Assembly: GCA_016209585.1 (NCBI GenBank)
Contig: JACQVU010000180.1
Coordinates: forward strand, 1 to 33,344
Length of the DNA: 33,344 nt
Reading direction: 5' to 3'
DNA from: Planctomycetota bacterium
GTDB taxonomy: Bacteria; Planctomycetota; UBA8742; JACQVU01
Positions 1 to 33,344 of this stretch are shown here, piece after piece. The notes under the pieces were generated by a model. The model did not search any database. It saw only the letters and a list, made by a program, of their open reading frames with translations, and had not been told where the DNA came from. How positions within the stretch are numbered: position 1 is the stretch's first letter; each line of letters starts with the position of its first letter. Position numbers and translations under genes: made by a program.

Positions 1-302
1 CGCCGGAGCACGTAGAAGGTCGGCTCCACCACGGAGAAACCGACGAGTTGGGGTTGGAAAGACTCGAGGCGGGCGCGGAAGTCCGCGTCCATGTCCGTCG
101 GCTCATAGACCACCGGGCAGGGCTGGAACTGCAGCGCCTCCATGCGGGTCTCCATGGCGCTCTTGAATCCGTGGTCATAGAAGGTGCTGTGGAAGAGGCG
201 CACGTCGTGCCCCGCCGCCCGGAGACAGGTGATGAGTTGGGAAAGCCCCATGGGCAGGGCGTTCTCCTGCGGGGCGTTGCAGTACACCAAGAGAATACGC
301 AT
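1..302 (-). CDS. B12-binding-domain radical SAM protein, N-terminal fragment (the gene continues past the left edge)
   Basis: Absent from the ORF track because no stop lies in the window. The reverse complement from ATG (302..300) reads MRILLVYCNAPQENALPMGLSQLITCLRAAGHDVRLFHSTFYDHGFKSAMETRMEALQFQPCPVVYEPTDMDADFRARLESFQPQLVGFSVVEPTFYVLR. The layout (short first strand, PMGL, AGHDV, LVGFS) matches the cobalamin-binding Rossmann domains that precede class B radical SAM cores. Confidence 0.55.
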   Translation of the reverse strand, partial: MRILLVYCNAPQENALPMGLSQLITCLRAAGHDVRLFHSTFYDHGFKSAMETRMEALQFQPCPVVYEPTDMDADFRARLESFQPQLVGFSVVEPTFYVLR

Positions 303-470
303 GGGCCGCGGTTCCCCCCCCCGCGTTGTGTGCCAGCCGCGCAGCCACCACGTCCCGGGCGCGGGGTGCGCACCGTGCGCCACCGTTGGCGGCTGGTCCA
401 ATTCCGATCTGGCGCGCGGCGCGCACCCTATCTTCCTCTGCGTTACTCTCACGTCAACTCCCCGAACACG

Positions 471-501
471 GATGGGACCGATGGGACGGATAGGACCGAT
501 C
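471..501. repeat. Tandem 9-bp microrepeat GATGGGACC GATGGGACG GATAGGACC GATC
   Basis: Read directly from the sequence. About 3.4 consecutive 9-mers with 1-2 mismatches lie in the 247-bp gap between the GT-C stop (550) and the radical SAM start (302). Confidence 0.6.
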
Positions 502-549
502 TCCCGCGGGCGACATCGGGATGAAGTCCAGCCGGCTTCCGCCGCCCCG

Positions 550-2178
550 CTACGGTCGCAACTCCAGCACCAGCAAGTGCTTCTCATCCACCACCGCGCG
601 GTGGCGGGCAAGAAGCGACCGCAGCAGCGCGGCCGTCAGGTGGCTCCGCTCCGGCCGCGCGTCGTCGGGCGTGCGGTGGGTCAGCACGAACCAGCGCGCG
701 CCGTCGTCCCGCCGCCGCTTCTCAAGCCAGTCCAGGAATACGGCCTCATGCTCCGGTTTCACGAACCAGTCCCGCGCCGGGGTCCATCCGGGGCGCTTAG
801 AAAGGTAGAGCAACTCCGGCCCGCCCAGGCTGTAGACCACCACCGGCTCGCCAGGCGCCGCGCGCGACGCGATCTCGCGGGCGGCGCGCAGCGCGATCTC
901 GTCCTTGGCGTCACGCTTCGGGCCAAGGCGCCGGTAGACGGCCGCCAGCGACGTGGCCGCCACGGCCAGCGAGAGCATGATCGCGGCGAAACGAAAGAGG
1001 GTGCGCACGTCCCCCGGCCCGCCGCGCGGCGGCCAGAGCGGCGCCGAGAGGCAGCGCGCCGCGAACATCGCCGCCGGCAGCGCCGCCGGCAGGCCGTAAT
1101 AGTGATGCGCCTTGAACCCCTCGCCGAGAATGGCGAACGCCGCCAACCACGCCGCCAGCCAGATGAAGACAAACCGATACCGGCGGTCCGCCACGGAGAA
1201 GAGCGCGCCGAGCGCGAACAGCACGCCGGCGGGAACCCCCAGAAGCCAGATGAAGCAGGTCTCGCCGAGGCGCTGGTAGAAGAGCGGGTCGATCAGCACC
1301 GCGGCGGAGGCCATCTTCCCCGCCCCGCCCAGAATAGGCCCGCCCATGGAGTGGCCGGTCTCTTCACCGACGCGGCTGATGTGAAGAAGCCACGCCGCCA
1401 TCGGCGCGACAGCCAACAGCGATGCCGCGAGCACGCGGCGATGTCGCAGCAGGCGCACCATCCCGCGGACGCCGCCGCTTCCCGCCGCCAGGTGCCACGC
1501 CGGCAGCGCCAGGCAGAGCGCCGGCGGCTTCACCAGAAAGGCCGCCGCCCCGAAGGCGGCCGAGGCGGCGAGCCAGCGGCCGTCGCCCCGGCGCTCGCCG
1601 CCGGCCGTTCGGCTCCGGCCGAAGCGTTCGGCCGCCCAGAGCATGCCGGTGGAGAAGAAAAGCATCGCCGGCTCGGGCATGGCGGCGCGGGAATAGAGGA
1701 AGGGGTTCTCCGCCACCGCGAGAAGGAAGACCGTCCACAGCGCCGTGCGGCGGGAGAGGCGCGCGGCCGCGAGGTCGGCGACCAGCAGCAGCGTGCCGCC
1801 GGTGAACAGGATGGAGACCACGCGCGACGCGGCGTCGGACCATCCGCCGGAGAGGGTGGCGGCCAGGGCGCAGAGGGCGTTGTAGAGGGGGAACTCAGTG
1901 TCGCCGACGCGGGGGTCTTCGCGGCCCCCCAGCGGGATTTCGGGCGCGAAGATGGAAGCGCCGTGCGCGTACATCCGGTAACTGACGTAGGCCGTGAAGG
2001 CTTGCCGCCATTCGGCCACTTCCAGCAACGGCCGGTCCACGCGCCAGAGGCGCAGGAGCAGGGCGACCAGCACCAGGCCGAGCAGCGCCCGGCGGTAGAA
2101 CGCGGGCGAGAGGTCGGGCGCGCGCGCCCAGGGCCGGGCCGGCCGCGGGGCGATGATGCGGGTGGTCTTGAGGCTCAC
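550..2178 (-). CDS. Integral-membrane GT-C fold glycosyltransferase (PMT_2/ArnT-like, polyprenyl-phosphate-sugar dependent)
   Basis: Lies in minus ORF 550..2550. I place the start at GTG 2178 (VSLKTTRII...), which overlaps the upstream stop by 4 nt (GTGA). It has many hydrophobic helices: LLGLVLVALLLRLW, VVSILFTGGTLLLVADL, ALWTVFLLAVA, MLFFSTGMLWAA, FIWLLGVPAGVLFALGALF, FVFIWLAAWLAAFAIL, AIMLSLAVAATSLAAV. The first-loop acidic/aromatic stretch EVAEWRQAFTAYVSYRMY and the EFPLYNALCALAA motif are typical of PMT_2/ArnT-type enzymes. A soluble C-terminal tail is present. Confidence 0.72.
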   Translation of the reverse strand: MSLKTTRIIAPRPARPWARAPDLSPAFYRRALLGLVLVALLLRLWRVDRPLLEVAEWRQAFTAYVSYRMYAHGASIFAPEIPLGGREDPRVGDTEFPLYNALCALAATLSGGWSDAASRVVSILFTGGTLLLVADLAAARLSRRTALWTVFLLAVAENPFLYSRAAMPEPAMLFFSTGMLWAAERFGRSRTAGGERRGDGRWLAASAAFGAAAFLVKPPALCLALPAWHLAAGSGGVRGMVRLLRHRRVLAASLLAVAPMAAWLLHISRVGEETGHSMGGPILGGAGKMASAAVLIDPLFYQRLGETCFIWLLGVPAGVLFALGALFSVADRRYRFVFIWLAAWLAAFAILGEGFKAHHYYGLPAALPAAMFAARCLSAPLWPPRGGPGDVRTLFRFAAIMLSLAVAATSLAAVYRRLGPKRDAKDEIALRAAREIASRAAPGEPVVVYSLGGPELLYLSKRPGWTPARDWFVKPEHEAVFLDWLEKRRRDDGARWFVLTHRTPDDARPERSHLTAALLRSLLARHRAVVDEKHLLVLELRP

Positions 2179-2948
2179 CGCCCGCCCCCCCGCGGCGGCG
2201 CGGCGCCCGCGGCGACGGCCGGCGCTGGGCGGGAGTAGAGGAGGTCGGTGAGGAAGAGGTTCCAGAGCAACCCCGCCGCCTCGACGACGATGGCGGGCGA
2301 GAACTTCGACTTCCCGGCGCGGCGCTCGCGGAAGACGATGGGCGCTTCCACCGGGACGGCGCCGGCGCGCAGCAGGCGCCAGGCGATCTCCACCTGGTAG
2401 CCGTAGCCGGAGGTTTCCATGGCGCCGAGATCGACCAGGCGCAGCAGGCCGGCGCGGATGTACTTGAAGCCGCTGGTCCAGTCGGTGATCTCGGCGCCCA
2501 GCAGCGCGCGGGCGGCGGTGTTGGCCAGGGCCGAGAGCGCGCGACGCCACCAGGGCCAGTCGGGGGTGGCGCCGCCCGGAGCGTAGCGCGAGCCGATGAC
2601 CAGCGGCGCCACGCGGCCCAGGTCGAGCAGCGTCCGCGCCACGGCCGGGTCGTGCGAGAAGTCGCAGTCCATGGTGAGGAAGCCCTCGTAGCCCAGCGGC
2701 AGGCCGGCCCGGAAGCCGGCCACGTAGGCCCGTCCCAGCCCCTCTTTCGCGGGCCGATGCAACACCTTGATTCGGGGATCGCGGGCGGCCCAGGAATCGG
2801 CGATGGCTCCCGTGCCGTCCGGCGAGGCGTCATCGATGCACAGAATGTCGGCCTCCGTGCCGGCCAGCAGCGCCGCGAGCATGGCCGGCAGGTTCTCGGC
2901 CTCGTTGTAGGTGGGCAGGAGGATGAGGTGCTTGCCCGCGGCCGTCAT
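2175..2948 (-). CDS. Polyprenol-phosphate mannosyl/glycosyl transferase, GT2 family (Ppm1/Dpm1/ArnC-like)
   Basis: Internal ATG at 2948 (MTAAGKHLILLPTYNEAENL...) overlaps the upstream stop (ATGA). Motifs seen are LPTYNEAENL, IDDASPDGTG, MDCDFSHDP (DxD) and IGSRY, followed by C-terminal amphipathic/hydrophobic segments. The part of the ORF upstream of 2948 is Arg-rich and overlaps the VWA gene. Confidence 0.85.
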   Translation of the reverse strand: MTAAGKHLILLPTYNEAENLPAMLAALLAGTEADILCIDDASPDGTGAIADSWAARDPRIKVLHRPAKEGLGRAYVAGFRAGLPLGYEGFLTMDCDFSHDPAVARTLLDLGRVAPLVIGSRYAPGGATPDWPWWRRALSALANTAARALLGAEITDWTSGFKYIRAGLLRLVDLGAMETSGYGYQVEIAWRLLRAGAVPVEAPIVFRERRAGKSKFSPAIVVEAAGLLWNLFLTDLLYSRPAPAVAAGAAPPRGGGR

Positions 2949-4162
2949 CGCGCCGCCCCCGGCAGCCCGGCGGGATGCTGCGGGCGGGCTTTCAGCGCGC
3001 GAACGGCGGCGTCGATCCCCTCCAGCGTCAGTTCGAACATGGGGAAGACGTTGCCGATGGCCGCGACGGTGTAGTGATCCCAGTAGCGGGCCGGGTCGGG
3101 GTTGATCCAGGCCGCGCACTCGAAGTGGCGGCGCAACCGCTTGAGCCACTCAATGCCCGGGGTGCGGTTGTTCTCCCAGTAGTCAATGGCCCCGCCGGGC
3201 GAAGTCAGTTCGGTGTGCGCCATGCAGGCGTCGCCCACCAGCGCCAGTTTCACGTCGCGGTCGTTGTTCCGCAGAAGGTCGGCGGTGCGCACCCGCTGGC
3301 CGCGCTCGATGTCCGGGTAGACGTGGTCGTAGACACAGTTGTGGAAGTAGAAGTGCTGAAACGACTTGAAGTGCCGCGAGGAGTGCGCCGCCGAGAACAA
3401 CAGGCTCACCAGCCGCGTGTGAGGGGTCATCGAGCCGCCGGCGTCCATCAAGAGCAGCAGTTTCACGGTGTTGCGGCGAGATCGCTCGAACCGGATGTCG
3501 ATCTCCCCGCCGTTGCGGCACGTGCCGTCGATGGTGCCGGGCAGGTCCAACTCTTCTTCTCCTTCCCGCGCCAGGTTGCGCAGCGCGCGCAGCGCGAGCC
3601 GGATCTGCCGCGTGTCGAGCGTGATGTCGGCGCGGTAGTTCCGGAACCGCCGCTCCGCCGCCACCTTGACGGCGGAGCGGCTCATGGACTGCCCGCCCAC
3701 GCGAATGCCGGCCGGGTGCTCGCCGTACGCCCCGAAGGGCGAGCGCCCCCGCGTGCCCACCCACCGGTCGCCGCCGTCGTGCCGCTCGGTCTGCTCTTTC
3801 AACCGCTTCTCGAACAACTCGCGCAGGCGGTCGAAGTCCACCTGGTCGGGAAAGAGCCTCCGCAGACGCTCGTGGTCCAGGTCGAGCAGCCGGATGAGGT
3901 TGGCGGGGTCTTGCAGCCACTCCCAGAACTGCTCTTTGATCTCGGCCGGCGCTTCCACGCCCTCGAAGTGCTCGGCGAACGCCAGATCGAAGTGGTCGAA
4001 CAGCGCCTCGCTCTTCACCAGCAGCGCCCGTGTCAACTGGTAGAAGTGCGCCAGCGACGCCGTTCCCAGCCCGCGGCTGAGCGCGTCCTGCAACGCCAGC
4101 CACTCCGTCGGCGACACCCGCACGCCGTGGCGGCGGAGCGTGTAGAAGAAGTCGAGGAACAT
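2945..4162 (-). CDS. CoxE-like von Willebrand factor A (VWA) domain protein
   Basis: 405-aa ORF. It begins MFLDFFYTLRRHGVRVSPTEWLALQDAL..., contains ...RRFRNYRADITLD..., and carries the VWA/MIDAS strand KLLLLMDAGGSM with later LALVGDACM. This is the usual CoxE/COG3552-type layout. Confidence 0.8.
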   Translation of the reverse strand: MFLDFFYTLRRHGVRVSPTEWLALQDALSRGLGTASLAHFYQLTRALLVKSEALFDHFDLAFAEHFEGVEAPAEIKEQFWEWLQDPANLIRLLDLDHERLRRLFPDQVDFDRLRELFEKRLKEQTERHDGGDRWVGTRGRSPFGAYGEHPAGIRVGGQSMSRSAVKVAAERRFRNYRADITLDTRQIRLALRALRNLAREGEEELDLPGTIDGTCRNGGEIDIRFERSRRNTVKLLLLMDAGGSMTPHTRLVSLLFSAAHSSRHFKSFQHFYFHNCVYDHVYPDIERGQRVRTADLLRNNDRDVKLALVGDACMAHTELTSPGGAIDYWENNRTPGIEWLKRLRRHFECAAWINPDPARYWDHYTVAAIGNVFPMFELTLEGIDAAVRALKARPQHPAGLPGAAR

Positions 4163-4178
4163 CGGCGGGACGCTGACG

Positions 4179-4541
4179 CTACCCGCGCACCGTCTTCTCG
4201 ATGGCGTTCTTCGCGGCGCAGAAGACGATCTTCGGATGGTGCTGGCGGGCCTCCTCCTCCGTCATCAGCGCGAAGGAGATCACGATCAGTTGATCGCCCG
4301 GTGTCGCCAGGCGGGCGGCGGCGCCGTTGAGACAGACCTGCCCGCCGCCCGGTGTTCCGGGGAAGGTGTAGGTCTCGAAGCGCGCGCCGGTGTTCTTGTT
4401 CACCACCAGCACTTTCTCGCCGGGCAGGATGTCGGAGGCCTCCAGCAGATTGGTGTCGATGGTGATCGACCCGGTGTAGTGCAGGTTGGCCTCGGTGACC
4501 ACCGCGTTGTGGATCTTCGACTTGAACATCTCACGCATCAT
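4179..4541 (-). CDS. panD: Aspartate 1-decarboxylase proenzyme
   Basis: MMREMFKSKIHNAVVTEANLHYTGSITID... aligns along its length with E. coli PanD ([29 protein letters not shown]), including the Gly24-Ser25 self-cleavage site. A GGAGG Shine-Dalgarno lies 6 nt upstream of ATG 4541. Confidence 0.95.
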   Translation of the reverse strand: MMREMFKSKIHNAVVTEANLHYTGSITIDTNLLEASDILPGEKVLVVNKNTGARFETYTFPGTPGGGQVCLNGAAARLATPGDQLIVISFALMTEEEARQHHPKIVFCAAKNAIEKTVRG

Positions 4542-5397
4542 ACGGAACCTCCCCCGCGCCCGGGCTGAGGCAGGCGTTGTCGATGAGCCGCGTGGCGCCG
4601 AAGCGCGCGGCGACCGCCAGCAGGGCTTTCCTTTCGATGCTGGGCGCCTCCCTCAGGGTGTCCACGTTCACCAGTTGCACGTAGTCAATGCGTGCCGTTT
4701 CACTTGATTCTATGACCCCCCGGACCGCCCGGCAAATGGTTTCGGAAGAACGTTCGCCCTCCCGCGCCAGGGCCGCGCCGGCCAGCAGCGCGCGCCGGAG
4801 CACGGGAGCGGCGGCGCGCTCGGCCGGCGTCAGGTAGACGTTGCGGGAACTCATCGCCAAGCCGTCCGCTTCGCGCACGATGGGCATCACCCGCACCGTC
4901 ACGGGAAAGCACTGGTCGGCCACCATGCGCGCGATGATGGTCGCCTGCTGCGCGTCCTTCTGCCCGAAGTAGGCGGCGCACGGCCCGACGACGTGGAAGA
5001 GTTTCGCCACCACGGTGGTGACGCCGTCGAAGTGGCCGGGGCGCGACCTGCCGCACAATGTGTCTTGCAGGCCGGCCACCGAGACGGTGGTCGCGTACCC
5101 CGGCGGGTACATCTCCTCCACCGTGGGCGCGAAGAGCGCGTCAATGGGCACGGTGGCGCAGAGATCCCGGTCGCGCGCCAGCGGACGCGGGTACTTCTCG
5201 AAGTCCTCATGGGGGCCGAACTGGCGCGGGTTCACGAAGATGCTCGCCACCACGAAGTCGTTCTCCGCCCGCGCCGCGCGCATGAGCGAAAGGTGCCCCG
5301 CATGCAGCGCGCCCATGGTGGGAACGAAACCGACGCGCCCGCAGCCTCTGACGGCGGCGCGGACCTCGGCGATGGCGCGGAAAAGGAAGAGAGGCAT
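4531..5397 (-). CDS. panC: Pantoate--beta-alanine ligase
   Basis: Motifs VPTMGALHAGHLSL (HxGH), VASIFVNPRQFGPHEDF..YPR, GHFDGVTTVV.KLF and YFGQKDAQQ. I prefer ATG 5397 (MPLFLFRAI...) over 5454. The 3' end overlaps the panD start by 11 nt. Confidence 0.92.
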   Translation of the reverse strand: MPLFLFRAIAEVRAAVRGCGRVGFVPTMGALHAGHLSLMRAARAENDFVVASIFVNPRQFGPHEDFEKYPRPLARDRDLCATVPIDALFAPTVEEMYPPGYATTVSVAGLQDTLCGRSRPGHFDGVTTVVAKLFHVVGPCAAYFGQKDAQQATIIARMVADQCFPVTVRVMPIVREADGLAMSSRNVYLTPAERAAAPVLRRALLAGAALAREGERSSETICRAVRGVIESSETARIDYVQLVNVDTLREAPSIERKALLAVAARFGATRLIDNACLSPGAGEVPYDA

Positions 5398-5628
5398 GCG
5401 CGGAGGGCAGTGTACACCGAACGACGTGATGGCGATCATCGGATACGATATCATTCGGTGTCGGGCTTGGCGCGCATGCGCGTTCGGGTGTTCGGGTTCG
5501 GGGCTTTAGGGACACGGGAGCGCCCCTCCTTTCCCCCGAATTCCGCGGGGAATAGCGGATCCATGCACCGGCTGGCCGTTTTCACGGATAGGATGATGAG
5601 AGCGTTCAAGGGGTCCGGGTCTTCATCA

Positions 5629-7620
5629 ATGCCTATTCGCGCTCGGCCTTCCTTCCCATTGGCGCTGGTCGCCGGCGTGGCCTTGGCGGTCAGCCTCGTG
5701 GCGGGGCGCGCCCGGGCGGAGGAGATCGACCCGCCGGGCCGGCGGGTGTATGACGCCGCGGCGCCGCGGGTGGTGGTGGTGAAGGGGCCGACCCAACTGG
5801 GCGCCGGCATGGTCGTGGATCGCCGCGGGTTGATCCTCACCTGCCAGCATGTGATCCGCGCGCAACCCGGCGTGCAGGTGAAGTTCTGGCGGGATCGCGC
5901 CGCCGAGGGCGACGGCGGCTGGCACGCCGCCACGGTGGTGGCGGAGGACGAGCGGCGCGACTTGGCGCTCCTGTCGGCGGCTGACCCTCCGGCGGACCTC
6001 ACGGAACTGGTGTTCGGCGATTCGTCGCGCCTGTTCGTGCCGCAGGTGGTCTATGCCGTCGGCCACCCGCTGGGCAAGAGCCGGTGGAACCTGGCGGCGA
6101 CGTTCGTGAGTTCGCTGATCGTCGACTTTCCCGACACGTTCGCCATCGACCGGAAACTGGAGCACGGCTACTCCGGCGGTCCGCTGCTCTCGGAGCGTGG
6201 CGAGGTGGTGGGGGTGAACTCGTTCGTTCTGGCCGAGGCGCGGAGCACCTCCTACGCGCGCAGCGGCAACTCGGCGCGGGAGTTCGTGGCCGACTACCTG
6301 CGCGGTCTCAACCAGCGCCTGGGGAAACCGCGGCGCAACGGAGAGGGGTTCGAGATCCAGGCGCCCGCCGGCTGGGCCGAAGGAACCACCGGTCGCGTGG
6401 AGGTGGCTGAGGCCGGCCGGCAGGTGTTGTTCGCCCATTACGACCACACGGTGACGCCGCCGGTCAGCACGCTGACGGTGGAGGCGGCGCGCAAGAAGGC
6501 CGACGATCCCGTGGGGCTGGTGGCCGACGTTGAACAGGAGTTCTTCATCGCCCGCCTGCCCGGTTCACGGGTGGAGGTGCGCGACGACTTCGTGCTGCGC
6601 GGCCGGTCGGCGGTGGCGCTGCTGGGGGGCTACGACGGACCGGAGGGGCAGGGCCGGCGCAAGTTCCTGCGGGTGATCATCGATCTCGGCGACCGCGCGC
6701 ACGTCATCGCCTACGAGGCGCCGGCCGCGGTCTTCGACGACTTGTACAACGTGTTCCAGGACTCGGTGTACTCCTATCGCTGGCCGCAGGGGTCGCTGGA
6801 TTTCGCGACGCCGCGCGGGGCCGTTGATTGCCTGGTGCGCTACGCCGTGGAGGGCGACCGCGAGGCCTGGCTTTCCTGCTGGGACGTCGACGCCGCCGTT
6901 CGCCAGGCCGCGAAGGAAGAGAACATCGGCGCCTGGTCGGCCGAGGTCTGGGAGCAGCGCCGGCGCCTGGCGCGGGACGCGCTGCTCACCACGGCGTTCG
7001 AGCCGAACCGCGAGGCCGCGCGGCGCGGCGCGTTCCGCATCGGCGCCGTGGTCACCACCAAGGAGGAGGAGTCGGCCTGGGCCGAGGTCTTTCGCGCCGA
7101 CTCCGACCAGGAAGAGACCCCCATCCGTTTCGATTTGGTCCAGGGGAAGCAGGGGTGGCGCGTGGTGAACGCGGCCGAGGGACGCCGCGCCAAGCGCCAG
7201 GAATTCCGCACCGACAAGCCGGAACGGACGTTTGAGAGCCTCCTGGCCGCGCTCGCCGCCCACAACACGGAAGGCGCCGTGGCCTGCTTCCACCTGCCGG
7301 GCGTGGCGGCGCGCCGTCTCACGGCGCGCGGCGAACCGGCGACGCCCGAAGCCGTGGCGAAGGAAGAATCCCCGGCCGGACAGGACCTGCGCGCCACGCT
7401 CCTGCCCCGCGTCGCCGCCCTGCTGCCCTCGCGGTTGGAGCCGCTGGCGCCGGGCGGGAAGGGGGAGGCGGCGGGCGACGAGACGCGCCTCAGGTACGCC
7501 GTCGGCGCGCCGGGCGGCGAGCAAGGCGCGCCCGCCGGCGATGGTCGGGGGCCGGCGATGGAGGTCTGTTTCGCGCGCGTCGACGGCTCCTGGAAGATTG
7601 TTGAAGTCCGGTTCCCGTGA
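5629..7620 (+). CDS. Secreted trypsin-like (S1/HtrA-fold) serine protease with a long C-terminal extension
   Basis: A signal peptide MPIRARPSFPLALVAGVALAVSLVAGRARA-EE starts at ATG 5629. In-frame alternatives exist at 5476, 5563 and 5593. The catalytic triad context is LTCQHVI (His), RRDLALL (Asp) and EHGYSGGPLL (Ser). About 450 residues downstream include two NTF2/SnoaL-like-looking modules. The ORF-track start at 4993 is antisense to panC and is rejected. Confidence 0.75.
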   Translation: MPIRARPSFPLALVAGVALAVSLVAGRARAEEIDPPGRRVYDAAAPRVVVVKGPTQLGAGMVVDRRGLILTCQHVIRAQPGVQVKFWRDRAAEGDGGWHAATVVAEDERRDLALLSAADPPADLTELVFGDSSRLFVPQVVYAVGHPLGKSRWNLAATFVSSLIVDFPDTFAIDRKLEHGYSGGPLLSERGEVVGVNSFVLAEARSTSYARSGNSAREFVADYLRGLNQRLGKPRRNGEGFEIQAPAGWAEGTTGRVEVAEAGRQVLFAHYDHTVTPPVSTLTVEAARKKADDPVGLVADVEQEFFIARLPGSRVEVRDDFVLRGRSAVALLGGYDGPEGQGRRKFLRVIIDLGDRAHVIAYEAPAAVFDDLYNVFQDSVYSYRWPQGSLDFATPRGAVDCLVRYAVEGDREAWLSCWDVDAAVRQAAKEENIGAWSAEVWEQRRRLARDALLTTAFEPNREAARRGAFRIGAVVTTKEEESAWAEVFRADSDQEETPIRFDLVQGKQGWRVVNAAEGRRAKRQEFRTDKPERTFESLLAALAAHNTEGAVACFHLPGVAARRLTARGEPATPEAVAKEESPAGQDLRATLLPRVAALLPSRLEPLAPGGKGEAAGDETRLRYAVGAPGGEQGAPAGDGRGPAMEVCFARVDGSWKIVEVRFP

Positions 7621-7627
7621 GGGTGAT

Positions 7628-8182
7628 ATGGACACCGCCAAGATCGAGCGCGCGGTACGGATGATCCTCGAGGCGGTGGGAGAGGACCCGCAGCGGGAAG
7701 GATTGAAGGAGACGCCGCGGCGCGTGGCGAAGATGTACGAGGAGGTGTTCTCCGGTCTCGGCGCGGACGTCAACCGCCACTTCGAGGCCGTGTTCGCCGA
7801 GCCGTACGACGAAATGGTGATCCTCCGCGACATCCCCTTCCAGTCCTTCTGCGAGCACCACCTGTTGCCCTTCATCGGCCGGGCGCACGTGGCCTACGTG
7901 CCCCAGGGGCGGGTGATCGGCATCTCCAAACTGGCGCGCATCGTGCAGCATTTCGCCCGCCGGCCGCAGGTGCAGGAACGCCTCACCGACCAGGTGGCGA
8001 ACATCATCATGGAGAAACTGGAGCCTCGCGGCGTGGCCGTGGTCATGACGGCGGAGCATACCTGCATGACGCTCCGCGGCGTCAGGACTCCCGGTTGCAC
8101 CATGACCACCTCGTCGGTGCGGGGCATCTTCAAGGAGAATCTTGCCACGCGCGCCGAGGTCATGTCGCTCCTGCAACATTGA
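7628..8182 (+). CDS. folE: GTP cyclohydrolase I
   Basis: Starts at internal ATG 7628 of ORF 7232..8182. The sequence MDTAKIERAVRMILEAVGEDPQREGLKETPRRVAKMY...FQSFCEHHLLPF.G.AHVAY.P...V.G.SK.ARIV..FARRPQVQERLT...TAEHTCM..RGV is a near-textbook FolE. Confidence 0.95.
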   Translation: MDTAKIERAVRMILEAVGEDPQREGLKETPRRVAKMYEEVFSGLGADVNRHFEAVFAEPYDEMVILRDIPFQSFCEHHLLPFIGRAHVAYVPQGRVIGISKLARIVQHFARRPQVQERLTDQVANIIMEKLEPRGVAVVMTAEHTCMTLRGVRTPGCTMTTSSVRGIFKENLATRAEVMSLLQH

Positions 8183-8222
8183 CCGGCGGAGTGATCGCGC
8201 GGAGATTCCAAAAAAGCCCGCC

Positions 8223-11200
8223 GTGCGCCGGATAGACAACGCCCGGAACCTTCGCGCCCGTTTGCAGGCGGCCAAGGCCCACGCGGCCGAGCGCGCCCGC
8301 GCTCTGGCCGCCTCCGAACAGGTGCGCCGCGACCTGGAGACCGAGGCCGTCCGCCTGCGCCAGGCGCTGGACGCCCAGCACGGCGTGGCGCTGGACCTCG
8401 AAGCCCGCCTCGCCGACCTCACCCGGGAACTGGCCGGCCCCGTCGGCTCCGCCTGGCGCGCCCTGCGCGCCGGGCTGTTCAACCTCCGGGGCCGCGCCGT
8501 GGGGCGCTACCCGCCGGGCGCTCTCAGCCTCTCCGGCATGAAGCGCCATCCGGCGCGCGGGAGGGGCTGGCATCACGCCGAGGGGGCCGACCCCGAGATC
8601 ATCGTCGCCGGGCCTTTCGACCCCGGATGGACCGTGCTCGGCTTCACCGTGCAGGCCGACGCCGCCTGTTCGCTGGAACTGGTGGCGTTCAGCCCCGGCC
8701 GCGAAGCCCGCTGGGACGGCGGGCGGCTCTTCCCGGGCATGACCTGGCGCCAGTACGCGCTGGAGTTGCCGGACGGCGTGACCGACCTCGGCGTCCGGTT
8801 CCGTGGTTGGCCGGGGGGCGTCTTCTTCGCCAACCACGTCGCGCGCCGCGCCACCTGGTGGACGTGCCGGCTGCTGTCCCGGTCCGACGACGGTCGCGCC
8901 CGCCGCGCGCGCGGCGACCTGCTCGACGCCGGCCTGGGGCTGTTGCTGCCCGGCGCGGCCGCGCGCTACGTGCGGGCCTTTTCCCCGCCACCGGTCCCGG
9001 ACGGTCCGGCCACGGCCGCGCGGGCGCGGTCGGCGCGACGCGCCGGCCAGAACGGCGAAGATCGGCCGGATCTCGTGGAGCCGGTCTTCCGGCCCCTGCG
9101 CGGGGTCGCCCGCCACCCGGACCGGCTGCGCTTCCCGTGGCGCGCCGACGACGCCGATCCCCAGATGGTCGCCAGCGGCCCCTTCCCGGCGGGATGGGTC
9201 CGCTTCACGTGCGAGATCGTCGCGGAAGTCCCCTCCTGGGCCGTGCTTTACGTCGACGCGGGGCCGGGGGTCTCGGAGGCGCGGACCGTGACGCTCGGCC
9301 GGGTGGACGCCGCGCCCACCACCCTGGTGCGGATCGGCTGGTTGCCGAAAGAGACGCGCGCGCTGCGCCTCGACCCGATGACCGAGCCGGGCGGCTTCGC
9401 CATCACGCGCTTCTCCGTCCGGCGCGTGGACGACGACGAAGGCCGCGCCGCGGCTCTGCGGGACATCGCGGAGATGGCGCCTTACGGCCGGTGGCGCCCG
9501 GACGCGCCGCTGGAACCCCTGCGCGACCCCAGGCTGCGGGCCAATCTCCCGCGGTACGACGAGGCGCTGTTCGCCACGCTCTCGGAGATCGAAGTCCTGC
9601 GGCGCGACCCGTACGTCATTTTCCGGCGCGAACGGGATCGGGAGATCCCCACGCGAGCGGAGGCCGCGCGGGCGGTGGCGCGGATGGCCGATCCGCCGCT
9701 GGTGTCGATCATTTTCCCGGTGTTCAACTGTCCGGCGGAGTACCTGACGGCGGCCATCAGGTCCATCCGCGGGCAACTCTATCCGAAGTGGGAACTCTGC
9801 GTGGCCGACGACGCCTCCACCGCGCCGCACGTGCGGCCGCTGCTGCTGGCGCAGGCCGCCGCGGACTCCCGCGTTCGGATCATGTGGCGCGAGCGGAACG
9901 GGAACATTTCGGCGGCGTCCAACACGGCGCTGGAAATGGCGCGCGGCGAGTTCGTGGCGCTGGTGGACAACGACGACCTCATCGAACCCGACGCCCTGCT
10001 GCTCCTCGTCCAGGCCGCGCGCGCCCGTCCCGATGTAGACATGTTGTATTCGGACGAAGACAAGGTCGATGAGGTGGGCTGGCGGTTCATGCCCTTCTTC
10101 AAGCCCGACTGGTCGCCCGACTACCTCCACTCCTGCATGTACACCTGCCACATGGCCATGTTCCGCGCCAACCTGGTCCGGGAGGTGGGTGGCTTCCGGT
10201 CGCGGTACGACGGCGCGCAAGACTGGGACCTGGCGCTGCGGGTCTCGCGCCTTGCGCGGCGCATCGCGCACGTTCCCCGCGTGCTCTACCACTGGCGCTC
10301 GCATGCCACCTCCATGGCCCGCGCCACGGAAACCAAGCCCCACGCCCATTTCGCGGCCCAGGCCGCCCTCCGCGACTGGCTCGCGGCCGGCGACGTCGCC
10401 GGCCGCGTGGAGACCGGCCCGCTGCCCTGCATGTTCCACGTGCGCTATGAGATCGTCGGCGGTCCGCTGGTGAGCATCGTGGTGCCCACCGCGGGCGCGG
10501 CGCGCGCCGTGCGCGGCAAGCAGACCGACCTGGTGGCCAACCTCATCGAGCGCGTGCTGGCCATCACCGAGTACCCGAACTACGAGATCATCGTCGTGGC
10601 CGACGGCGACCTCCGGGCCGAGACCCGCCGGCGTATCGACCACCAGCGGGTGCGCGTTCTCCCCTTCCGGGAGCCGAAGTTCAACTTCGCCCGGAAGTGC
10701 AACCTCGGCGCCCGCGCCGCCCGCGGCGACCACGTCCTCCTCCTGAACGACGACACCGAACCCATCAACGGCGACTGGCTCACGGCCCTCTTGGAGTTCT
10801 CCCAGCAGAAAGACAACGGCGCCGCCGGCGCCAAGTTGCTCTTCCCCGACGGCACCATCCAGCACGTGGGCGTGACGTTGCAGGGGCGGTTGCCGGGCCA
10901 CCCGTTCTACGGCATGCCGGGCGGTTCGTCGGGCCATTTCAACAGCATCGACGTGCCGCGGAATTACTCGGCCGTCACGGGCGCCTGTTTGATGACCAAG
11001 CGCTCGCTCTACGAGGAGATGGGCGGCCTCGACGAAGCCTTCCCCGTCAATTACAACGACGTCGACTTCTGCCTGCGCCTGCGCCGCCGCGGCCTTTCCG
11101 TGGTCTACGTGCCCTACGCGACGCTCTACCACTTCGAGGCCCAGAGCCGCCGCGACGGCTCGGTGGCGGAGTGGGAGAAACAACTTTTCCTTCAGCGTTG

Positions 11201-11279
11201 GGGCGCGGAGTACGAGATCGACCCCTTCTTCAACCCCAATCTCAACCCCCGCTACGGCGACTTCCGGATGGGAATCTGA
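8223..11279 (+). CDS. Large multidomain glycosyltransferase with two GT2 catalytic domains
   Basis: The frame is open from TTG 8142, which overlaps folE. I tentatively start at GTG 8223, and this start is uncertain. The N-terminus is an Ala/Arg/Leu heptad-like stretch, followed by two copies of a ~110-aa module. GT2 domain 1 has PLVSIIFPVFNCPAEYL...VADDAST...LVDNDDL. GT2 domain 2 has PLVSIVVPTAG...IIVVADGD...LLLNDDTEP...GAKLLFPDGTIQHVGV. Confidence 0.8.
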   Translation: MRRIDNARNLRARLQAAKAHAAERARALAASEQVRRDLETEAVRLRQALDAQHGVALDLEARLADLTRELAGPVGSAWRALRAGLFNLRGRAVGRYPPGALSLSGMKRHPARGRGWHHAEGADPEIIVAGPFDPGWTVLGFTVQADAACSLELVAFSPGREARWDGGRLFPGMTWRQYALELPDGVTDLGVRFRGWPGGVFFANHVARRATWWTCRLLSRSDDGRARRARGDLLDAGLGLLLPGAAARYVRAFSPPPVPDGPATAARARSARRAGQNGEDRPDLVEPVFRPLRGVARHPDRLRFPWRADDADPQMVASGPFPAGWVRFTCEIVAEVPSWAVLYVDAGPGVSEARTVTLGRVDAAPTTLVRIGWLPKETRALRLDPMTEPGGFAITRFSVRRVDDDEGRAAALRDIAEMAPYGRWRPDAPLEPLRDPRLRANLPRYDEALFATLSEIEVLRRDPYVIFRRERDREIPTRAEAARAVARMADPPLVSIIFPVFNCPAEYLTAAIRSIRGQLYPKWELCVADDASTAPHVRPLLLAQAAADSRVRIMWRERNGNISAASNTALEMARGEFVALVDNDDLIEPDALLLLVQAARARPDVDMLYSDEDKVDEVGWRFMPFFKPDWSPDYLHSCMYTCHMAMFRANLVREVGGFRSRYDGAQDWDLALRVSRLARRIAHVPRVLYHWRSHATSMARATETKPHAHFAAQAALRDWLAAGDVAGRVETGPLPCMFHVRYEIVGGPLVSIVVPTAGAARAVRGKQTDLVANLIERVLAITEYPNYEIIVVADGDLRAETRRRIDHQRVRVLPFREPKFNFARKCNLGARAARGDHVLLLNDDTEPINGDWLTALLEFSQQKDNGAAGAKLLFPDGTIQHVGVTLQGRLPGHPFYGMPGGSSGHFNSIDVPRNYSAVTGACLMTKRSLYEEMGGLDEAFPVNYNDVDFCLRLRRRGLSVVYVPYATLYHFEAQSRRDGSVAEWEKQLFLQRWGAEYEIDPFFNPNLNPRYGDFRMGI

Positions 11280-11328
11280 TACAGAACATGGAGAATACGG
11301 GCGATATTTGAGGCACAGCGGAAGGAAC

Positions 11329-12585
11329 ATGATCCGACTGATTGAAGCGCTCAATTTCCGCTGCCTGCGCTATGTGAGCCGGCCGTTGGATCGGTTTCAC
11401 ATGCTCGTCGGACCGAACGCGAGCGGCAAGACGACCTTTCTCGACGTGATCGCGTTCCTCGGCGACATGGTTTCCGAGGGCCTGGACTACGCCTTGTCCC
11501 AGCGGGCCGAGTCGTTCGGAGATCTGCTTTTCGGGCGACAGGGGGACTGGTTCGAACTTGCCGTCGAAGTCGCGATCCCCAGCGATCGAGGACGTGAACT
11601 TCCTCCCGAGAAATTCGATACGATTCGGTACGAAGTTCGCATCGGCGTTACAGATCGCATCACCGAACCGGGCATCCTTCTGGAGAAGGTATGGTTGAAG
11701 CGTTGGAAACCGCCCGCGCCGCGTCCGCGCGCGATGTTCCCGCTGGAGCCTGACGCCCCCGCCTCTCTTGTTTCTCCAAAGGGTTCCGGGCGCCAGACGG
11801 TCCTTACAAAGAGCGGGGAGGGGGGCGACAATTTCTATAGCGAGGTCCGGATGGCCAAGCAAAAGGGGTGGTTCCCTTCGATCCGGCTTGGTCCGCGGAA
11901 ATCGGCGCTTGCCACCTTGCCCGACGATGAATCGAAGTTCCCCGTTTCCACATGGTTGAAGGGCTTTCTCACCACGGGCATTCAGCGGTGTGTGCTGAAC
12001 AGTCTGCTCATTCGGCGCGCGAGCCTTCCGGAAAAGAAAAGGGGGTTCAAGCCGGACGGCTCGAACCTTCCGTGGGTGATCGCGGAACTGGCGAAGCGCC
12101 GACCGGACAAATACGCCCAGTGGATTTCCCATTTGCGCACGGCGCTTCCAGACATCGAGACAATCAAGACGGTGGAACAGGAAGACGACAAGCGCCGCCA
12201 TCTGGTCGTTCGGTACAATGGGGGGCTGGAAGTGCCCTCCTGGATGGCTTCGGACGGCACGTTGCGCATGCTCGCGTTGACCCTTCCCGCGTATGTGCCC
12301 GAGTTCCGGGGTGTTTATCTGGTCGAAGAGCCGGAAAACGGCCTGCATCCGCTGGCGGTGGAGGTGGTTTCCCAGTCGCTTTCGTCGGTGTATGGAGCGC
12401 AGGTGTTGGTGGCGTCGCACTCCCCCGTCATTCTCAGTCTCATGACGGCCAAACAGGTGCTCTGCTTCCAGAAGGGCGCGTCCGGCGCGACCGACATCGT
12501 GGCCGGCACCGAACATCCCGCGCTCCGTGACTGGAAAGCGGATCCCAATCTCGGCACGATGTTCGCTTCCGGAGTCCTCGGATGA
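11329..12585 (+). CDS. ABC/SMC-like AAA ATPase (AAA_21/AAA_15 type), candidate sensor/motor of a two-gene module
   Basis: ATG 11329 is preceded by GGAAGGA. Walker A is LVGPNASGKTT. The ABC-signature-like motif is MASDGTLRML, Walker B/D-loop is VYLVEEPENGLHP, and the H-loop is LVASHSPV. About 270 residues are inserted between Walker A and the signature motif, as in AriA, AbiLi and PtuA-type ATPases. G+C is lower than in the flanks. Confidence 0.85.
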   Translation: MIRLIEALNFRCLRYVSRPLDRFHMLVGPNASGKTTFLDVIAFLGDMVSEGLDYALSQRAESFGDLLFGRQGDWFELAVEVAIPSDRGRELPPEKFDTIRYEVRIGVTDRITEPGILLEKVWLKRWKPPAPRPRAMFPLEPDAPASLVSPKGSGRQTVLTKSGEGGDNFYSEVRMAKQKGWFPSIRLGPRKSALATLPDDESKFPVSTWLKGFLTTGIQRCVLNSLLIRRASLPEKKRGFKPDGSNLPWVIAELAKRRPDKYAQWISHLRTALPDIETIKTVEQEDDKRRHLVVRYNGGLEVPSWMASDGTLRMLALTLPAYVPEFRGVYLVEEPENGLHPLAVEVVSQSLSSVYGAQVLVASHSPVILSLMTAKQVLCFQKGASGATDIVAGTEHPALRDWKADPNLGTMFASGVLG

Positions 12586-13217
12586 ACGGCACGACGCCAG
12601 TCCGGGATCTGGTCGTGCTCACGGCGTGCAAGAATGCGCAGTTCGCGATTCGGGGTCTGCTCATGCGGCGCCATTCGCCGGGCTTGCGGGCTATCGGGGA
12701 ACCGGGTTTTCTCGTTCACCCGGAACGCGATCCCGGCGTTCTCCGAAGCGGCCATGATCTCCTTCGTTCTTCCGCGAAGCAGTTCCACCATGCGCTCGTT
12801 GTCATGGACCGCGAGGGAAGCGGTGAAATGAAACTTGGCCGCGAAGAAATGGAGCAAGAAATCGAGAAACGCCTGGAAGCCAACGGGTGGGGAAATCGTG
12901 CCGCCGCCGTGGTGATCCAGCCCGAACTCGAATCGTGGGTCTGGAGCGACTCTCCTCACGTTCCAGAGATTCTCGGATGGGCGGCTCGACGCCCGCCGCT
13001 CGCAACCTGGCTTCGAGAAAACTCATGGATTGCGCCGCCATCTTCAAAGCCTGCTCGCCCAAAAGAGGCCTTGGAAAACGTCCTCATGACTACTGGAACG
13101 TCTCGTTCTTCCAGTATTTACGAATCGCTCGCGAAAAACGTGAGTCTCTCTCGCTGCGTCGATCCGGCGTTCAAGAAACTGAAGGAGACTCTCCAGCGGT
13201 GGTTTCCTGGGCAGTAG
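12582..13217 (+). CDS. Uncharacterised 211-aa protein coupled to the ATPase; possible Toprim-like effector (DUF4435/RloB/DUF4276 architectural class)
   Basis: The ATG overlaps the ATPase stop (ATGA, 12582..12585). The alternating strand/helix pattern carries acidic motifs: DLVVLTACKNAQFAIRGLL, HPERDPG, HALVVMDREGSG, VVIQPELESWVW. The C-terminus reads SLSRCVDPAFKKLKETLQRWF. I recognise no family with confidence. G+C is low, like its partner. Confidence 0.7.
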   Translation: MNGTTPVRDLVVLTACKNAQFAIRGLLMRRHSPGLRAIGEPGFLVHPERDPGVLRSGHDLLRSSAKQFHHALVVMDREGSGEMKLGREEMEQEIEKRLEANGWGNRAAAVVIQPELESWVWSDSPHVPEILGWAARRPPLATWLRENSWIAPPSSKPARPKEALENVLMTTGTSRSSSIYESLAKNVSLSRCVDPAFKKLKETLQRWFPGQ

Positions 13218-13479
13218 CATAGTGGCAAAGACGTGGCGGCCGGACGCGCCAGCCGAAAACGCCGGTCGAATTGGCGGGCACGGACTGCGGGACGGTGAAG
13301 CCGTGGCTGTGGCGGATGAAGACCCTGCTGCGCCAGAGCCGGACTGAAGGCGGCGTTCGAGAATTGCGAATGGCACACCGTGTTTCCGAACCCCAGCCTG
13401 CGAGACCTCAAGCGGCCCATCCTGCCGGCGGTCGCGTGAGGCGTCCAGGAGCGATCTGCACCCATGACCGACGCCCGGC

Positions 13480-13508
13480 CTGACACGCGCGGCTGAATCG
13501 GGTACACT
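13480..13508 (+). promoter_or_regulatory. Candidate sigma70-type promoter for the STAS gene
   Basis: CTGACA (13480..13485), a 17-nt spacer, then TACACT (13503..13508), lying 35 nt upstream of ATG 13543. This is a pattern match only. Confidence 0.3.
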
Positions 13509-13542
13509 CCCTGGGAGCAGGAAGACCAACCCCGCGCGCCCG

Positions 13543-13908
13543 ATGGCCAAGTTCCAGTTTTCCACCGAGTCCAACGGCGACGTCACCGTCGTCTACCTCC
13601 AGTCGCCGCGGCTGGACGAAAGCCACGCCGGCGAACTGGCCTATGAGTTGAACAAGACCGCCGAGAAGGAGTTTCAACCGAAGATCCTGATCAACATGAA
13701 GGACGTGACCTACATCTCATCGGCCATCATCGGGAAACTGGCGGCGTTCCAGAAGAAGATGAACCAGGACAAGGGCACGCTGAAGTTCTGCTCCGTCTCG
13801 TCGGCGGTGATGAAGGTGTTCCAGGTGACCCGCATGGACAAGATCTTCACGATCTACGGCGACGCCGTCGGCGCCATGAACGCCTTCCGCGCGGGGAAGG
13901 GCAAGTAG
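13543..13908 (+). CDS. STAS-domain protein (anti-sigma-factor antagonist, SpoIIAA/RsbV-like)
   Basis: 121 aa. The sequence GDVTVVYLQSPRLDESHAGELAYEL...ILINMKDVTYISSAIIGKLAAF....KGTLKFCSVSSAVMKVFQVTRMDKIF.IY has the classic STAS topology, with the phosphorylatable Ser context (ISSAIIG). Confidence 0.85.
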   Translation: MAKFQFSTESNGDVTVVYLQSPRLDESHAGELAYELNKTAEKEFQPKILINMKDVTYISSAIIGKLAAFQKKMNQDKGTLKFCSVSSAVMKVFQVTRMDKIFTIYGDAVGAMNAFRAGKGK

Positions 13909-13911
13909 GGG

Positions 13912-13927
13912 CGGGGGTCCCCCCCCG
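13912..13927 (+). terminator. GC hairpin just after the STAS stop (possible terminator or attenuator; no U-tract)
   Basis: CGGGGG-tccc-CCCCCG forms a 6-bp stem with a 4-nt loop, 4 nt after TAG 13906..13908. No T-run follows, so any intrinsic-terminator function is doubtful. Confidence 0.2.
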
Positions 13928-13959
13928 GTAGAACGCGGCGCCGACGCCGCTTCCTCACC

Positions 13960-15039
13960 ATGTTGCACGCCGTGGTCATGGCCGGTGGCGCCGGCACCCG
14001 TTTCTGGCCGCAGAGCCGCGTGGCGCGGCCGAAGCAGTTCCTGCCCTTCGGCGCCGACGGCCGCACGCTGCTGGCCGCCACCGTGGAGCGCCTCTTGGGG
14101 GCGGCGCCGCTGGAGCGCATCCTGGTGGTCACGGGCGCGGCCCACGCCGGCCTCGCCCGCGCGCAACTGCCTGATCTTCCGGCGGACAATCTGATCGTGG
14201 AGCCGGCCGGCCGCGACACCGCCCCCTGCGTCGGGCTGGCCGCGACCATCATCGCCCGGCGCGACCCGGACGGCGTGGTGGCCGTCTTCCCCGCCGACCA
14301 CTTCATCGAGCCGGCGGAAGACTTCGTCCGCGCCGTGCTCTTCGCGGCCGACGTCGCCCACCAGAGCGGCGGCATCGTCACCTTCGGCGTCCGCCCCGCC
14401 GGCCCGGCCACGGGGTACGGCTACATCCATGCCGGAAAGACGCTGGACGAGCGCGGCGGAGAGATCCTGCGCGAGGTTCTGGGCTTCGAGGAGAAACCCG
14501 ACCTGGAGTCCGCCCGGCGCTACGTCGAATCCGGCGAGTACTACTGGAACAGCGGCATGTTCGTCTTCACGGCGCGCGCCATGCTCACGGCCCTCGCGGA
14601 ACATGTGCCCGACATCGCCGCGCACCTCGCCGCCGTGGGGCGCGCGCTGGGAACGCCCGCCGAAGCCGAGACGCTGGAGCGTGAGTTCCTCGCCTGCCGG
14701 CGCATCTCCCTGGACTACGCCGTGATGGAGCACGCCCGCGACATTCGCGCCATCGTCTCCCGCTTCCGCTGGGACGACGTCGGCGCGTGGGACGCCCTCG
14801 CCCGCTTCCAGGCTCCCGACGCCGAAGGCAACGTGGCCGCCGGCGAACGGGTGCTGCACCGCGCCCGCGGCTGCACCGTGGTCTCCGAGGGCGGCCTCGT
14901 CGCCCTCGTGGGCGTCGAAAACCTCGTCGTCGTCCGCACCCCCGACGCCACGCTGGTCGTCCACCGCGACGCCGTTCAGGACACGAAGAAGGTGGTCGAC
15001 GCCCTCAAGGCCGACCCGCGCTTCGCCAAGTACCTGTAA
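13960..15039 (+). CDS. manC: Mannose-1-phosphate guanylyltransferase (GDP-mannose pyrophosphorylase)
   Basis: MLHAVVMAGGAGTRFWPQSRVARPKQFL (the GGxGTRxWPxSR signature), EPAGRDTAPC, FPADHFI, TFGVRP..PATGYGYI, FEEKPD and YYWNSGMFVF. Confidence 0.9.
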   Translation: MLHAVVMAGGAGTRFWPQSRVARPKQFLPFGADGRTLLAATVERLLGAAPLERILVVTGAAHAGLARAQLPDLPADNLIVEPAGRDTAPCVGLAATIIARRDPDGVVAVFPADHFIEPAEDFVRAVLFAADVAHQSGGIVTFGVRPAGPATGYGYIHAGKTLDERGGEILREVLGFEEKPDLESARRYVESGEYYWNSGMFVFTARAMLTALAEHVPDIAAHLAAVGRALGTPAEAETLEREFLACRRISLDYAVMEHARDIRAIVSRFRWDDVGAWDALARFQAPDAEGNVAAGERVLHRARGCTVVSEGGLVALVGVENLVVVRTPDATLVVHRDAVQDTKKVVDALKADPRFAKYL

Positions 15040-15061
15040 ACGTGACGCCCTCGCGGGCGCG

Positions 15062-17458
15062 CTACGAACCCGCGGGCGGCGACGCCAACACCTCGCGTAC
15101 CTTGCGGAGCAGGGCGTCGGGGCTGAAAGGCTTGTGAAGGAAGGCCACGGAAGGGTCGATCTCGCCGCGCTCGCGCAGCGACTGGTCGGTGTAGCCCGAC
15201 ACCAGCAGCGCGCGCAGGTCGGGGCGGATGGAGGAGGCGCGCTGCAGCAACTCCACACCGGTCATTCCGGGCATGACCACGTCGGTCAGAAGCAGGCGCA
15301 CCGGTCCGGCGGCGTTCCGCAGGAGCGTCAGGGCTTCCTGGCCGTCGCGGGCGGTAAGCACGCCGTAGCCGCCCTCGCCCAGCACTTCCTCGACCATCAC
15401 GCGAACGGCGTCGTCGTCCTCGACCAGCAGGATAGTCCCGTCGCCACGGGGCGGCTTGTCCGTTTCGGAGGGCGGCGCTGCGGAAACGGTCCCCGGCGCG
15501 GAAGCCGAGGGCGGCGCGGGCTGGGGCAGGGGCGCGGCGACGCGGGGCAGGACGACGGTGACGGTGGTTCCCGTGCCGGCCTGGGAGTCGATCCAGATGT
15601 AGCCGCCGCTCTGCTTGACGATACCGTAGACGGTGGAGAGGCCCAGCCCGGTGCCCTTGCCGACCGGCTTGGTGGTGAAGAAGGGCTCGAAGAGGTGGTG
15701 TTTTACTTCGTCGGTCATGCCGAGGCCGGTGTCGCGCACGACGAACTCCGCGTAGTCGCCCGGCTTCACCTGCACCTCCGGCCGCCGGAAGGTGGCGTCG
15801 AAGTGGGCGTTCCGGGTTTCGATGAAGATTTCCCCGCCCTCGGGCATGGCGTCCCGGGCGTTGACGCCGAGATTGAGGATGACCTGTTCGACCTGCCCAG
15901 GATCGGCCAGCACCGGCCAGAGACCGGGCGCGAGGCGCATGCGCAGCGTGAGGTCCTCGCCGATGAGGCGGGTGATCATGTCGTTCATCGCGCCGATCAC
16001 CTGGTTGAGGTCGATCACCGCCGGCCGCAGAATCTGCCGGCGGCTGAAGGCCAGCAACTGGCGGGTGAGTGAGGCGGCGCGCTCGCCGGCCTGGAGTATC
16101 TCGCGCACGTGGTGGGCCGCGGGGTTGTCCTTTGGCACGCCCGCGGCCAGCAACTGGCCGTAGCCGCTGATCACCGTCAGGAAGTTGTTGAAGTCGTGGG
16201 CGATGCCGCCGGCCAGCCGGCCGACGGCCTCCATCTTCTGGGCCTGGACCAGTTGGGCCTGGGTGGCGCGGAGTTCCTCTTCAGCCCTCTTGCGCGCGGC
16301 CAGGTCGGCGCCCATGTCGGCGTTGCAGTCCTCCAGTTGCGCCACCAGGCGCGCGCTCTCGCGCTGGCGGTTCTCGATCTCGCGCGCCATGGCGTCGAAG
16401 GAGCAAGCCAGCACCCCGAACTCCCCGCCCGCGGCCTGGACGCCGCTGCGGGCGGAGAAGTCGCCGCGCCCCAGCCGCTCGGCGGCCCGCTGCAAGGCGC
16501 GCGCCGGCCGCGTGACCAGGATCTCGCCCAGCAGCGTCACCACCGCCAGGGCGACGGCAGTGGCGAGCGCCAGCCAGAGCAGGTTGCGCGCCAAGTGGCG
16601 CTCCACCGGCGCGTAGACTGCCGCGGCCGGCGTGGTGATGGCGGCCAGGAGCCAGGCCGGCCCGACGCCGGTGGACTCGTCGGCGAGCGTGACGCCAGCC
16701 AGAAGCAGATCGGCGCCGTTGGTGTCCGTCACCAGCGTCACCGACTCCCCGCCGCGCAGCGCCCCGTCGAGCCGATCTCGCCACGGAAAAGGCGCGCCGG
16801 CGGCGCCGGGCGCGTCGGGGCGCCGCCATTGCTGGAGAATGACGCCCTCCCGGTCGAGGATGAAGGCGCGCGTTTCCGCCGGGTAGTCCTCCGGCCAGGT
16901 CGGGCGGACGACGCGGCCGATGGCCACGGAGGCGAACAGGACGCCGGCGCGGCGGCCGGCTTCGTCCACCACGGCGTGGCCGATGATGATCGCCGGTTCC
17001 CCGTGGTCGGGGTCAATGTGCCAGCCGCCGGCGGCGAGACTGGAGTTCCGCGCGAGGGATTCGACGGGGAAGGCGCGCTCCGCCAGGTTGAACGGCCGGC
17101 CGGCGGCGGCGGCCGTGGCCAGCGCGTCGCCCCGAACATCGGCCAGACCGACGTTCAGCCAGGCCGGGTGGGCGGCGAGGATCTCGGCGAACAACGCCGA
17201 CGCGCGGGCCGCGTCGCCGGCGCGCACTGGCGGGGAAGCCGAGGCCGATTCGAGCGCCCGGTGTCCGCGGGCCAGGAGGTCGCCATAGGGGGCGGCCACG
17301 GCGCGGACCGCCGCGGCCAGCCGGGCGCCGGCGGCTTCGCGCGCCAGCGCGTCCTCGCGGCGCGTGGCGTCTATTAGCAGCACCGTCGCCGGGATGCTGG
17401 CGGCGATGAGGATCAGGTAGAACCGGAACCGCAGGGTGGTGAACACCGGCCGCTCCAC
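15062..17458 (-). CDS. Hybrid sensor histidine kinase/response regulator
   Basis: GTG start at 17458. An N-terminal TM helix ([17 protein letters not shown]) and a periplasmic Cache-like region are followed by a second TM helix plus HAMP. Kinase boxes are H-box [17 protein letters not shown]-box [11 protein letters not shown]1 VRDTGLGM and G2 [13 protein letters not shown]. The C-terminal REC domain has ILLVEDDD...[13 protein letters not shown]...HKPF. Confidence 0.9.
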
Positions 17459-17781
17459 GGAGCGCGGTCCGCCTCGGGCGGGCGCTCCATTTTCTCGTTT
17501 TCTGTGGAGTATTCTTTGCCGAAGCGCGGCTTCGGTGGCGGAGAAACCAATTTTTCTCGGCGAGAGCGCCTTCGTTTTTTTTGGCGATCACTCGCCCGAA
17601 CCCGGGGCCGGCGTTAGCGTGCAAACGGCGGCTTGAGAGCGCTCCGACCGAGCGTGGAGATCCCCGGGGCGTTTGTCGCTTCCGAAGCGGGGGGCTGCGG
17701 GTACATGGCGCCGCCGCTACGCGGTGACGGCGCGACACCCGCTCAGGCGCGCCAGAAACGGTACCAGGAGCGGAGAGACGC

Positions 17782-18561
17782 ATGGCGGCACAACAGGCTC
17801 GCGTGGCGCCGCGCGGAACGGCCCCGGAGTCGGCCGCCGACCGCTGTTGCGGCGTGGACGGCGACGCCCTGGCCGTCGTCCTGCACGACCTCAACAACGC
17901 CGTCGGCGCCATCGCCGGCTTCGTCCTCCTGCTCCGGAACGTGGCTGGCCGTGTCGACAAGGTGTCGCGGTACGCCACGTTCATCGCGGCCGCCTCGTGG
18001 GAGGCGGGGTATCTCGTCGCGCAACTTGAAGACCTGGCCGCCGCCCCGCGCCCGGGCGATGGGCTTGGCGACGGGGCGATCTCAATCGCCGCGGCCGGCG
18101 CCGTGGCCGACCTGTCGGGGGTGCTCCGCCGATCCGTGGAGGGCGAACAGGAGCGCGCCGCGGCCTACGGCCGCGCCATCCGGTTGGACCTCCCCGCCAG
18201 CCTCCCGGCCGCGCGCGGCGACGCCGGGGCACTGGCCACGGTGACCACCGATCTCCTCGTCTCGGCGACACGCCACGCCCCCTCCGGCTCAACCGTGGTG
18301 GTGAGCGCCGCGCGCGAAGACTCCCGCGTGGCCGTGCGCTTCGCGGCCCCCGGCCCGCTGCTGCCCGACGATTGCCTGCCGCTGCTGTTCCGGCGCGAGC
18401 ACGTCCGGCAGGTCCGCCGGCGCGGCATGCGGCTGGGGCTGGGGCTGTCGCTGGTGCGCGCGGCTTCGCTCGCCGAGAGCAACGGCTGGCGGGTGGCGGC
18501 GCATTCTCCCGTCCCCGGCCGCGCCGACGGCGTGTTGCTGGAGGTGGCCCTGCCCGCCTGA
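17782..18561 (+). CDS. Small soluble histidine-kinase-like protein with a degenerate ATP-binding domain
   Basis: ATG 17782 follows AGGAG/GGAGAG. The H-box-like motif is VVLHDLNNAVGAIAGF and the G2-like motif is GMRLGLGLSLV. The N-box position reads DLLVSATRHAP, with no Asn, and the G1 position reads RFAAPGPLL, with no DxGxG. There is no TM or sensor domain. It is divergent from the hybrid kinase. Confidence 0.6.
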   Translation: MAAQQARVAPRGTAPESAADRCCGVDGDALAVVLHDLNNAVGAIAGFVLLLRNVAGRVDKVSRYATFIAAASWEAGYLVAQLEDLAAAPRPGDGLGDGAISIAAAGAVADLSGVLRRSVEGEQERAAAYGRAIRLDLPASLPAARGDAGALATVTTDLLVSATRHAPSGSTVVVSAAREDSRVAVRFAAPGPLLPDDCLPLLFRREHVRQVRRRGMRLGLGLSLVRAASLAESNGWRVAAHSPVPGRADGVLLEVALPA

Positions 18562-18586
18562 CCGCCCGTCGTGAACGTCCCGCCTG

Positions 18587-20557
18587 CTACGGACCGGCGG
18601 GGGCGGGCGACGAGCGCACGGTCAGCACGGGGATGCTGGTGCGGTGGCGAAGTTCGGAAGCGGTGGACCCGTGGAAGAGATCGCCCAGCAACCGGTGGCC
18701 GTGGCTGCCGGTGACGAGGAGGTCGACGTTTTCTTCCTCGGCCAGGCGGGCGATTTCGTCTTCCGGCTCGCCGGCGCCGATGCGGGCGCGGCACGCCAGC
18801 CCCATGGCGCGCAGGGCGGCGGCGGCGCGTTCGAGGTAGTCGGCGTCAGCCTTGGCCTCTTCGTCGTCGACGGTTGCGCCGATGAAGCGGGCGGTGGCGC
18901 TCTCCACGACGTGGATGAGGATCACTTCGGCCCCCGAGGCGCGGACCAGCGGGAGAACGTCGGCGAGGATGCGCCGGTCGTGCTCCGTGGCTTCCAGCGC
19001 GATGCCCACGCGGCGGTATTGCTGAGAGAGCGTGGTTTCCCACGCCGGCAGCACGGGCGTTGGAACGGCGGCGCGGCCCCGGCGGGCGCGACGGCGGCGC
19101 CAGCCGCGCCAGAACGGCTCCAGAACCATCCAGGCGAGCAGCGGGGCGATGAGGAGCGCGGCCGGCAGGAGCAGATAGCGCACCGCCCAGAGGTCCGAGT
19201 CCAGGCCGTCTTTGATGGTCTGGATGACCAGCATCACGTTGAGCGTGGCGATGACGCCGGCCGCAGCCCAGGCCAGGAGCCGCGCCCAGAGAGGCGTCGC
19301 GAACCGGCCCATCTTGCGGCGGTCGCTGGTGAAGTGGATGAGGGGGACGACGGCGAACGTCAGTTGCAGCGACAGGATGACCTGGGAGAGCACCAGCAGC
19401 GGATCGACGCCGGAATCGCCTTTCCAGAGGATGACGATCACCGCCGGCGTGATCGCCAGGGCGCGGGTGACCATCCGGCGCAACCAGGGGCGCAAGCGGA
19501 TGTGAACGAAGCCCTCCATGACAATCTGGCCGGCCAGTGTGCCGGTGATGGTCGACGATTGCCCGGCGGCCAGAAGGGCGACGGCGAAGGCGATGGGGGC
19601 CAGGGCGGACCCCAGGAGGGGGTGCAGGAGAGAGTGGGCGTCCTCCAGGCTGGCGACCTCAGCGTGGCCGCTCTGGTGGAAGGCCGCGGCCGCCAGGATG
19701 AGGATGGCGGCGTTGACGAAGAAGGCGGCGTTGAGCGCGACGACGGAGTCGATCAGGTTGAAGCGCGCCGCCTGGCGCAGCCCGGCCTCGCCGCGGGCCA
19801 CGGCGCGCGATTGGACCAGGGCCGAGTGCAGGTAGAGGTTGTGGGGCATCACCGTGGCGCCGATGATGCCGATGGCGATGTAGAGCGCCTCGCCCGACAA
19901 CGGGCTGGGGATGAAGCCGGCCGCGATGCCGGCCGGTTCGGGCTGGGAGAGGAATATCTCCACCGCGAAACATGCGCCGATGGTGGCCACCAGCGTGAGG
20001 ATCAGCGCCTCCATTTTGCGAATGCCGTAGGACTGCAGGAGCAGGAGCAGCATCACGTCGAAGGCCGTGATCAGCACGCCCCAGAGGATGGGAATTCCGA
20101 ACAGCAGGTGAAGGCCGATGGCCGAGCCGAGCACCTCGGCCAGGTCGCAGGCCGCGATGGCGATCTCGCAGAGGACCCACTGCACCCAGACCACCGGCCG
20201 CGGATAGTGATCGCGGCAGGCCTGCGCCAAGTCCCGCCCCGTGACCAGGCCGAGACGCGCCGACAGCGTCTGCAGCAGAATGGCCATGAGGTTCGAGAGC
20301 AGAATCACCCAGATCAGCCGGTACCCGTATCCGGCGCCGGCGGCCAGGTCGGTGGCCCAGTTGCCGGGGTCCATGTAGCCGACCGAGACCATGAAGGCCG
20401 GCCCGCTGAAGGTGAGCAGCCGGCGCAGGAAGGTGCTGGCCGGCGCCACCGGCACGCTGGCGTGCACTTCCGGCAGCGAGACCATGTCCGCGGGCGTGGT
20501 GGGCACGCTGGCGCCGGCGGCGCCACGGGCGGAATCGTCGGGGGAACTCTCGGCCAT
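18587..20557 (-). CDS. mntH: Nramp-family divalent metal (Mn2+/Fe2+) transporter fused to a C-terminal universal stress protein (USP) domain
   Basis: Nramp signatures are GPAFMVSVGYMDPGNWATD, LLQ.LSARLG.VTG.DLA and GATVMPHNLYLHS, with about 11 TM helices. The last ~140 aa (nt 18614..19018), RVGIALEATEHDRRILADV...VILIHVVES...VDLLVTGSHGHRLLGDLFHGSTASELRHRTSIPVLTV, form a USP fold with the G-x2-G-x9-GS motif. Confidence 0.9.
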   Translation of the reverse strand: MAESSPDDSARGAAGASVPTTPADMVSLPEVHASVPVAPASTFLRRLLTFSGPAFMVSVGYMDPGNWATDLAAGAGYGYRLIWVILLSNLMAILLQTLSARLGLVTGRDLAQACRDHYPRPVVWVQWVLCEIAIAACDLAEVLGSAIGLHLLFGIPILWGVLITAFDVMLLLLLQSYGIRKMEALILTLVATIGACFAVEIFLSQPEPAGIAAGFIPSPLSGEALYIAIGIIGATVMPHNLYLHSALVQSRAVARGEAGLRQAARFNLIDSVVALNAAFFVNAAILILAAAAFHQSGHAEVASLEDAHSLLHPLLGSALAPIAFAVALLAAGQSSTITGTLAGQIVMEGFVHIRLRPWLRRMVTRALAITPAVIVILWKGDSGVDPLLVLSQVILSLQLTFAVVPLIHFTSDRRKMGRFATPLWARLLAWAAAGVIATLNVMLVIQTIKDGLDSDLWAVRYLLLPAALLIAPLLAWMVLEPFWRGWRRRRARRGRAAVPTPVLPAWETTLSQQYRRVGIALEATEHDRRILADVLPLVRASGAEVILIHVVESATARFIGATVDDEEAKADADYLERAAAALRAMGLACRARIGAGEPEDEIARLAEEENVDLLVTGSHGHRLLGDLFHGSTASELRHRTSIPVLTVRSSPAPAGP

Positions 20558-20568
20558 GCCTGTTACCA

Positions 20569-20584
20569 GCCCTTCCGGAAGGGC
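20569..20584. other. Perfect 16-bp palindrome GCCCTTCCGGAAGGGC in the mntH 5' leader
   Basis: Read directly from the sequence. It is self-complementary over all 16 nt and sits 12 nt upstream of the mntH ATG (20557), downstream of the candidate promoter. Confidence 0.5.
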
Positions 20585-20594
20585 GACCGGGCGG

Positions 20595-20627
20595 TTTAGG
20601 CTAGCCTAAAGAAATGTTTAGTGTCAA
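20595..20627 (-). promoter_or_regulatory. Candidate mntH promoter with an embedded DtxR/MntR-type palindromic operator
   Basis: On the minus strand: TTGACA (20627..20622), an 18-nt spacer, then TAGCCT (20603..20598). The perfect 16-bp palindrome TTTAGGCTAGCCTAAA (20595..20610) covers the -10. Its outer arms TTAGG/CCTAA are those of the DtxR/IdeR iron-box consensus TTAGGTTAGGCTAACCTAA. Confidence 0.5.
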
Positions 20628-22268
20628 CTAATACGACGGCGACGGCGGCAGTTTCCCCGGGTTCATCAGATCGTCCGGGTCCAGCGCCCGCTTCAGCGCC
20701 CGCCAGATGTCCAGCGCCGGGCCGAGCGCCCCCGCGAGAAACGCGCGCTTCGCCAGCCCCACGCCGTGGTGGTGCGCGAACGTCCCCCCCGCCGCCGTCG
20801 CGGCGTCAAGCGCGTCGCGCACGATGCGTTCATAGAGCGCCTCGGCCGCCCGCGGCGTCGCGCCGGCCGCGGCGAAGGTGAAATAGATGGAGCAGCCGTC
20901 GCCGTAGGCGTGCGAGAAGTGGGCCATCACCATCGCCCGCCGGCCGATCGCCGCGCGCACGCGGCGGTAGAGGTCGCCCACGCGGTCCCACGTCGCCGCG
21001 ACCTCCAGCGTCTCGGCGAAGGCCCCCTGCTCGAACACCGGCGAGAGTTTGTACGAGACGTGATAGCGGCGCGCCCACCAGCGCCGCGCCGGCTCGACGC
21101 CGAGGTCCGTCGCGCCGCCCGAAAGGCAGAGATCCCGCGCCAGGGCCTCCTCGGCCCCGGCCGGCCCCGGTTCGCCCTCGAACGTCAGAATGAGCAGGCA
21201 GCGCCCCCCAAGAAGGTCCACCAACTTGTTCAGCAGCGGCGCGCCGCAAAGCCCCAGGGCAACCAGGTGCTCGCCCAGACCGGGAAAGTGGCCGGCCACG
21301 AACTGGGCGAACTTCCCCGGCGCGGCCGGCGGAGCGCCACGATGGTCCGGCGACGGTCCGCCCGCGTCGCCCGGCAGGTCGGGGGCCGCGCCGACGGCTT
21401 CAGGGCGCGCCGTCGCGCCGGCCGGCGGGAGACGCTTGTCGAGCGAGGTGACCCGCGTGTCCAGGCGGTCATAGAGACGCACCGCCGCCGGCTTGAGCCC
21501 GCGGCGCAGGATGAGGCGAACGGCGTCCAGCGCCGGAGCCACGTCCTCGAAGTGATAGGCGCGGAAGAGCCGGGCAGCCGGCAGCGGCCGGACGCGGAAG
21601 ACGCACCGCGTGATGACGCCCAGCGTGCCCTCGGCGCCGATCATGAGTTGCTTGAAGTCCGGGCCGGCGGCGGAACGCGGGGCCAGGTGCGACTCCCACA
21701 CGCGGCCGTCGGGAAGCACCACCTCCAGGCCCGCCACCAGGTCCTCGATGTTGCCGTAGCGGGTCGACAACTGGCCGGAGGAGCGCGTGGCCACGAACCC
21801 GCCCACCGTGGCGCAGTACATGGACGAGGGAAAGTGGCCGAACGTCAGCCCGGCGCGGTTCAGGGCCTCCTCGAAGTCCTGGCCGATCATCCCCGCTTCC
21901 ACCGTCGCCAGCAGGCTGCGATCGCTGATGTCCAGCAGCCGGTCCATGCGCTTCATGTCGAGCATCAGCCCGCCGCGCACGGGAATGGCGGCGCCGCAGA
22001 CGCCCGATCCGCCGCCGTAGACGACCAGCGGCAGGCGGCTCTGGCGGCAGAGCGCCACCACGCGGGCGACCTGGTCGGTGGTTCGCGGCCAGACGACGAC
22101 CTCGGGCGGGAAGGAGGCGCGGCCGGAGGCGGCGCGGATAGTCTCGCGCGTCCAGCAATCCCGCGCGCCGGCGAACAGGTCAGCCTCGGCGGTGGAGAGG
22201 CCGTCTTCGCCCACCACGGCGGCGAGGCCGGCGAGCAGATCGGGGGTGAGAAGAGTGGCCGCGCTCAT
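20628..22268 (-). CDS. FAD-linked oxidase family protein, alkyldihydroxyacetonephosphate synthase (AGPS)-like
   Basis: I prefer ATG 22268 (MSAATLLTPDLL...). The FAD_binding_4 part has VVWPRTTDQVARVVALC....LPLVVYGGGSGVCG. The motif CATVGGFVATRSSGQLSTRYGNIEDLVAGLEVVLPDG...GPDFKQLMIGAEGTLGVIT closely matches the AGPS stretch GGW(I/V)(S/A)TRASG....YGNIEDLV as I recall it, rather than the GlcD-type GGN..TNAGG. Confidence 0.82.
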   Translation of the reverse strand: MSAATLLTPDLLAGLAAVVGEDGLSTAEADLFAGARDCWTRETIRAASGRASFPPEVVVWPRTTDQVARVVALCRQSRLPLVVYGGGSGVCGAAIPVRGGLMLDMKRMDRLLDISDRSLLATVEAGMIGQDFEEALNRAGLTFGHFPSSMYCATVGGFVATRSSGQLSTRYGNIEDLVAGLEVVLPDGRVWESHLAPRSAAGPDFKQLMIGAEGTLGVITRCVFRVRPLPAARLFRAYHFEDVAPALDAVRLILRRGLKPAAVRLYDRLDTRVTSLDKRLPPAGATARPEAVGAAPDLPGDAGGPSPDHRGAPPAAPGKFAQFVAGHFPGLGEHLVALGLCGAPLLNKLVDLLGGRCLLILTFEGEPGPAGAEEALARDLCLSGGATDLGVEPARRWWARRYHVSYKLSPVFEQGAFAETLEVAATWDRVGDLYRRVRAAIGRRAMVMAHFSHAYGDGCSIYFTFAAAGATPRAAEALYERIVRDALDAATAAGGTFAHHHGVGLAKRAFLAGALGPALDIWRALKRALDPDDLMNPGKLPPSPSY

Positions 22269-22284
22269 GATGCGCGCTCCATGA

Positions 22285-22313
22285 TTGACACGCGCCGACC
22301 CGCCGACTACCAT
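22285..22313 (+). promoter_or_regulatory. Candidate sigma70-type promoter for trmD-rplS(-nfo)
   Basis: TTGACA (22285..22290), a 17-nt spacer, then TACCAT (22308..22313), lying 45 nt upstream of the trmD ATG 22358, in the divergent gap with the AGPS-like gene. Confidence 0.4.
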
Positions 22314-22357
22314 TTTCCCCCCTTCGTCGCGATTGGGAGCAGCGGCGGCTTCGGGTC

Positions 22358-23140
22358 ATGAGGATTGACATCCTGACGATCTTCCCCGGCATGTTCGACC
22401 CCGTCCTGGGGGCGAGCATGATGAAGGTGGCGCGCGACAAGGGGCTGGTGGAGATTCTGGTCCACGACTTCCGCCGCTACGGCGTGGGCAAGCAGAAGGA
22501 GGTGGACGACCGCCCCTACGGCGGCGGGCCGGGAATGGTGTTGCGACCGGAGCCGGTGTTTGAGCAGGTGGAGGCGCTCGCGCCTTCGCTGGCTCCCGGA
22601 ACCCGGCGGCTGGTCGCCACGCCCCAGGGCCGGCTCTTCGATCACGACATGGCGCTGGAATTGTCGCGGTCGCCCGGAGTGCTGATCCTGTGCGGGCACT
22701 ACGAGGGACACGACGAGCGCATTCCAGCCGCGCTGGGGTTCGAGGAAGTGTCGATCGGCGACTTCATCCTCACCGGCGGGGAACTGCCGGCGATGGTGAT
22801 CGTCGACGCGGTCGCGCGCCTGGTCCCGGGCGTGCTGGGGCACGAGGGATCCGCCGCGGGCGACTCGTTCGCTGAGGTTCTGTTGGAAGGCCCGCAGTAC
22901 ACCCGCCCGGCGGAGTACCGCGGGATGGCGGTGCCGGAGGTTTTGCTCTCCGGCCATGAGGAGAACATCGGCGCTTGGCGGCAGGCCCGCGCCCTGGAGC
23001 GCACCAAGGCCCGCCGCGGCGACCTCTACCGCGCCTGGCTGGAGAGGAACCTCCTTTCCCCCGGCCGCGGGAAGCGCGAGCGCGACGGCCTTTTCCCCCG
23101 CGAGGAACTGGCGCCGGCCACGGACGACGCGGAGACCTGA
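22358..23140 (+). CDS. trmD: tRNA (guanine37-N1)-methyltransferase
   Basis: MRIDILTIFPGMFDPVLGASMMKVARDKGLVEI.VHDFR.Y......VDDRPYGGGPGMVL.PEPV...LCGHYEG.DERI....EEVSIGDFILTGGELPAMV..DAV.RL.PGVLG is canonical TrmD. Confidence 0.95.
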   Translation: MRIDILTIFPGMFDPVLGASMMKVARDKGLVEILVHDFRRYGVGKQKEVDDRPYGGGPGMVLRPEPVFEQVEALAPSLAPGTRRLVATPQGRLFDHDMALELSRSPGVLILCGHYEGHDERIPAALGFEEVSIGDFILTGGELPAMVIVDAVARLVPGVLGHEGSAAGDSFAEVLLEGPQYTRPAEYRGMAVPEVLLSGHEENIGAWRQARALERTKARRGDLYRAWLERNLLSPGRGKRERDGLFPREELAPATDDAET

Positions 23141-23143
23141 ACC

Positions 23144-23749
23144 ATGACCGACATCATGAAGGAACTGGAACACGGCCTGCTGAAGGAGAAACTTCCCACC
23201 TTCTCCGTGGGCGACACGGTGGAGGTGCACGTGAACATCAAGGAGGGCGACAAGAACCGCGTGCAGAAGTTCGTGGGCACCGTCATCCGGTACAAGGGCG
23301 GCGGCCTGCGGCGCACCTTCACCGTGCGGCGGCTGGTGCAGGGCGAGGGCGTGGAGCGCATCTTCCCCGTCCATTCGCCGGTGGTGGCCGACGTCGTGGT
23401 GCTGCGGCGCGGCGCCGTGCGGCGCGCCAAACTGTACTACCTGCGTGACCGCGTCGGCAAGGCCACCCGCGTGCGCGATCTCGTCGGCGGCGAGTCCGAA
23501 GAGACCGAGGTGAAGGAAAAGAAGGAACACAAGCGCGGCAAGAAGGCCAAGGCCGCCCGCGCCGCCCGGCGCGAAGCCGCCGCGGCCGCCGTGGCCCAGA
23601 AGGTCGGCGAACCGACAGCCTCCCCCGCCACGGCGCACGCGTCGAACGCCCCGGCTCCAGCCGCGGCCGCGGCTGAGGCTGCCGGAGGCGAGGGCGCGCC
23701 GGCGGCCGCCTCCACCCCGGCCCCCGCGCCGGCTGGCGCCGGCGCCTGA
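23144..23749 (+). CDS. rplS: 50S ribosomal protein L19 with a ~88-aa Lys/Ala/Pro-rich C-terminal extension
   Basis: The core, LPTFSVGDTVEVHVNIKEGDKNRVQKFVGTVI..KGGGLRRTFTVRR...GEGVERIFPVHSP.V....VLRRG.VRRAKLYYLRDRVGKA, is typical L19 and would normally end near residue 113. The ORF continues to residue 201. Confidence 0.93.
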   Translation: MTDIMKELEHGLLKEKLPTFSVGDTVEVHVNIKEGDKNRVQKFVGTVIRYKGGGLRRTFTVRRLVQGEGVERIFPVHSPVVADVVVLRRGAVRRAKLYYLRDRVGKATRVRDLVGGESEETEVKEKKEHKRGKKAKAARAARREAAAAAVAQKVGEPTASPATAHASNAPAPAAAAAEAAGGEGAPAAASTPAPAPAGAGA

Positions 23750-23768
23750 GAATCGGGCGCGGATCCGC

Positions 23769-24695
23769 ATGCCGCCCAAGCGCCAGTCGTCGGGCCGCGT
23801 GCTGCTTGGCGCGCACACCTCCACCGCCGGCGGCGTGCATCACGCTTTGGAGGAAGGGCGCGCGCTGGGCTGCGACGTGGTGCAACTCTTCACCCGCAAC
23901 CAGCGGCAGTGGACGCCCAAGCCGCTGGACAGCGGCGACGTGGACCTGTGGCGCGCGCGGCTCGCCCAGGGCGGCGTGCGGCCCGCCATGGCCCACACCT
24001 CCTACCTCGTCAACCTTTGCGCCAGCGACGACACCATTCTGGAGAAGTCTCGCCTGGCCATCCTCGACGAGGTGGACCGCGCCGACCTTCTCGGTATCCC
24101 CAACGTGGTGTTGCACCCGGGCGCGCACTTGGGCCGCGGAGAAGAGGCCGGCGTCGCGGCGATTTGCCAATCGCTCAACTGGATCATCGCCCGCCGCCCC
24201 GCGATGAAGACCGTCATCTGCCTGGAAACCACCGCCGGCCAGGGCACCACCCTGGGCTGGCGCTTTGAACAACTCGCCGCCATGCTCGCCGGTGTGAAGG
24301 AGCGCGCGCGGGTCGCCGTCTGCATCGACACCTGCCACCTCTTCGCCGCCGGCTACGACATCCGCACCGCCGCGGGCTGGCGCGCCACGCTGGAAGAGTT
24401 CGACAAGGTGATCGGCCTCGACGCCCTGCGCTGCGCGCACCTCAACGATTCCAAACATGAACTCGGCTCCCGCAAGGACCGCCACCAGCACATCGGCGAC
24501 GGCTTCCTCGGCTTGGGTGCCTTCGCGGCCCTGCTGGCTGACCCCCGCCTGCGTGATATCCCCCTGGTCCTCGAAACCCCGGTCGATGAAGCGGGCGACG
24601 CCCCCGGCCCCGGCGGCGTCGCCAAGGGCTACGCCGAGAACCTCGCCGTGCTTCGATCCCTCCTGCCGAAGGCGTCTGCGCCCCGCGGCCGGTAG
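23769..24695 (+). CDS. nfo: Deoxyribonuclease IV (endonuclease IV, AP endonuclease)
   Basis: LGAHTSTAGG, VQLFTRNQRQW, AHTSYLVNL, VLHPGAH, ICLETTAGQG, VCIDTCHLFAAGYD and HLNDSK...GSRKDRHQHIG.G are the Nfo metal-ligand motifs in the canonical order. Confidence 0.93.
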   Translation: MPPKRQSSGRVLLGAHTSTAGGVHHALEEGRALGCDVVQLFTRNQRQWTPKPLDSGDVDLWRARLAQGGVRPAMAHTSYLVNLCASDDTILEKSRLAILDEVDRADLLGIPNVVLHPGAHLGRGEEAGVAAICQSLNWIIARRPAMKTVICLETTAGQGTTLGWRFEQLAAMLAGVKERARVAVCIDTCHLFAAGYDIRTAAGWRATLEEFDKVIGLDALRCAHLNDSKHELGSRKDRHQHIGDGFLGLGAFAALLADPRLRDIPLVLETPVDEAGDAPGPGGVAKGYAENLAVLRSLLPKASAPRGR

Positions 24696-24757
24696 GCGGC
24701 CCTCCACCTTCCGTCGCCCCGCGTCCCGCCCCCCTTACCCCGCTCCGCGGGCGCCCG

Positions 24758-25429
24758 CTACTGGCCGCCGGAAAGCAGGAAGTCGCGCAGGCGGTCGCCG
24801 TCGGGGACGGTGATGGCGTTGCTTTCCACGCGGATGAGGCCGTTGTCGGCCAGGTCGCGCTGGGCACGGGAAAAAGTCTCGGGCGCCATGTTCAGCCGCG
24901 CGGCGATCTCCTTGCGCGCCTCGGTCAGCGCCACCAGGCCGGCGTTCTTACCGTCCGCCGCCAGCCGGCCGAGCAGGAAGTTGGCCAGGCGGGCGCGCGC
25001 GCCAAGGAAGGCCTCAGCCTCGAGTTGCGCCAGGAGCCAGTGCATACGACGCGCCAGCGACTCGATGACCCGCAGCGCGAAGTCGGCGTTCTCGCGCAAC
25101 AGGCGAATGAACCCCTGGGCGTCGACGCACACCAGCGAAGAGTCTTCCATCGCCTGCGCGAAAGCCGGGTAGCGGGCGACGCCGAAAATGGCGGCCTCGG
25201 CGAACGACTGGCCGGCGCGGAAGACGTTCAACACCCGCTCGCGGCCGTCGGGGGCGATCTTGTACACCTTCACCGCGCCGCTCTTCACCAGGTAGAAGCC
25301 CCTGGCCGCGTCGCCGTCGCGGAACACCATCTCGCCGGCCGGCGCGCGCGTTTCGCGGGCGCAGCGGGCCAGGCCCTCGCGGTCGCACGCCGTGATCTGC
25401 TGGAACATCGGGAACGACGAAAGGTCCAT
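24758..25429 (-). CDS. Crp/Fnr-family transcriptional regulator
   Basis: The cNMP-binding beta-roll is [51 protein letters not shown]. The C-terminal HTH is [32 protein letters not shown]. There is no N-terminal Cys cluster, so it is not a classical O2-sensing Fnr. Confidence 0.88.
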
Positions 25430-25677
25430 GCGGATCTCGGCTGGTGACGGTCGCCTTGCGCCGGTCGTCAGCCCGCGCCCGTGGCCGGGGAAGCCCCAGT
25501 GTACCCGCGCCGCGCGTGAGGCGCATTCGCGGTTTCGCGGCGCCCGCCGGGCGCAGCCGAATGTTCTACCGATGGAGCCTCAAAGGAGTATACTGCGCCA
25601 CTTCGCGGGCGAGCGCGGCGCCACGAGAACCGGAGCCGTCGGCCCCCGAGTCGCCCGCAAACCCCAGCCCCGCCCGT

Positions 25678-26160
25678 ATGCGCGCGCCTTACTCCCAAGC
25701 CCTCGGTATGGTTGAGACCCTGGGCCGCGTCGGCTCCACCGAGGCGGCTGACGCCATGACCAAGGCCGCCCAGGTGACCCTCATCGGCCGCGAGGAGGTC
25801 GGCGGCGGCTACGTCACCGTCCTGGTCCGCGGCGACGTCGGCGCCGTGCGCGCCGCCGTCGAGGCTGGGGAGCGCGCGGCCAAGGCCGTGGGCAAGGTGG
25901 TCAGCGTCCACGTCATCCCCAAGCCGCACGAACAGACCCACACCATTCTGCCGCTGCTCTCCCCCGCCGCCGACGGGCCGCCGCTCTCGTTCGCGCAACG
26001 GCTGCTGGCCGCCTACGGGCAACCCGACGCGGACTTTCCGGCGAAGGGCGCCGCGCCGCGCCCGGCGGGTGAACGCGCGGGCCGGCCGGCCGCGGTTTCG
26101 GTGGAGGGCGAGAAGCGGGCGAAATCGACCCCCCGTGGCCGCCGCACCAGCCGGAAGTGA
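25678..26160 (+). CDS. Bacterial microcompartment shell protein, BMC-H (Pfam BMC domain) with a ~70-aa basic/Pro-Ala-rich C-terminal tail
   Basis: Starts at internal ATG 25678 of ORF 25444..26160. [79 protein letters not shown] aligns nearly position-for-position with PduA/EutM/CcmK ([48 protein letters not shown]...A...G.V...HVIPRPH). The tail ends in [15 protein letters not shown]. Confidence 0.87.
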
Positions 26161-26181
26161 ACCGCGGGGCGGGCGGCCAGG

Positions 26182-27966
26182 TCACATCGCCAGAATGTCG
26201 AAGGCGCGGCCGGCGTCGACGCACTCGCGGGCCGCAAGGAACTGGTCCATGGTCATCGCGCTGAAGTTCAGCGGCCGGCCGTCCTGGTCGTGCAGCACCT
26301 TGGTGGCGTCGTCCAACTCGGTGACGTAATAGCGCAGGCGGTCGTCGATCACCGGCTCCCCGCTTCCCGCGTCGAACGAAACGCCGAAATTCTCGCTCAA
26401 CAGGCGTCGCACGGTGGGGTGCTTGAACATCTCGGTGCCGGGGTAGGCCGTGGCCGTGAACATCCGGCGGTTGACGGAGTTCATGGCCACCTCCCACTCG
26501 CGCGTGCCCGGGGTGACGCCGTCGGTGTAGAGGTCCTGCTGCCACTTGATGAAGGCCACCGAGGTTTGCAGTTGCCGAAGCGTCTCGCCGGGGTAGCCCA
26601 TGATCCAGGTGCAGTTGCCGTGCACCCCGTGCTCCTTGCACTTCTTCACCCCTTCCACCATCGTGAGCGGGAAGTCGTAGCCGCCCAGGCGCGTGGTTCC
26701 GTTGGTGAGAATGAAGCCCCCCTTGCCCATCTCTTCGAGCACGGCGGCGTCAGCCGACTCGGCGCCGAAGCCGATGTAGACGCAGCCGGCCTCGGCCATC
26801 AGTTTCACGCGCTGGATGTCGTTGTGCCGCATCCGGCCGGTGCGGGCGTCGGGGCGGATGTCGGCCGCCTCGTCGAGCCGGCCGTGCGTGCCCCAGCGGA
26901 GGCCGGTCTCGCGGATCAGGGGGCCGAGCGCAGCCGGCAACGCCGCGATGCGCCGCGGGATGACCATGAAGTTGTCGTCGGTGATGCCCACGAAGTCCAC
27001 GCCGTACTTCTCGTGGTAGAACCGCATCTCGGCCGCCATGGCCTCGGGCGACCGCACCCCGTAGTCGCGCTCCCCCTGCTGGCCGCGATAGCAGAACTTG
27101 CACGCGAAGGGGCACCCGCGCGACGACACCGTGGACAGCGAGCGATCCATGGTGAACGGCGCCGCCGAGGAGTTGGCCGAGTTTCCCCCCCAAATGGCGT
27201 TCCGAATGTAGACTTCAAGCACCGGGAAGCCGTCGACGTCGCGCTCCATGAGGTCGAGCGCCGGCAGCGGCAGAATGTCAAGGTTCCGCGGCCGGCCCCC
27301 GTCATAGAGAAAGCGCGGCTGGCCCTCCCATTCCCCGAGATAGTAGGGCGCCAGCAGCCCGGCCGCCCGCGCCGACGCCAGCCCGCGGCGGCGGACGTGG
27401 AGCGCGTCGAGCGCGATCTTGAGAATGACGTCGTCCCCCTCGCTGTGCGCCACGCCGTTCAACTCCGGAATCCAGGAGAAGAGGCCCGTCTTGAACTCCG
27501 TCGCCAGGCCGTTGCCGGAGACAATCATCGTCTCCGGCAAAAGCCGGCGCACGATGGCCGCGGCGCGCTCCTGCCACTTGAGCGTGGTGATCAAGCCGCT
27601 GAACGCCACCAGGTCAGGCTCGCCGTGGCGGGCGAAGTGGCGCTCGAAGAGCCCGGCGGCTTCCTCGTCCAGCAGGTGCCGGCCGTTCTTCAGGCCGCGC
27701 CGGCGCGCCAGGTCGTCCTGGATGCGATAGGCGTTGAGGTCCACGATGCTCGCGTCGGCGCCATACTCCCGCACCCGCGCCGCCAGCAACCCCGGCCCCA
27801 GCGGAACGTTGTTGGGCAGAGCCGTCTCCCGCAGCGGCATGTTCACGAAGCAGACCCGCGCGCCCTTCAGGTCGCCCGGGCGGATGGCGGCCGCCACCTC
27901 GGCCGGGTGGACGTAGGTCCGCGCGGGGGCGCTCAACACGGGCGGAGAAGCGAGAAGCGTGGGCAT
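26182..27966 (-). CDS. B12-binding-domain radical SAM enzyme (class B), substrate unknown
   Basis: The N-terminal cobalamin-binding fold is ARVCFVNMP...PLGPGLLAARVREYGADASIVDLN...DLVAFSG. The radical SAM cluster motif is SSRGCPFACKFCY (CxxxCxxC). It is followed by VGITDDNF and IGFGAESADAAVLEEMGKG. Total length is 594 aa. Confidence 0.88.
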   Translation of the reverse strand: MPTLLASPPVLSAPARTYVHPAEVAAAIRPGDLKGARVCFVNMPLRETALPNNVPLGPGLLAARVREYGADASIVDLNAYRIQDDLARRRGLKNGRHLLDEEAAGLFERHFARHGEPDLVAFSGLITTLKWQERAAAIVRRLLPETMIVSGNGLATEFKTGLFSWIPELNGVAHSEGDDVILKIALDALHVRRRGLASARAAGLLAPYYLGEWEGQPRFLYDGGRPRNLDILPLPALDLMERDVDGFPVLEVYIRNAIWGGNSANSSAAPFTMDRSLSTVSSRGCPFACKFCYRGQQGERDYGVRSPEAMAAEMRFYHEKYGVDFVGITDDNFMVIPRRIAALPAALGPLIRETGLRWGTHGRLDEAADIRPDARTGRMRHNDIQRVKLMAEAGCVYIGFGAESADAAVLEEMGKGGFILTNGTTRLGGYDFPLTMVEGVKKCKEHGVHGNCTWIMGYPGETLRQLQTSVAFIKWQQDLYTDGVTPGTREWEVAMNSVNRRMFTATAYPGTEMFKHPTVRRLLSENFGVSFDAGSGEPVIDDRLRYYVTELDDATKVLHDQDGRPLNFSAMTMDQFLAARECVDAGRAFDILAM

Positions 27967-28297
27967 ACAAAACGGGTTGACGCCACCCCAGGCGCGACGC
28001 CAGCCTCTCCCCGCGGGCGGGGATGGCCCAGGTCTTGCCCGCGAGCCGCGACACCAGATCTTCGTTATAGGCTATTTCGGACGCCAGAGGCGATCACTTT
28101 ACGGGCGCATGTTCGTGCTTGCGAGGCGTGGCCGGAACAAGGGCCGGGGTTCAGCGGCTGGTGAGCGTTCTCCCGCGGAGGCGGCGTGGTGAACCGCGCC
28201 GCGGTATGATCGTTCATGATTGCCGGGGGCCAGGGAGCGAGGGGGGCAGGGGTCGGGGCGGTTGTCGGACGAAGGCCACCAACACTGGAGATGTCTC

Positions 28298-29635
28298 ATG
28301 ACAGCGACGCTGGTCTTCTCGCGCCGGATCAAGTGGGCTGCGCCATGGCTGGCCGTCGGGCTTCTCGGCGCGGCGCTGCTGGCGCCGGGGTGCGAACGGG
28401 GTGGGGGCGAAGGCGCGAAAGGCGGCGCGGGGGGCGACGGGAAGAAGGGCGGGACCGAGTCGCCGGCCCCGCGCGCGGCGCGCGACCCGGCGACGCTTTC
28501 GGAGACGGAACTGAAAGACGAGACCAAAACCGTGCTGCGCGAGACCATCTCCTGGCTGCGTGAAGCGCGGCTCGATGACGGTCTGTGGGGCGCGGCGATG
28601 CCGGGGAAGAAGGCCGAGAGCAACGCCGGCCTCACGGCGCTGGCGCTGAAGGCGGTGCTCTACGCGAAGGGGCCGGGCAACCTGGGCGGCAACGCGCTGG
28701 ACGTGCCCTGGGTGCGCGACGGGGTGGAGCAGTTGGTGAAGTGGCAGCAGCCGGACGGATCGATCTTCCTGCGCGACAACGCCAACTACACCACCAGCCT
28801 GGCGGTGCAGGCGCTGGCGCTGGCGGACGCGAAGAAGTACGGGGCACAGATTGACCGGGCGCGCGATTATCTCCTCAAGTGCCAGTATGACGAGGACGGT
28901 GAGAACGCGAAGGAAGACAACCGCCATTACGGCGGGGCGGGGTACGGCAAGGGGCGGGAGACTCCCGACCTCAACAACACCTGTTTCTGGATCGACGCCC
29001 TGGCGCGGGCGGGGGTGGCGAAGGAGCACCCGGCCTTCCAGAAGGCGCTCACCTACCTGTCGCGGTGCCAGAACGACTCCGACCGTAACCCCGCGCCGGT
29101 GGAGGTGGACGCGGACGGCGACGGCCAGCCGGACCAGGTGTCGCGCTCCAATGACGGCGGGGCCTCCTACCGTCCGGGCGAGAACCCGAAAGAGGTGGGG
29201 TACGAGAAGGGGGCCGACGGCACATGGCGCACGGCCTCGTACGGCAACATGACGTATAGTCTTTTGTCCAGTTACCTGACGGCCGGGCTGTCGAAAGAGG
29301 ACCCGCGCATGCAGAAGGCCTGGGCCTGGGTGGCGAAACGTTTCACGGTGGAGACCCACCCCGGCCTCAAGGACGATCCGCGGCACGCGAACGCGGGGTA
29401 TTACTACTATCTTTGTATCATGGCCCACGCCTTGCGGCTGTACGGAGTCGAGGAGATCACCGACGGCCAGGGCGTGGTCCACCGCTGGCGGCCGGAACTG
29501 GCGCGGCGCGTTCTGGCGATCCGCGCGAAAGAGGGGCATTGGGTCAACGCCAACAACGCGTGGATGGAGGGCCTGCCGGTCATCTCCACCTCCTACGTGT
29601 TGATGGCGCTGACCGACGTGCTCAGCGGCTGGTGA
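28298..29635 (+). CDS. Secreted or lipoprotein prenyltransferase/squalene-oxidase (terpene-cyclase-like alpha/alpha toroid) repeat protein
   Basis: ATG 28298 has GGAG 7 nt upstream. The signal peptide is KWAAPWLAVGLLGAALLAPG-C, a weak lipobox. Repeated QW-like motifs are LVKWQQPDGSIF, YLLKCQYDEDG, YLSRCQNDSD...NDGGASY and LAIRAKEGHW, separated by helix pairs. The ORF-track N-terminus (28220) is Gly/Arg-rich and probably not translated. Confidence 0.75.
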   Translation: MTATLVFSRRIKWAAPWLAVGLLGAALLAPGCERGGGEGAKGGAGGDGKKGGTESPAPRAARDPATLSETELKDETKTVLRETISWLREARLDDGLWGAAMPGKKAESNAGLTALALKAVLYAKGPGNLGGNALDVPWVRDGVEQLVKWQQPDGSIFLRDNANYTTSLAVQALALADAKKYGAQIDRARDYLLKCQYDEDGENAKEDNRHYGGAGYGKGRETPDLNNTCFWIDALARAGVAKEHPAFQKALTYLSRCQNDSDRNPAPVEVDADGDGQPDQVSRSNDGGASYRPGENPKEVGYEKGADGTWRTASYGNMTYSLLSSYLTAGLSKEDPRMQKAWAWVAKRFTVETHPGLKDDPRHANAGYYYYLCIMAHALRLYGVEEITDGQGVVHRWRPELARRVLAIRAKEGHWVNANNAWMEGLPVISTSYVLMALTDVLSGW

Positions 29636-30809
29636 GGCGCAGGCGGCCGCTGGCGGCGTCGAAGGAGACGAGGAGTTGTCCGTGGAGGACCTTGAGGAGG
29701 TCCTCGCCGAGGAGGCGGCGGCGCCAGCCTCTGAGGATGGGGAGGTGTTCGGGCATGCGCCCGGCGAGGACTTCCTCGGCGAGTTCCTGGAGTTCGGCGC
29801 CGGCGGCGACCACGGAGGGGGAGAGTTCCAGTTGGCCAGCGCGGGCGCGCGCCACGGCCGCGAGCAGGTCAGTGGCTTCCGCGCCGAAGCGGGGCGGAAG
29901 GCCCAGGCGGCGGGAGGAAGAGGCTGGCCAGGCCTCTTCGGGAAGTTCGATGGCGGCGCGGACGGCGGCGGCGATGGCGCGGCCGGACCTGGCGACCTCG
30001 CGGTGGTTGATGCCGCGGACGGTCTGAAGGGCAGCGAGGTCGCGCGGCTCGGCCTTGGCGAGTTCGACGAGGATTTCGTCGCTGACGACGCGGCCGCGGG
30101 GCAGGTCGCGCTCGCGGGCGGCCTCTTCGCGCCAGGCCGCGAGGGCGCGGAGGACGGCCAGGGTGCGGCCGTGGAGGTTGCCGGAGCCTTTGACGCGGCG
30201 GAAGACGTCGGCTGGGCCGGGGCGCTGGTAGGTGGCGGGGTCGGCGAGCCAGGCGCACTCCTCCTGCACCCAGGCGAGGCGGCCGCGTTTTTCGAGTTCG
30301 GCGACGAGGTGATGGTAGACGCGGGGCAGGTAGGCGACGTCGTCGAGCGCGTAGCGCACCTGGGCCTCCGAAAGCGGGCGGCGGGTCCAGTCGGTGAAGG
30401 TCTCGCGCTTGTTGAGGTGCTTGCCGGTGGTTTTCTCGACGAGGCGCAGGTAGGAGATCTGCTCGCCGTAACCGAGGAAGGCGGCGGCGATCTGGGTGTC
30501 GAAGAGCGGGGCGGGGACACGCGCGGCGAGGTCGTGGATGATCTCCATGTCGCCGCGCGGCGCGTGGAGCACCTTGAGCGAGCGCGGGTCGCAGAGGGTG
30601 TCCCAGAGCGGGGCGAGGTCGGCCAGGGCCACGCAGTCGACGACGGCGAAGGTCTCGCCGTCTCCCACCTGCACGATGCCGAGGCGGGGGTAGTAACTGC
30701 GTTCGGTGACGAACTCGGTGTCGAGAAACAGGCGCGGCCGCCCGGAGAGGCGCGCGCAGAAGTCGGAGAGGGCGGAGGCGGTCTGGATGAACACGGGGCG
30801 AGGTCTCAA
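29622..30809 (-). CDS. rnd: Ribonuclease D
   Basis: FLDTEFVTERSYYPRLGIVQV, KVLHAPRGDMEII, DTQIAAAFLGYG, TDWTRRPLSEAQVRYALDDVAYL are the DEDDy exonuclease motifs, colinear with E. coli RNase D, and an HRDC-like region follows. The start is uncertain: TTG 30809 (TTGA overlap with the upstream stop) or GTG 30794. Confidence 0.9.
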   Translation of the reverse strand: MRPRPVFIQTASALSDFCARLSGRPRLFLDTEFVTERSYYPRLGIVQVGDGETFAVVDCVALADLAPLWDTLCDPRSLKVLHAPRGDMEIIHDLAARVPAPLFDTQIAAAFLGYGEQISYLRLVEKTTGKHLNKRETFTDWTRRPLSEAQVRYALDDVAYLPRVYHHLVAELEKRGRLAWVQEECAWLADPATYQRPGPADVFRRVKGSGNLHGRTLAVLRALAAWREEAARERDLPRGRVVSDEILVELAKAEPRDLAALQTVRGINHREVARSGRAIAAAVRAAIELPEEAWPASSSRRLGLPPRFGAEATDLLAAVARARAGQLELSPSVVAAGAELQELAEEVLAGRMPEHLPILRGWRRRLLGEDLLKVLHGQLLVSFDAASGRLRLTSR

Positions 30810-32554
30810 AAGAAGGCCATCACGTCGTCAGCCACCGCGGCCGGGACCGGGGCGGGGGCGGCGACCTTGAGGGCGTCGTCGGTCGAGAGGTCCACGACCG
30901 GGGGCGGTTCGAGGCGCGCCGTCTCCGTGCCGTAGACCTTGACGACGGGCCGATCGTACGCCGTGGGGAGCGCGGCCACCACCTTGGCCAGGCGGTCGTC
31001 GGAGAGCCGCACCCAGGAGCCGATGGGGTAGAGACCCACGCCGCGCAGGAAGGCCTGGATGACGCGGGGGTCGTACTTGCGGTCCTTGGCGCCGACCAGC
31101 AGCCCCTGCACCGAGTGGTGCGGCAGGTTCGGCCCGCGGTAGGGGCGGTCGGAGGCCAGGGCGTCGAAGTAGTCGGCGACGGCGACGATCTTCGCGAAGT
31201 CATGGATGTCGTCGCCCTTGAGGCCGCGCGGGTAGCCCGTGCCGTCGAGGAATTCGTGCTCCTGGTGGACCACGATGGGCACGGTGTCCAGCAGTTCCTC
31301 CACGTGGCCCAGCAGTTTCAGCCCCAGCGCCGGATGCTGGCGCACGAAGGCCTGCTCCTCGACGGTGAGCGGACCGGGTTTCATGATGATCCGCTCCGGG
31401 ATGGCCACCATGCCGACGTCGTGGAAGAAGGCGCAGACCCCGGCGTCGCGCACCTCGCGCTCGCCAAGACTCATGTAGATGGCGATGTTGATCGCCAGCA
31501 GCGTGACGTTGATGGTGTGGGTGGCCAGGAACGGCCCCTCGCGCCCGGAGTGGGCGATGTTCAGGAGCAGGTTCTTGTCGAACAGCATCGCGCGCATGAG
31601 GTTGGTGGCGACGGCCACGGCCTTCTGGCCGTCGTAGGCCCGCCCCTGCGCGATGGTGTCGAGCATCTCCTGGGCCTGCTTCACGTAGGTGGCGTAAAGC
31701 GTGGCCACCGCCTTCTTCTCGGCCACCGGCCGCTCGGAATGGCCCTGGCTGCGCAGCCGCTTCAGCAGCGGGTTGGCGTCGGCGGGCAGGGTTCGGACGA
31801 CGCCGCGCGCGGCGCTCTCGACGTTCTGCTCGGAGAGCGCGTCGGGCCGCGTGATGAACGCGGTCTGTTTCGCCAGCCGCTGCTGCGTGGTCGTGCCGGC
31901 GCCGCCGGCACGCGGCGCGGAGGCGGGGGGTGGCGTCAGCGCGGGCCGCGCCGCGGGGGTCGGCGTGCGACCCGGCGCGGGGGTGGGCGCGGGCGCGGGG
32001 GTCAGGCGGGGGGCGGTCGGCCGGGTATCGGGAGTGAACGACCGGGGCCTGGAGGCCGGCGTGGAGCCCGACCCGTCCAGAGCGGCCGGCGGCCCGGCCC
32101 TCTGTGCCCCCGCGGCTGCCTGCCGCGCGCGGCGGCGGTTCTCCTTGCGGAAGGCGGCCACCTGGCCGAGGCGCATCTCGCGCGAACTCTTGCGCACCCA
32201 AACCACTGCCACCTCGTGGCGAAAAAGCACCTGCTTGTCCTCGTCGGCAAGCGCCGTCCCCGCGCGGAAGAGCAGACGGTTGTCCTTGGAGTAGACGTCC
32301 TGCGACAGGATGTCGCGGTCGGTGCACCCCAGGACGTTGATTTCCTTGTGGCGCAGTTGTTCCTTCACTCGTTCCAACCGGTCCCCCGGCTTGTCCAGGA
32401 TTTGGACGAAACGGATGGAACAGTTGATCAGCATCTCGACGGTGGCGTCGTCGATGGTCTCGCCCCGTTTGAAGAGCAAGTTGCCGCTGGCATGCAACAC
32501 GTCCCACGGAAGCGGCTGCGCGCGGGGCAACTCCTTGGACTTGATACGCTCCAT
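30806..32554 (-). CDS. HD-GYP domain phosphodiesterase (c-di-GMP signalling) with an N-terminal duplicated module and a long Pro/Thr/Ala linker
   Basis: HD-GYP core motifs are FFHDVGM, RQHPALGLKLL, HQEHEFLDGTGYPRGLKG and VADYFDALASDRPYR. The N-terminus has two DUF3391-like units (DVLHASGNLLFKRGETIDDATVEMLINCSIRFVQI and DVYSKDNRLLFRAGTALADEDKQVLFRHEVAVVWV), followed by a low-complexity linker of about 100 aa. Confidence 0.88.
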   Translation of the reverse strand: MERIKSKELPRAQPLPWDVLHASGNLLFKRGETIDDATVEMLINCSIRFVQILDKPGDRLERVKEQLRHKEINVLGCTDRDILSQDVYSKDNRLLFRAGTALADEDKQVLFRHEVAVVWVRKSSREMRLGQVAAFRKENRRRARQAAAGAQRAGPPAALDGSGSTPASRPRSFTPDTRPTAPRLTPAPAPTPAPGRTPTPAARPALTPPPASAPRAGGAGTTTQQRLAKQTAFITRPDALSEQNVESAARGVVRTLPADANPLLKRLRSQGHSERPVAEKKAVATLYATYVKQAQEMLDTIAQGRAYDGQKAVAVATNLMRAMLFDKNLLLNIAHSGREGPFLATHTINVTLLAINIAIYMSLGEREVRDAGVCAFFHDVGMVAIPERIIMKPGPLTVEEQAFVRQHPALGLKLLGHVEELLDTVPIVVHQEHEFLDGTGYPRGLKGDDIHDFAKIVAVADYFDALASDRPYRGPNLPHHSVQGLLVGAKDRKYDPRVIQAFLRGVGLYPIGSWVRLSDDRLAKVVAALPTAYDRPVVKVYGTETARLEPPPVVDLSTDDALKVAAPAPVPAAVADDVMAFF

Positions 32555-32784
32555 GACGGCGACCTGGGATTCCCAAGGGACAGAACAATGTAGAGTACCA
32601 CATGCGTCGCCTCGCGCTCGCGCGCGAAGAGAGAATCAGATTCCCGCCCTCCCTTTGACTTTTGCCGGGAGTCGTCTCAAATGAACGTGGCCCCGCTGTC
32701 GCCGCCCAGCCGCGGGCGCGCGGGGAGGGGGGCCGTCGTCGCGCACCCGCGGGCGCGCGGGAAGTATCGGGAGGCAAGAGCCGG

Positions 32785-33344
32785 ATGGGGCTTCTGGATC
32801 GCTTCCGCAAGTCGGATAAGAAGAAAGAAGAGCAGGTTCCCACGGCGCAGCCGGCGGCGAAACCGGCGGAGGAGGAGGTCATTAACCTCCCGGCGCTCCC
32901 CACCTCGCCCGGCGACGACGACGCCGACCGCAACCCCGGCGGCGGCTCGGCCGACGCCACGCTCATCGACGAACTGTTCGCCCAGCAGATCGGGACCGGG
33001 CCGATCAAACTCGACGCCTCGCCCGCCGACTTCTCCGGCGTCTCCAAGCGGCCGACGTTCGCGGGCGGGGGTCCGGCCATGCCTCCCGGCAAGGGGAAAG
33101 GGGCCGACGCCACGCTCATCGACCCCGCCCCTTCGCCCGGGGAGAAGATGGTTGCCCTTCCCGCGTCCGCCACGCCGCCGGCGGGGAAGTCGGGAATCAC
33201 GGCCCGCCCCAAGGTGCAGATGGACCTTCCCCCCGCCGAGGCTGCCGCGCGGCAGCCACCACCGGCCACCACGGGGAAGCCGGCTGCCCTGCCACGCCCC
33301 GGCGGCGGCTCCGCGGCCAAGCCCACGGCGCCCGCGCGGCCGGC
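32785..33344 (+). CDS. Hypothetical Pro/Ala/Gly-rich protein, N-terminal fragment (runs off the right edge)
   Basis: Not in the ORF track because no stop lies in the window. ATG 32785 has GGGAGG 10 nt upstream. The sequence reads MGLLDRFRKSDKKKEEQVPTAQPAAKPAEEEVINLP...GGGSADATLIDELFAQQ...GKGKGADATLIDPAPSP.... It is open to the window end. The competing 708-aa minus ORF (31200..33326) is an Arg/Gly/Ala artefact that overlaps the HD-GYP gene. Confidence 0.5.
   Translation, partial: MGLLDRFRKSDKKKEEQVPTAQPAAKPAEEEVINLPALPTSPGDDDADRNPGGGSADATLIDELFAQQIGTGPIKLDASPADFSGVSKRPTFAGGGPAMPPGKGKGADATLIDPAPSPGEKMVALPASATPPAGKSGITARPKVQMDLPPAEAAARQPPPATTGKPAALPRPGGGSAAKPTAPARP

Follow-up and report, generated by a model that had tools for sequence, protein, structure and literature searches.

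There is little doubt that the two-gene islet at positions 11280-13542 is a solo copy of the MAD3-MAD4 module, which is listed in PADLOC as candidate system HEC-01, and this holds for both the identity of the genes and their solo status. [quoted passage not shown] Overall, the locus is likely a horizontally acquired solo MAD3-MAD4 pair that forms a split OLD-like nuclease. As far as sequence comparison and structure models indicate, the pair is in effect an OLD-family nuclease divided over two translationally coupled polypeptides. The window referred to below is the whole stretch of DNA that was analysed (33,344 nucleotides, 33 kb).

The islet contains two intact genes on the + strand, which encode an ATPase of 418 amino acids (11329..12585) and a small protein of 211 amino acids (12582..13217). 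They are joined by an ATGA start/stop overlap (12582..12585, + strand), read directly from the sequence, which implies that translation of the two genes would be coupled. The open reading frame of the ATPase gene spans 11308/11329..12585; the ATG at 11329, which gives the 418-residue protein and is also the start used by NCBI, is preceded in the sequence by the Shine-Dalgarno-like GGAAGGA at 11319-11325. This element lies in a 49-nt spacer between the stop codon of a glycosyltransferase gene and the ATPase start (11280..11328, + strand), in which no sigma-70-like promoter was found and which forms the left edge of the drop in composition. The downstream spacer (13218..13542, no strand assigned) has a near-native G+C content of 0.68 and probably belongs to the host; a promoter-like site of the STAS gene lies at 13480-13508. 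The true extent of the foreign DNA is about 11280-13217.

The G+C content of the two genes is 0.60 as compared to 0.70 for the window (0.612 for 11280-13542 versus 0.701), and no non-overlapping stretch of equal size elsewhere falls below 0.673. With GC3 values of 0.742 for the ATPase gene and 0.637 for the small-protein gene, the two are the lowest among the 26 genes of the window, the other 24 ranging from 0.815 to 0.934. Their codon-adaptation values (0.51 and 0.40, respectively) are likewise the two lowest. The flanking genes encode a GT2 glycosyltransferase and a STAS protein, both with native codon usage: the STAS gene is considered native because its GC3 is 0.93, and in the glycosyltransferase gene GC3 stays at 0.92-0.96 as far as position 11141, the last 50-codon block measured. 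The left boundary of the islet is sharp. Because GC3 and codon usage are foreign and this boundary is sharp, horizontal acquisition of the islet is considered very likely. A search of the 33-kb window for mobility genes, tRNAs, Rfam RNAs and flanking repeats was negative; direct and inverted repeats at the islet flanks did not go beyond chance-sized matches, integrases and transposases are absent as well, and a search for insertion scars gave no terminator on the + strand. The best manC homologs, at 53-54% identity, lie on contigs without synteny to this locus. Apart from this MAG contig, a read-assembly contig of 975 bp is the only place where the exact MAD4 sequence occurs. An earlier note on this DNA, made from the letters alone, had proposed a low-G+C islet of exactly two genes with an ATGA overlap, acquired horizontally and flanked by housekeeping and envelope genes without a mobility gene. 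The measured composition, the open reading frames and direct reading, the GC3, codon usage and left boundary, and the window scan agree with this on every point; the hand counts of G+C per 60 nt (31, 33, 43 and 50) proved exact, and the G+C and codon-usage analysis that the note had called for placed both genes lowest in GC3 and codon adaptation.

The first protein is an ABC ATPase of the MAD3 family (Pfam AAA_15/AAA_21), as indicated by NCBIfam, PADLOC, Pfam, fold and motifs. It matches the NCBIfam equivalog model NF047739 (MAD3) with 486.9 bits against a cut-off of 420, residues 1-417 aligning to positions 1-427 of the 427 in the model. HEC-01A is the best match in PADLOC (7.4e-41, residues 7-417), along with mad3 (2.1e-33), and in Pfam both AAA_21 (4e-25, 89.9 bits) and AAA_15 (51.2 bits) exceed their cut-offs. 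The motifs for which the protein had been called an ATPase in the earlier note are all present and are invariant across 38 homologs: the Walker A motif (G28-P-N-A-x-G-K34-x-T36; G28..K34-T-T36 in this protein), the ABC signature (S308-D-G-T-L-R313), the Walker B motif with the catalytic Glu (E333-E334 in E333-E-P-E-N-G-x-H-P341) and the H-loop (H364 in H364-S365). The AF2 model (pLDDT 81) is nearest to PtuA, retron PtuA, GajA, the SMC head and Ts OLD, with E-values down to 1e-12, and the nearest solved structures are 8eea, 8ee4 and 9n6b (Septu/retron-associated PtuA; E ~1e-12). Both the motifs and the predicted head fold are those of ABC ATPases with an SMC/OLD/PtuA-like head (AAA_15/AAA_21). 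MAD3 departs from the consensus at 9 of 145 conserved columns (family median 3), with every motif retained.

The second protein is a Toprim-like protein of the MAD4 family and a distant relative of DUF4276, to judge from NCBIfam, PADLOC and its predicted fold. The equivalog model NF047734 (MAD4) is matched over its full length (214.6 bits versus a cut-off of 160; residues 8-209, model positions 1-206 of 206), which contradicts the earlier description of the small protein as belonging to no family that could be named. In PADLOC, mad4 is matched at 1e-7 and HEC-01B weakly (1.1e-6, 26.6 bits, residues 67-205). No Pfam model matches even at E ≤ 1, the gathering score of DUF4276 (PF14103) not being reached, and NCBI annotates the protein as a hypothetical protein. 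DUF4276 is matched weakly by 7 of 36 MAD4 relatives (best 5.5e-6), and Mad4 has been described as a distantly related DUF4276/Toprim homolog (PMC12065111). When the MAD4 alignment was used as a profile against PDB sequences, nothing meaningful was returned, and only the fold search was informative. Strands and helices alternate in the AF2 model (pLDDT 90.3), of which the top PDB fold match is the C-terminal Toprim region of Xanthomonas OLD (6njv; TM 0.52, probability 1.0, E 2.5e-3); TM values against this region in 6njv, 6njw and 6njx are 0.49-0.52. A Toprim fold like that of the nuclease region in class 2 OLD enzymes is accordingly predicted for MAD4, and the model match together with the OLD-like predicted fold agrees with the earlier view of the protein as a Toprim-like partner of an ABC/SMC-type ATPase.

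By fold position, C16 (usually Asp), D76, E78 and E115 are candidate metal-site residues of MAD4. A DxD-type motif is present as D76-R-E78 at the end of the strand formed by residues 68-76, with D76 found in all 191 relatives and Glu or Asp at residue 78 in 176 of them. Residue 16, which lies directly after strand 1, probably corresponds to the position of the Toprim catalytic Glu, as topology and literature suggest. Among the 191 relatives it is Asp in 179 (94%), Cys in 7 and Gly in 5. The protein described here has Cys16, so that the acidic residue (Toprim Glu) after strand 1 is missing and the copy differs at this predicted position from OLD-family nucleases. Residue 113 is Gln here and Asp in 153 of the 191 relatives. 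Given Cys16 and Gln113, the nuclease site may be weakened or altered. MAD4 is off consensus at one conserved column out of 52, a number equal to the family median.

The gene order, gene sizes and overlapping stop/start are the same as in locus L090, which represents MADS, the methylation-associated phage-defence system known from P. aeruginosa SMC4386 (bioRxiv 10.1101/2023.03.30.534895). In this canonical operon, where MAD2-MAD8 all score over cut-off, the same models give 547.5 bits for MAD3 and 233.2 bits for MAD4, and identities to a canonical MADS pair are 36% (MAD3) and 32% (MAD4). An NCBIfam scan of all 26 likely genes in the 33-kb window matched only MAD3 and MAD4; MAD1, MAD2 and MAD5-8 are absent. 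The MacSyFinder model of the MADS authors makes MAD6 (kinase), MAD7 and MAD8 mandatory within about 10 genes, and the full 8-gene system was rejected because these three are missing from the window. MADS with a flanking N6 DNA methyltransferase MAD2 and specificity subunit MAD5 was likewise rejected, the neighbours being the GT2 glycosyltransferase and the STAS protein; the 11 kb before the pair and the 20 kb after it contain no methyltransferase or other partner. HEC-01 shares the two-gene architecture of an ABC ATPase and an OLD-like TOPRIM protein (bioRxiv 10.1101/2024.01.29.577857), but was defined from copies inside helicase-methylase-ATPase loci, whereas the present copy is solo. The pair belongs to a sister subfamily of the MADS pairs, the members of which are mostly solo or embedded in other systems.

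Several better known systems are built along similar lines, and the assignment of the islet to the architectural class of PARIS, AbiL, Gabija and 'ATPase + DUF4276' pairs in the earlier note holds at the level of the class. PARIS, composed of the ABC ATPase AriA and the DUF4435 Toprim protein AriB (class 4 OLD-like), is likewise split over two adjacent genes and acts autonomously, without a methylase; its ATPase falls in the same AAA_15/21 clade as MAD3 (PMC11464382). PARIS is often borne by phages or satellites, whereas the MAD3-MAD4 family is absent from the viral contigs searched. Assignment to PARIS was rejected, as AriA models cover only residues 267-370 (2.4e-26) or 1-44 (8e-15) of the ATPase and DUF4435 is not matched. 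In their models, MAD4 is similar to the Toprim region of Xanthomonas OLD and MAD3 to the ATPase domains of GajA and Thermus OLD, but in OLD and GajA (classes 1-2) these are parts of one polypeptide as opposed to two here, and a UvrD-like GajB partner is lacking. In Septu, PtuA is paired with an HNH nuclease (PtuB), while MAD3 is paired with a Toprim protein. AbiL, Septu and Gabija were rejected since neither the pair nor its neighbours match RloB, HNH or UvrD; the AbiLi, GajA and PtuA models match the ATPase only in part, and NCBIfam PtuA scores 27 bits against a cut-off of 500. A reading of AAA_21 as an AbiEii toxin was dismissed on match strength or for want of the partner. Of the profiles proposed for searching in the earlier note, AAA_21 and AAA_15 were thus matched, and DUF4435, RloB and DUF4276 were not.

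Wherever the DNA is available, a MAD3 homolog lies immediately upstream of MAD4 (80 of 80 other genomes). The two genes overlap by 4 nt in 60 of 81 homologous loci and are separated by gaps of 0-17 nt in 17 more. Flanks of 2 kb or more on each side were available for 57 loci, of which 42 (about 74%) have no DUF1156/DUF499 or methyltransferase/BPTD_3080 neighbour and are solo among housekeeping genes, the remainder being located inside methyltransferase-based systems, namely canonical MADS, DUF1156/DUF499 systems and systems with a methyltransferase and the BPTD_3080 endonuclease. In these relatives the embedded pair is part of the restriction arm of restriction-like systems. Solo and embedded pairs interleave in the tree: the nearest two ATPase homologs are an embedded one (L092, 68% identity) and a solo one (L094, 66% identity), and L092 as well as L036 and L002, the neighbours of the present pair in the tree, lie between DUF1156 and DUF499 in Planctomycetes. 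The distribution is patchy, with at least 502 of 185,579 species genomes carrying the pair, and in five Planctomycetes loci it is found beside gyrB. The survey of 80 genomes suggests that most members of the subfamily are solo.

The most likely function of the pair is that of an ATP-regulated OLD-like nuclease directed against mobile DNA. In this mechanism ATP would cause MAD3 to dimerise head-to-head and MAD3 would bind MAD4, the Toprim nuclease of which would be gated by ATP binding or hydrolysis and would cut nucleic acid from phages or plasmids that invade the cell; alternatively, host RNA or DNA could be cut and the infection aborted. A defence role of homologs is backed by earlier work (bioRxiv 10.1101/2023.03.30.534895, PMC11464382, PMC12065111). 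Defence by MADS in P. aeruginosa requires both mad3 and mad4, and mad5, the specificity subunit, can be deleted only together with mad2 or mad3 (bioRxiv 10.1101/2023.03.30.534895). The six genes that cooperate with the pair in MADS are all absent from the 33-kb window, and as the window holds no partner the pair would need to sense invaders alone, as do PARIS, Gabija and P2 Old. In E. coli the HEC-01 representative protected against none of the phages tested (bioRxiv 10.1101/2024.01.29.577857). Guilt by association lends the solo pairs no support, because PADLOC scans of their 110 immediate neighbours were near-empty and MADS matches were nil. Searches of IMG/VR contigs and GenBank phages turned up no relatives, and a plasmid search gave only distant relatives (25-36% identity), one of them a canonical MADS operon. 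Support of the defence-island type is missing, as there is neither viral carriage nor enrichment beside defence genes. On balance we lean towards a function of the solo pair in defence, and hold a nuclease mechanism for this particular copy only tentatively, confidence in the latter being lowered because MAD4 has Cys16. A further proposal, that solo pairs are autonomous, methylation-independent immune modules with a guard role, is doubtful. A guard role would then explain why pairs repeatedly adjoin the methyltransferase gene, usually just downstream of it, in three unrelated restriction-like systems; the pair would fire on inhibition of the host system or on invader cues, as PARIS does, and variants with Cys or Gly at residue 16 would either work through an altered Toprim active site or act non-catalytically.

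The pair could also be an orphan with no function of its own, left over from or serving in trans a methyltransferase-based system of the DUF1156/DUF499 type or similar. The dependence of the MADS pair on other MADS genes, the failure of HEC-01 to defend by itself and the embedding of the nearest ATPase homolog and of L036 and L002 between DUF1156 and DUF499 would fit this, and D16C and D113Q in MAD4 and the divergence of MAD3 (9 versus a median of 3) could mean relaxed constraint. Nevertheless, decay of solo pairs is unlikely since solo loci are widespread across phyla and have intact, coupled and conserved genes. MAD4 here is off at a single conserved column, both genes are free of frameshifts and premature stops, and the flanks, with sharp boundaries and neighbours of native codon usage, hold no pseudogene remnants of a larger system. 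We regard an orphan as unlikely.

Still less probable is a selfish addiction module in which the ATPase restrains a nuclease toxin and persistence relies on post-segregational killing rather than host defence. The Pfam name of AAA_21 cites a 'putative AbiEii toxin', the pair is small, mobile, patchy and foreign in composition, and MADS without mad5 shows MAD3-dependent lethality; yet the searches revealed no plasmid or phage carriage of the subfamily, mobility genes are absent here, and conserved chromosomal spots such as that beside gyrB suggest stable inheritance. Addiction and defence are compatible and not mutually exclusive for such a pair. A housekeeping DNA-repair pair comparable to RecF (ABC ATPase) and RecR (Toprim) shares the domain logic of an SMC-like ATPase head with a Toprim protein, and the ATPase shows weak N-terminal RecF and SMC_N matches. 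However, the RecF match is confined to the P-loop and scores 27 bits where the cut-off is 172, and foreign codon usage, patchy occurrence and repeated embedding in restriction-like operons make this explanation scarcely credible. Equally improbable is an undescribed defence-type system, for which the earlier note had considered the islet the strongest candidate. The lack of a Pfam match and the NCBI annotation of MAD4 speak for it, but NF047739, NF047734, HEC-01A/B and the mad3/mad4 models match the two proteins and three papers name the pair. The note had itself allowed that the pair would be real but not novel if both proteins matched a described system, and this is what was found.

Identification of the islet as a solo MAD3-MAD4 pair removes a false lead to a novel system, as curated models and the defence literature already cover both genes. 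The locus is a clean natural case of the pair without MADS, DUF1156/DUF499 or restriction partner in the 33-kb window, and in this copy the residue predicted for Toprim catalysis is naturally substituted.

The low-G+C islet at 11280-13542 contains exactly two genes joined by an ATGA overlap (12582-12585), as the earlier note had read it. The ORF search of the window and direct reading of the sequence agree on an ATPase gene (MAD3, plus strand, start at 11308 or 11329, end at 12585) and a gene for a smaller protein (MAD4, plus strand, 12582..13217). The ATG at 11329 is preceded by GGAAGGA and gives a product of 418 amino acids, the same as the NCBI annotation (P0241). The sharp drop in G+C is real: the four counts made by hand proved exact on recounting, and sliding G+C and codon usage agree. 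Over about 11000-14000 the G+C fraction is 0.58-0.64, as compared to ca. 0.70-0.77 in the remaining window; the interval 11280-13542 has 0.612 and the window 0.701, with at least 0.673 in every other stretch of equal size. GC3 is 0.742 for the ATPase gene, 0.637 for the small-protein gene and 0.815-0.934 for the other 24 window genes, and the pair also has the two lowest codon-adaptation values in the window. The composition of the islet is thus foreign. The glycosyltransferase gene on the 5' side keeps a GC3 of 0.92-0.96 as far as 11141 (the last block measured), and the STAS (anti-sigma antagonist) gene on the 3' side (13543-13908) combines a G+C of 0.587 with a GC3 of 0.934. The low G+C of the STAS gene is due to its amino-acid content, which leaves it as native DNA outside the islet; since both flanking genes have native GC3, the foreign segment is essentially 11280-13217. 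A search of the islet edges for repeats, terminators, tRNA, Rfam RNA and mobility genes found none, and there were no close relatives for a presence/absence comparison.

Judged by sequence scores, the pair belongs to two equivalog families that NCBIfam curates for the methylation-associated defence system (MADS). In Pfam the ATPase matches AAA_21/AAA_15, and the small protein, which the earlier note could assign to no family, has no match. NCBIfam matches both end to end: the ATPase scores 486.9 bits on NF047739 (MAD3, cut-off 420 bits) and the small protein 214.6 bits on NF047734 (MAD4, cut-off 160 bits). The PADLOC models matched are HEC-01A (7.4e-41) and mad3 (2.1e-33) for the ATPase, and mad4 (1.1e-7) and HEC-01B (1.1e-6) for its partner. 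In locus L090, a canonical MADS operon carried by a Piscinibacter plasmid, MAD2-MAD8 each exceed their cut-offs, and the corresponding scores are 547.5 and 233.2 bits; the window pair is only 36% (MAD3) and 32% (MAD4) identical to this pair.

MADS was described as an eight-gene operon of P. aeruginosa in which defence needs mad2-4 and mad6-8, mad2 encodes the methyltransferase, deletion of mad5 is possible only jointly with that of mad2 or mad3, and MAD3/4 are 'not reliably detected in all systems' (bioRxiv 10.1101/2023.03.30.534895); NCBIfam names MAD5 an S subunit. HEC-01 is a candidate ABC ATPase-TOPRIM system from inside helicase-methylase-ATPase systems, which has the OLD metal site in common and did not protect E. 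coli; its authors anticipated such candidates beyond these loci too (bioRxiv 10.1101/2024.01.29.577857). 'MADS3-4' has also been grouped with AbiL among ABC-ATPase/TOPRIM systems in the paper on PARIS (PMC11464382). Whereas HEC-01 is embedded, the window pair is solo, and although it resembles MAD3/MAD4 of MADS, none of the 26 likely genes of the 33-kb window, all included in the context scan, encodes MAD1, MAD2, MAD5-8, any methyltransferase or, as the earlier note had stated, a mobility function. The model of the MADS authors needs MAD6-8 (bioRxiv 10.1101/2023.03.30.534895); therefore, there is no MADS system here.

The 5' neighbours are, in order toward the pair, panD, panC, an HtrA-like protease, folE and a GT2 glycosyltransferase; on the 3' side follow STAS and manC, two histidine kinases, then mntH and an FAD oxidase, then trmD, rplS and nfo, and beyond these a Crp-like regulator, a bacterial microcompartment shell protein, a radical SAM enzyme and RNase D, among others. 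The glycosyltransferase (8142-11279, 1045 amino acids) has two GT2 domains (about residues 510-730 and 775-1000) and an N-terminal part of ca. 500 residues that matches no family, in a very G+C-rich coding stretch (0.76-0.77, 8250-9500). For the HtrA-like protease (4993-7620) and folE (7232-8182), the longest ORFs overlap their neighbours, namely each other and panC on the other strand; since the domain matches start near residues 239 and 131, translation probably begins further in. The rplS product (23144-23749, 201 amino acids) matches the L19 model over residues 3-112 only and carries a C-terminal extension of ca. 85 residues. The shell protein (25444-26160, 238 amino acids, CsoS1/EutM-like domain at residues 83-171) is encoded next to the Crp/Fnr-type regulator and the B12-type radical SAM enzyme.

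MAD4 gave 703 matches in 90% clusters, the nearest at 58-59% identity, and 1250 clusters at 50% identity (E<=1e-3). Relatives occur in at least 502 species-representative genomes of Planctomycetota, Desulfobacterota, Acidobacteriota, Chloroflexota, Bacillota, Omnitrophota and other phyla; no copy of the pair was found in the viral contigs and phage genomes searched. Among the best 80 loci, a MAD3 homolog lies immediately 5' of MAD4 wherever that stretch of DNA is present, and the 4-nt overlap is retained in 60 of 81 loci. By crude ORF calls, the pair is embedded between a DUF1156 methylase and a DUF499 ATPase with SNF2/NOV_C helicase in about 10-13 loci, and with a methyltransferase and a BPTD_3080-family restriction endonuclease in about 8. 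Neither context occurs in 42 of the 57 loci having at least 2 kb on each side. Solo pairs neighbour unrelated housekeeping genes (e.g. gyrB, uvrC, FKBP, DauA, glmS), with almost no matches in a PADLOC scan. In a simple neighbour-joining tree, solo pairs intermingle with embedded ones, and the window clusters with a solo Phycisphaeraceae locus and DUF1156/DUF499-embedded Planctomycetes loci; of its two nearest ATPase homologs, one is embedded and the other solo.

In three unrelated restriction-like systems (canonical MADS, DUF1156/DUF499 with SNF2 helicase, and methyltransferase plus BPTD_3080 endonuclease) the pair is usually flanked by the methyltransferase gene on one side and the next large subunit on the other (L090 14001-15982, L002 8751-10633, L092 8001-9892, L029 ~8739-10624); gene order departs from this in L008, L069 and L028. 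The closest embedded relative, L092, has an additional gene nested in the same system, with an Abi_C domain (3126-3962), between the helicase gene and the DUF1156 gene (3959-7915), whose product weakly matches a Y1 transposase. Five Planctomycetes loci (L025, L030, L064, L072, L086) have a solo pair directly 3' of gyrB, at ~8.7-10.6 kb of each locus, and in three Desulfobacterota-like loci (L005, L012, L015) the solo pair has uvrC on one side and an isocitrate/isopropylmalate dehydrogenase-family gene on the other. These recurrent positions point to solo pairs being passed on vertically and stably within lineages. In L004, a long-read metagenome contig, the MAD3 homolog (8747-10004) and many neighbours are split into short ORFs while MAD4 is intact; assembly frameshifts are a more likely cause than pseudogenes.

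The ATPase-plus-Toprim architecture guessed in the earlier note was a good one. The MAD4 model (pLDDT 90.3) has as top fold match the C-terminal Toprim-plus-helical region of Xanthomonas OLD (6njv/6njw/6njx, TM 0.49-0.52, probability 1.0, E ~3e-3). Weak Pfam DUF4276 matches in 7 of 36 relatives agree with the description of Mad4 as a DUF4276/Toprim homolog (PMC12065111). The MAD3 model (pLDDT 81) resembles Septu and retron PtuA, GajA, SMC heads and Thermus OLD; its Walker A, signature, Walker B and H-loop, already recognized from the sequence, are unchanged across 38 homologs. Invariant in 191 MAD4 relatives are D76, G79, G81, P114, E115, W119, K156, P157 and K161. Residue 16, right after strand 1, would by topology occupy the place of the catalytic Toprim Glu; the window has Cys here (12627-12629), the relatives Asp (179 of 191), Cys (7) or Gly (5), and the non-Asp variants are found in solo and embedded pairs alike (L057, L062). 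Cys16 lowers confidence that the window MAD4 is an active nuclease. Codon 113 (12918-12920) is the sole Gln in the set, with Asp in 153 of 191 relatives. At other conserved columns MAD4 deviates at 1 of 52, the family median, and MAD3 at 9 of 145 (median 3).

An undescribed system, as the earlier note had proposed, is refuted by the PADLOC and NCBIfam matches of both proteins. A RecF/RecR-like repair pair is highly improbable, and a selfish addiction-type module is only slightly less so. There is a small but appreciable chance that the pair is a remnant, or an in-trans accessory, of a system elsewhere in the genome. We lean slightly towards a defence function for the solo pair. Established for the pair are its solo state, foreign composition and gene coupling, along with family, motifs and fold. 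Beyond these, MAD3 would dimerise on ATP and control MAD4, a putative metal-dependent Toprim nuclease, the two forming a two-part enzyme of OLD type. The pair is part of the restriction arm in its embedded relatives; in the window, with no methylase nearby within 33 kb, invader sensing would fall to the pair itself. The feature is real and of an already-known kind, and the window pair adds another copy to the described MAD3-MAD4 family.

What the first reader, a model, noticed from the sequence alone, without database searches (positions are those of the whole stretch)
12582..13217. Partner protein: Toprim-like motif order but the canonical first-strand Glu is replaced
The motif order resembles Toprim/OLD-type nuclease partners (DUF4435/AriB, RloB, DUF4276). 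These have strand1-E(G), a central acidic DxD-like motif after a hydrophobic strand, then a late acidic 'xE..W/Y' motif. This protein has DLVVLTACKNAQF, HALVVMDREGSG and VVIQPELESWVW in those positions. Ala-Cys-Lys-Asn occupies the site where those families carry (E/D)G..(E/D). The C-terminus (SLSRCVDPAFKKLKETLQRWF) recalls the Cys-Pro-x-F...W ending I associate with DUF4276. The protein is therefore either a divergent catalytic variant, an inactivated adaptor, or a new fold family.
Basis: inference. Interest (0 to 1): 0.7.

Follow-up and report, generated by a model that had tools for sequence, protein, structure and literature searches.

The report
Defence nuclease MAD4 with cysteine swap
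This small gene encodes a member of an already named family of anti-phage Toprim nucleases (MAD4/HEC-01B) that works with the ATPase gene just upstream; its only unusual feature is a cysteine where relatives carry a catalytic aspartate.

Summary
The ORF (12582-13217, 211 aa) and all quoted motifs are real. It is not a new fold. It scores above the curated cutoff for NCBIfam MAD4, and its start overlaps the stop of the upstream ORF, which scores as MAD3, an ABC ATPase. Together they match PADLOC HEC-01. The AlphaFold model (pLDDT 90) matches only the Toprim catalytic region of Xanthomonas OLD nuclease. Published work already places Mad4/DUF4276 in Toprim.

In 330 relatives the first-strand acid is Asp16 (306), while this protein has Cys16. 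D76, E115, E/D117, K156, K161 and C192 are essentially invariant and are all kept here. Cys16 is the only departure in 57 strongly conserved columns, and an independent assembly reproduces it.

Cys16 falls in about 11 separate clades with no compensating acid. All nine Gly16 variants carry an acid at position 19, which no Asp16 protein has.

The pair sits alone in a low-GC3 island among housekeeping genes, with no methylase. Most relatives are also free-standing; others lie inside Hma, type III R-M or canonical MADS.

Verdict: a new member of a known kind, probably still an active ATPase-controlled nuclease. Whether Cys16 supports catalysis is untested.

The parts
11329..12585 (+). mad3-like gene: ABC-type ATPase partner (418 aa from ATG 11329; the ORF listing extends it to a TTG at 11308)
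   Evidence: NCBIfam NF047739 MAD3 scores 486.8 bits against a cutoff of 420. PADLOC HEC-01A gives 6e-41 and mad3 2e-33. Pfam finds AAA_21 and AAA_15. NCBI's own call is 418 aa (P0270). Walker A GPNASGKTT, Walker B YLVEEPENGLHP, signature SDGTLR and H-loop ASHSP are intact. The model's nearest structures are Septu PtuA, retron PtuA, Gabija GajA, the SMC head and Thermus scotoductus OLD.
12582..13217 (+). mad4-like gene: 211-aa Toprim nuclease-type protein (the finding)
   Evidence: NCBIfam NF047734 MAD4 scores 214.6 bits against a cutoff of 160, covering residues 8-209 of the protein and 1-206 of the 206-position profile. PADLOC mad4 gives 1.1e-7 and HEC-01B 1.1e-6. The AlphaFold2 model has pLDDT 90.2 and pTM 0.86. 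Foldseek's top three hits are the Xanthomonas OLD C-terminal region 6njv/6njx/6njw, with probability 1.0 and TM 0.52.
12582..12585 (+). ATGA start/stop overlap of the two genes (operon, probable translational coupling)
   Evidence: Read directly from the sequence. MAD3 lies directly upstream of MAD4 in every fetched locus where the upstream DNA is present.
12627..12629 (+). Codon 16, TGC = Cys, at the end of strand beta1, where the family has Asp (the Toprim 'first-strand' acid)
   Evidence: Position 16 is D306/C12/G9/H1/A1 in 330 relatives. The codon is identical in an independent Logan assembly. Beta1 spans residues 8-14 in the model.
12639..12641 (+). Codon 20, CAG = Gln, four residues after the first-strand site, at the position of OLD E404 and AriB D30 (mapping inferred)
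   Evidence: Position 20 is variable in the family: E122/Q44/R12/K8 of 191. The equivalence rests on spacing alone, not on superposed coordinates.
12729..12737 (+). D50-P51-G52 after strand beta2: the conserved Toprim glycine region
   Evidence: D50 is present in 189 of 191 sequences. G52 is invariant in the 120 closest homologues and present in 137 of 150 representatives. Beta2 spans residues 42-45. Toprim motif definition from PMC6755086.
12807..12815 (+). D76-R77-E78 at the end of strand beta3: counterpart of the Toprim DxD motif
   Evidence: D76 is present in 191 of 191 sequences and in 149 of 150 representatives, the remaining one having a gap. E78 is present in 167 of 191. The canonical-MADS homologue has a true D-C-D at this site. 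AriB has D88/E90.
12918..12932 (+). Q113-P114-E115-L116-E117 after strand beta4: second acidic cluster (inferred metal-B site, as for OLD T506/E508)
   Evidence: E115 is present in 191 of 191 sequences, and position 117 is E149/D42. Position 113 is D153/E15/A8/S6/N5, and Gln occurs only in the window protein in that set.
13047..13064 (+). K156-P-A-R-P-K161: two invariant lysines in the helical domain, candidates for the OLD K562-type catalytic lysine (inferred)
   Evidence: K156 and K161 are each present in 191 of 191 sequences. The role of OLD K562 is described in PMC6755086. The equivalence was not checked on coordinates.
13155..13163 (+).
   Evidence: C192 is present in 190 of 191 sequences and D194 in 184 of 191. 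The motif is conserved as far as the canonical-MADS plasmid homologue. Its function is unknown.
11100..13350 (.). Small low-GC island carrying only the two genes
   Evidence: GC is 0.58-0.63 in the island against 0.70-0.77 in the flanks. GC3 is 0.74 for MAD3 and 0.64 for MAD4, against 0.86-0.93 for neighbouring native genes.

Best explanation
The locus is a horizontally acquired, free-standing two-gene anti-phage cassette of the MAD3-MAD4 / HEC-01 type.

Shown here:
- MAD3 (11329-12585) is an ABC ATPase of the PtuA/GajA/OLD clade.
- MAD4 (12582-13217) is a separate OLD/DUF4276-like Toprim domain followed by a helical domain.

Inferred mechanism:
- The family's active site is a two-metal centre. 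It is built from the beta1 acid (Asp16), D76(xE78) after beta3, E115/E117 after beta4, and an invariant lysine (K156 or K161).
- By analogy with PARIS, Gabija, OLD and Septu, the ATPase oligomer holds or gates the nuclease until a phage cue. The nuclease then cuts nucleic acid. The substrate is unknown.

This copy:
- Asp16 is replaced by Cys with no compensating acid nearby, while the rest of the site is untouched.
- I judge it most likely to be a still-functional nuclease in which the thiolate or a water takes the carboxylate's place, possibly with altered metal preference or lower activity.
- It cannot be using a linked methyltransferase for self/non-self discrimination, because none is encoded on the 33-kb contig.
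For: Identity:
- The NCBIfam MAD4 and MAD3 equivalog models are both passed above their cutoffs.
- PADLOC reports HEC-01A/B and mad3/mad4.
- The two genes overlap as ATGA.

Fold:
- The MAD4 model has pLDDT 90.2, with four strands alternating with helices and then a helical domain.
- The only confident PDB matches are the OLD catalytic region, at probability 1.0 and TM 0.52 over 217 columns.
- A phage RloB-like protein matches in BFVD at probability 0.97.
- Published work assigns HEC-01B and DUF4276/Mad4 to Toprim.

Active site:
- D76, E115, K156 and K161 are invariant in 191 sequences, and position 117 is always E or D.
- The pattern parallels AriB E26/D30/D88/E90/E122 and OLD E400/E404/D455/D457/T506/E508/K562.

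The Cys variant is not decay:
- It is the only mismatch in 57 columns that are at least 90% conserved.
- An independent assembly gives the same sequence.
- Cys16 falls in about 11 separate clades on a neighbour-joining tree, although Asp to Cys needs two nucleotide changes. Most one-step replacements are absent or rare (H 1, A 1; no N, E, Y or V); Gly, also one step, occurs 9 times.
- Cys variants keep D76 in 12 of 12, E115 in 11 of 12 and E117 in 12 of 12.
- All nine Gly16 variants carry an acid at position 19 (0 of 306 Asp16 proteins do) and three also have E15, which shows the site is under selection.
- OLD single mutants including E400A keep activity.

Free-standing cassette:
- No methylase, helicase, DUF499 or kinase gene occurs anywhere in the window.
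- GC3 is 0.64-0.74 against about 0.9 in native genes.
- Of the loci with enough flank to judge, 44 lack Hma genes (a few of these are type III R-M nested) and 10 are Hma-embedded.
- A HEC-01 cassette on its own protected E. coli B against at least one phage (PMC12881386).
- In MADS, mad3 and mad4 are each needed for defence. The methylase gene mad5 can be deleted only if mad2 or mad3 is deleted too, which places MAD3 in the toxic effector arm.

Partner:
- MAD3's ATPase motifs are intact, and its nearest structures are nuclease-regulating ABC ATPases.
Against: - No biochemical or genetic data exist for this protein or for any Cys16 variant.
- In PARIS the equivalent E26A mutation abolishes defence and toxicity, so loss of the beta1 carboxylate can be inactivating.
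- This copy also lacks the second acid of the segment (Gln20). It also has Gln113, where about 80% of relatives have Asp, though both positions vary in the family.
- Its MAD3 partner departs from the family at 13 of 160 strongly conserved columns, against a median of 3. That could mean relaxed constraint.
- Payne et al. detected no defence for their HEC-01.
- The residue equivalences to OLD and AriB rest on secondary-structure position and spacing. I could not read the model coordinates, so they were not checked by superposition.
Confidence: 0.68

Rival explanations
1. MAD4 here is catalytically dead. Replacing the beta1 Asp with Cys, together with Gln20 and Gln113, destroys metal-A binding. 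The protein then survives as a non-cleaving adaptor, decoy or regulator bound to MAD3, or the cassette is on its way to being lost.
For: - AriB E26A abolishes PARIS defence and toxicity.
- The window protein has no acidic residue at all in positions 15-20.
- Its Gln113 is unique among 191 relatives.
- The partner MAD3 has 13 departures at conserved columns against a median of 3, several of them at near-invariant residues (P233L, G235E, H289R, Y291H).
- A nuclease with no linked methylase might be expected to lose activity to avoid self-damage, since in MADS deleting the methylase is lethal unless mad2 or mad3 is also lost.
Against: - Cys16 is the only change in 57 conserved columns of MAD4, and both ORFs are intact.
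- D76, E78, E115, E117, K156 and K161 are all retained. Dead enzymes usually drift at the remaining catalytic positions.
- Cys recurs in about 11 clades, whereas most random one-step substitutions are nearly absent.
- OLD E400A keeps activity.
- Most Asp16 relatives are also free-standing, so lack of a methylase does not by itself demand inactivation.
Confidence: 0.22
2. The pair is the leftover of a larger methylation-linked system (MADS, Hma or type III R-M) whose other genes were deleted. On this reading it is an orphan fragment and not an autonomous unit.
For: - Relatives do occur inside Hma (10 loci), between type III Mod and Res genes (8 loci), and in a canonical MADS operon on a Piscinibacter plasmid.
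- NCBIfam names the proteins after MADS.
Against: - tblastn with the Hma proteins finds nothing else in the window.
- The flanking genes are intact housekeeping genes lying 49 bp upstream and 325 bp downstream.
- The low-GC3 signal covers only the two genes.
- The free-standing arrangement is the majority state among relatives.
- A HEC-01 cassette alone can defend.
Confidence: 0.07
3. The protein represents a new fold or a non-Toprim function, and the motif order is coincidental.
For: - Pfam gives no hit for this sequence.
- A PDB sequence search finds nothing meaningful.
Against: - The protein is an above-cutoff member of MAD4.
- A confident model matches the OLD Toprim region over its full length.
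- Relatives give collinear sub-threshold DUF4276 hits.
- Published work assigns the family to Toprim.
Confidence: 0.02

Closest known systems
MAD4 of the methylation-associated defence system (MADS; Maestri et al. 2024, preprint 10.1101/2023.03.30.534895; NCBIfam NF047734)
   Same: - Full-length match above the curated cutoff.
- The same partner (MAD3) directly upstream.
- The same invariant residues (D76, E115, E/D117, K156, K161, C192, C-terminal WF) as a homologue in a canonical MADS operon.
   Different: - None of the other mad genes (methylase, kinase, MAD6-8) is present in the window.
- Only about 33-36% identical to the canonical-context homologue.
- Cys replaces Asp16.
HEC-01 (HEC-01A ABC ATPase + HEC-01B Toprim; Payne et al., bioRxiv 10.1101/2024.01.29.577857; PADLOC-DB v2)
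   Same: - A two-gene ABC ATPase plus separate Toprim protein.
- Both PADLOC models are hit.
- Close relatives are embedded in Hma, as first described.
   Different: - Here the pair is not embedded in Hma but free-standing.
- The HEC-01B match is weak (1.1e-6) and covers residues 67-205 only.
- Payne et al. report a conserved OLD-like metal site, one ligand of which is Cys in this copy.
OLD family nucleases, class 2 (Xanthomonas and Burkholderia OLD; PDB 6njv, 6nk8; PMC6755086)
   Same: - Best structural match for MAD4: Toprim plus helical domain at TM 0.52.
- The same logic of a beta1 acid, DxD/E, a later acidic pair and a lysine.
- An ABC ATPase partner of the same clade.
   Different: - In OLD the ATPase and Toprim are one polypeptide; here they are two genes.
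- Sequence identity is 12-14%.
- The beta1 residue is Glu in OLD, Asp in MAD4 and Cys here.
PARIS AriA/AriB (PMC11464382)
   Same: - A split ABC ATPase plus Toprim nuclease.
- AriB's acidic set E26/D30/D88/E90/E122 has the same order and spacing as MAD4 D16/E20/D76/E78/E115.
- It provides the sensor-releases-nuclease model used here by analogy.
   Different: - AriB is a DUF4435 protein of about 35 kDa.
- No PADLOC AriB hit was obtained for MAD4, and no AriB structure appeared among the Foldseek matches.
- The trigger and substrate of MAD3-MAD4 are unknown.
Pfam DUF4276 (PF14103) and RloB-like proteins
   Same: - Collinear weak HMM matches in 8 of 35 relatives.
- A phage RloB-like model is the best credible BFVD match.
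- Both are described as Toprim members, with Mad4 as a DUF4276 homologue.
   Different: - The window protein has no Pfam hit.
- The best relative scores 27.2 against a gathering score of 30.2, so this is a sister family and not a Pfam member.

Membership tests
MAD4 protein family (NCBIfam NF047734, equivalog) | Whole-protein HMM score at or above the curated cutoff (160 bits), with full-length coverage | tested here: met
   214.6 bits, E 1.6e-63, protein residues 8-209 against profile positions 1-206 of 206.
MAD4 protein family (NCBIfam NF047734, equivalog) | Encoded immediately downstream of a MAD3 ABC ATPase | tested here: met
   The upstream ORF scores 486.8 bits against the MAD3 cutoff of 420, and the genes overlap as ATGA. 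The same arrangement is seen in all fetched loci that include the upstream DNA.
MAD4 protein family (NCBIfam NF047734, equivalog) | Family-invariant residues D76, E115, E/D117, K156, K161 and C192 | tested here: met
   All are present in the window protein and are invariant or nearly so in 191 relatives.
MAD4 protein family (NCBIfam NF047734, equivalog) | Asp at the end of strand beta1 (position 16; 93% of 330 members) | tested here: not met
   The window has Cys16 (TGC, 12627-12629). The census is D306/C12/G9/H1/A1.
MADS system (Maestri et al.; MacSyFinder model) | MAD6, MAD7 and MAD8 (mandatory in the authors' model) plus a methyltransferase in one operon | tested here: not met
   The model definition is given. 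Pfam scans of 20 window genes show only housekeeping functions. A canonical operon, for comparison, is on the Piscinibacter plasmid.
HEC-01 (PADLOC candidate system) | Adjacent HEC-01A ATPase and HEC-01B Toprim genes | tested here: met
   HEC-01A 6e-41 and HEC-01B 1.1e-6, the latter a partial match to residues 67-205.
Hma system (HmaA helicase, HmaB DUF1156 methylase, HmaC DUF499 ATPase) | Presence of HmaA, HmaB and HmaC around the pair | tested here: not met
   tblastn with the Gemmatales Hma proteins finds nothing in the window. The same proteins are confirmed as HmaA/B/C in L002.
Toprim superfamily | Alpha/beta fold with a four-stranded parallel sheet, and structural similarity to solved Toprim domains | tested here: met
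   The model has strands 8-14, 42-45, 68-76 and 107-112 alternating with helices. Foldseek matches the OLD catalytic region at probability 1.0 and TM 0.52-0.53.
Toprim superfamily | Conserved acidic residue (canonically Glu) at the beta1 loop | tested here: not met
   It is Cys16 in this protein and Asp in the family. Motif definition from PMC6755086.
Toprim superfamily | Conserved glycine after beta2, and a DxD motif after beta3 | tested here: met
   G52 is invariant among the 120 closest homologues. D76-x-E78 is a DxE form, as in AriB D88/E90, and the canonical-MADS homologue has D-C-D.
Pfam DUF4276 (PF14103) | HMM score at or above the gathering threshold (30.2 bits) | tested here: not met
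   There is no hit for the window protein at E <= 1. The best relative scores 27.2 bits.
OLD family nucleases | N-terminal ABC ATPase and C-terminal Toprim fused in one polypeptide | tested here: not met
   There are two separate ORFs. OLD architecture from PMC6755086.
PARIS (AriA/AriB) | AriB-type DUF4435 Toprim effector | tested here: not met
   PADLOC gives only mad4 and HEC-01B for the small protein, with no AriB hit. The AriA models are hit by the ATPase only at the level expected for generic AAA_21 similarity.
Any of the above, as an active nuclease or defence system | Metal-dependent nuclease activity and phage protection | not testable with these tools
   This needs biochemistry and phage assays.

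The most novel reading that the evidence does not exclude
Cys16 may be a selected, functional replacement of the Toprim first-strand carboxylate and not a defect. That would make it a 'thiol-Toprim' active-site variant.

The thiolate would ligate a softer metal (Mn, Fe, Co or Zn) or make the nuclease redox-gated. The variant has arisen repeatedly within MAD4 (about 11 clades, roughly 4% of the family) without any compensating acid. Gly16 variants, in contrast, all carry an acid at position 19, three residues on, and three also have Glu15.

This would be, to my knowledge, the first natural Toprim nuclease lineage with a cysteine at the catalytic acid position.
Probability: 0.3. Interest if true: 0.55.

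Novelty: new member of a known kind. Interest (0 to 1): 0.3.

Why it matters
Practical value:
- The GenBank record calls this protein 'hypothetical'. It can now be named a MAD4/HEC-01B-type Toprim nuclease, paired with its MAD3 ABC ATPase.

Two points go slightly beyond what the papers I read state:
- In this branch the MAD3-MAD4 pair is mostly a free-standing mobile cassette. It is also found nested in three different methylation-linked systems: Hma, type III R-M and canonical MADS. The 'methylation-associated' name therefore describes only some of its contexts.
- The first-strand catalytic position tolerates only three states: Asp, uncompensated Cys, or Gly accompanied by an acid three residues on. 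This is a clean natural experiment on Toprim metal-site plasticity, and it gives an obvious mutational test (C16D, C16A, C16S).

Neither point changes how these systems are understood unless the Cys variant proves to have distinct chemistry.

Tried and rejected
- Profile search of PDB sequences with the family alignment gave only a chance hit, E 1.6.
- tblastn against 50,697 phage records found no match. The plasmid collection gave a single hit, which turned out to be useful as the canonical-MADS comparison.
- A search for flanking direct or inverted repeats, promoters or terminators that would mark the island's borders found only short matches at chance level.
- I tested whether Cys16 goes with a free-standing context. 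The three Cys16 loci with context (window, L004, L063) are all without Hma genes (L004 with shorter flanks), but so are most Asp16 loci, so nothing can be concluded.
- I tested whether the unusual substitutions in the window's MAD3 are shared with the MAD3 partners of other Cys16 proteins. They are not; they are private to this lineage.
- I looked for columns co-varying with Cys16. Only weak associations appeared (best p about 1e-4, uncorrected), and none was structurally interpretable.
- DUF4276 membership fails the Pfam threshold.
- I considered that the Cys codon might be an assembly error. This is rejected, because an independent Logan assembly is identical.
- The published MADS paper (PMID 39094583) is not held in the library, so I used its preprint.
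- I could not read the model coordinates, so residue-to-residue distances (C16 to D76, E115 and C192) and a superposition on OLD were not possible.
Full report
**Observation.** The ORF at 12582-13217 (+) is real and encodes 211 aa. Its ATG overlaps the stop codon of the upstream ORF as ATGA. The D76/E78 numbering is correct. 'E124/E126' is a miscount, because the glutamates of PELE are E115 and E117.

**Identity.** Pfam finds nothing in the protein, but NCBIfam does. It matches NF047734, 'methylation-associated defense system protein MAD4', at 214.6 bits against a curated cutoff of 160, end to end. The upstream ORF matches NF047739, the MAD3 AAA/ABC ATPase, at 486.8 bits against a cutoff of 420. 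PADLOC gives mad4 and HEC-01B for the small protein, and HEC-01A and mad3 for the ATPase. The window is a whole 33,344-bp contig of a Planctomycetes metagenome-assembled genome, in which the protein is annotated 'hypothetical'. The family is large. There are 703 hits in the word-indexed search. The exhaustive profile search finds 1,647 representatives of 50%-identity clusters at E <= 1e-3, of which 627 are at E <= 1e-30. The closest relative is only 58-59% identical.

**Fold.** An AlphaFold2 model built on 35 homologues is confident, with mean pLDDT 90.2 and pTM 0.86.
- It has four strands (8-14, 42-45, 68-76, 107-112) alternating with helices, followed by an all-helical domain from 117 to 207.
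- Against the PDB, the only convincing matches are three crystal forms of the catalytic C-terminal region of Xanthomonas campestris OLD. They have probability 1.0, E 2-4e-3 and TM 0.49-0.53 over about 217 columns, which is the whole length of both proteins.
- Against viral models, the best credible match is a phage RloB-like protein, at probability 0.97 and TM 0.44.
- Eight of 35 relatives give weak hits to Pfam DUF4276. These are collinear over almost the entire profile but below the gathering score, 27.2 against 30.2 bits.

This agrees with published statements. Payne et al. describe HEC-01B as a TOPRIM protein with an OLD-like metal site. The Menshen study names DUF4276 and RloB as Toprim members and calls Mad4 a DUF4276 homologue.

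**The active site and what is unusual here.** In class 2 OLD the catalytic set is E400 (the beta1 Toprim Glu), E404, D455xD457, T506/E508 and K562. In PARIS AriB it is E26, D30, D88, E90 and E122. The MAD4 family shows the same order and spacing:
- Asp16 at the end of beta1, and a frequent Glu20.
- D50-P-G52 after beta2.
- D76-x-E78 at the end of beta3.
- (D113)-P-E115-L-E117 after beta4.
- Two invariant lysines, K156 and K161, in the helical domain.

In 191 non-redundant relatives, D76, E115, K156 and K161 are invariant. Position 117 is always E or D, and C192 is present in 190 of 191. A homologue from a canonical MADS operon, only about 33-36% identical, keeps all of these and has a true D-C-D.

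The equivalences to OLD and AriB are inferred from secondary-structure position and spacing. I could not access coordinates to superpose the structures.

At position 16 a combined set of 330 sequences has Asp 306, Cys 12, Gly 9, His 1 and Ala 1. The window protein is one of the Cys minority.

**Is the cysteine decay or design?** Several results argue against decay.
- Cys16 is the only mismatch of the window protein in the 57 alignment columns that are at least 90% conserved; the family median is one mismatch.
- An independent assembly of the sequencing run gives the identical sequence, including TGC at codon 16.
- On a neighbour-joining tree built without residues 14-20, the 12 Cys16 sequences fall into 11 separate clades with an Asp root, and their nearest neighbours carry Asp. 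NJ trees of short proteins are noisy, so 11 is an upper estimate, but multiple origins are clear.
- Asp to Cys needs two nucleotide changes. Yet of the one-step replacements, Asn, Glu, Tyr and Val are absent and His and Ala occur once each; only Gly (9) is common.
- All nine Gly16 variants carry an acidic residue at position 19, which is present in 0 of 306 Asp16 proteins. Three also have Glu15, recreating a canonical 'EG'. In those proteins the carboxylate appears to have moved rather than been lost.
- Cys16 variants show no such compensation. Five of 12, including this one (C16, Q20), have no acid at all in positions 15-20. They nevertheless keep D76 (12 of 12), E115 (11 of 12) and E117 (12 of 12).
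- OLD tolerates E400A in vitro.

On the other side, AriB E26A abolishes PARIS function. This copy also has Gln113, where about 80% of relatives have Asp, although that position is variable. I therefore lean to a working variant site but cannot settle the question.

**Context in the window.**
- Nothing else on the contig belongs to a methylation-linked system.
- The neighbours are a family 2 glycosyltransferase (8142-11279), a STAS protein, ManC and a hybrid histidine kinase. Further out lie panC, an Nramp transporter, trmD, rplS, RNase D and others.
- tblastn with helicase, DUF1156 and DUF499 proteins finds nothing.
- The two genes form a roughly 2-kb island of 58-63% GC in a 70-77% GC background.
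- Their GC3 is 0.74 and 0.64, against 0.86-0.93 in native genes. This indicates horizontal acquisition of just this pair.
- No border repeats were found.

**Context in relatives.** I fetched 80 genomic loci.
- MAD3 always lies directly upstream of MAD4 wherever the upstream DNA is present.
- Ten loci (counting one Gemmatales locus recovered twice, from two assemblies) are embedded between a DUF1156 methylase and a DUF499 ATPase, usually with an SNF2 helicase. PADLOC confirms these as HmaB, HmaC and HmaA.
- Eight loci are nested between a type III Mod methylase and a Res restriction subunit.
- One plasmid homologue sits in a canonical MADS operon: HTH, N6-methylase, ATPase, MAD4, a hypothetical gene, a 1,391-aa kinase and further genes.
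- Forty-four loci with at least 6 kb upstream and 4.5 kb downstream have no Hma genes. Once the few type III cases among them are set aside, the rest share no recurrent neighbour.

So the pair behaves as a mobile two-gene cassette that is often, but not necessarily, lodged inside methylation-based systems. The window copy belongs to the common free-standing class.

**The partner.**
- MAD3 starts at ATG 11329, and NCBI's call of 418 aa agrees.
- Its Walker A, Walker B, signature and H-loop motifs are intact.
- Its model (pLDDT 81) is closest to Septu PtuA, retron-associated PtuA, Gabija GajA, the SMC head and Thermus OLD. All of these are ABC ATPases, and the defence-system members among them scaffold or gate a nuclease.
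- It is unusually diverged. It has 13 mismatches in 160 conserved columns against a median of 3, and all are private to this lineage. This could reflect relaxed constraint or adaptation.

**Mechanism.**
- Shown: family membership, gene pairing, the Toprim/OLD-like fold, conservation of an OLD/AriB-like acidic and lysine constellation, and horizontal origin.
- From the literature: mad3 and mad4 are each required for MADS defence. The methylase gene can be deleted only together with mad2 or mad3, which places MAD3 in the toxic effector arm. One HEC-01 cassette alone protected E. coli B against at least one phage, although another showed no activity.
- Inferred: MAD3 oligomers hold MAD4 inactive and release or activate it on a phage-derived cue, as in PARIS. 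MAD4 then cleaves nucleic acid by two-metal catalysis.
- Unknown: the trigger, the substrate (DNA or tRNA), and how self is spared without a linked methylase.

**Verdict.** This is a new member of a known kind. The family, its Toprim nature and its ATPase partnership are already described and now carry curated names. The remaining curiosity is the recurrent, uncompensated Cys at the first-strand catalytic position. It is cheap to test and would be of moderate interest if it proves to be a functional thiol ligand.

Noticed in passing
window 11329-12585: The MAD3 ATPase of this contig departs from its family at 13 of 160 columns that are at least 90% conserved (family median 3). Several changes fall at near-invariant residues (SPPG to SLPE at 232-235, R284Q, H289R, Y291H, W68F). 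All ATPase motifs are intact. The changes are private to this lineage and are not shared with the MAD3 partners of other Cys16 MAD4 proteins.
   Followed up: partly
L006, L009, L016, L021, L026, L029, L055, L065 (for example L016 5599-13485): In eight genomes the MAD3-MAD4 pair is associated with type III restriction-modification genes, typically nested between a Mod methylase and a Res subunit (in L006 both lie downstream). This is a second kind of 'embedding' besides Hma. I did not see it mentioned in the papers I read.
   Followed up: partly
MAD4 family alignment, positions 15-19 (for example L053, L074, L078, P0163, P0216): All nine Gly16 variants carry an acid at position 19 (E or D; 0 of 306 Asp16 proteins do), and three also have Glu15, recreating the canonical Toprim 'EG'. 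The first-strand carboxylate therefore appears to have moved within the loop rather than been lost.
   Followed up: yes
L085 (Piscinibacter gummiphilus plasmid NZ_CP136338.1, 46966-64032 in the record): This is a canonical MADS-type operon on a 143-kb non-mobilizable plasmid: HTH, N6 methylase, AAA ATPase, a 215-aa MAD4, a hypothetical gene, a 1,391-aa protein kinase and two more genes. All of its unnamed genes are annotated 'hypothetical' in RefSeq.
   Followed up: partly
L002 846-4452 (Gemmatales genome BPJP01000001.1): The HmaA SNF2 helicase of this Hma system is split into two ORFs. One is an HTH plus the N-terminal SNF2 part (334 aa). The other is the Helicase_C plus NOV_C part (707 aa). 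They are separated by about 480 bp, so the gene is either disrupted or naturally split.
   Followed up: no
L001 1-19: The Logan contig that independently confirms the MAD4 sequence begins with AGATGTGTATAAGAGACAG. By my own recognition, this is the Nextera transposase adapter left untrimmed in that assembly.
   Followed up: no
window 8142-11279: A 1,045-aa protein has two family 2 glycosyltransferase domains in its C-terminal half (residues 522-1013). The roughly 500 N-terminal residues have no Pfam match. The true start is uncertain in this high-GC DNA.
   Followed up: no
window 25444-26160 and 26182-27966: A BMC-domain (bacterial microcompartment shell) protein lies next to a radical SAM protein and a Crp-family regulator. 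This may be part of a planctomycete microcompartment locus.
   Followed up: no
window 11242-12516 (-) and 12315-12959 (-): Long antisense ORFs of 424 and 214 aa overlap the two defence genes. I made no homology search for them, and they look like the usual open frames of GC-rich DNA. One passes a crude GC3 test, so GC3 alone is not a safe gene caller in this region.
   Followed up: partly

Follow-up and report, generated by a model that had tools for sequence, protein, structure and literature searches.

The window analysed here is the whole of a 33,344-nucleotide contig with a GC content of 70%, from a deep-branching lineage whose radical SAM (rSAM) protein is closest to those of Planctomycetota and Polyangiaceae MAGs. 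No close relative of the organism is present in the collections: the best match to its endonuclease IV was 57% identical and came from a contig that is not syntenic with the window, and the best match to its rSAM protein was 66% identical, from a locus where no other protein matched one of the window. A first-pass annotation had described a lone microcompartment shell gene (BMC-H) standing between a divergent Crp/Fnr gene, across 248 bp, and a convergent rSAM gene, across 21 bp, and these coordinates were all confirmed. The features are as follows.

24758..25429, minus strand: Crp/Fnr-family regulator of 223 aa (Pfam cNMP_binding PF00027, 8e-24; HTH_Crp_2 PF13545, 3e-13)
25430..25677, no strand: divergent intergenic region of 248 bp between the Crp/Fnr and BMC-H genes, with a codon score of -0.50 (non-coding)
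25678..26160, plus strand: BMC-H shell protein gene, stop codon included, with one canonical PF00936 domain and, after it, an orphan tail
25678..25950, plus strand: BMC domain proper, residues 1-91 (by direct reading)
25951..26043, plus strand: proximal tail, residues ~92-122, which includes the sole predicted helix of the tail (105-113)
26044..26157, plus strand: distal tail, residues ~123-160, rich in Ala, Pro, Arg and Gly, with a basic terminal cluster
26182..27966, minus strand: radical SAM enzyme of 594 aa (Pfam Radical_SAM, 1e-18), with CPFACKFC at C285/C289/C292

The 160-residue product of 25678..26160 is a BMC-H protein with the pore motif VGGGY, as had been proposed: it matched a single PF00936 domain in one stretch (residues 8-83, E-value 5e-26, 90.9 bits against the Pfam cut-off of 24.5 bits), the pore motif lies at residues 41-45, and the edge lysine is retained as K29. 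The top sequence matches in the PDB were PduA, EutM and the Haliangium ochraceum HO-5815 hexamer (107-116 bits over ~88 residues), and the alignment with PduA and HO-5815 was co-linear. An AlphaFold monomer model predicted strands at residues 8-15, 34-41, 45-52 and 73-80 and helices at 17-30 and 54-71, which is the canonical, non-permuted BMC fold, with pLDDT values of 90-98 over residues ~10-90. The codon-usage score of the whole gene (0.70 bits/codon) was like that of the other contig genes, and because both its GC3 and its codon usage agree with the remainder of the contig we regard the gene as resident rather than as a recent insertion. The BMC domain is canonical, under selection and fully intact.

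Measured against the 'basal' BMC-H motifs as defined by Sutter et al. 2021 (PMC8217296), the protein departs at both edges, with KAAQ in place of KAAN and PKPH in place of PRPH. Both changes are conservative. Of 253 homologue instances, 21 have Gln in place of the KAAN asparagine; Lys in place of the PRPH arginine was seen in 1 of 263 domain instances, its sole carrier being the present protein. Since PduA R79K still assembles, forming both tubes and microcompartments (PMC8155464), PKPH is compatible with tiling. A separate observation is that the two edge changes together, given the rarity of the Lys variant, could mean altered or lost tiling, and this counts against the reading that we favour below.

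No other shell or core microcompartment gene lies on the contig. Pfam searches of all of its likely genes found no second BMC domain and no EutN/BMC-P, BMC-T, aldehyde dehydrogenase, PTAC, DeoC or RpiB, and a six-frame tblastn search of the contig with proteins of two real BMC loci (queries including PTAC, AldDH, RnfC-like, TIM, RpiB, DeoC and aldolase II) gave no match. The earlier statement that BMC genes are missing for at least 8 kb on either side therefore held as to the absence but not as to the distance, as the contig continues for just 7.2 kb beyond the right end of the BMC-H gene. The five closest BMC-H homologues whose context could be read (72-75% identity) all belong to complete loci, mostly of the SPU type, with EutN (BMC-P) triplets, BMC-T, AldDH, PTAC and similar genes. 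Axen et al. 2014 define satellite loci as contiguous genes with only PF00936 or only PF03319, with no common BMC enzymes immediately nearby; the contig has one BMC-H gene, no EutN/BMC-P, and, by Pfam and tblastn, none of those enzymes close by, while the definition also requires at least one main locus in the genome and our reading covers a single contig of 33 kb. Satellite loci accounted for 149 of 580 loci and were present in 77 of 329 BMC genomes (PMC4207490).

The close spacing of the three genes had raised the option that Crp/Fnr, BMC-H and rSAM form a small functional module, with the shell protein scaffolding or enclosing the rSAM enzyme, and the physical proximity across the 248- and 21-bp gaps is all that speaks for it. 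The rSAM protein had been called a class B, B12-type enzyme; the Radical_SAM core of this call stands, with the CxxxCxxC motif of the class present as CPFACKFC, and the B12-binding domain was sub-threshold here (16.3 bits, under the Pfam cut-off of 32.1), although several orthologues carry a precomputed PF02310 match. Its best partial NCBIfam matches were likewise to B12-rSAM families, all of them far under their cut-offs. The family is widely conserved, with orthologues 53-66% identical across many phyla, and our survey covered 81 homologue loci, 32 of which were orthologous (45-66% identity, at least 8 phyla). None of the 81 had a BMC domain nearby, so the proposed adjacency found no counterpart; on the rSAM side this is the outcome that the first-pass annotation had named as speaking against a module. 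The conserved partners at the 32 orthologous loci were others, namely a CTP_transf_3 cytidylyltransferase (24 loci, directly downstream in 19), NeuB (15) and a HAD phosphatase (10), and this gene context points to a family that, together with the cytidylyltransferase and NeuB, would normally serve a sugar pathway of the nonulosonic-acid type.

The first-pass annotation had suggested a look for encapsulation-peptide-like termini on the rSAM protein, and relative to nine orthologues we found no such extension at either end; the C-terminus is conserved to the last residue, and both termini match those of orthologues that have no BMC gene nearby. A BMC cargo enzyme is recognized by an extension and/or a conserved linkage to shell genes, and this enzyme has neither. 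The rSAM gene (gap 26161-26181) and the BMC-H gene are convergent and so are not co-transcribed, a single BMC-H protein cannot close a shell without BMC-P (PMC8217296), and a Crp-like gene was found near just one orthologous rSAM locus (L011, 26% identity) and near none of the nine loci of BMC-H homologues examined. We consider the module largely refuted and its probability very small; the rSAM enzyme is a neighbour of the shell gene, not a BMC partner, and because the comparative context has refuted the module, the tight spacing to rSAM and regulator is no evidence of one. A defence-system reading of BMC-H and rSAM was also tried and was rejected, as PADLOC returned no meaningful match for either.

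On the other side of the shell gene, the 223-residue protein has both the effector domain and the C-terminal Crp-type HTH by which Crp/Fnr transcription factors are recognized. Its matches in NCBIfam were all sub-threshold (e.g., FtrB, 87 bits against a cut-off of 211) and gave no equivalog-level assignment; direct reading showed no FNR-type N-terminal Cys cluster, and no close relatives were found in the metagenome contigs searched. The 248-bp intergenic region includes a patch of lower GC (~25555-25600), possibly a candidate promoter. Scans of this region, weak for such a lineage, matched no promoter of the sigma-70 type, no terminator and no Rfam family, and at up to three mismatches they gave no palindrome of the CRP or FNR type. 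The regulator is a neighbour without a demonstrated link to the shell gene.

The protein ends in a tail of ~68 residues, which is an orphan and mostly disordered. Direct reading confirmed the long C-terminal extension with a basic end that had been reported, but to call it atypical for BMC-H was an overstatement, since C-terminal extensions of up to 200 residues are documented (PMC8217296). Counted from the PRPH position, 77 residues follow here, against a median of 18 in 237 single-domain homologues. The net charge of the tail is +7 and its pI 11.2, with +6 falling in the terminal cluster of the last 22 residues. AlphaFold gave the tail pLDDT values of 57-72 overall, with a lone, amphipathic-looking helix of nine residues at 105-113 (pLDDT ~72) and no secondary structure in the distal part (57-71). 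Back-translated pattern scans of genome and metagenome contigs with the 77-aa tail found no relatives in 185,579 species genomes or in JGI metagenomes, and a local phmmer search found none among 268 retrieved BMC proteins (best E-value 0.32, not significant). An exhaustive HMMER search with the full protein against 1.84 billion representatives returned matches to the domain only, and Pfam gave no match to the tail at E-values of 10 or less; no folded or recognisable domain of the EutK/PduK kind follows the BMC domain.

Several candidate origins or likenesses of the tail were considered and dropped. Resemblances noted by eye and with MAFFT to P0441 ('SFARQL...PD..LPPK') and to the 'ELRRYARTLPDFPLKG' motif of P0391 and P0089 were not significant. 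A frameshift concealing a second helix was rejected, the other two frames encoding nothing recognisable, and a tblastn search gave no sign that the tail is an antisense remnant of the cytidylyltransferase gene usually found next after the rSAM gene. Ribosomal protein L19 on the same contig has a comparable Ala/Lys/Pro tail of 89 residues; low-complexity extensions at the C-terminus are thus a habit of the organism.

Another account concerns the tail alone and is compatible with the explanation that we prefer: the ancestral stop codon was lost and the extension is an unselected read-through of former 3' non-coding DNA, in a gene that, the tail apart, is a short BMC-H of the ordinary kind or has begun to decay. 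The last 38 codons of the tail score 0.01 bits/codon, which is neutral; a base-composition calculation gives a stretch of 70 random codons at 70% GC a chance of ~26% of staying free of stops; the tail, as given above, is without relatives and of more than typical length; and frameshifts appear to lie behind many of the long-tailed BMC-H entries among the database representatives. However, at 0.57 bits/codon the score of the first 31 codons of the tail falls among those of real genes (0.39-0.77), and with such coding-type codon usage the proximal tail is not mere junk. Further, the reading frame scores highest of the six throughout the tail, the neutral last 38 codons included, and the BMC domain itself is fully intact. 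We give this account of the extension a fairly low probability. The coding-type usage of the proximal tail is, separately, an observation that counts against our preferred explanation as well.

A stand-alone function is also conceivable, in which the genome holds no complete microcompartment, the BMC-H protein forms sheets, tubes or a scaffold, and its basic, cytosol-facing tail attaches to nucleic acid, to membrane or to a partner, with Crp/Fnr as a possible regulator. The lack of any other BMC gene within 33 kb would fit this, as would the unusual edge motifs, the charge of the tail together with its amphipathic-looking helix, the divergent regulator, and the position of the termini on the concave face (PMC5534457). 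However, having no relatives at all, the tail gives no sign of conserved function; its basic end combines neutral codon usage with no Pfam or PADLOC match and no predicted fold, and the intergenic region showed no Crp/FNR-type box. Moreover, the close homologues are all ordinary main-locus shell proteins, and solitary shell genes are a common feature of genomes with a main locus (PMC4207490). We regard a stand-alone role as unlikely, and its most specific form, a PKPH-edged BMC-H with a basic tail, re-purposed under Crp/Fnr control as a self-assembling scaffold with affinity for nucleic acid or membrane in a cell with no complete microcompartment, as highly improbable. As to the first-pass option of a re-purposed scaffold with a binding tail, an orphan, mostly disordered tail whose basic end has no signal of coding selection neither supports nor excludes it. 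A stand-alone scaffold, if it did prove true, would be a natural shell protein working outside an organelle and of wider interest.

Of the options raised at first, that of a satellite shell protein is favoured: the features that can be read on a single contig agree with it, and the nearest homologues are main-locus hexamers. With a probability that we put at roughly 60%, the BMC-H gene is an ordinary satellite or FRAG-type shell gene with a young extension, and the Crp/Fnr and rSAM genes are its chance neighbours. In FRAG BMCs, which include those of Planctomycetes, shell genes are scattered over up to six places (PMC8217296). The protein would be a resident, intact and assembly-competent hexamer of the 'basal' type, encoded apart from the other microcompartment genes of the genome; its hexamers would be tiles in the facets of a shell that draws its pentamers, trimers and enzymes from genes at other sites. 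A promoter of its own and separate transcription would let the cell vary the composition of the shell. The tail would leave the hexamer on its concave side, where both termini lie and which in solved shells is turned to the cytosol. As an extension it would be lineage-specific and probably of recent origin, and read-through into what was once 3' non-coding DNA may have given rise to its distal basic part.

The literature already documents both shell genes that stand alone (satellite and FRAG loci) and BMC-H proteins with C-terminal extensions, and if the satellite or FRAG-type explanation is true the understanding of microcompartments is unchanged. It would add one more such shell gene, from an unsampled high-GC lineage, and catalogues of shell-protein diversity would gain a natural edge variant (PKPH/KAAQ) whose exterior tail is disordered.

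EutK and PduK are BMC-H proteins with functional C-terminal domains. The present protein resembles them in having a BMC-H domain with a long C-terminal extension, but unlike theirs its tail has no folded domain by AlphaFold and no Pfam match. A long extension after the BMC-H domain is also seen in the linker-plus-'ELRxxARxL..GRxIS' subclass (P0391, P0089, P0458, P0495 and P0419). Neither these tails nor those of EutK and PduK had significant similarity to the present one (the phmmer search of 268 sequences cited above), although the extensions of all of these long-tailed proteins would sit on the concave face. With HO-5815 of H. ochraceum (PDB 5DJB/5V74), PduA and EutM, the present BMC-H has in common the single PF00936 domain, the fold, a GGGY-type pore and the edge lysine, and it differs from them in having KAAQ for KAAN or KAAK, PKPH for PRPH, and the ~68 extra C-terminal residues.

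As for gene arrangement, satellite loci such as the distal CcmK3/CcmK4 of beta-cyanobacteria consist of shell genes only, remote from enzymes and BMC-P, with their own promoter region, and the same arrangement, with a candidate promoter region, is seen here on the one contig compared. The proposed role of such satellites is to tune shell composition or permeability (PMC8217296, PMC4207490). Unlike the carboxysomal CcmK proteins, the present BMC-H is closest to the hexamers of heterotrophic metabolosomes (SPU-type loci, PduA, EutM, HO). The FRAG BMCs, which Sutter et al. 2021 (PMC8217296) report from Planctomycetes and candidate phyla, have a BMC-P triplet and other fragments as their hallmark, and the likeness to them is drawn from this single contig; like the present gene, they include single scattered shell genes remote from known enzymes, and the deep-branching source lineage of the contig, with Planctomycetota among its closest rSAM matches, is a further point of likeness.

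The window (33,344 bp, GC roughly 70%) appears to be an entire metagenomic contig, since the longest contig in the protein cluster record measures 33,344. It carries the three genes that the first-pass annotation had described, and our coordinates, domains and gaps agree with it, with 248 bp between the divergent Crp/Fnr and BMC-H genes and 21 bp between the convergent BMC-H and radical SAM (rSAM) genes:

24758-25429, minus strand: Crp/Fnr-type regulator, 223 aa, with cNMP_binding and HTH_Crp_2 domains (Pfam)
25678-26160, plus strand: BMC-H shell protein, 160 aa, in which residues 8-83 form a single Pfam BMC domain (PF00936, E 5e-26)
26182-27966, minus strand: radical SAM protein, 594 aa, with a Radical_SAM domain (1e-18) and the motif CPFACKFC

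When genes were called on the contig by GC3 and Pfam was run on every likely gene, housekeeping and envelope functions turned up among the remaining genes, which included enzymes (TrmD, endonuclease IV, PanC, GTP cyclohydrolase I, a GlcD-like oxidase and RNase D), L19, glycosyltransferases, a hybrid histidine kinase, an Nramp-Usp protein and an HD-GYP-like protein. Pfam found no BMC-P, BMC-T, aldehyde dehydrogenase or PTAC among all likely genes of the contig, and a six-frame tblastn search of the window, using 18 proteins taken from two genuine BMC loci, matched only the BMC-H gene itself; tRNA and Rfam searches of the contig gave no matches. The earlier statement that no other BMC gene lies within 8 kb on either side held for the absence, although the distance was slightly generous since the window ends 7.2 kb to the right of the BMC-H gene. 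Sampling of the source organism appears to be very poor, with no close relative in the databases, judging from the identity of the closest matches to the window endonuclease IV (57%) and rSAM (66%); the rSAM is nearest to Planctomycetota and Polyangiaceae MAGs. The assembly index has no entry for the BMC-H protein. We also noted a lower-GC stretch at ~11000-14000 (GC 0.61-0.62 versus ~0.70) holding a two-gene island at 11308-13217(+), in which the gene for an AAA_21/AAA_15 ATPase of 425 aa overlaps that for a 211-aa partner. In PADLOC the two match candidate defence systems, HEC-01A/B and mad3/mad4 (6e-41 and 1e-7), and they probably represent a horizontally acquired anti-phage pair. At 18587-20557(-) a 656-aa protein combines an Nramp-family metal transporter with a fused C-terminal universal stress protein (Usp) domain.

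The BMC domain of the shell protein is canonical. Its best matches among solved structures were PduA (116 bits), a Clostridium EutM-type protein (112 bits) and Haliangium ochraceum HO-5815 (107 bits), and AlphaFold, given an 85-sequence alignment, returned a BMC fold at pLDDT 90-98. Codon usage in the domain (0.70 bits/codon) resembled that of other contig genes (0.39-0.77) and GC3 was 0.90; the gene is therefore resident and under selection. The nearest single-domain BMC-H homologues were 72-75% identical over the domain, and all five with readable contigs lay in complete BMC loci, three of them SPU-type (PTAC, a EutN triplet, AldDH, an RnfC-like protein, BMC-T, TIM, RpiB and DeoC) and two of other types (EutN genes, a CsoS1D-like BMC-T and an MreB-like ATPase). 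By descent, then, the window protein belongs with ordinary facet-type hexamers, and it is exceptional in standing alone. [quoted passage not shown] Both readings are unusual. Q occupied the KAAN asparagine position in 21 of 253 domain instances among the retrieved homologues; the near-invariant PRPH arginine position was R in 250 of 263 and K in the window protein only.

After PKPH the shell protein continues for 77 residues, whereas 237 single-domain homologues have a median of 18. By codon-usage score the tail frame was the best of six along its whole length; codons for residues ~92-122 were gene-like (0.57 bits/codon), while the final 38, including the Lys/Arg cluster, were neutral (0.01 bits/codon), and intergenic DNA flanking the gene scored -0.50. 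The distal tail may be a young read-through extension. AlphaFold gave the tail pLDDT 57-72, with one short helix (residues 105-113, FAQRLLAAY) and otherwise coil. No Pfam family matched it at E<=10, and no relatives were found in one genome per species for 185,579 species, in JGI metagenome contigs, among the best matches of a 5.8-billion-protein search or when HMMER was run exhaustively over 1.84 billion cluster representatives. Likenesses seen by eye to P0441, a retrieved BMC protein, and to 'ELRxxARxL..GRxIS', a C-terminal motif that recurs, were rejected as not significant, because the best E-value was 0.32 when the tail was compared with 268 BMC proteins by local phmmer. That motif belongs to a recurrent BMC-H subclass (P0391, P0089, P0458, P0495 and P0419; locus L086:185-697) in which a long acidic or Pro-rich linker precedes a conserved ~35-aa C-terminal motif ('..V.ELR..AR.L.....GR.IS.A.+..L'); it had no Pfam match above noise and looks like a helix-extended-helix (Rho-N/SAP-like) element. 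In the one subclass case with context, P0089 (a longer-tailed BMC-H sharing the '[15 protein letters not shown]' signature), the next gene downstream encodes an aldehyde dehydrogenase.

The tail is basic (net charge +7, pI 11.2, with +6 across the last 22 residues), and the first-pass annotation had raised the idea of a shell protein re-purposed as a scaffold. No positive evidence emerged for a shell protein acting by itself as a scaffold through a functional basic tail, and this is the less likely reading. A comparable tail occurs on the same contig in L19 (23144-23749(+), 201 aa), where 89 low-complexity residues, Lys/Glu-rich and then Ala/Pro-rich, with weakly coding codon usage (0.31 bits/codon), extend beyond a Pfam domain that stops at residue 112; such extensions are therefore apparently a habit of the organism, which hints that they are common in the lineage. 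In the H. ochraceum shell solved by Sutter et al. in 2017 the concave face reportedly points toward the cytosol. The concave face carries both BMC-H termini (PMC5534457), and BMC-H proteins extended at the C-terminus by as many as 200 residues are already documented (PMC8217296).

The annotation had also proposed an undescribed Crp-BMC-H-rSAM module, to be judged by whether the adjacency recurs in relatives. On the rSAM side the proposal fails this test: when the ±10 kb around 78 rSAM homologues in species genomes, and three metagenome places, were searched by tblastn with the BMC-H protein, none showed a BMC domain. The family is, by sequence, strikingly conserved over very distant phyla: orthologues from Planctomycetota, Polyangiaceae, Acidobacteriota, Nitrospirota, Roseibium, Opitutia and Patescibacteria/Saccharibacteria are 53-66% identical. 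It has no NCBIfam equivalog, the best partial matches being B12-rSAM methyltransferases far under their cut-offs. Clustering of neighbours across 32 orthologous loci placed a CTP_transf_3 cytidylyltransferase at 24, starting right where rSAM ends in 19, together with NeuB at 15 and a HAD phosphatase at 10. Such a partner set is characteristic of a nonulosonic-acid (sialic-acid-like) sugar pathway rather than a microcompartment, and suggests that the family is a horizontally mobile radical SAM step modifying a nonulosonic acid. The window rSAM lacks its usual partners, with no trace of the cytidylyltransferase in the window, and its closest orthologue, in a Planctomycetota MAG, likewise stands alone. 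Aligned with nine orthologues, it had no extra N- or C-terminal segment and its C-terminus was conserved through the final residue, and it thus offers no encapsulation-peptide candidate; rSAM and BMC-H are convergent, so a common transcript is impossible. The Crp/Fnr regulator had no NCBIfam equivalog assignment, no FNR-type cysteine cluster and no close relatives in metagenome contigs, and nine BMC-H homologue loci contained no Crp-like gene. In the 248-bp region, palindromes of CRP or FNR type were absent, as were matches to promoters, terminators and Rfam families.

Shell genes found by themselves form a defined category, and a common one: satellite loci numbered 149 among 580 prospective loci and occurred in 77 of 329 BMC-containing genomes (Axen et al., PMC4207490). 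They are distal, hold shell proteins only or shell proteins plus enzymes, and have been suggested to tune shell permeability (Sutter et al., PMC8217296). Every satellite feature that can be checked on one contig was found in the window. The best-supported reading, to which we give roughly 60%, is that the BMC-H gene is an ordinary satellite, known here from one contig, with its main locus presumed elsewhere. Sutter et al. also describe FRAG BMCs, with shell genes spread over as many as six places, in Planctomycetes and candidate phyla among others (PMC8217296). What is particular to this satellite or FRAG-type BMC-H is its orphan extension and its rare PKPH edge. In Salmonella PduA, R79K was the sole R79 substitution still yielding tubes and microcompartments (PMC8155464); by analogy, the KAAQ/PKPH edge need not abolish tiling, and the Lys of PKPH is a natural counterpart of that engineered, still assembling R79K.
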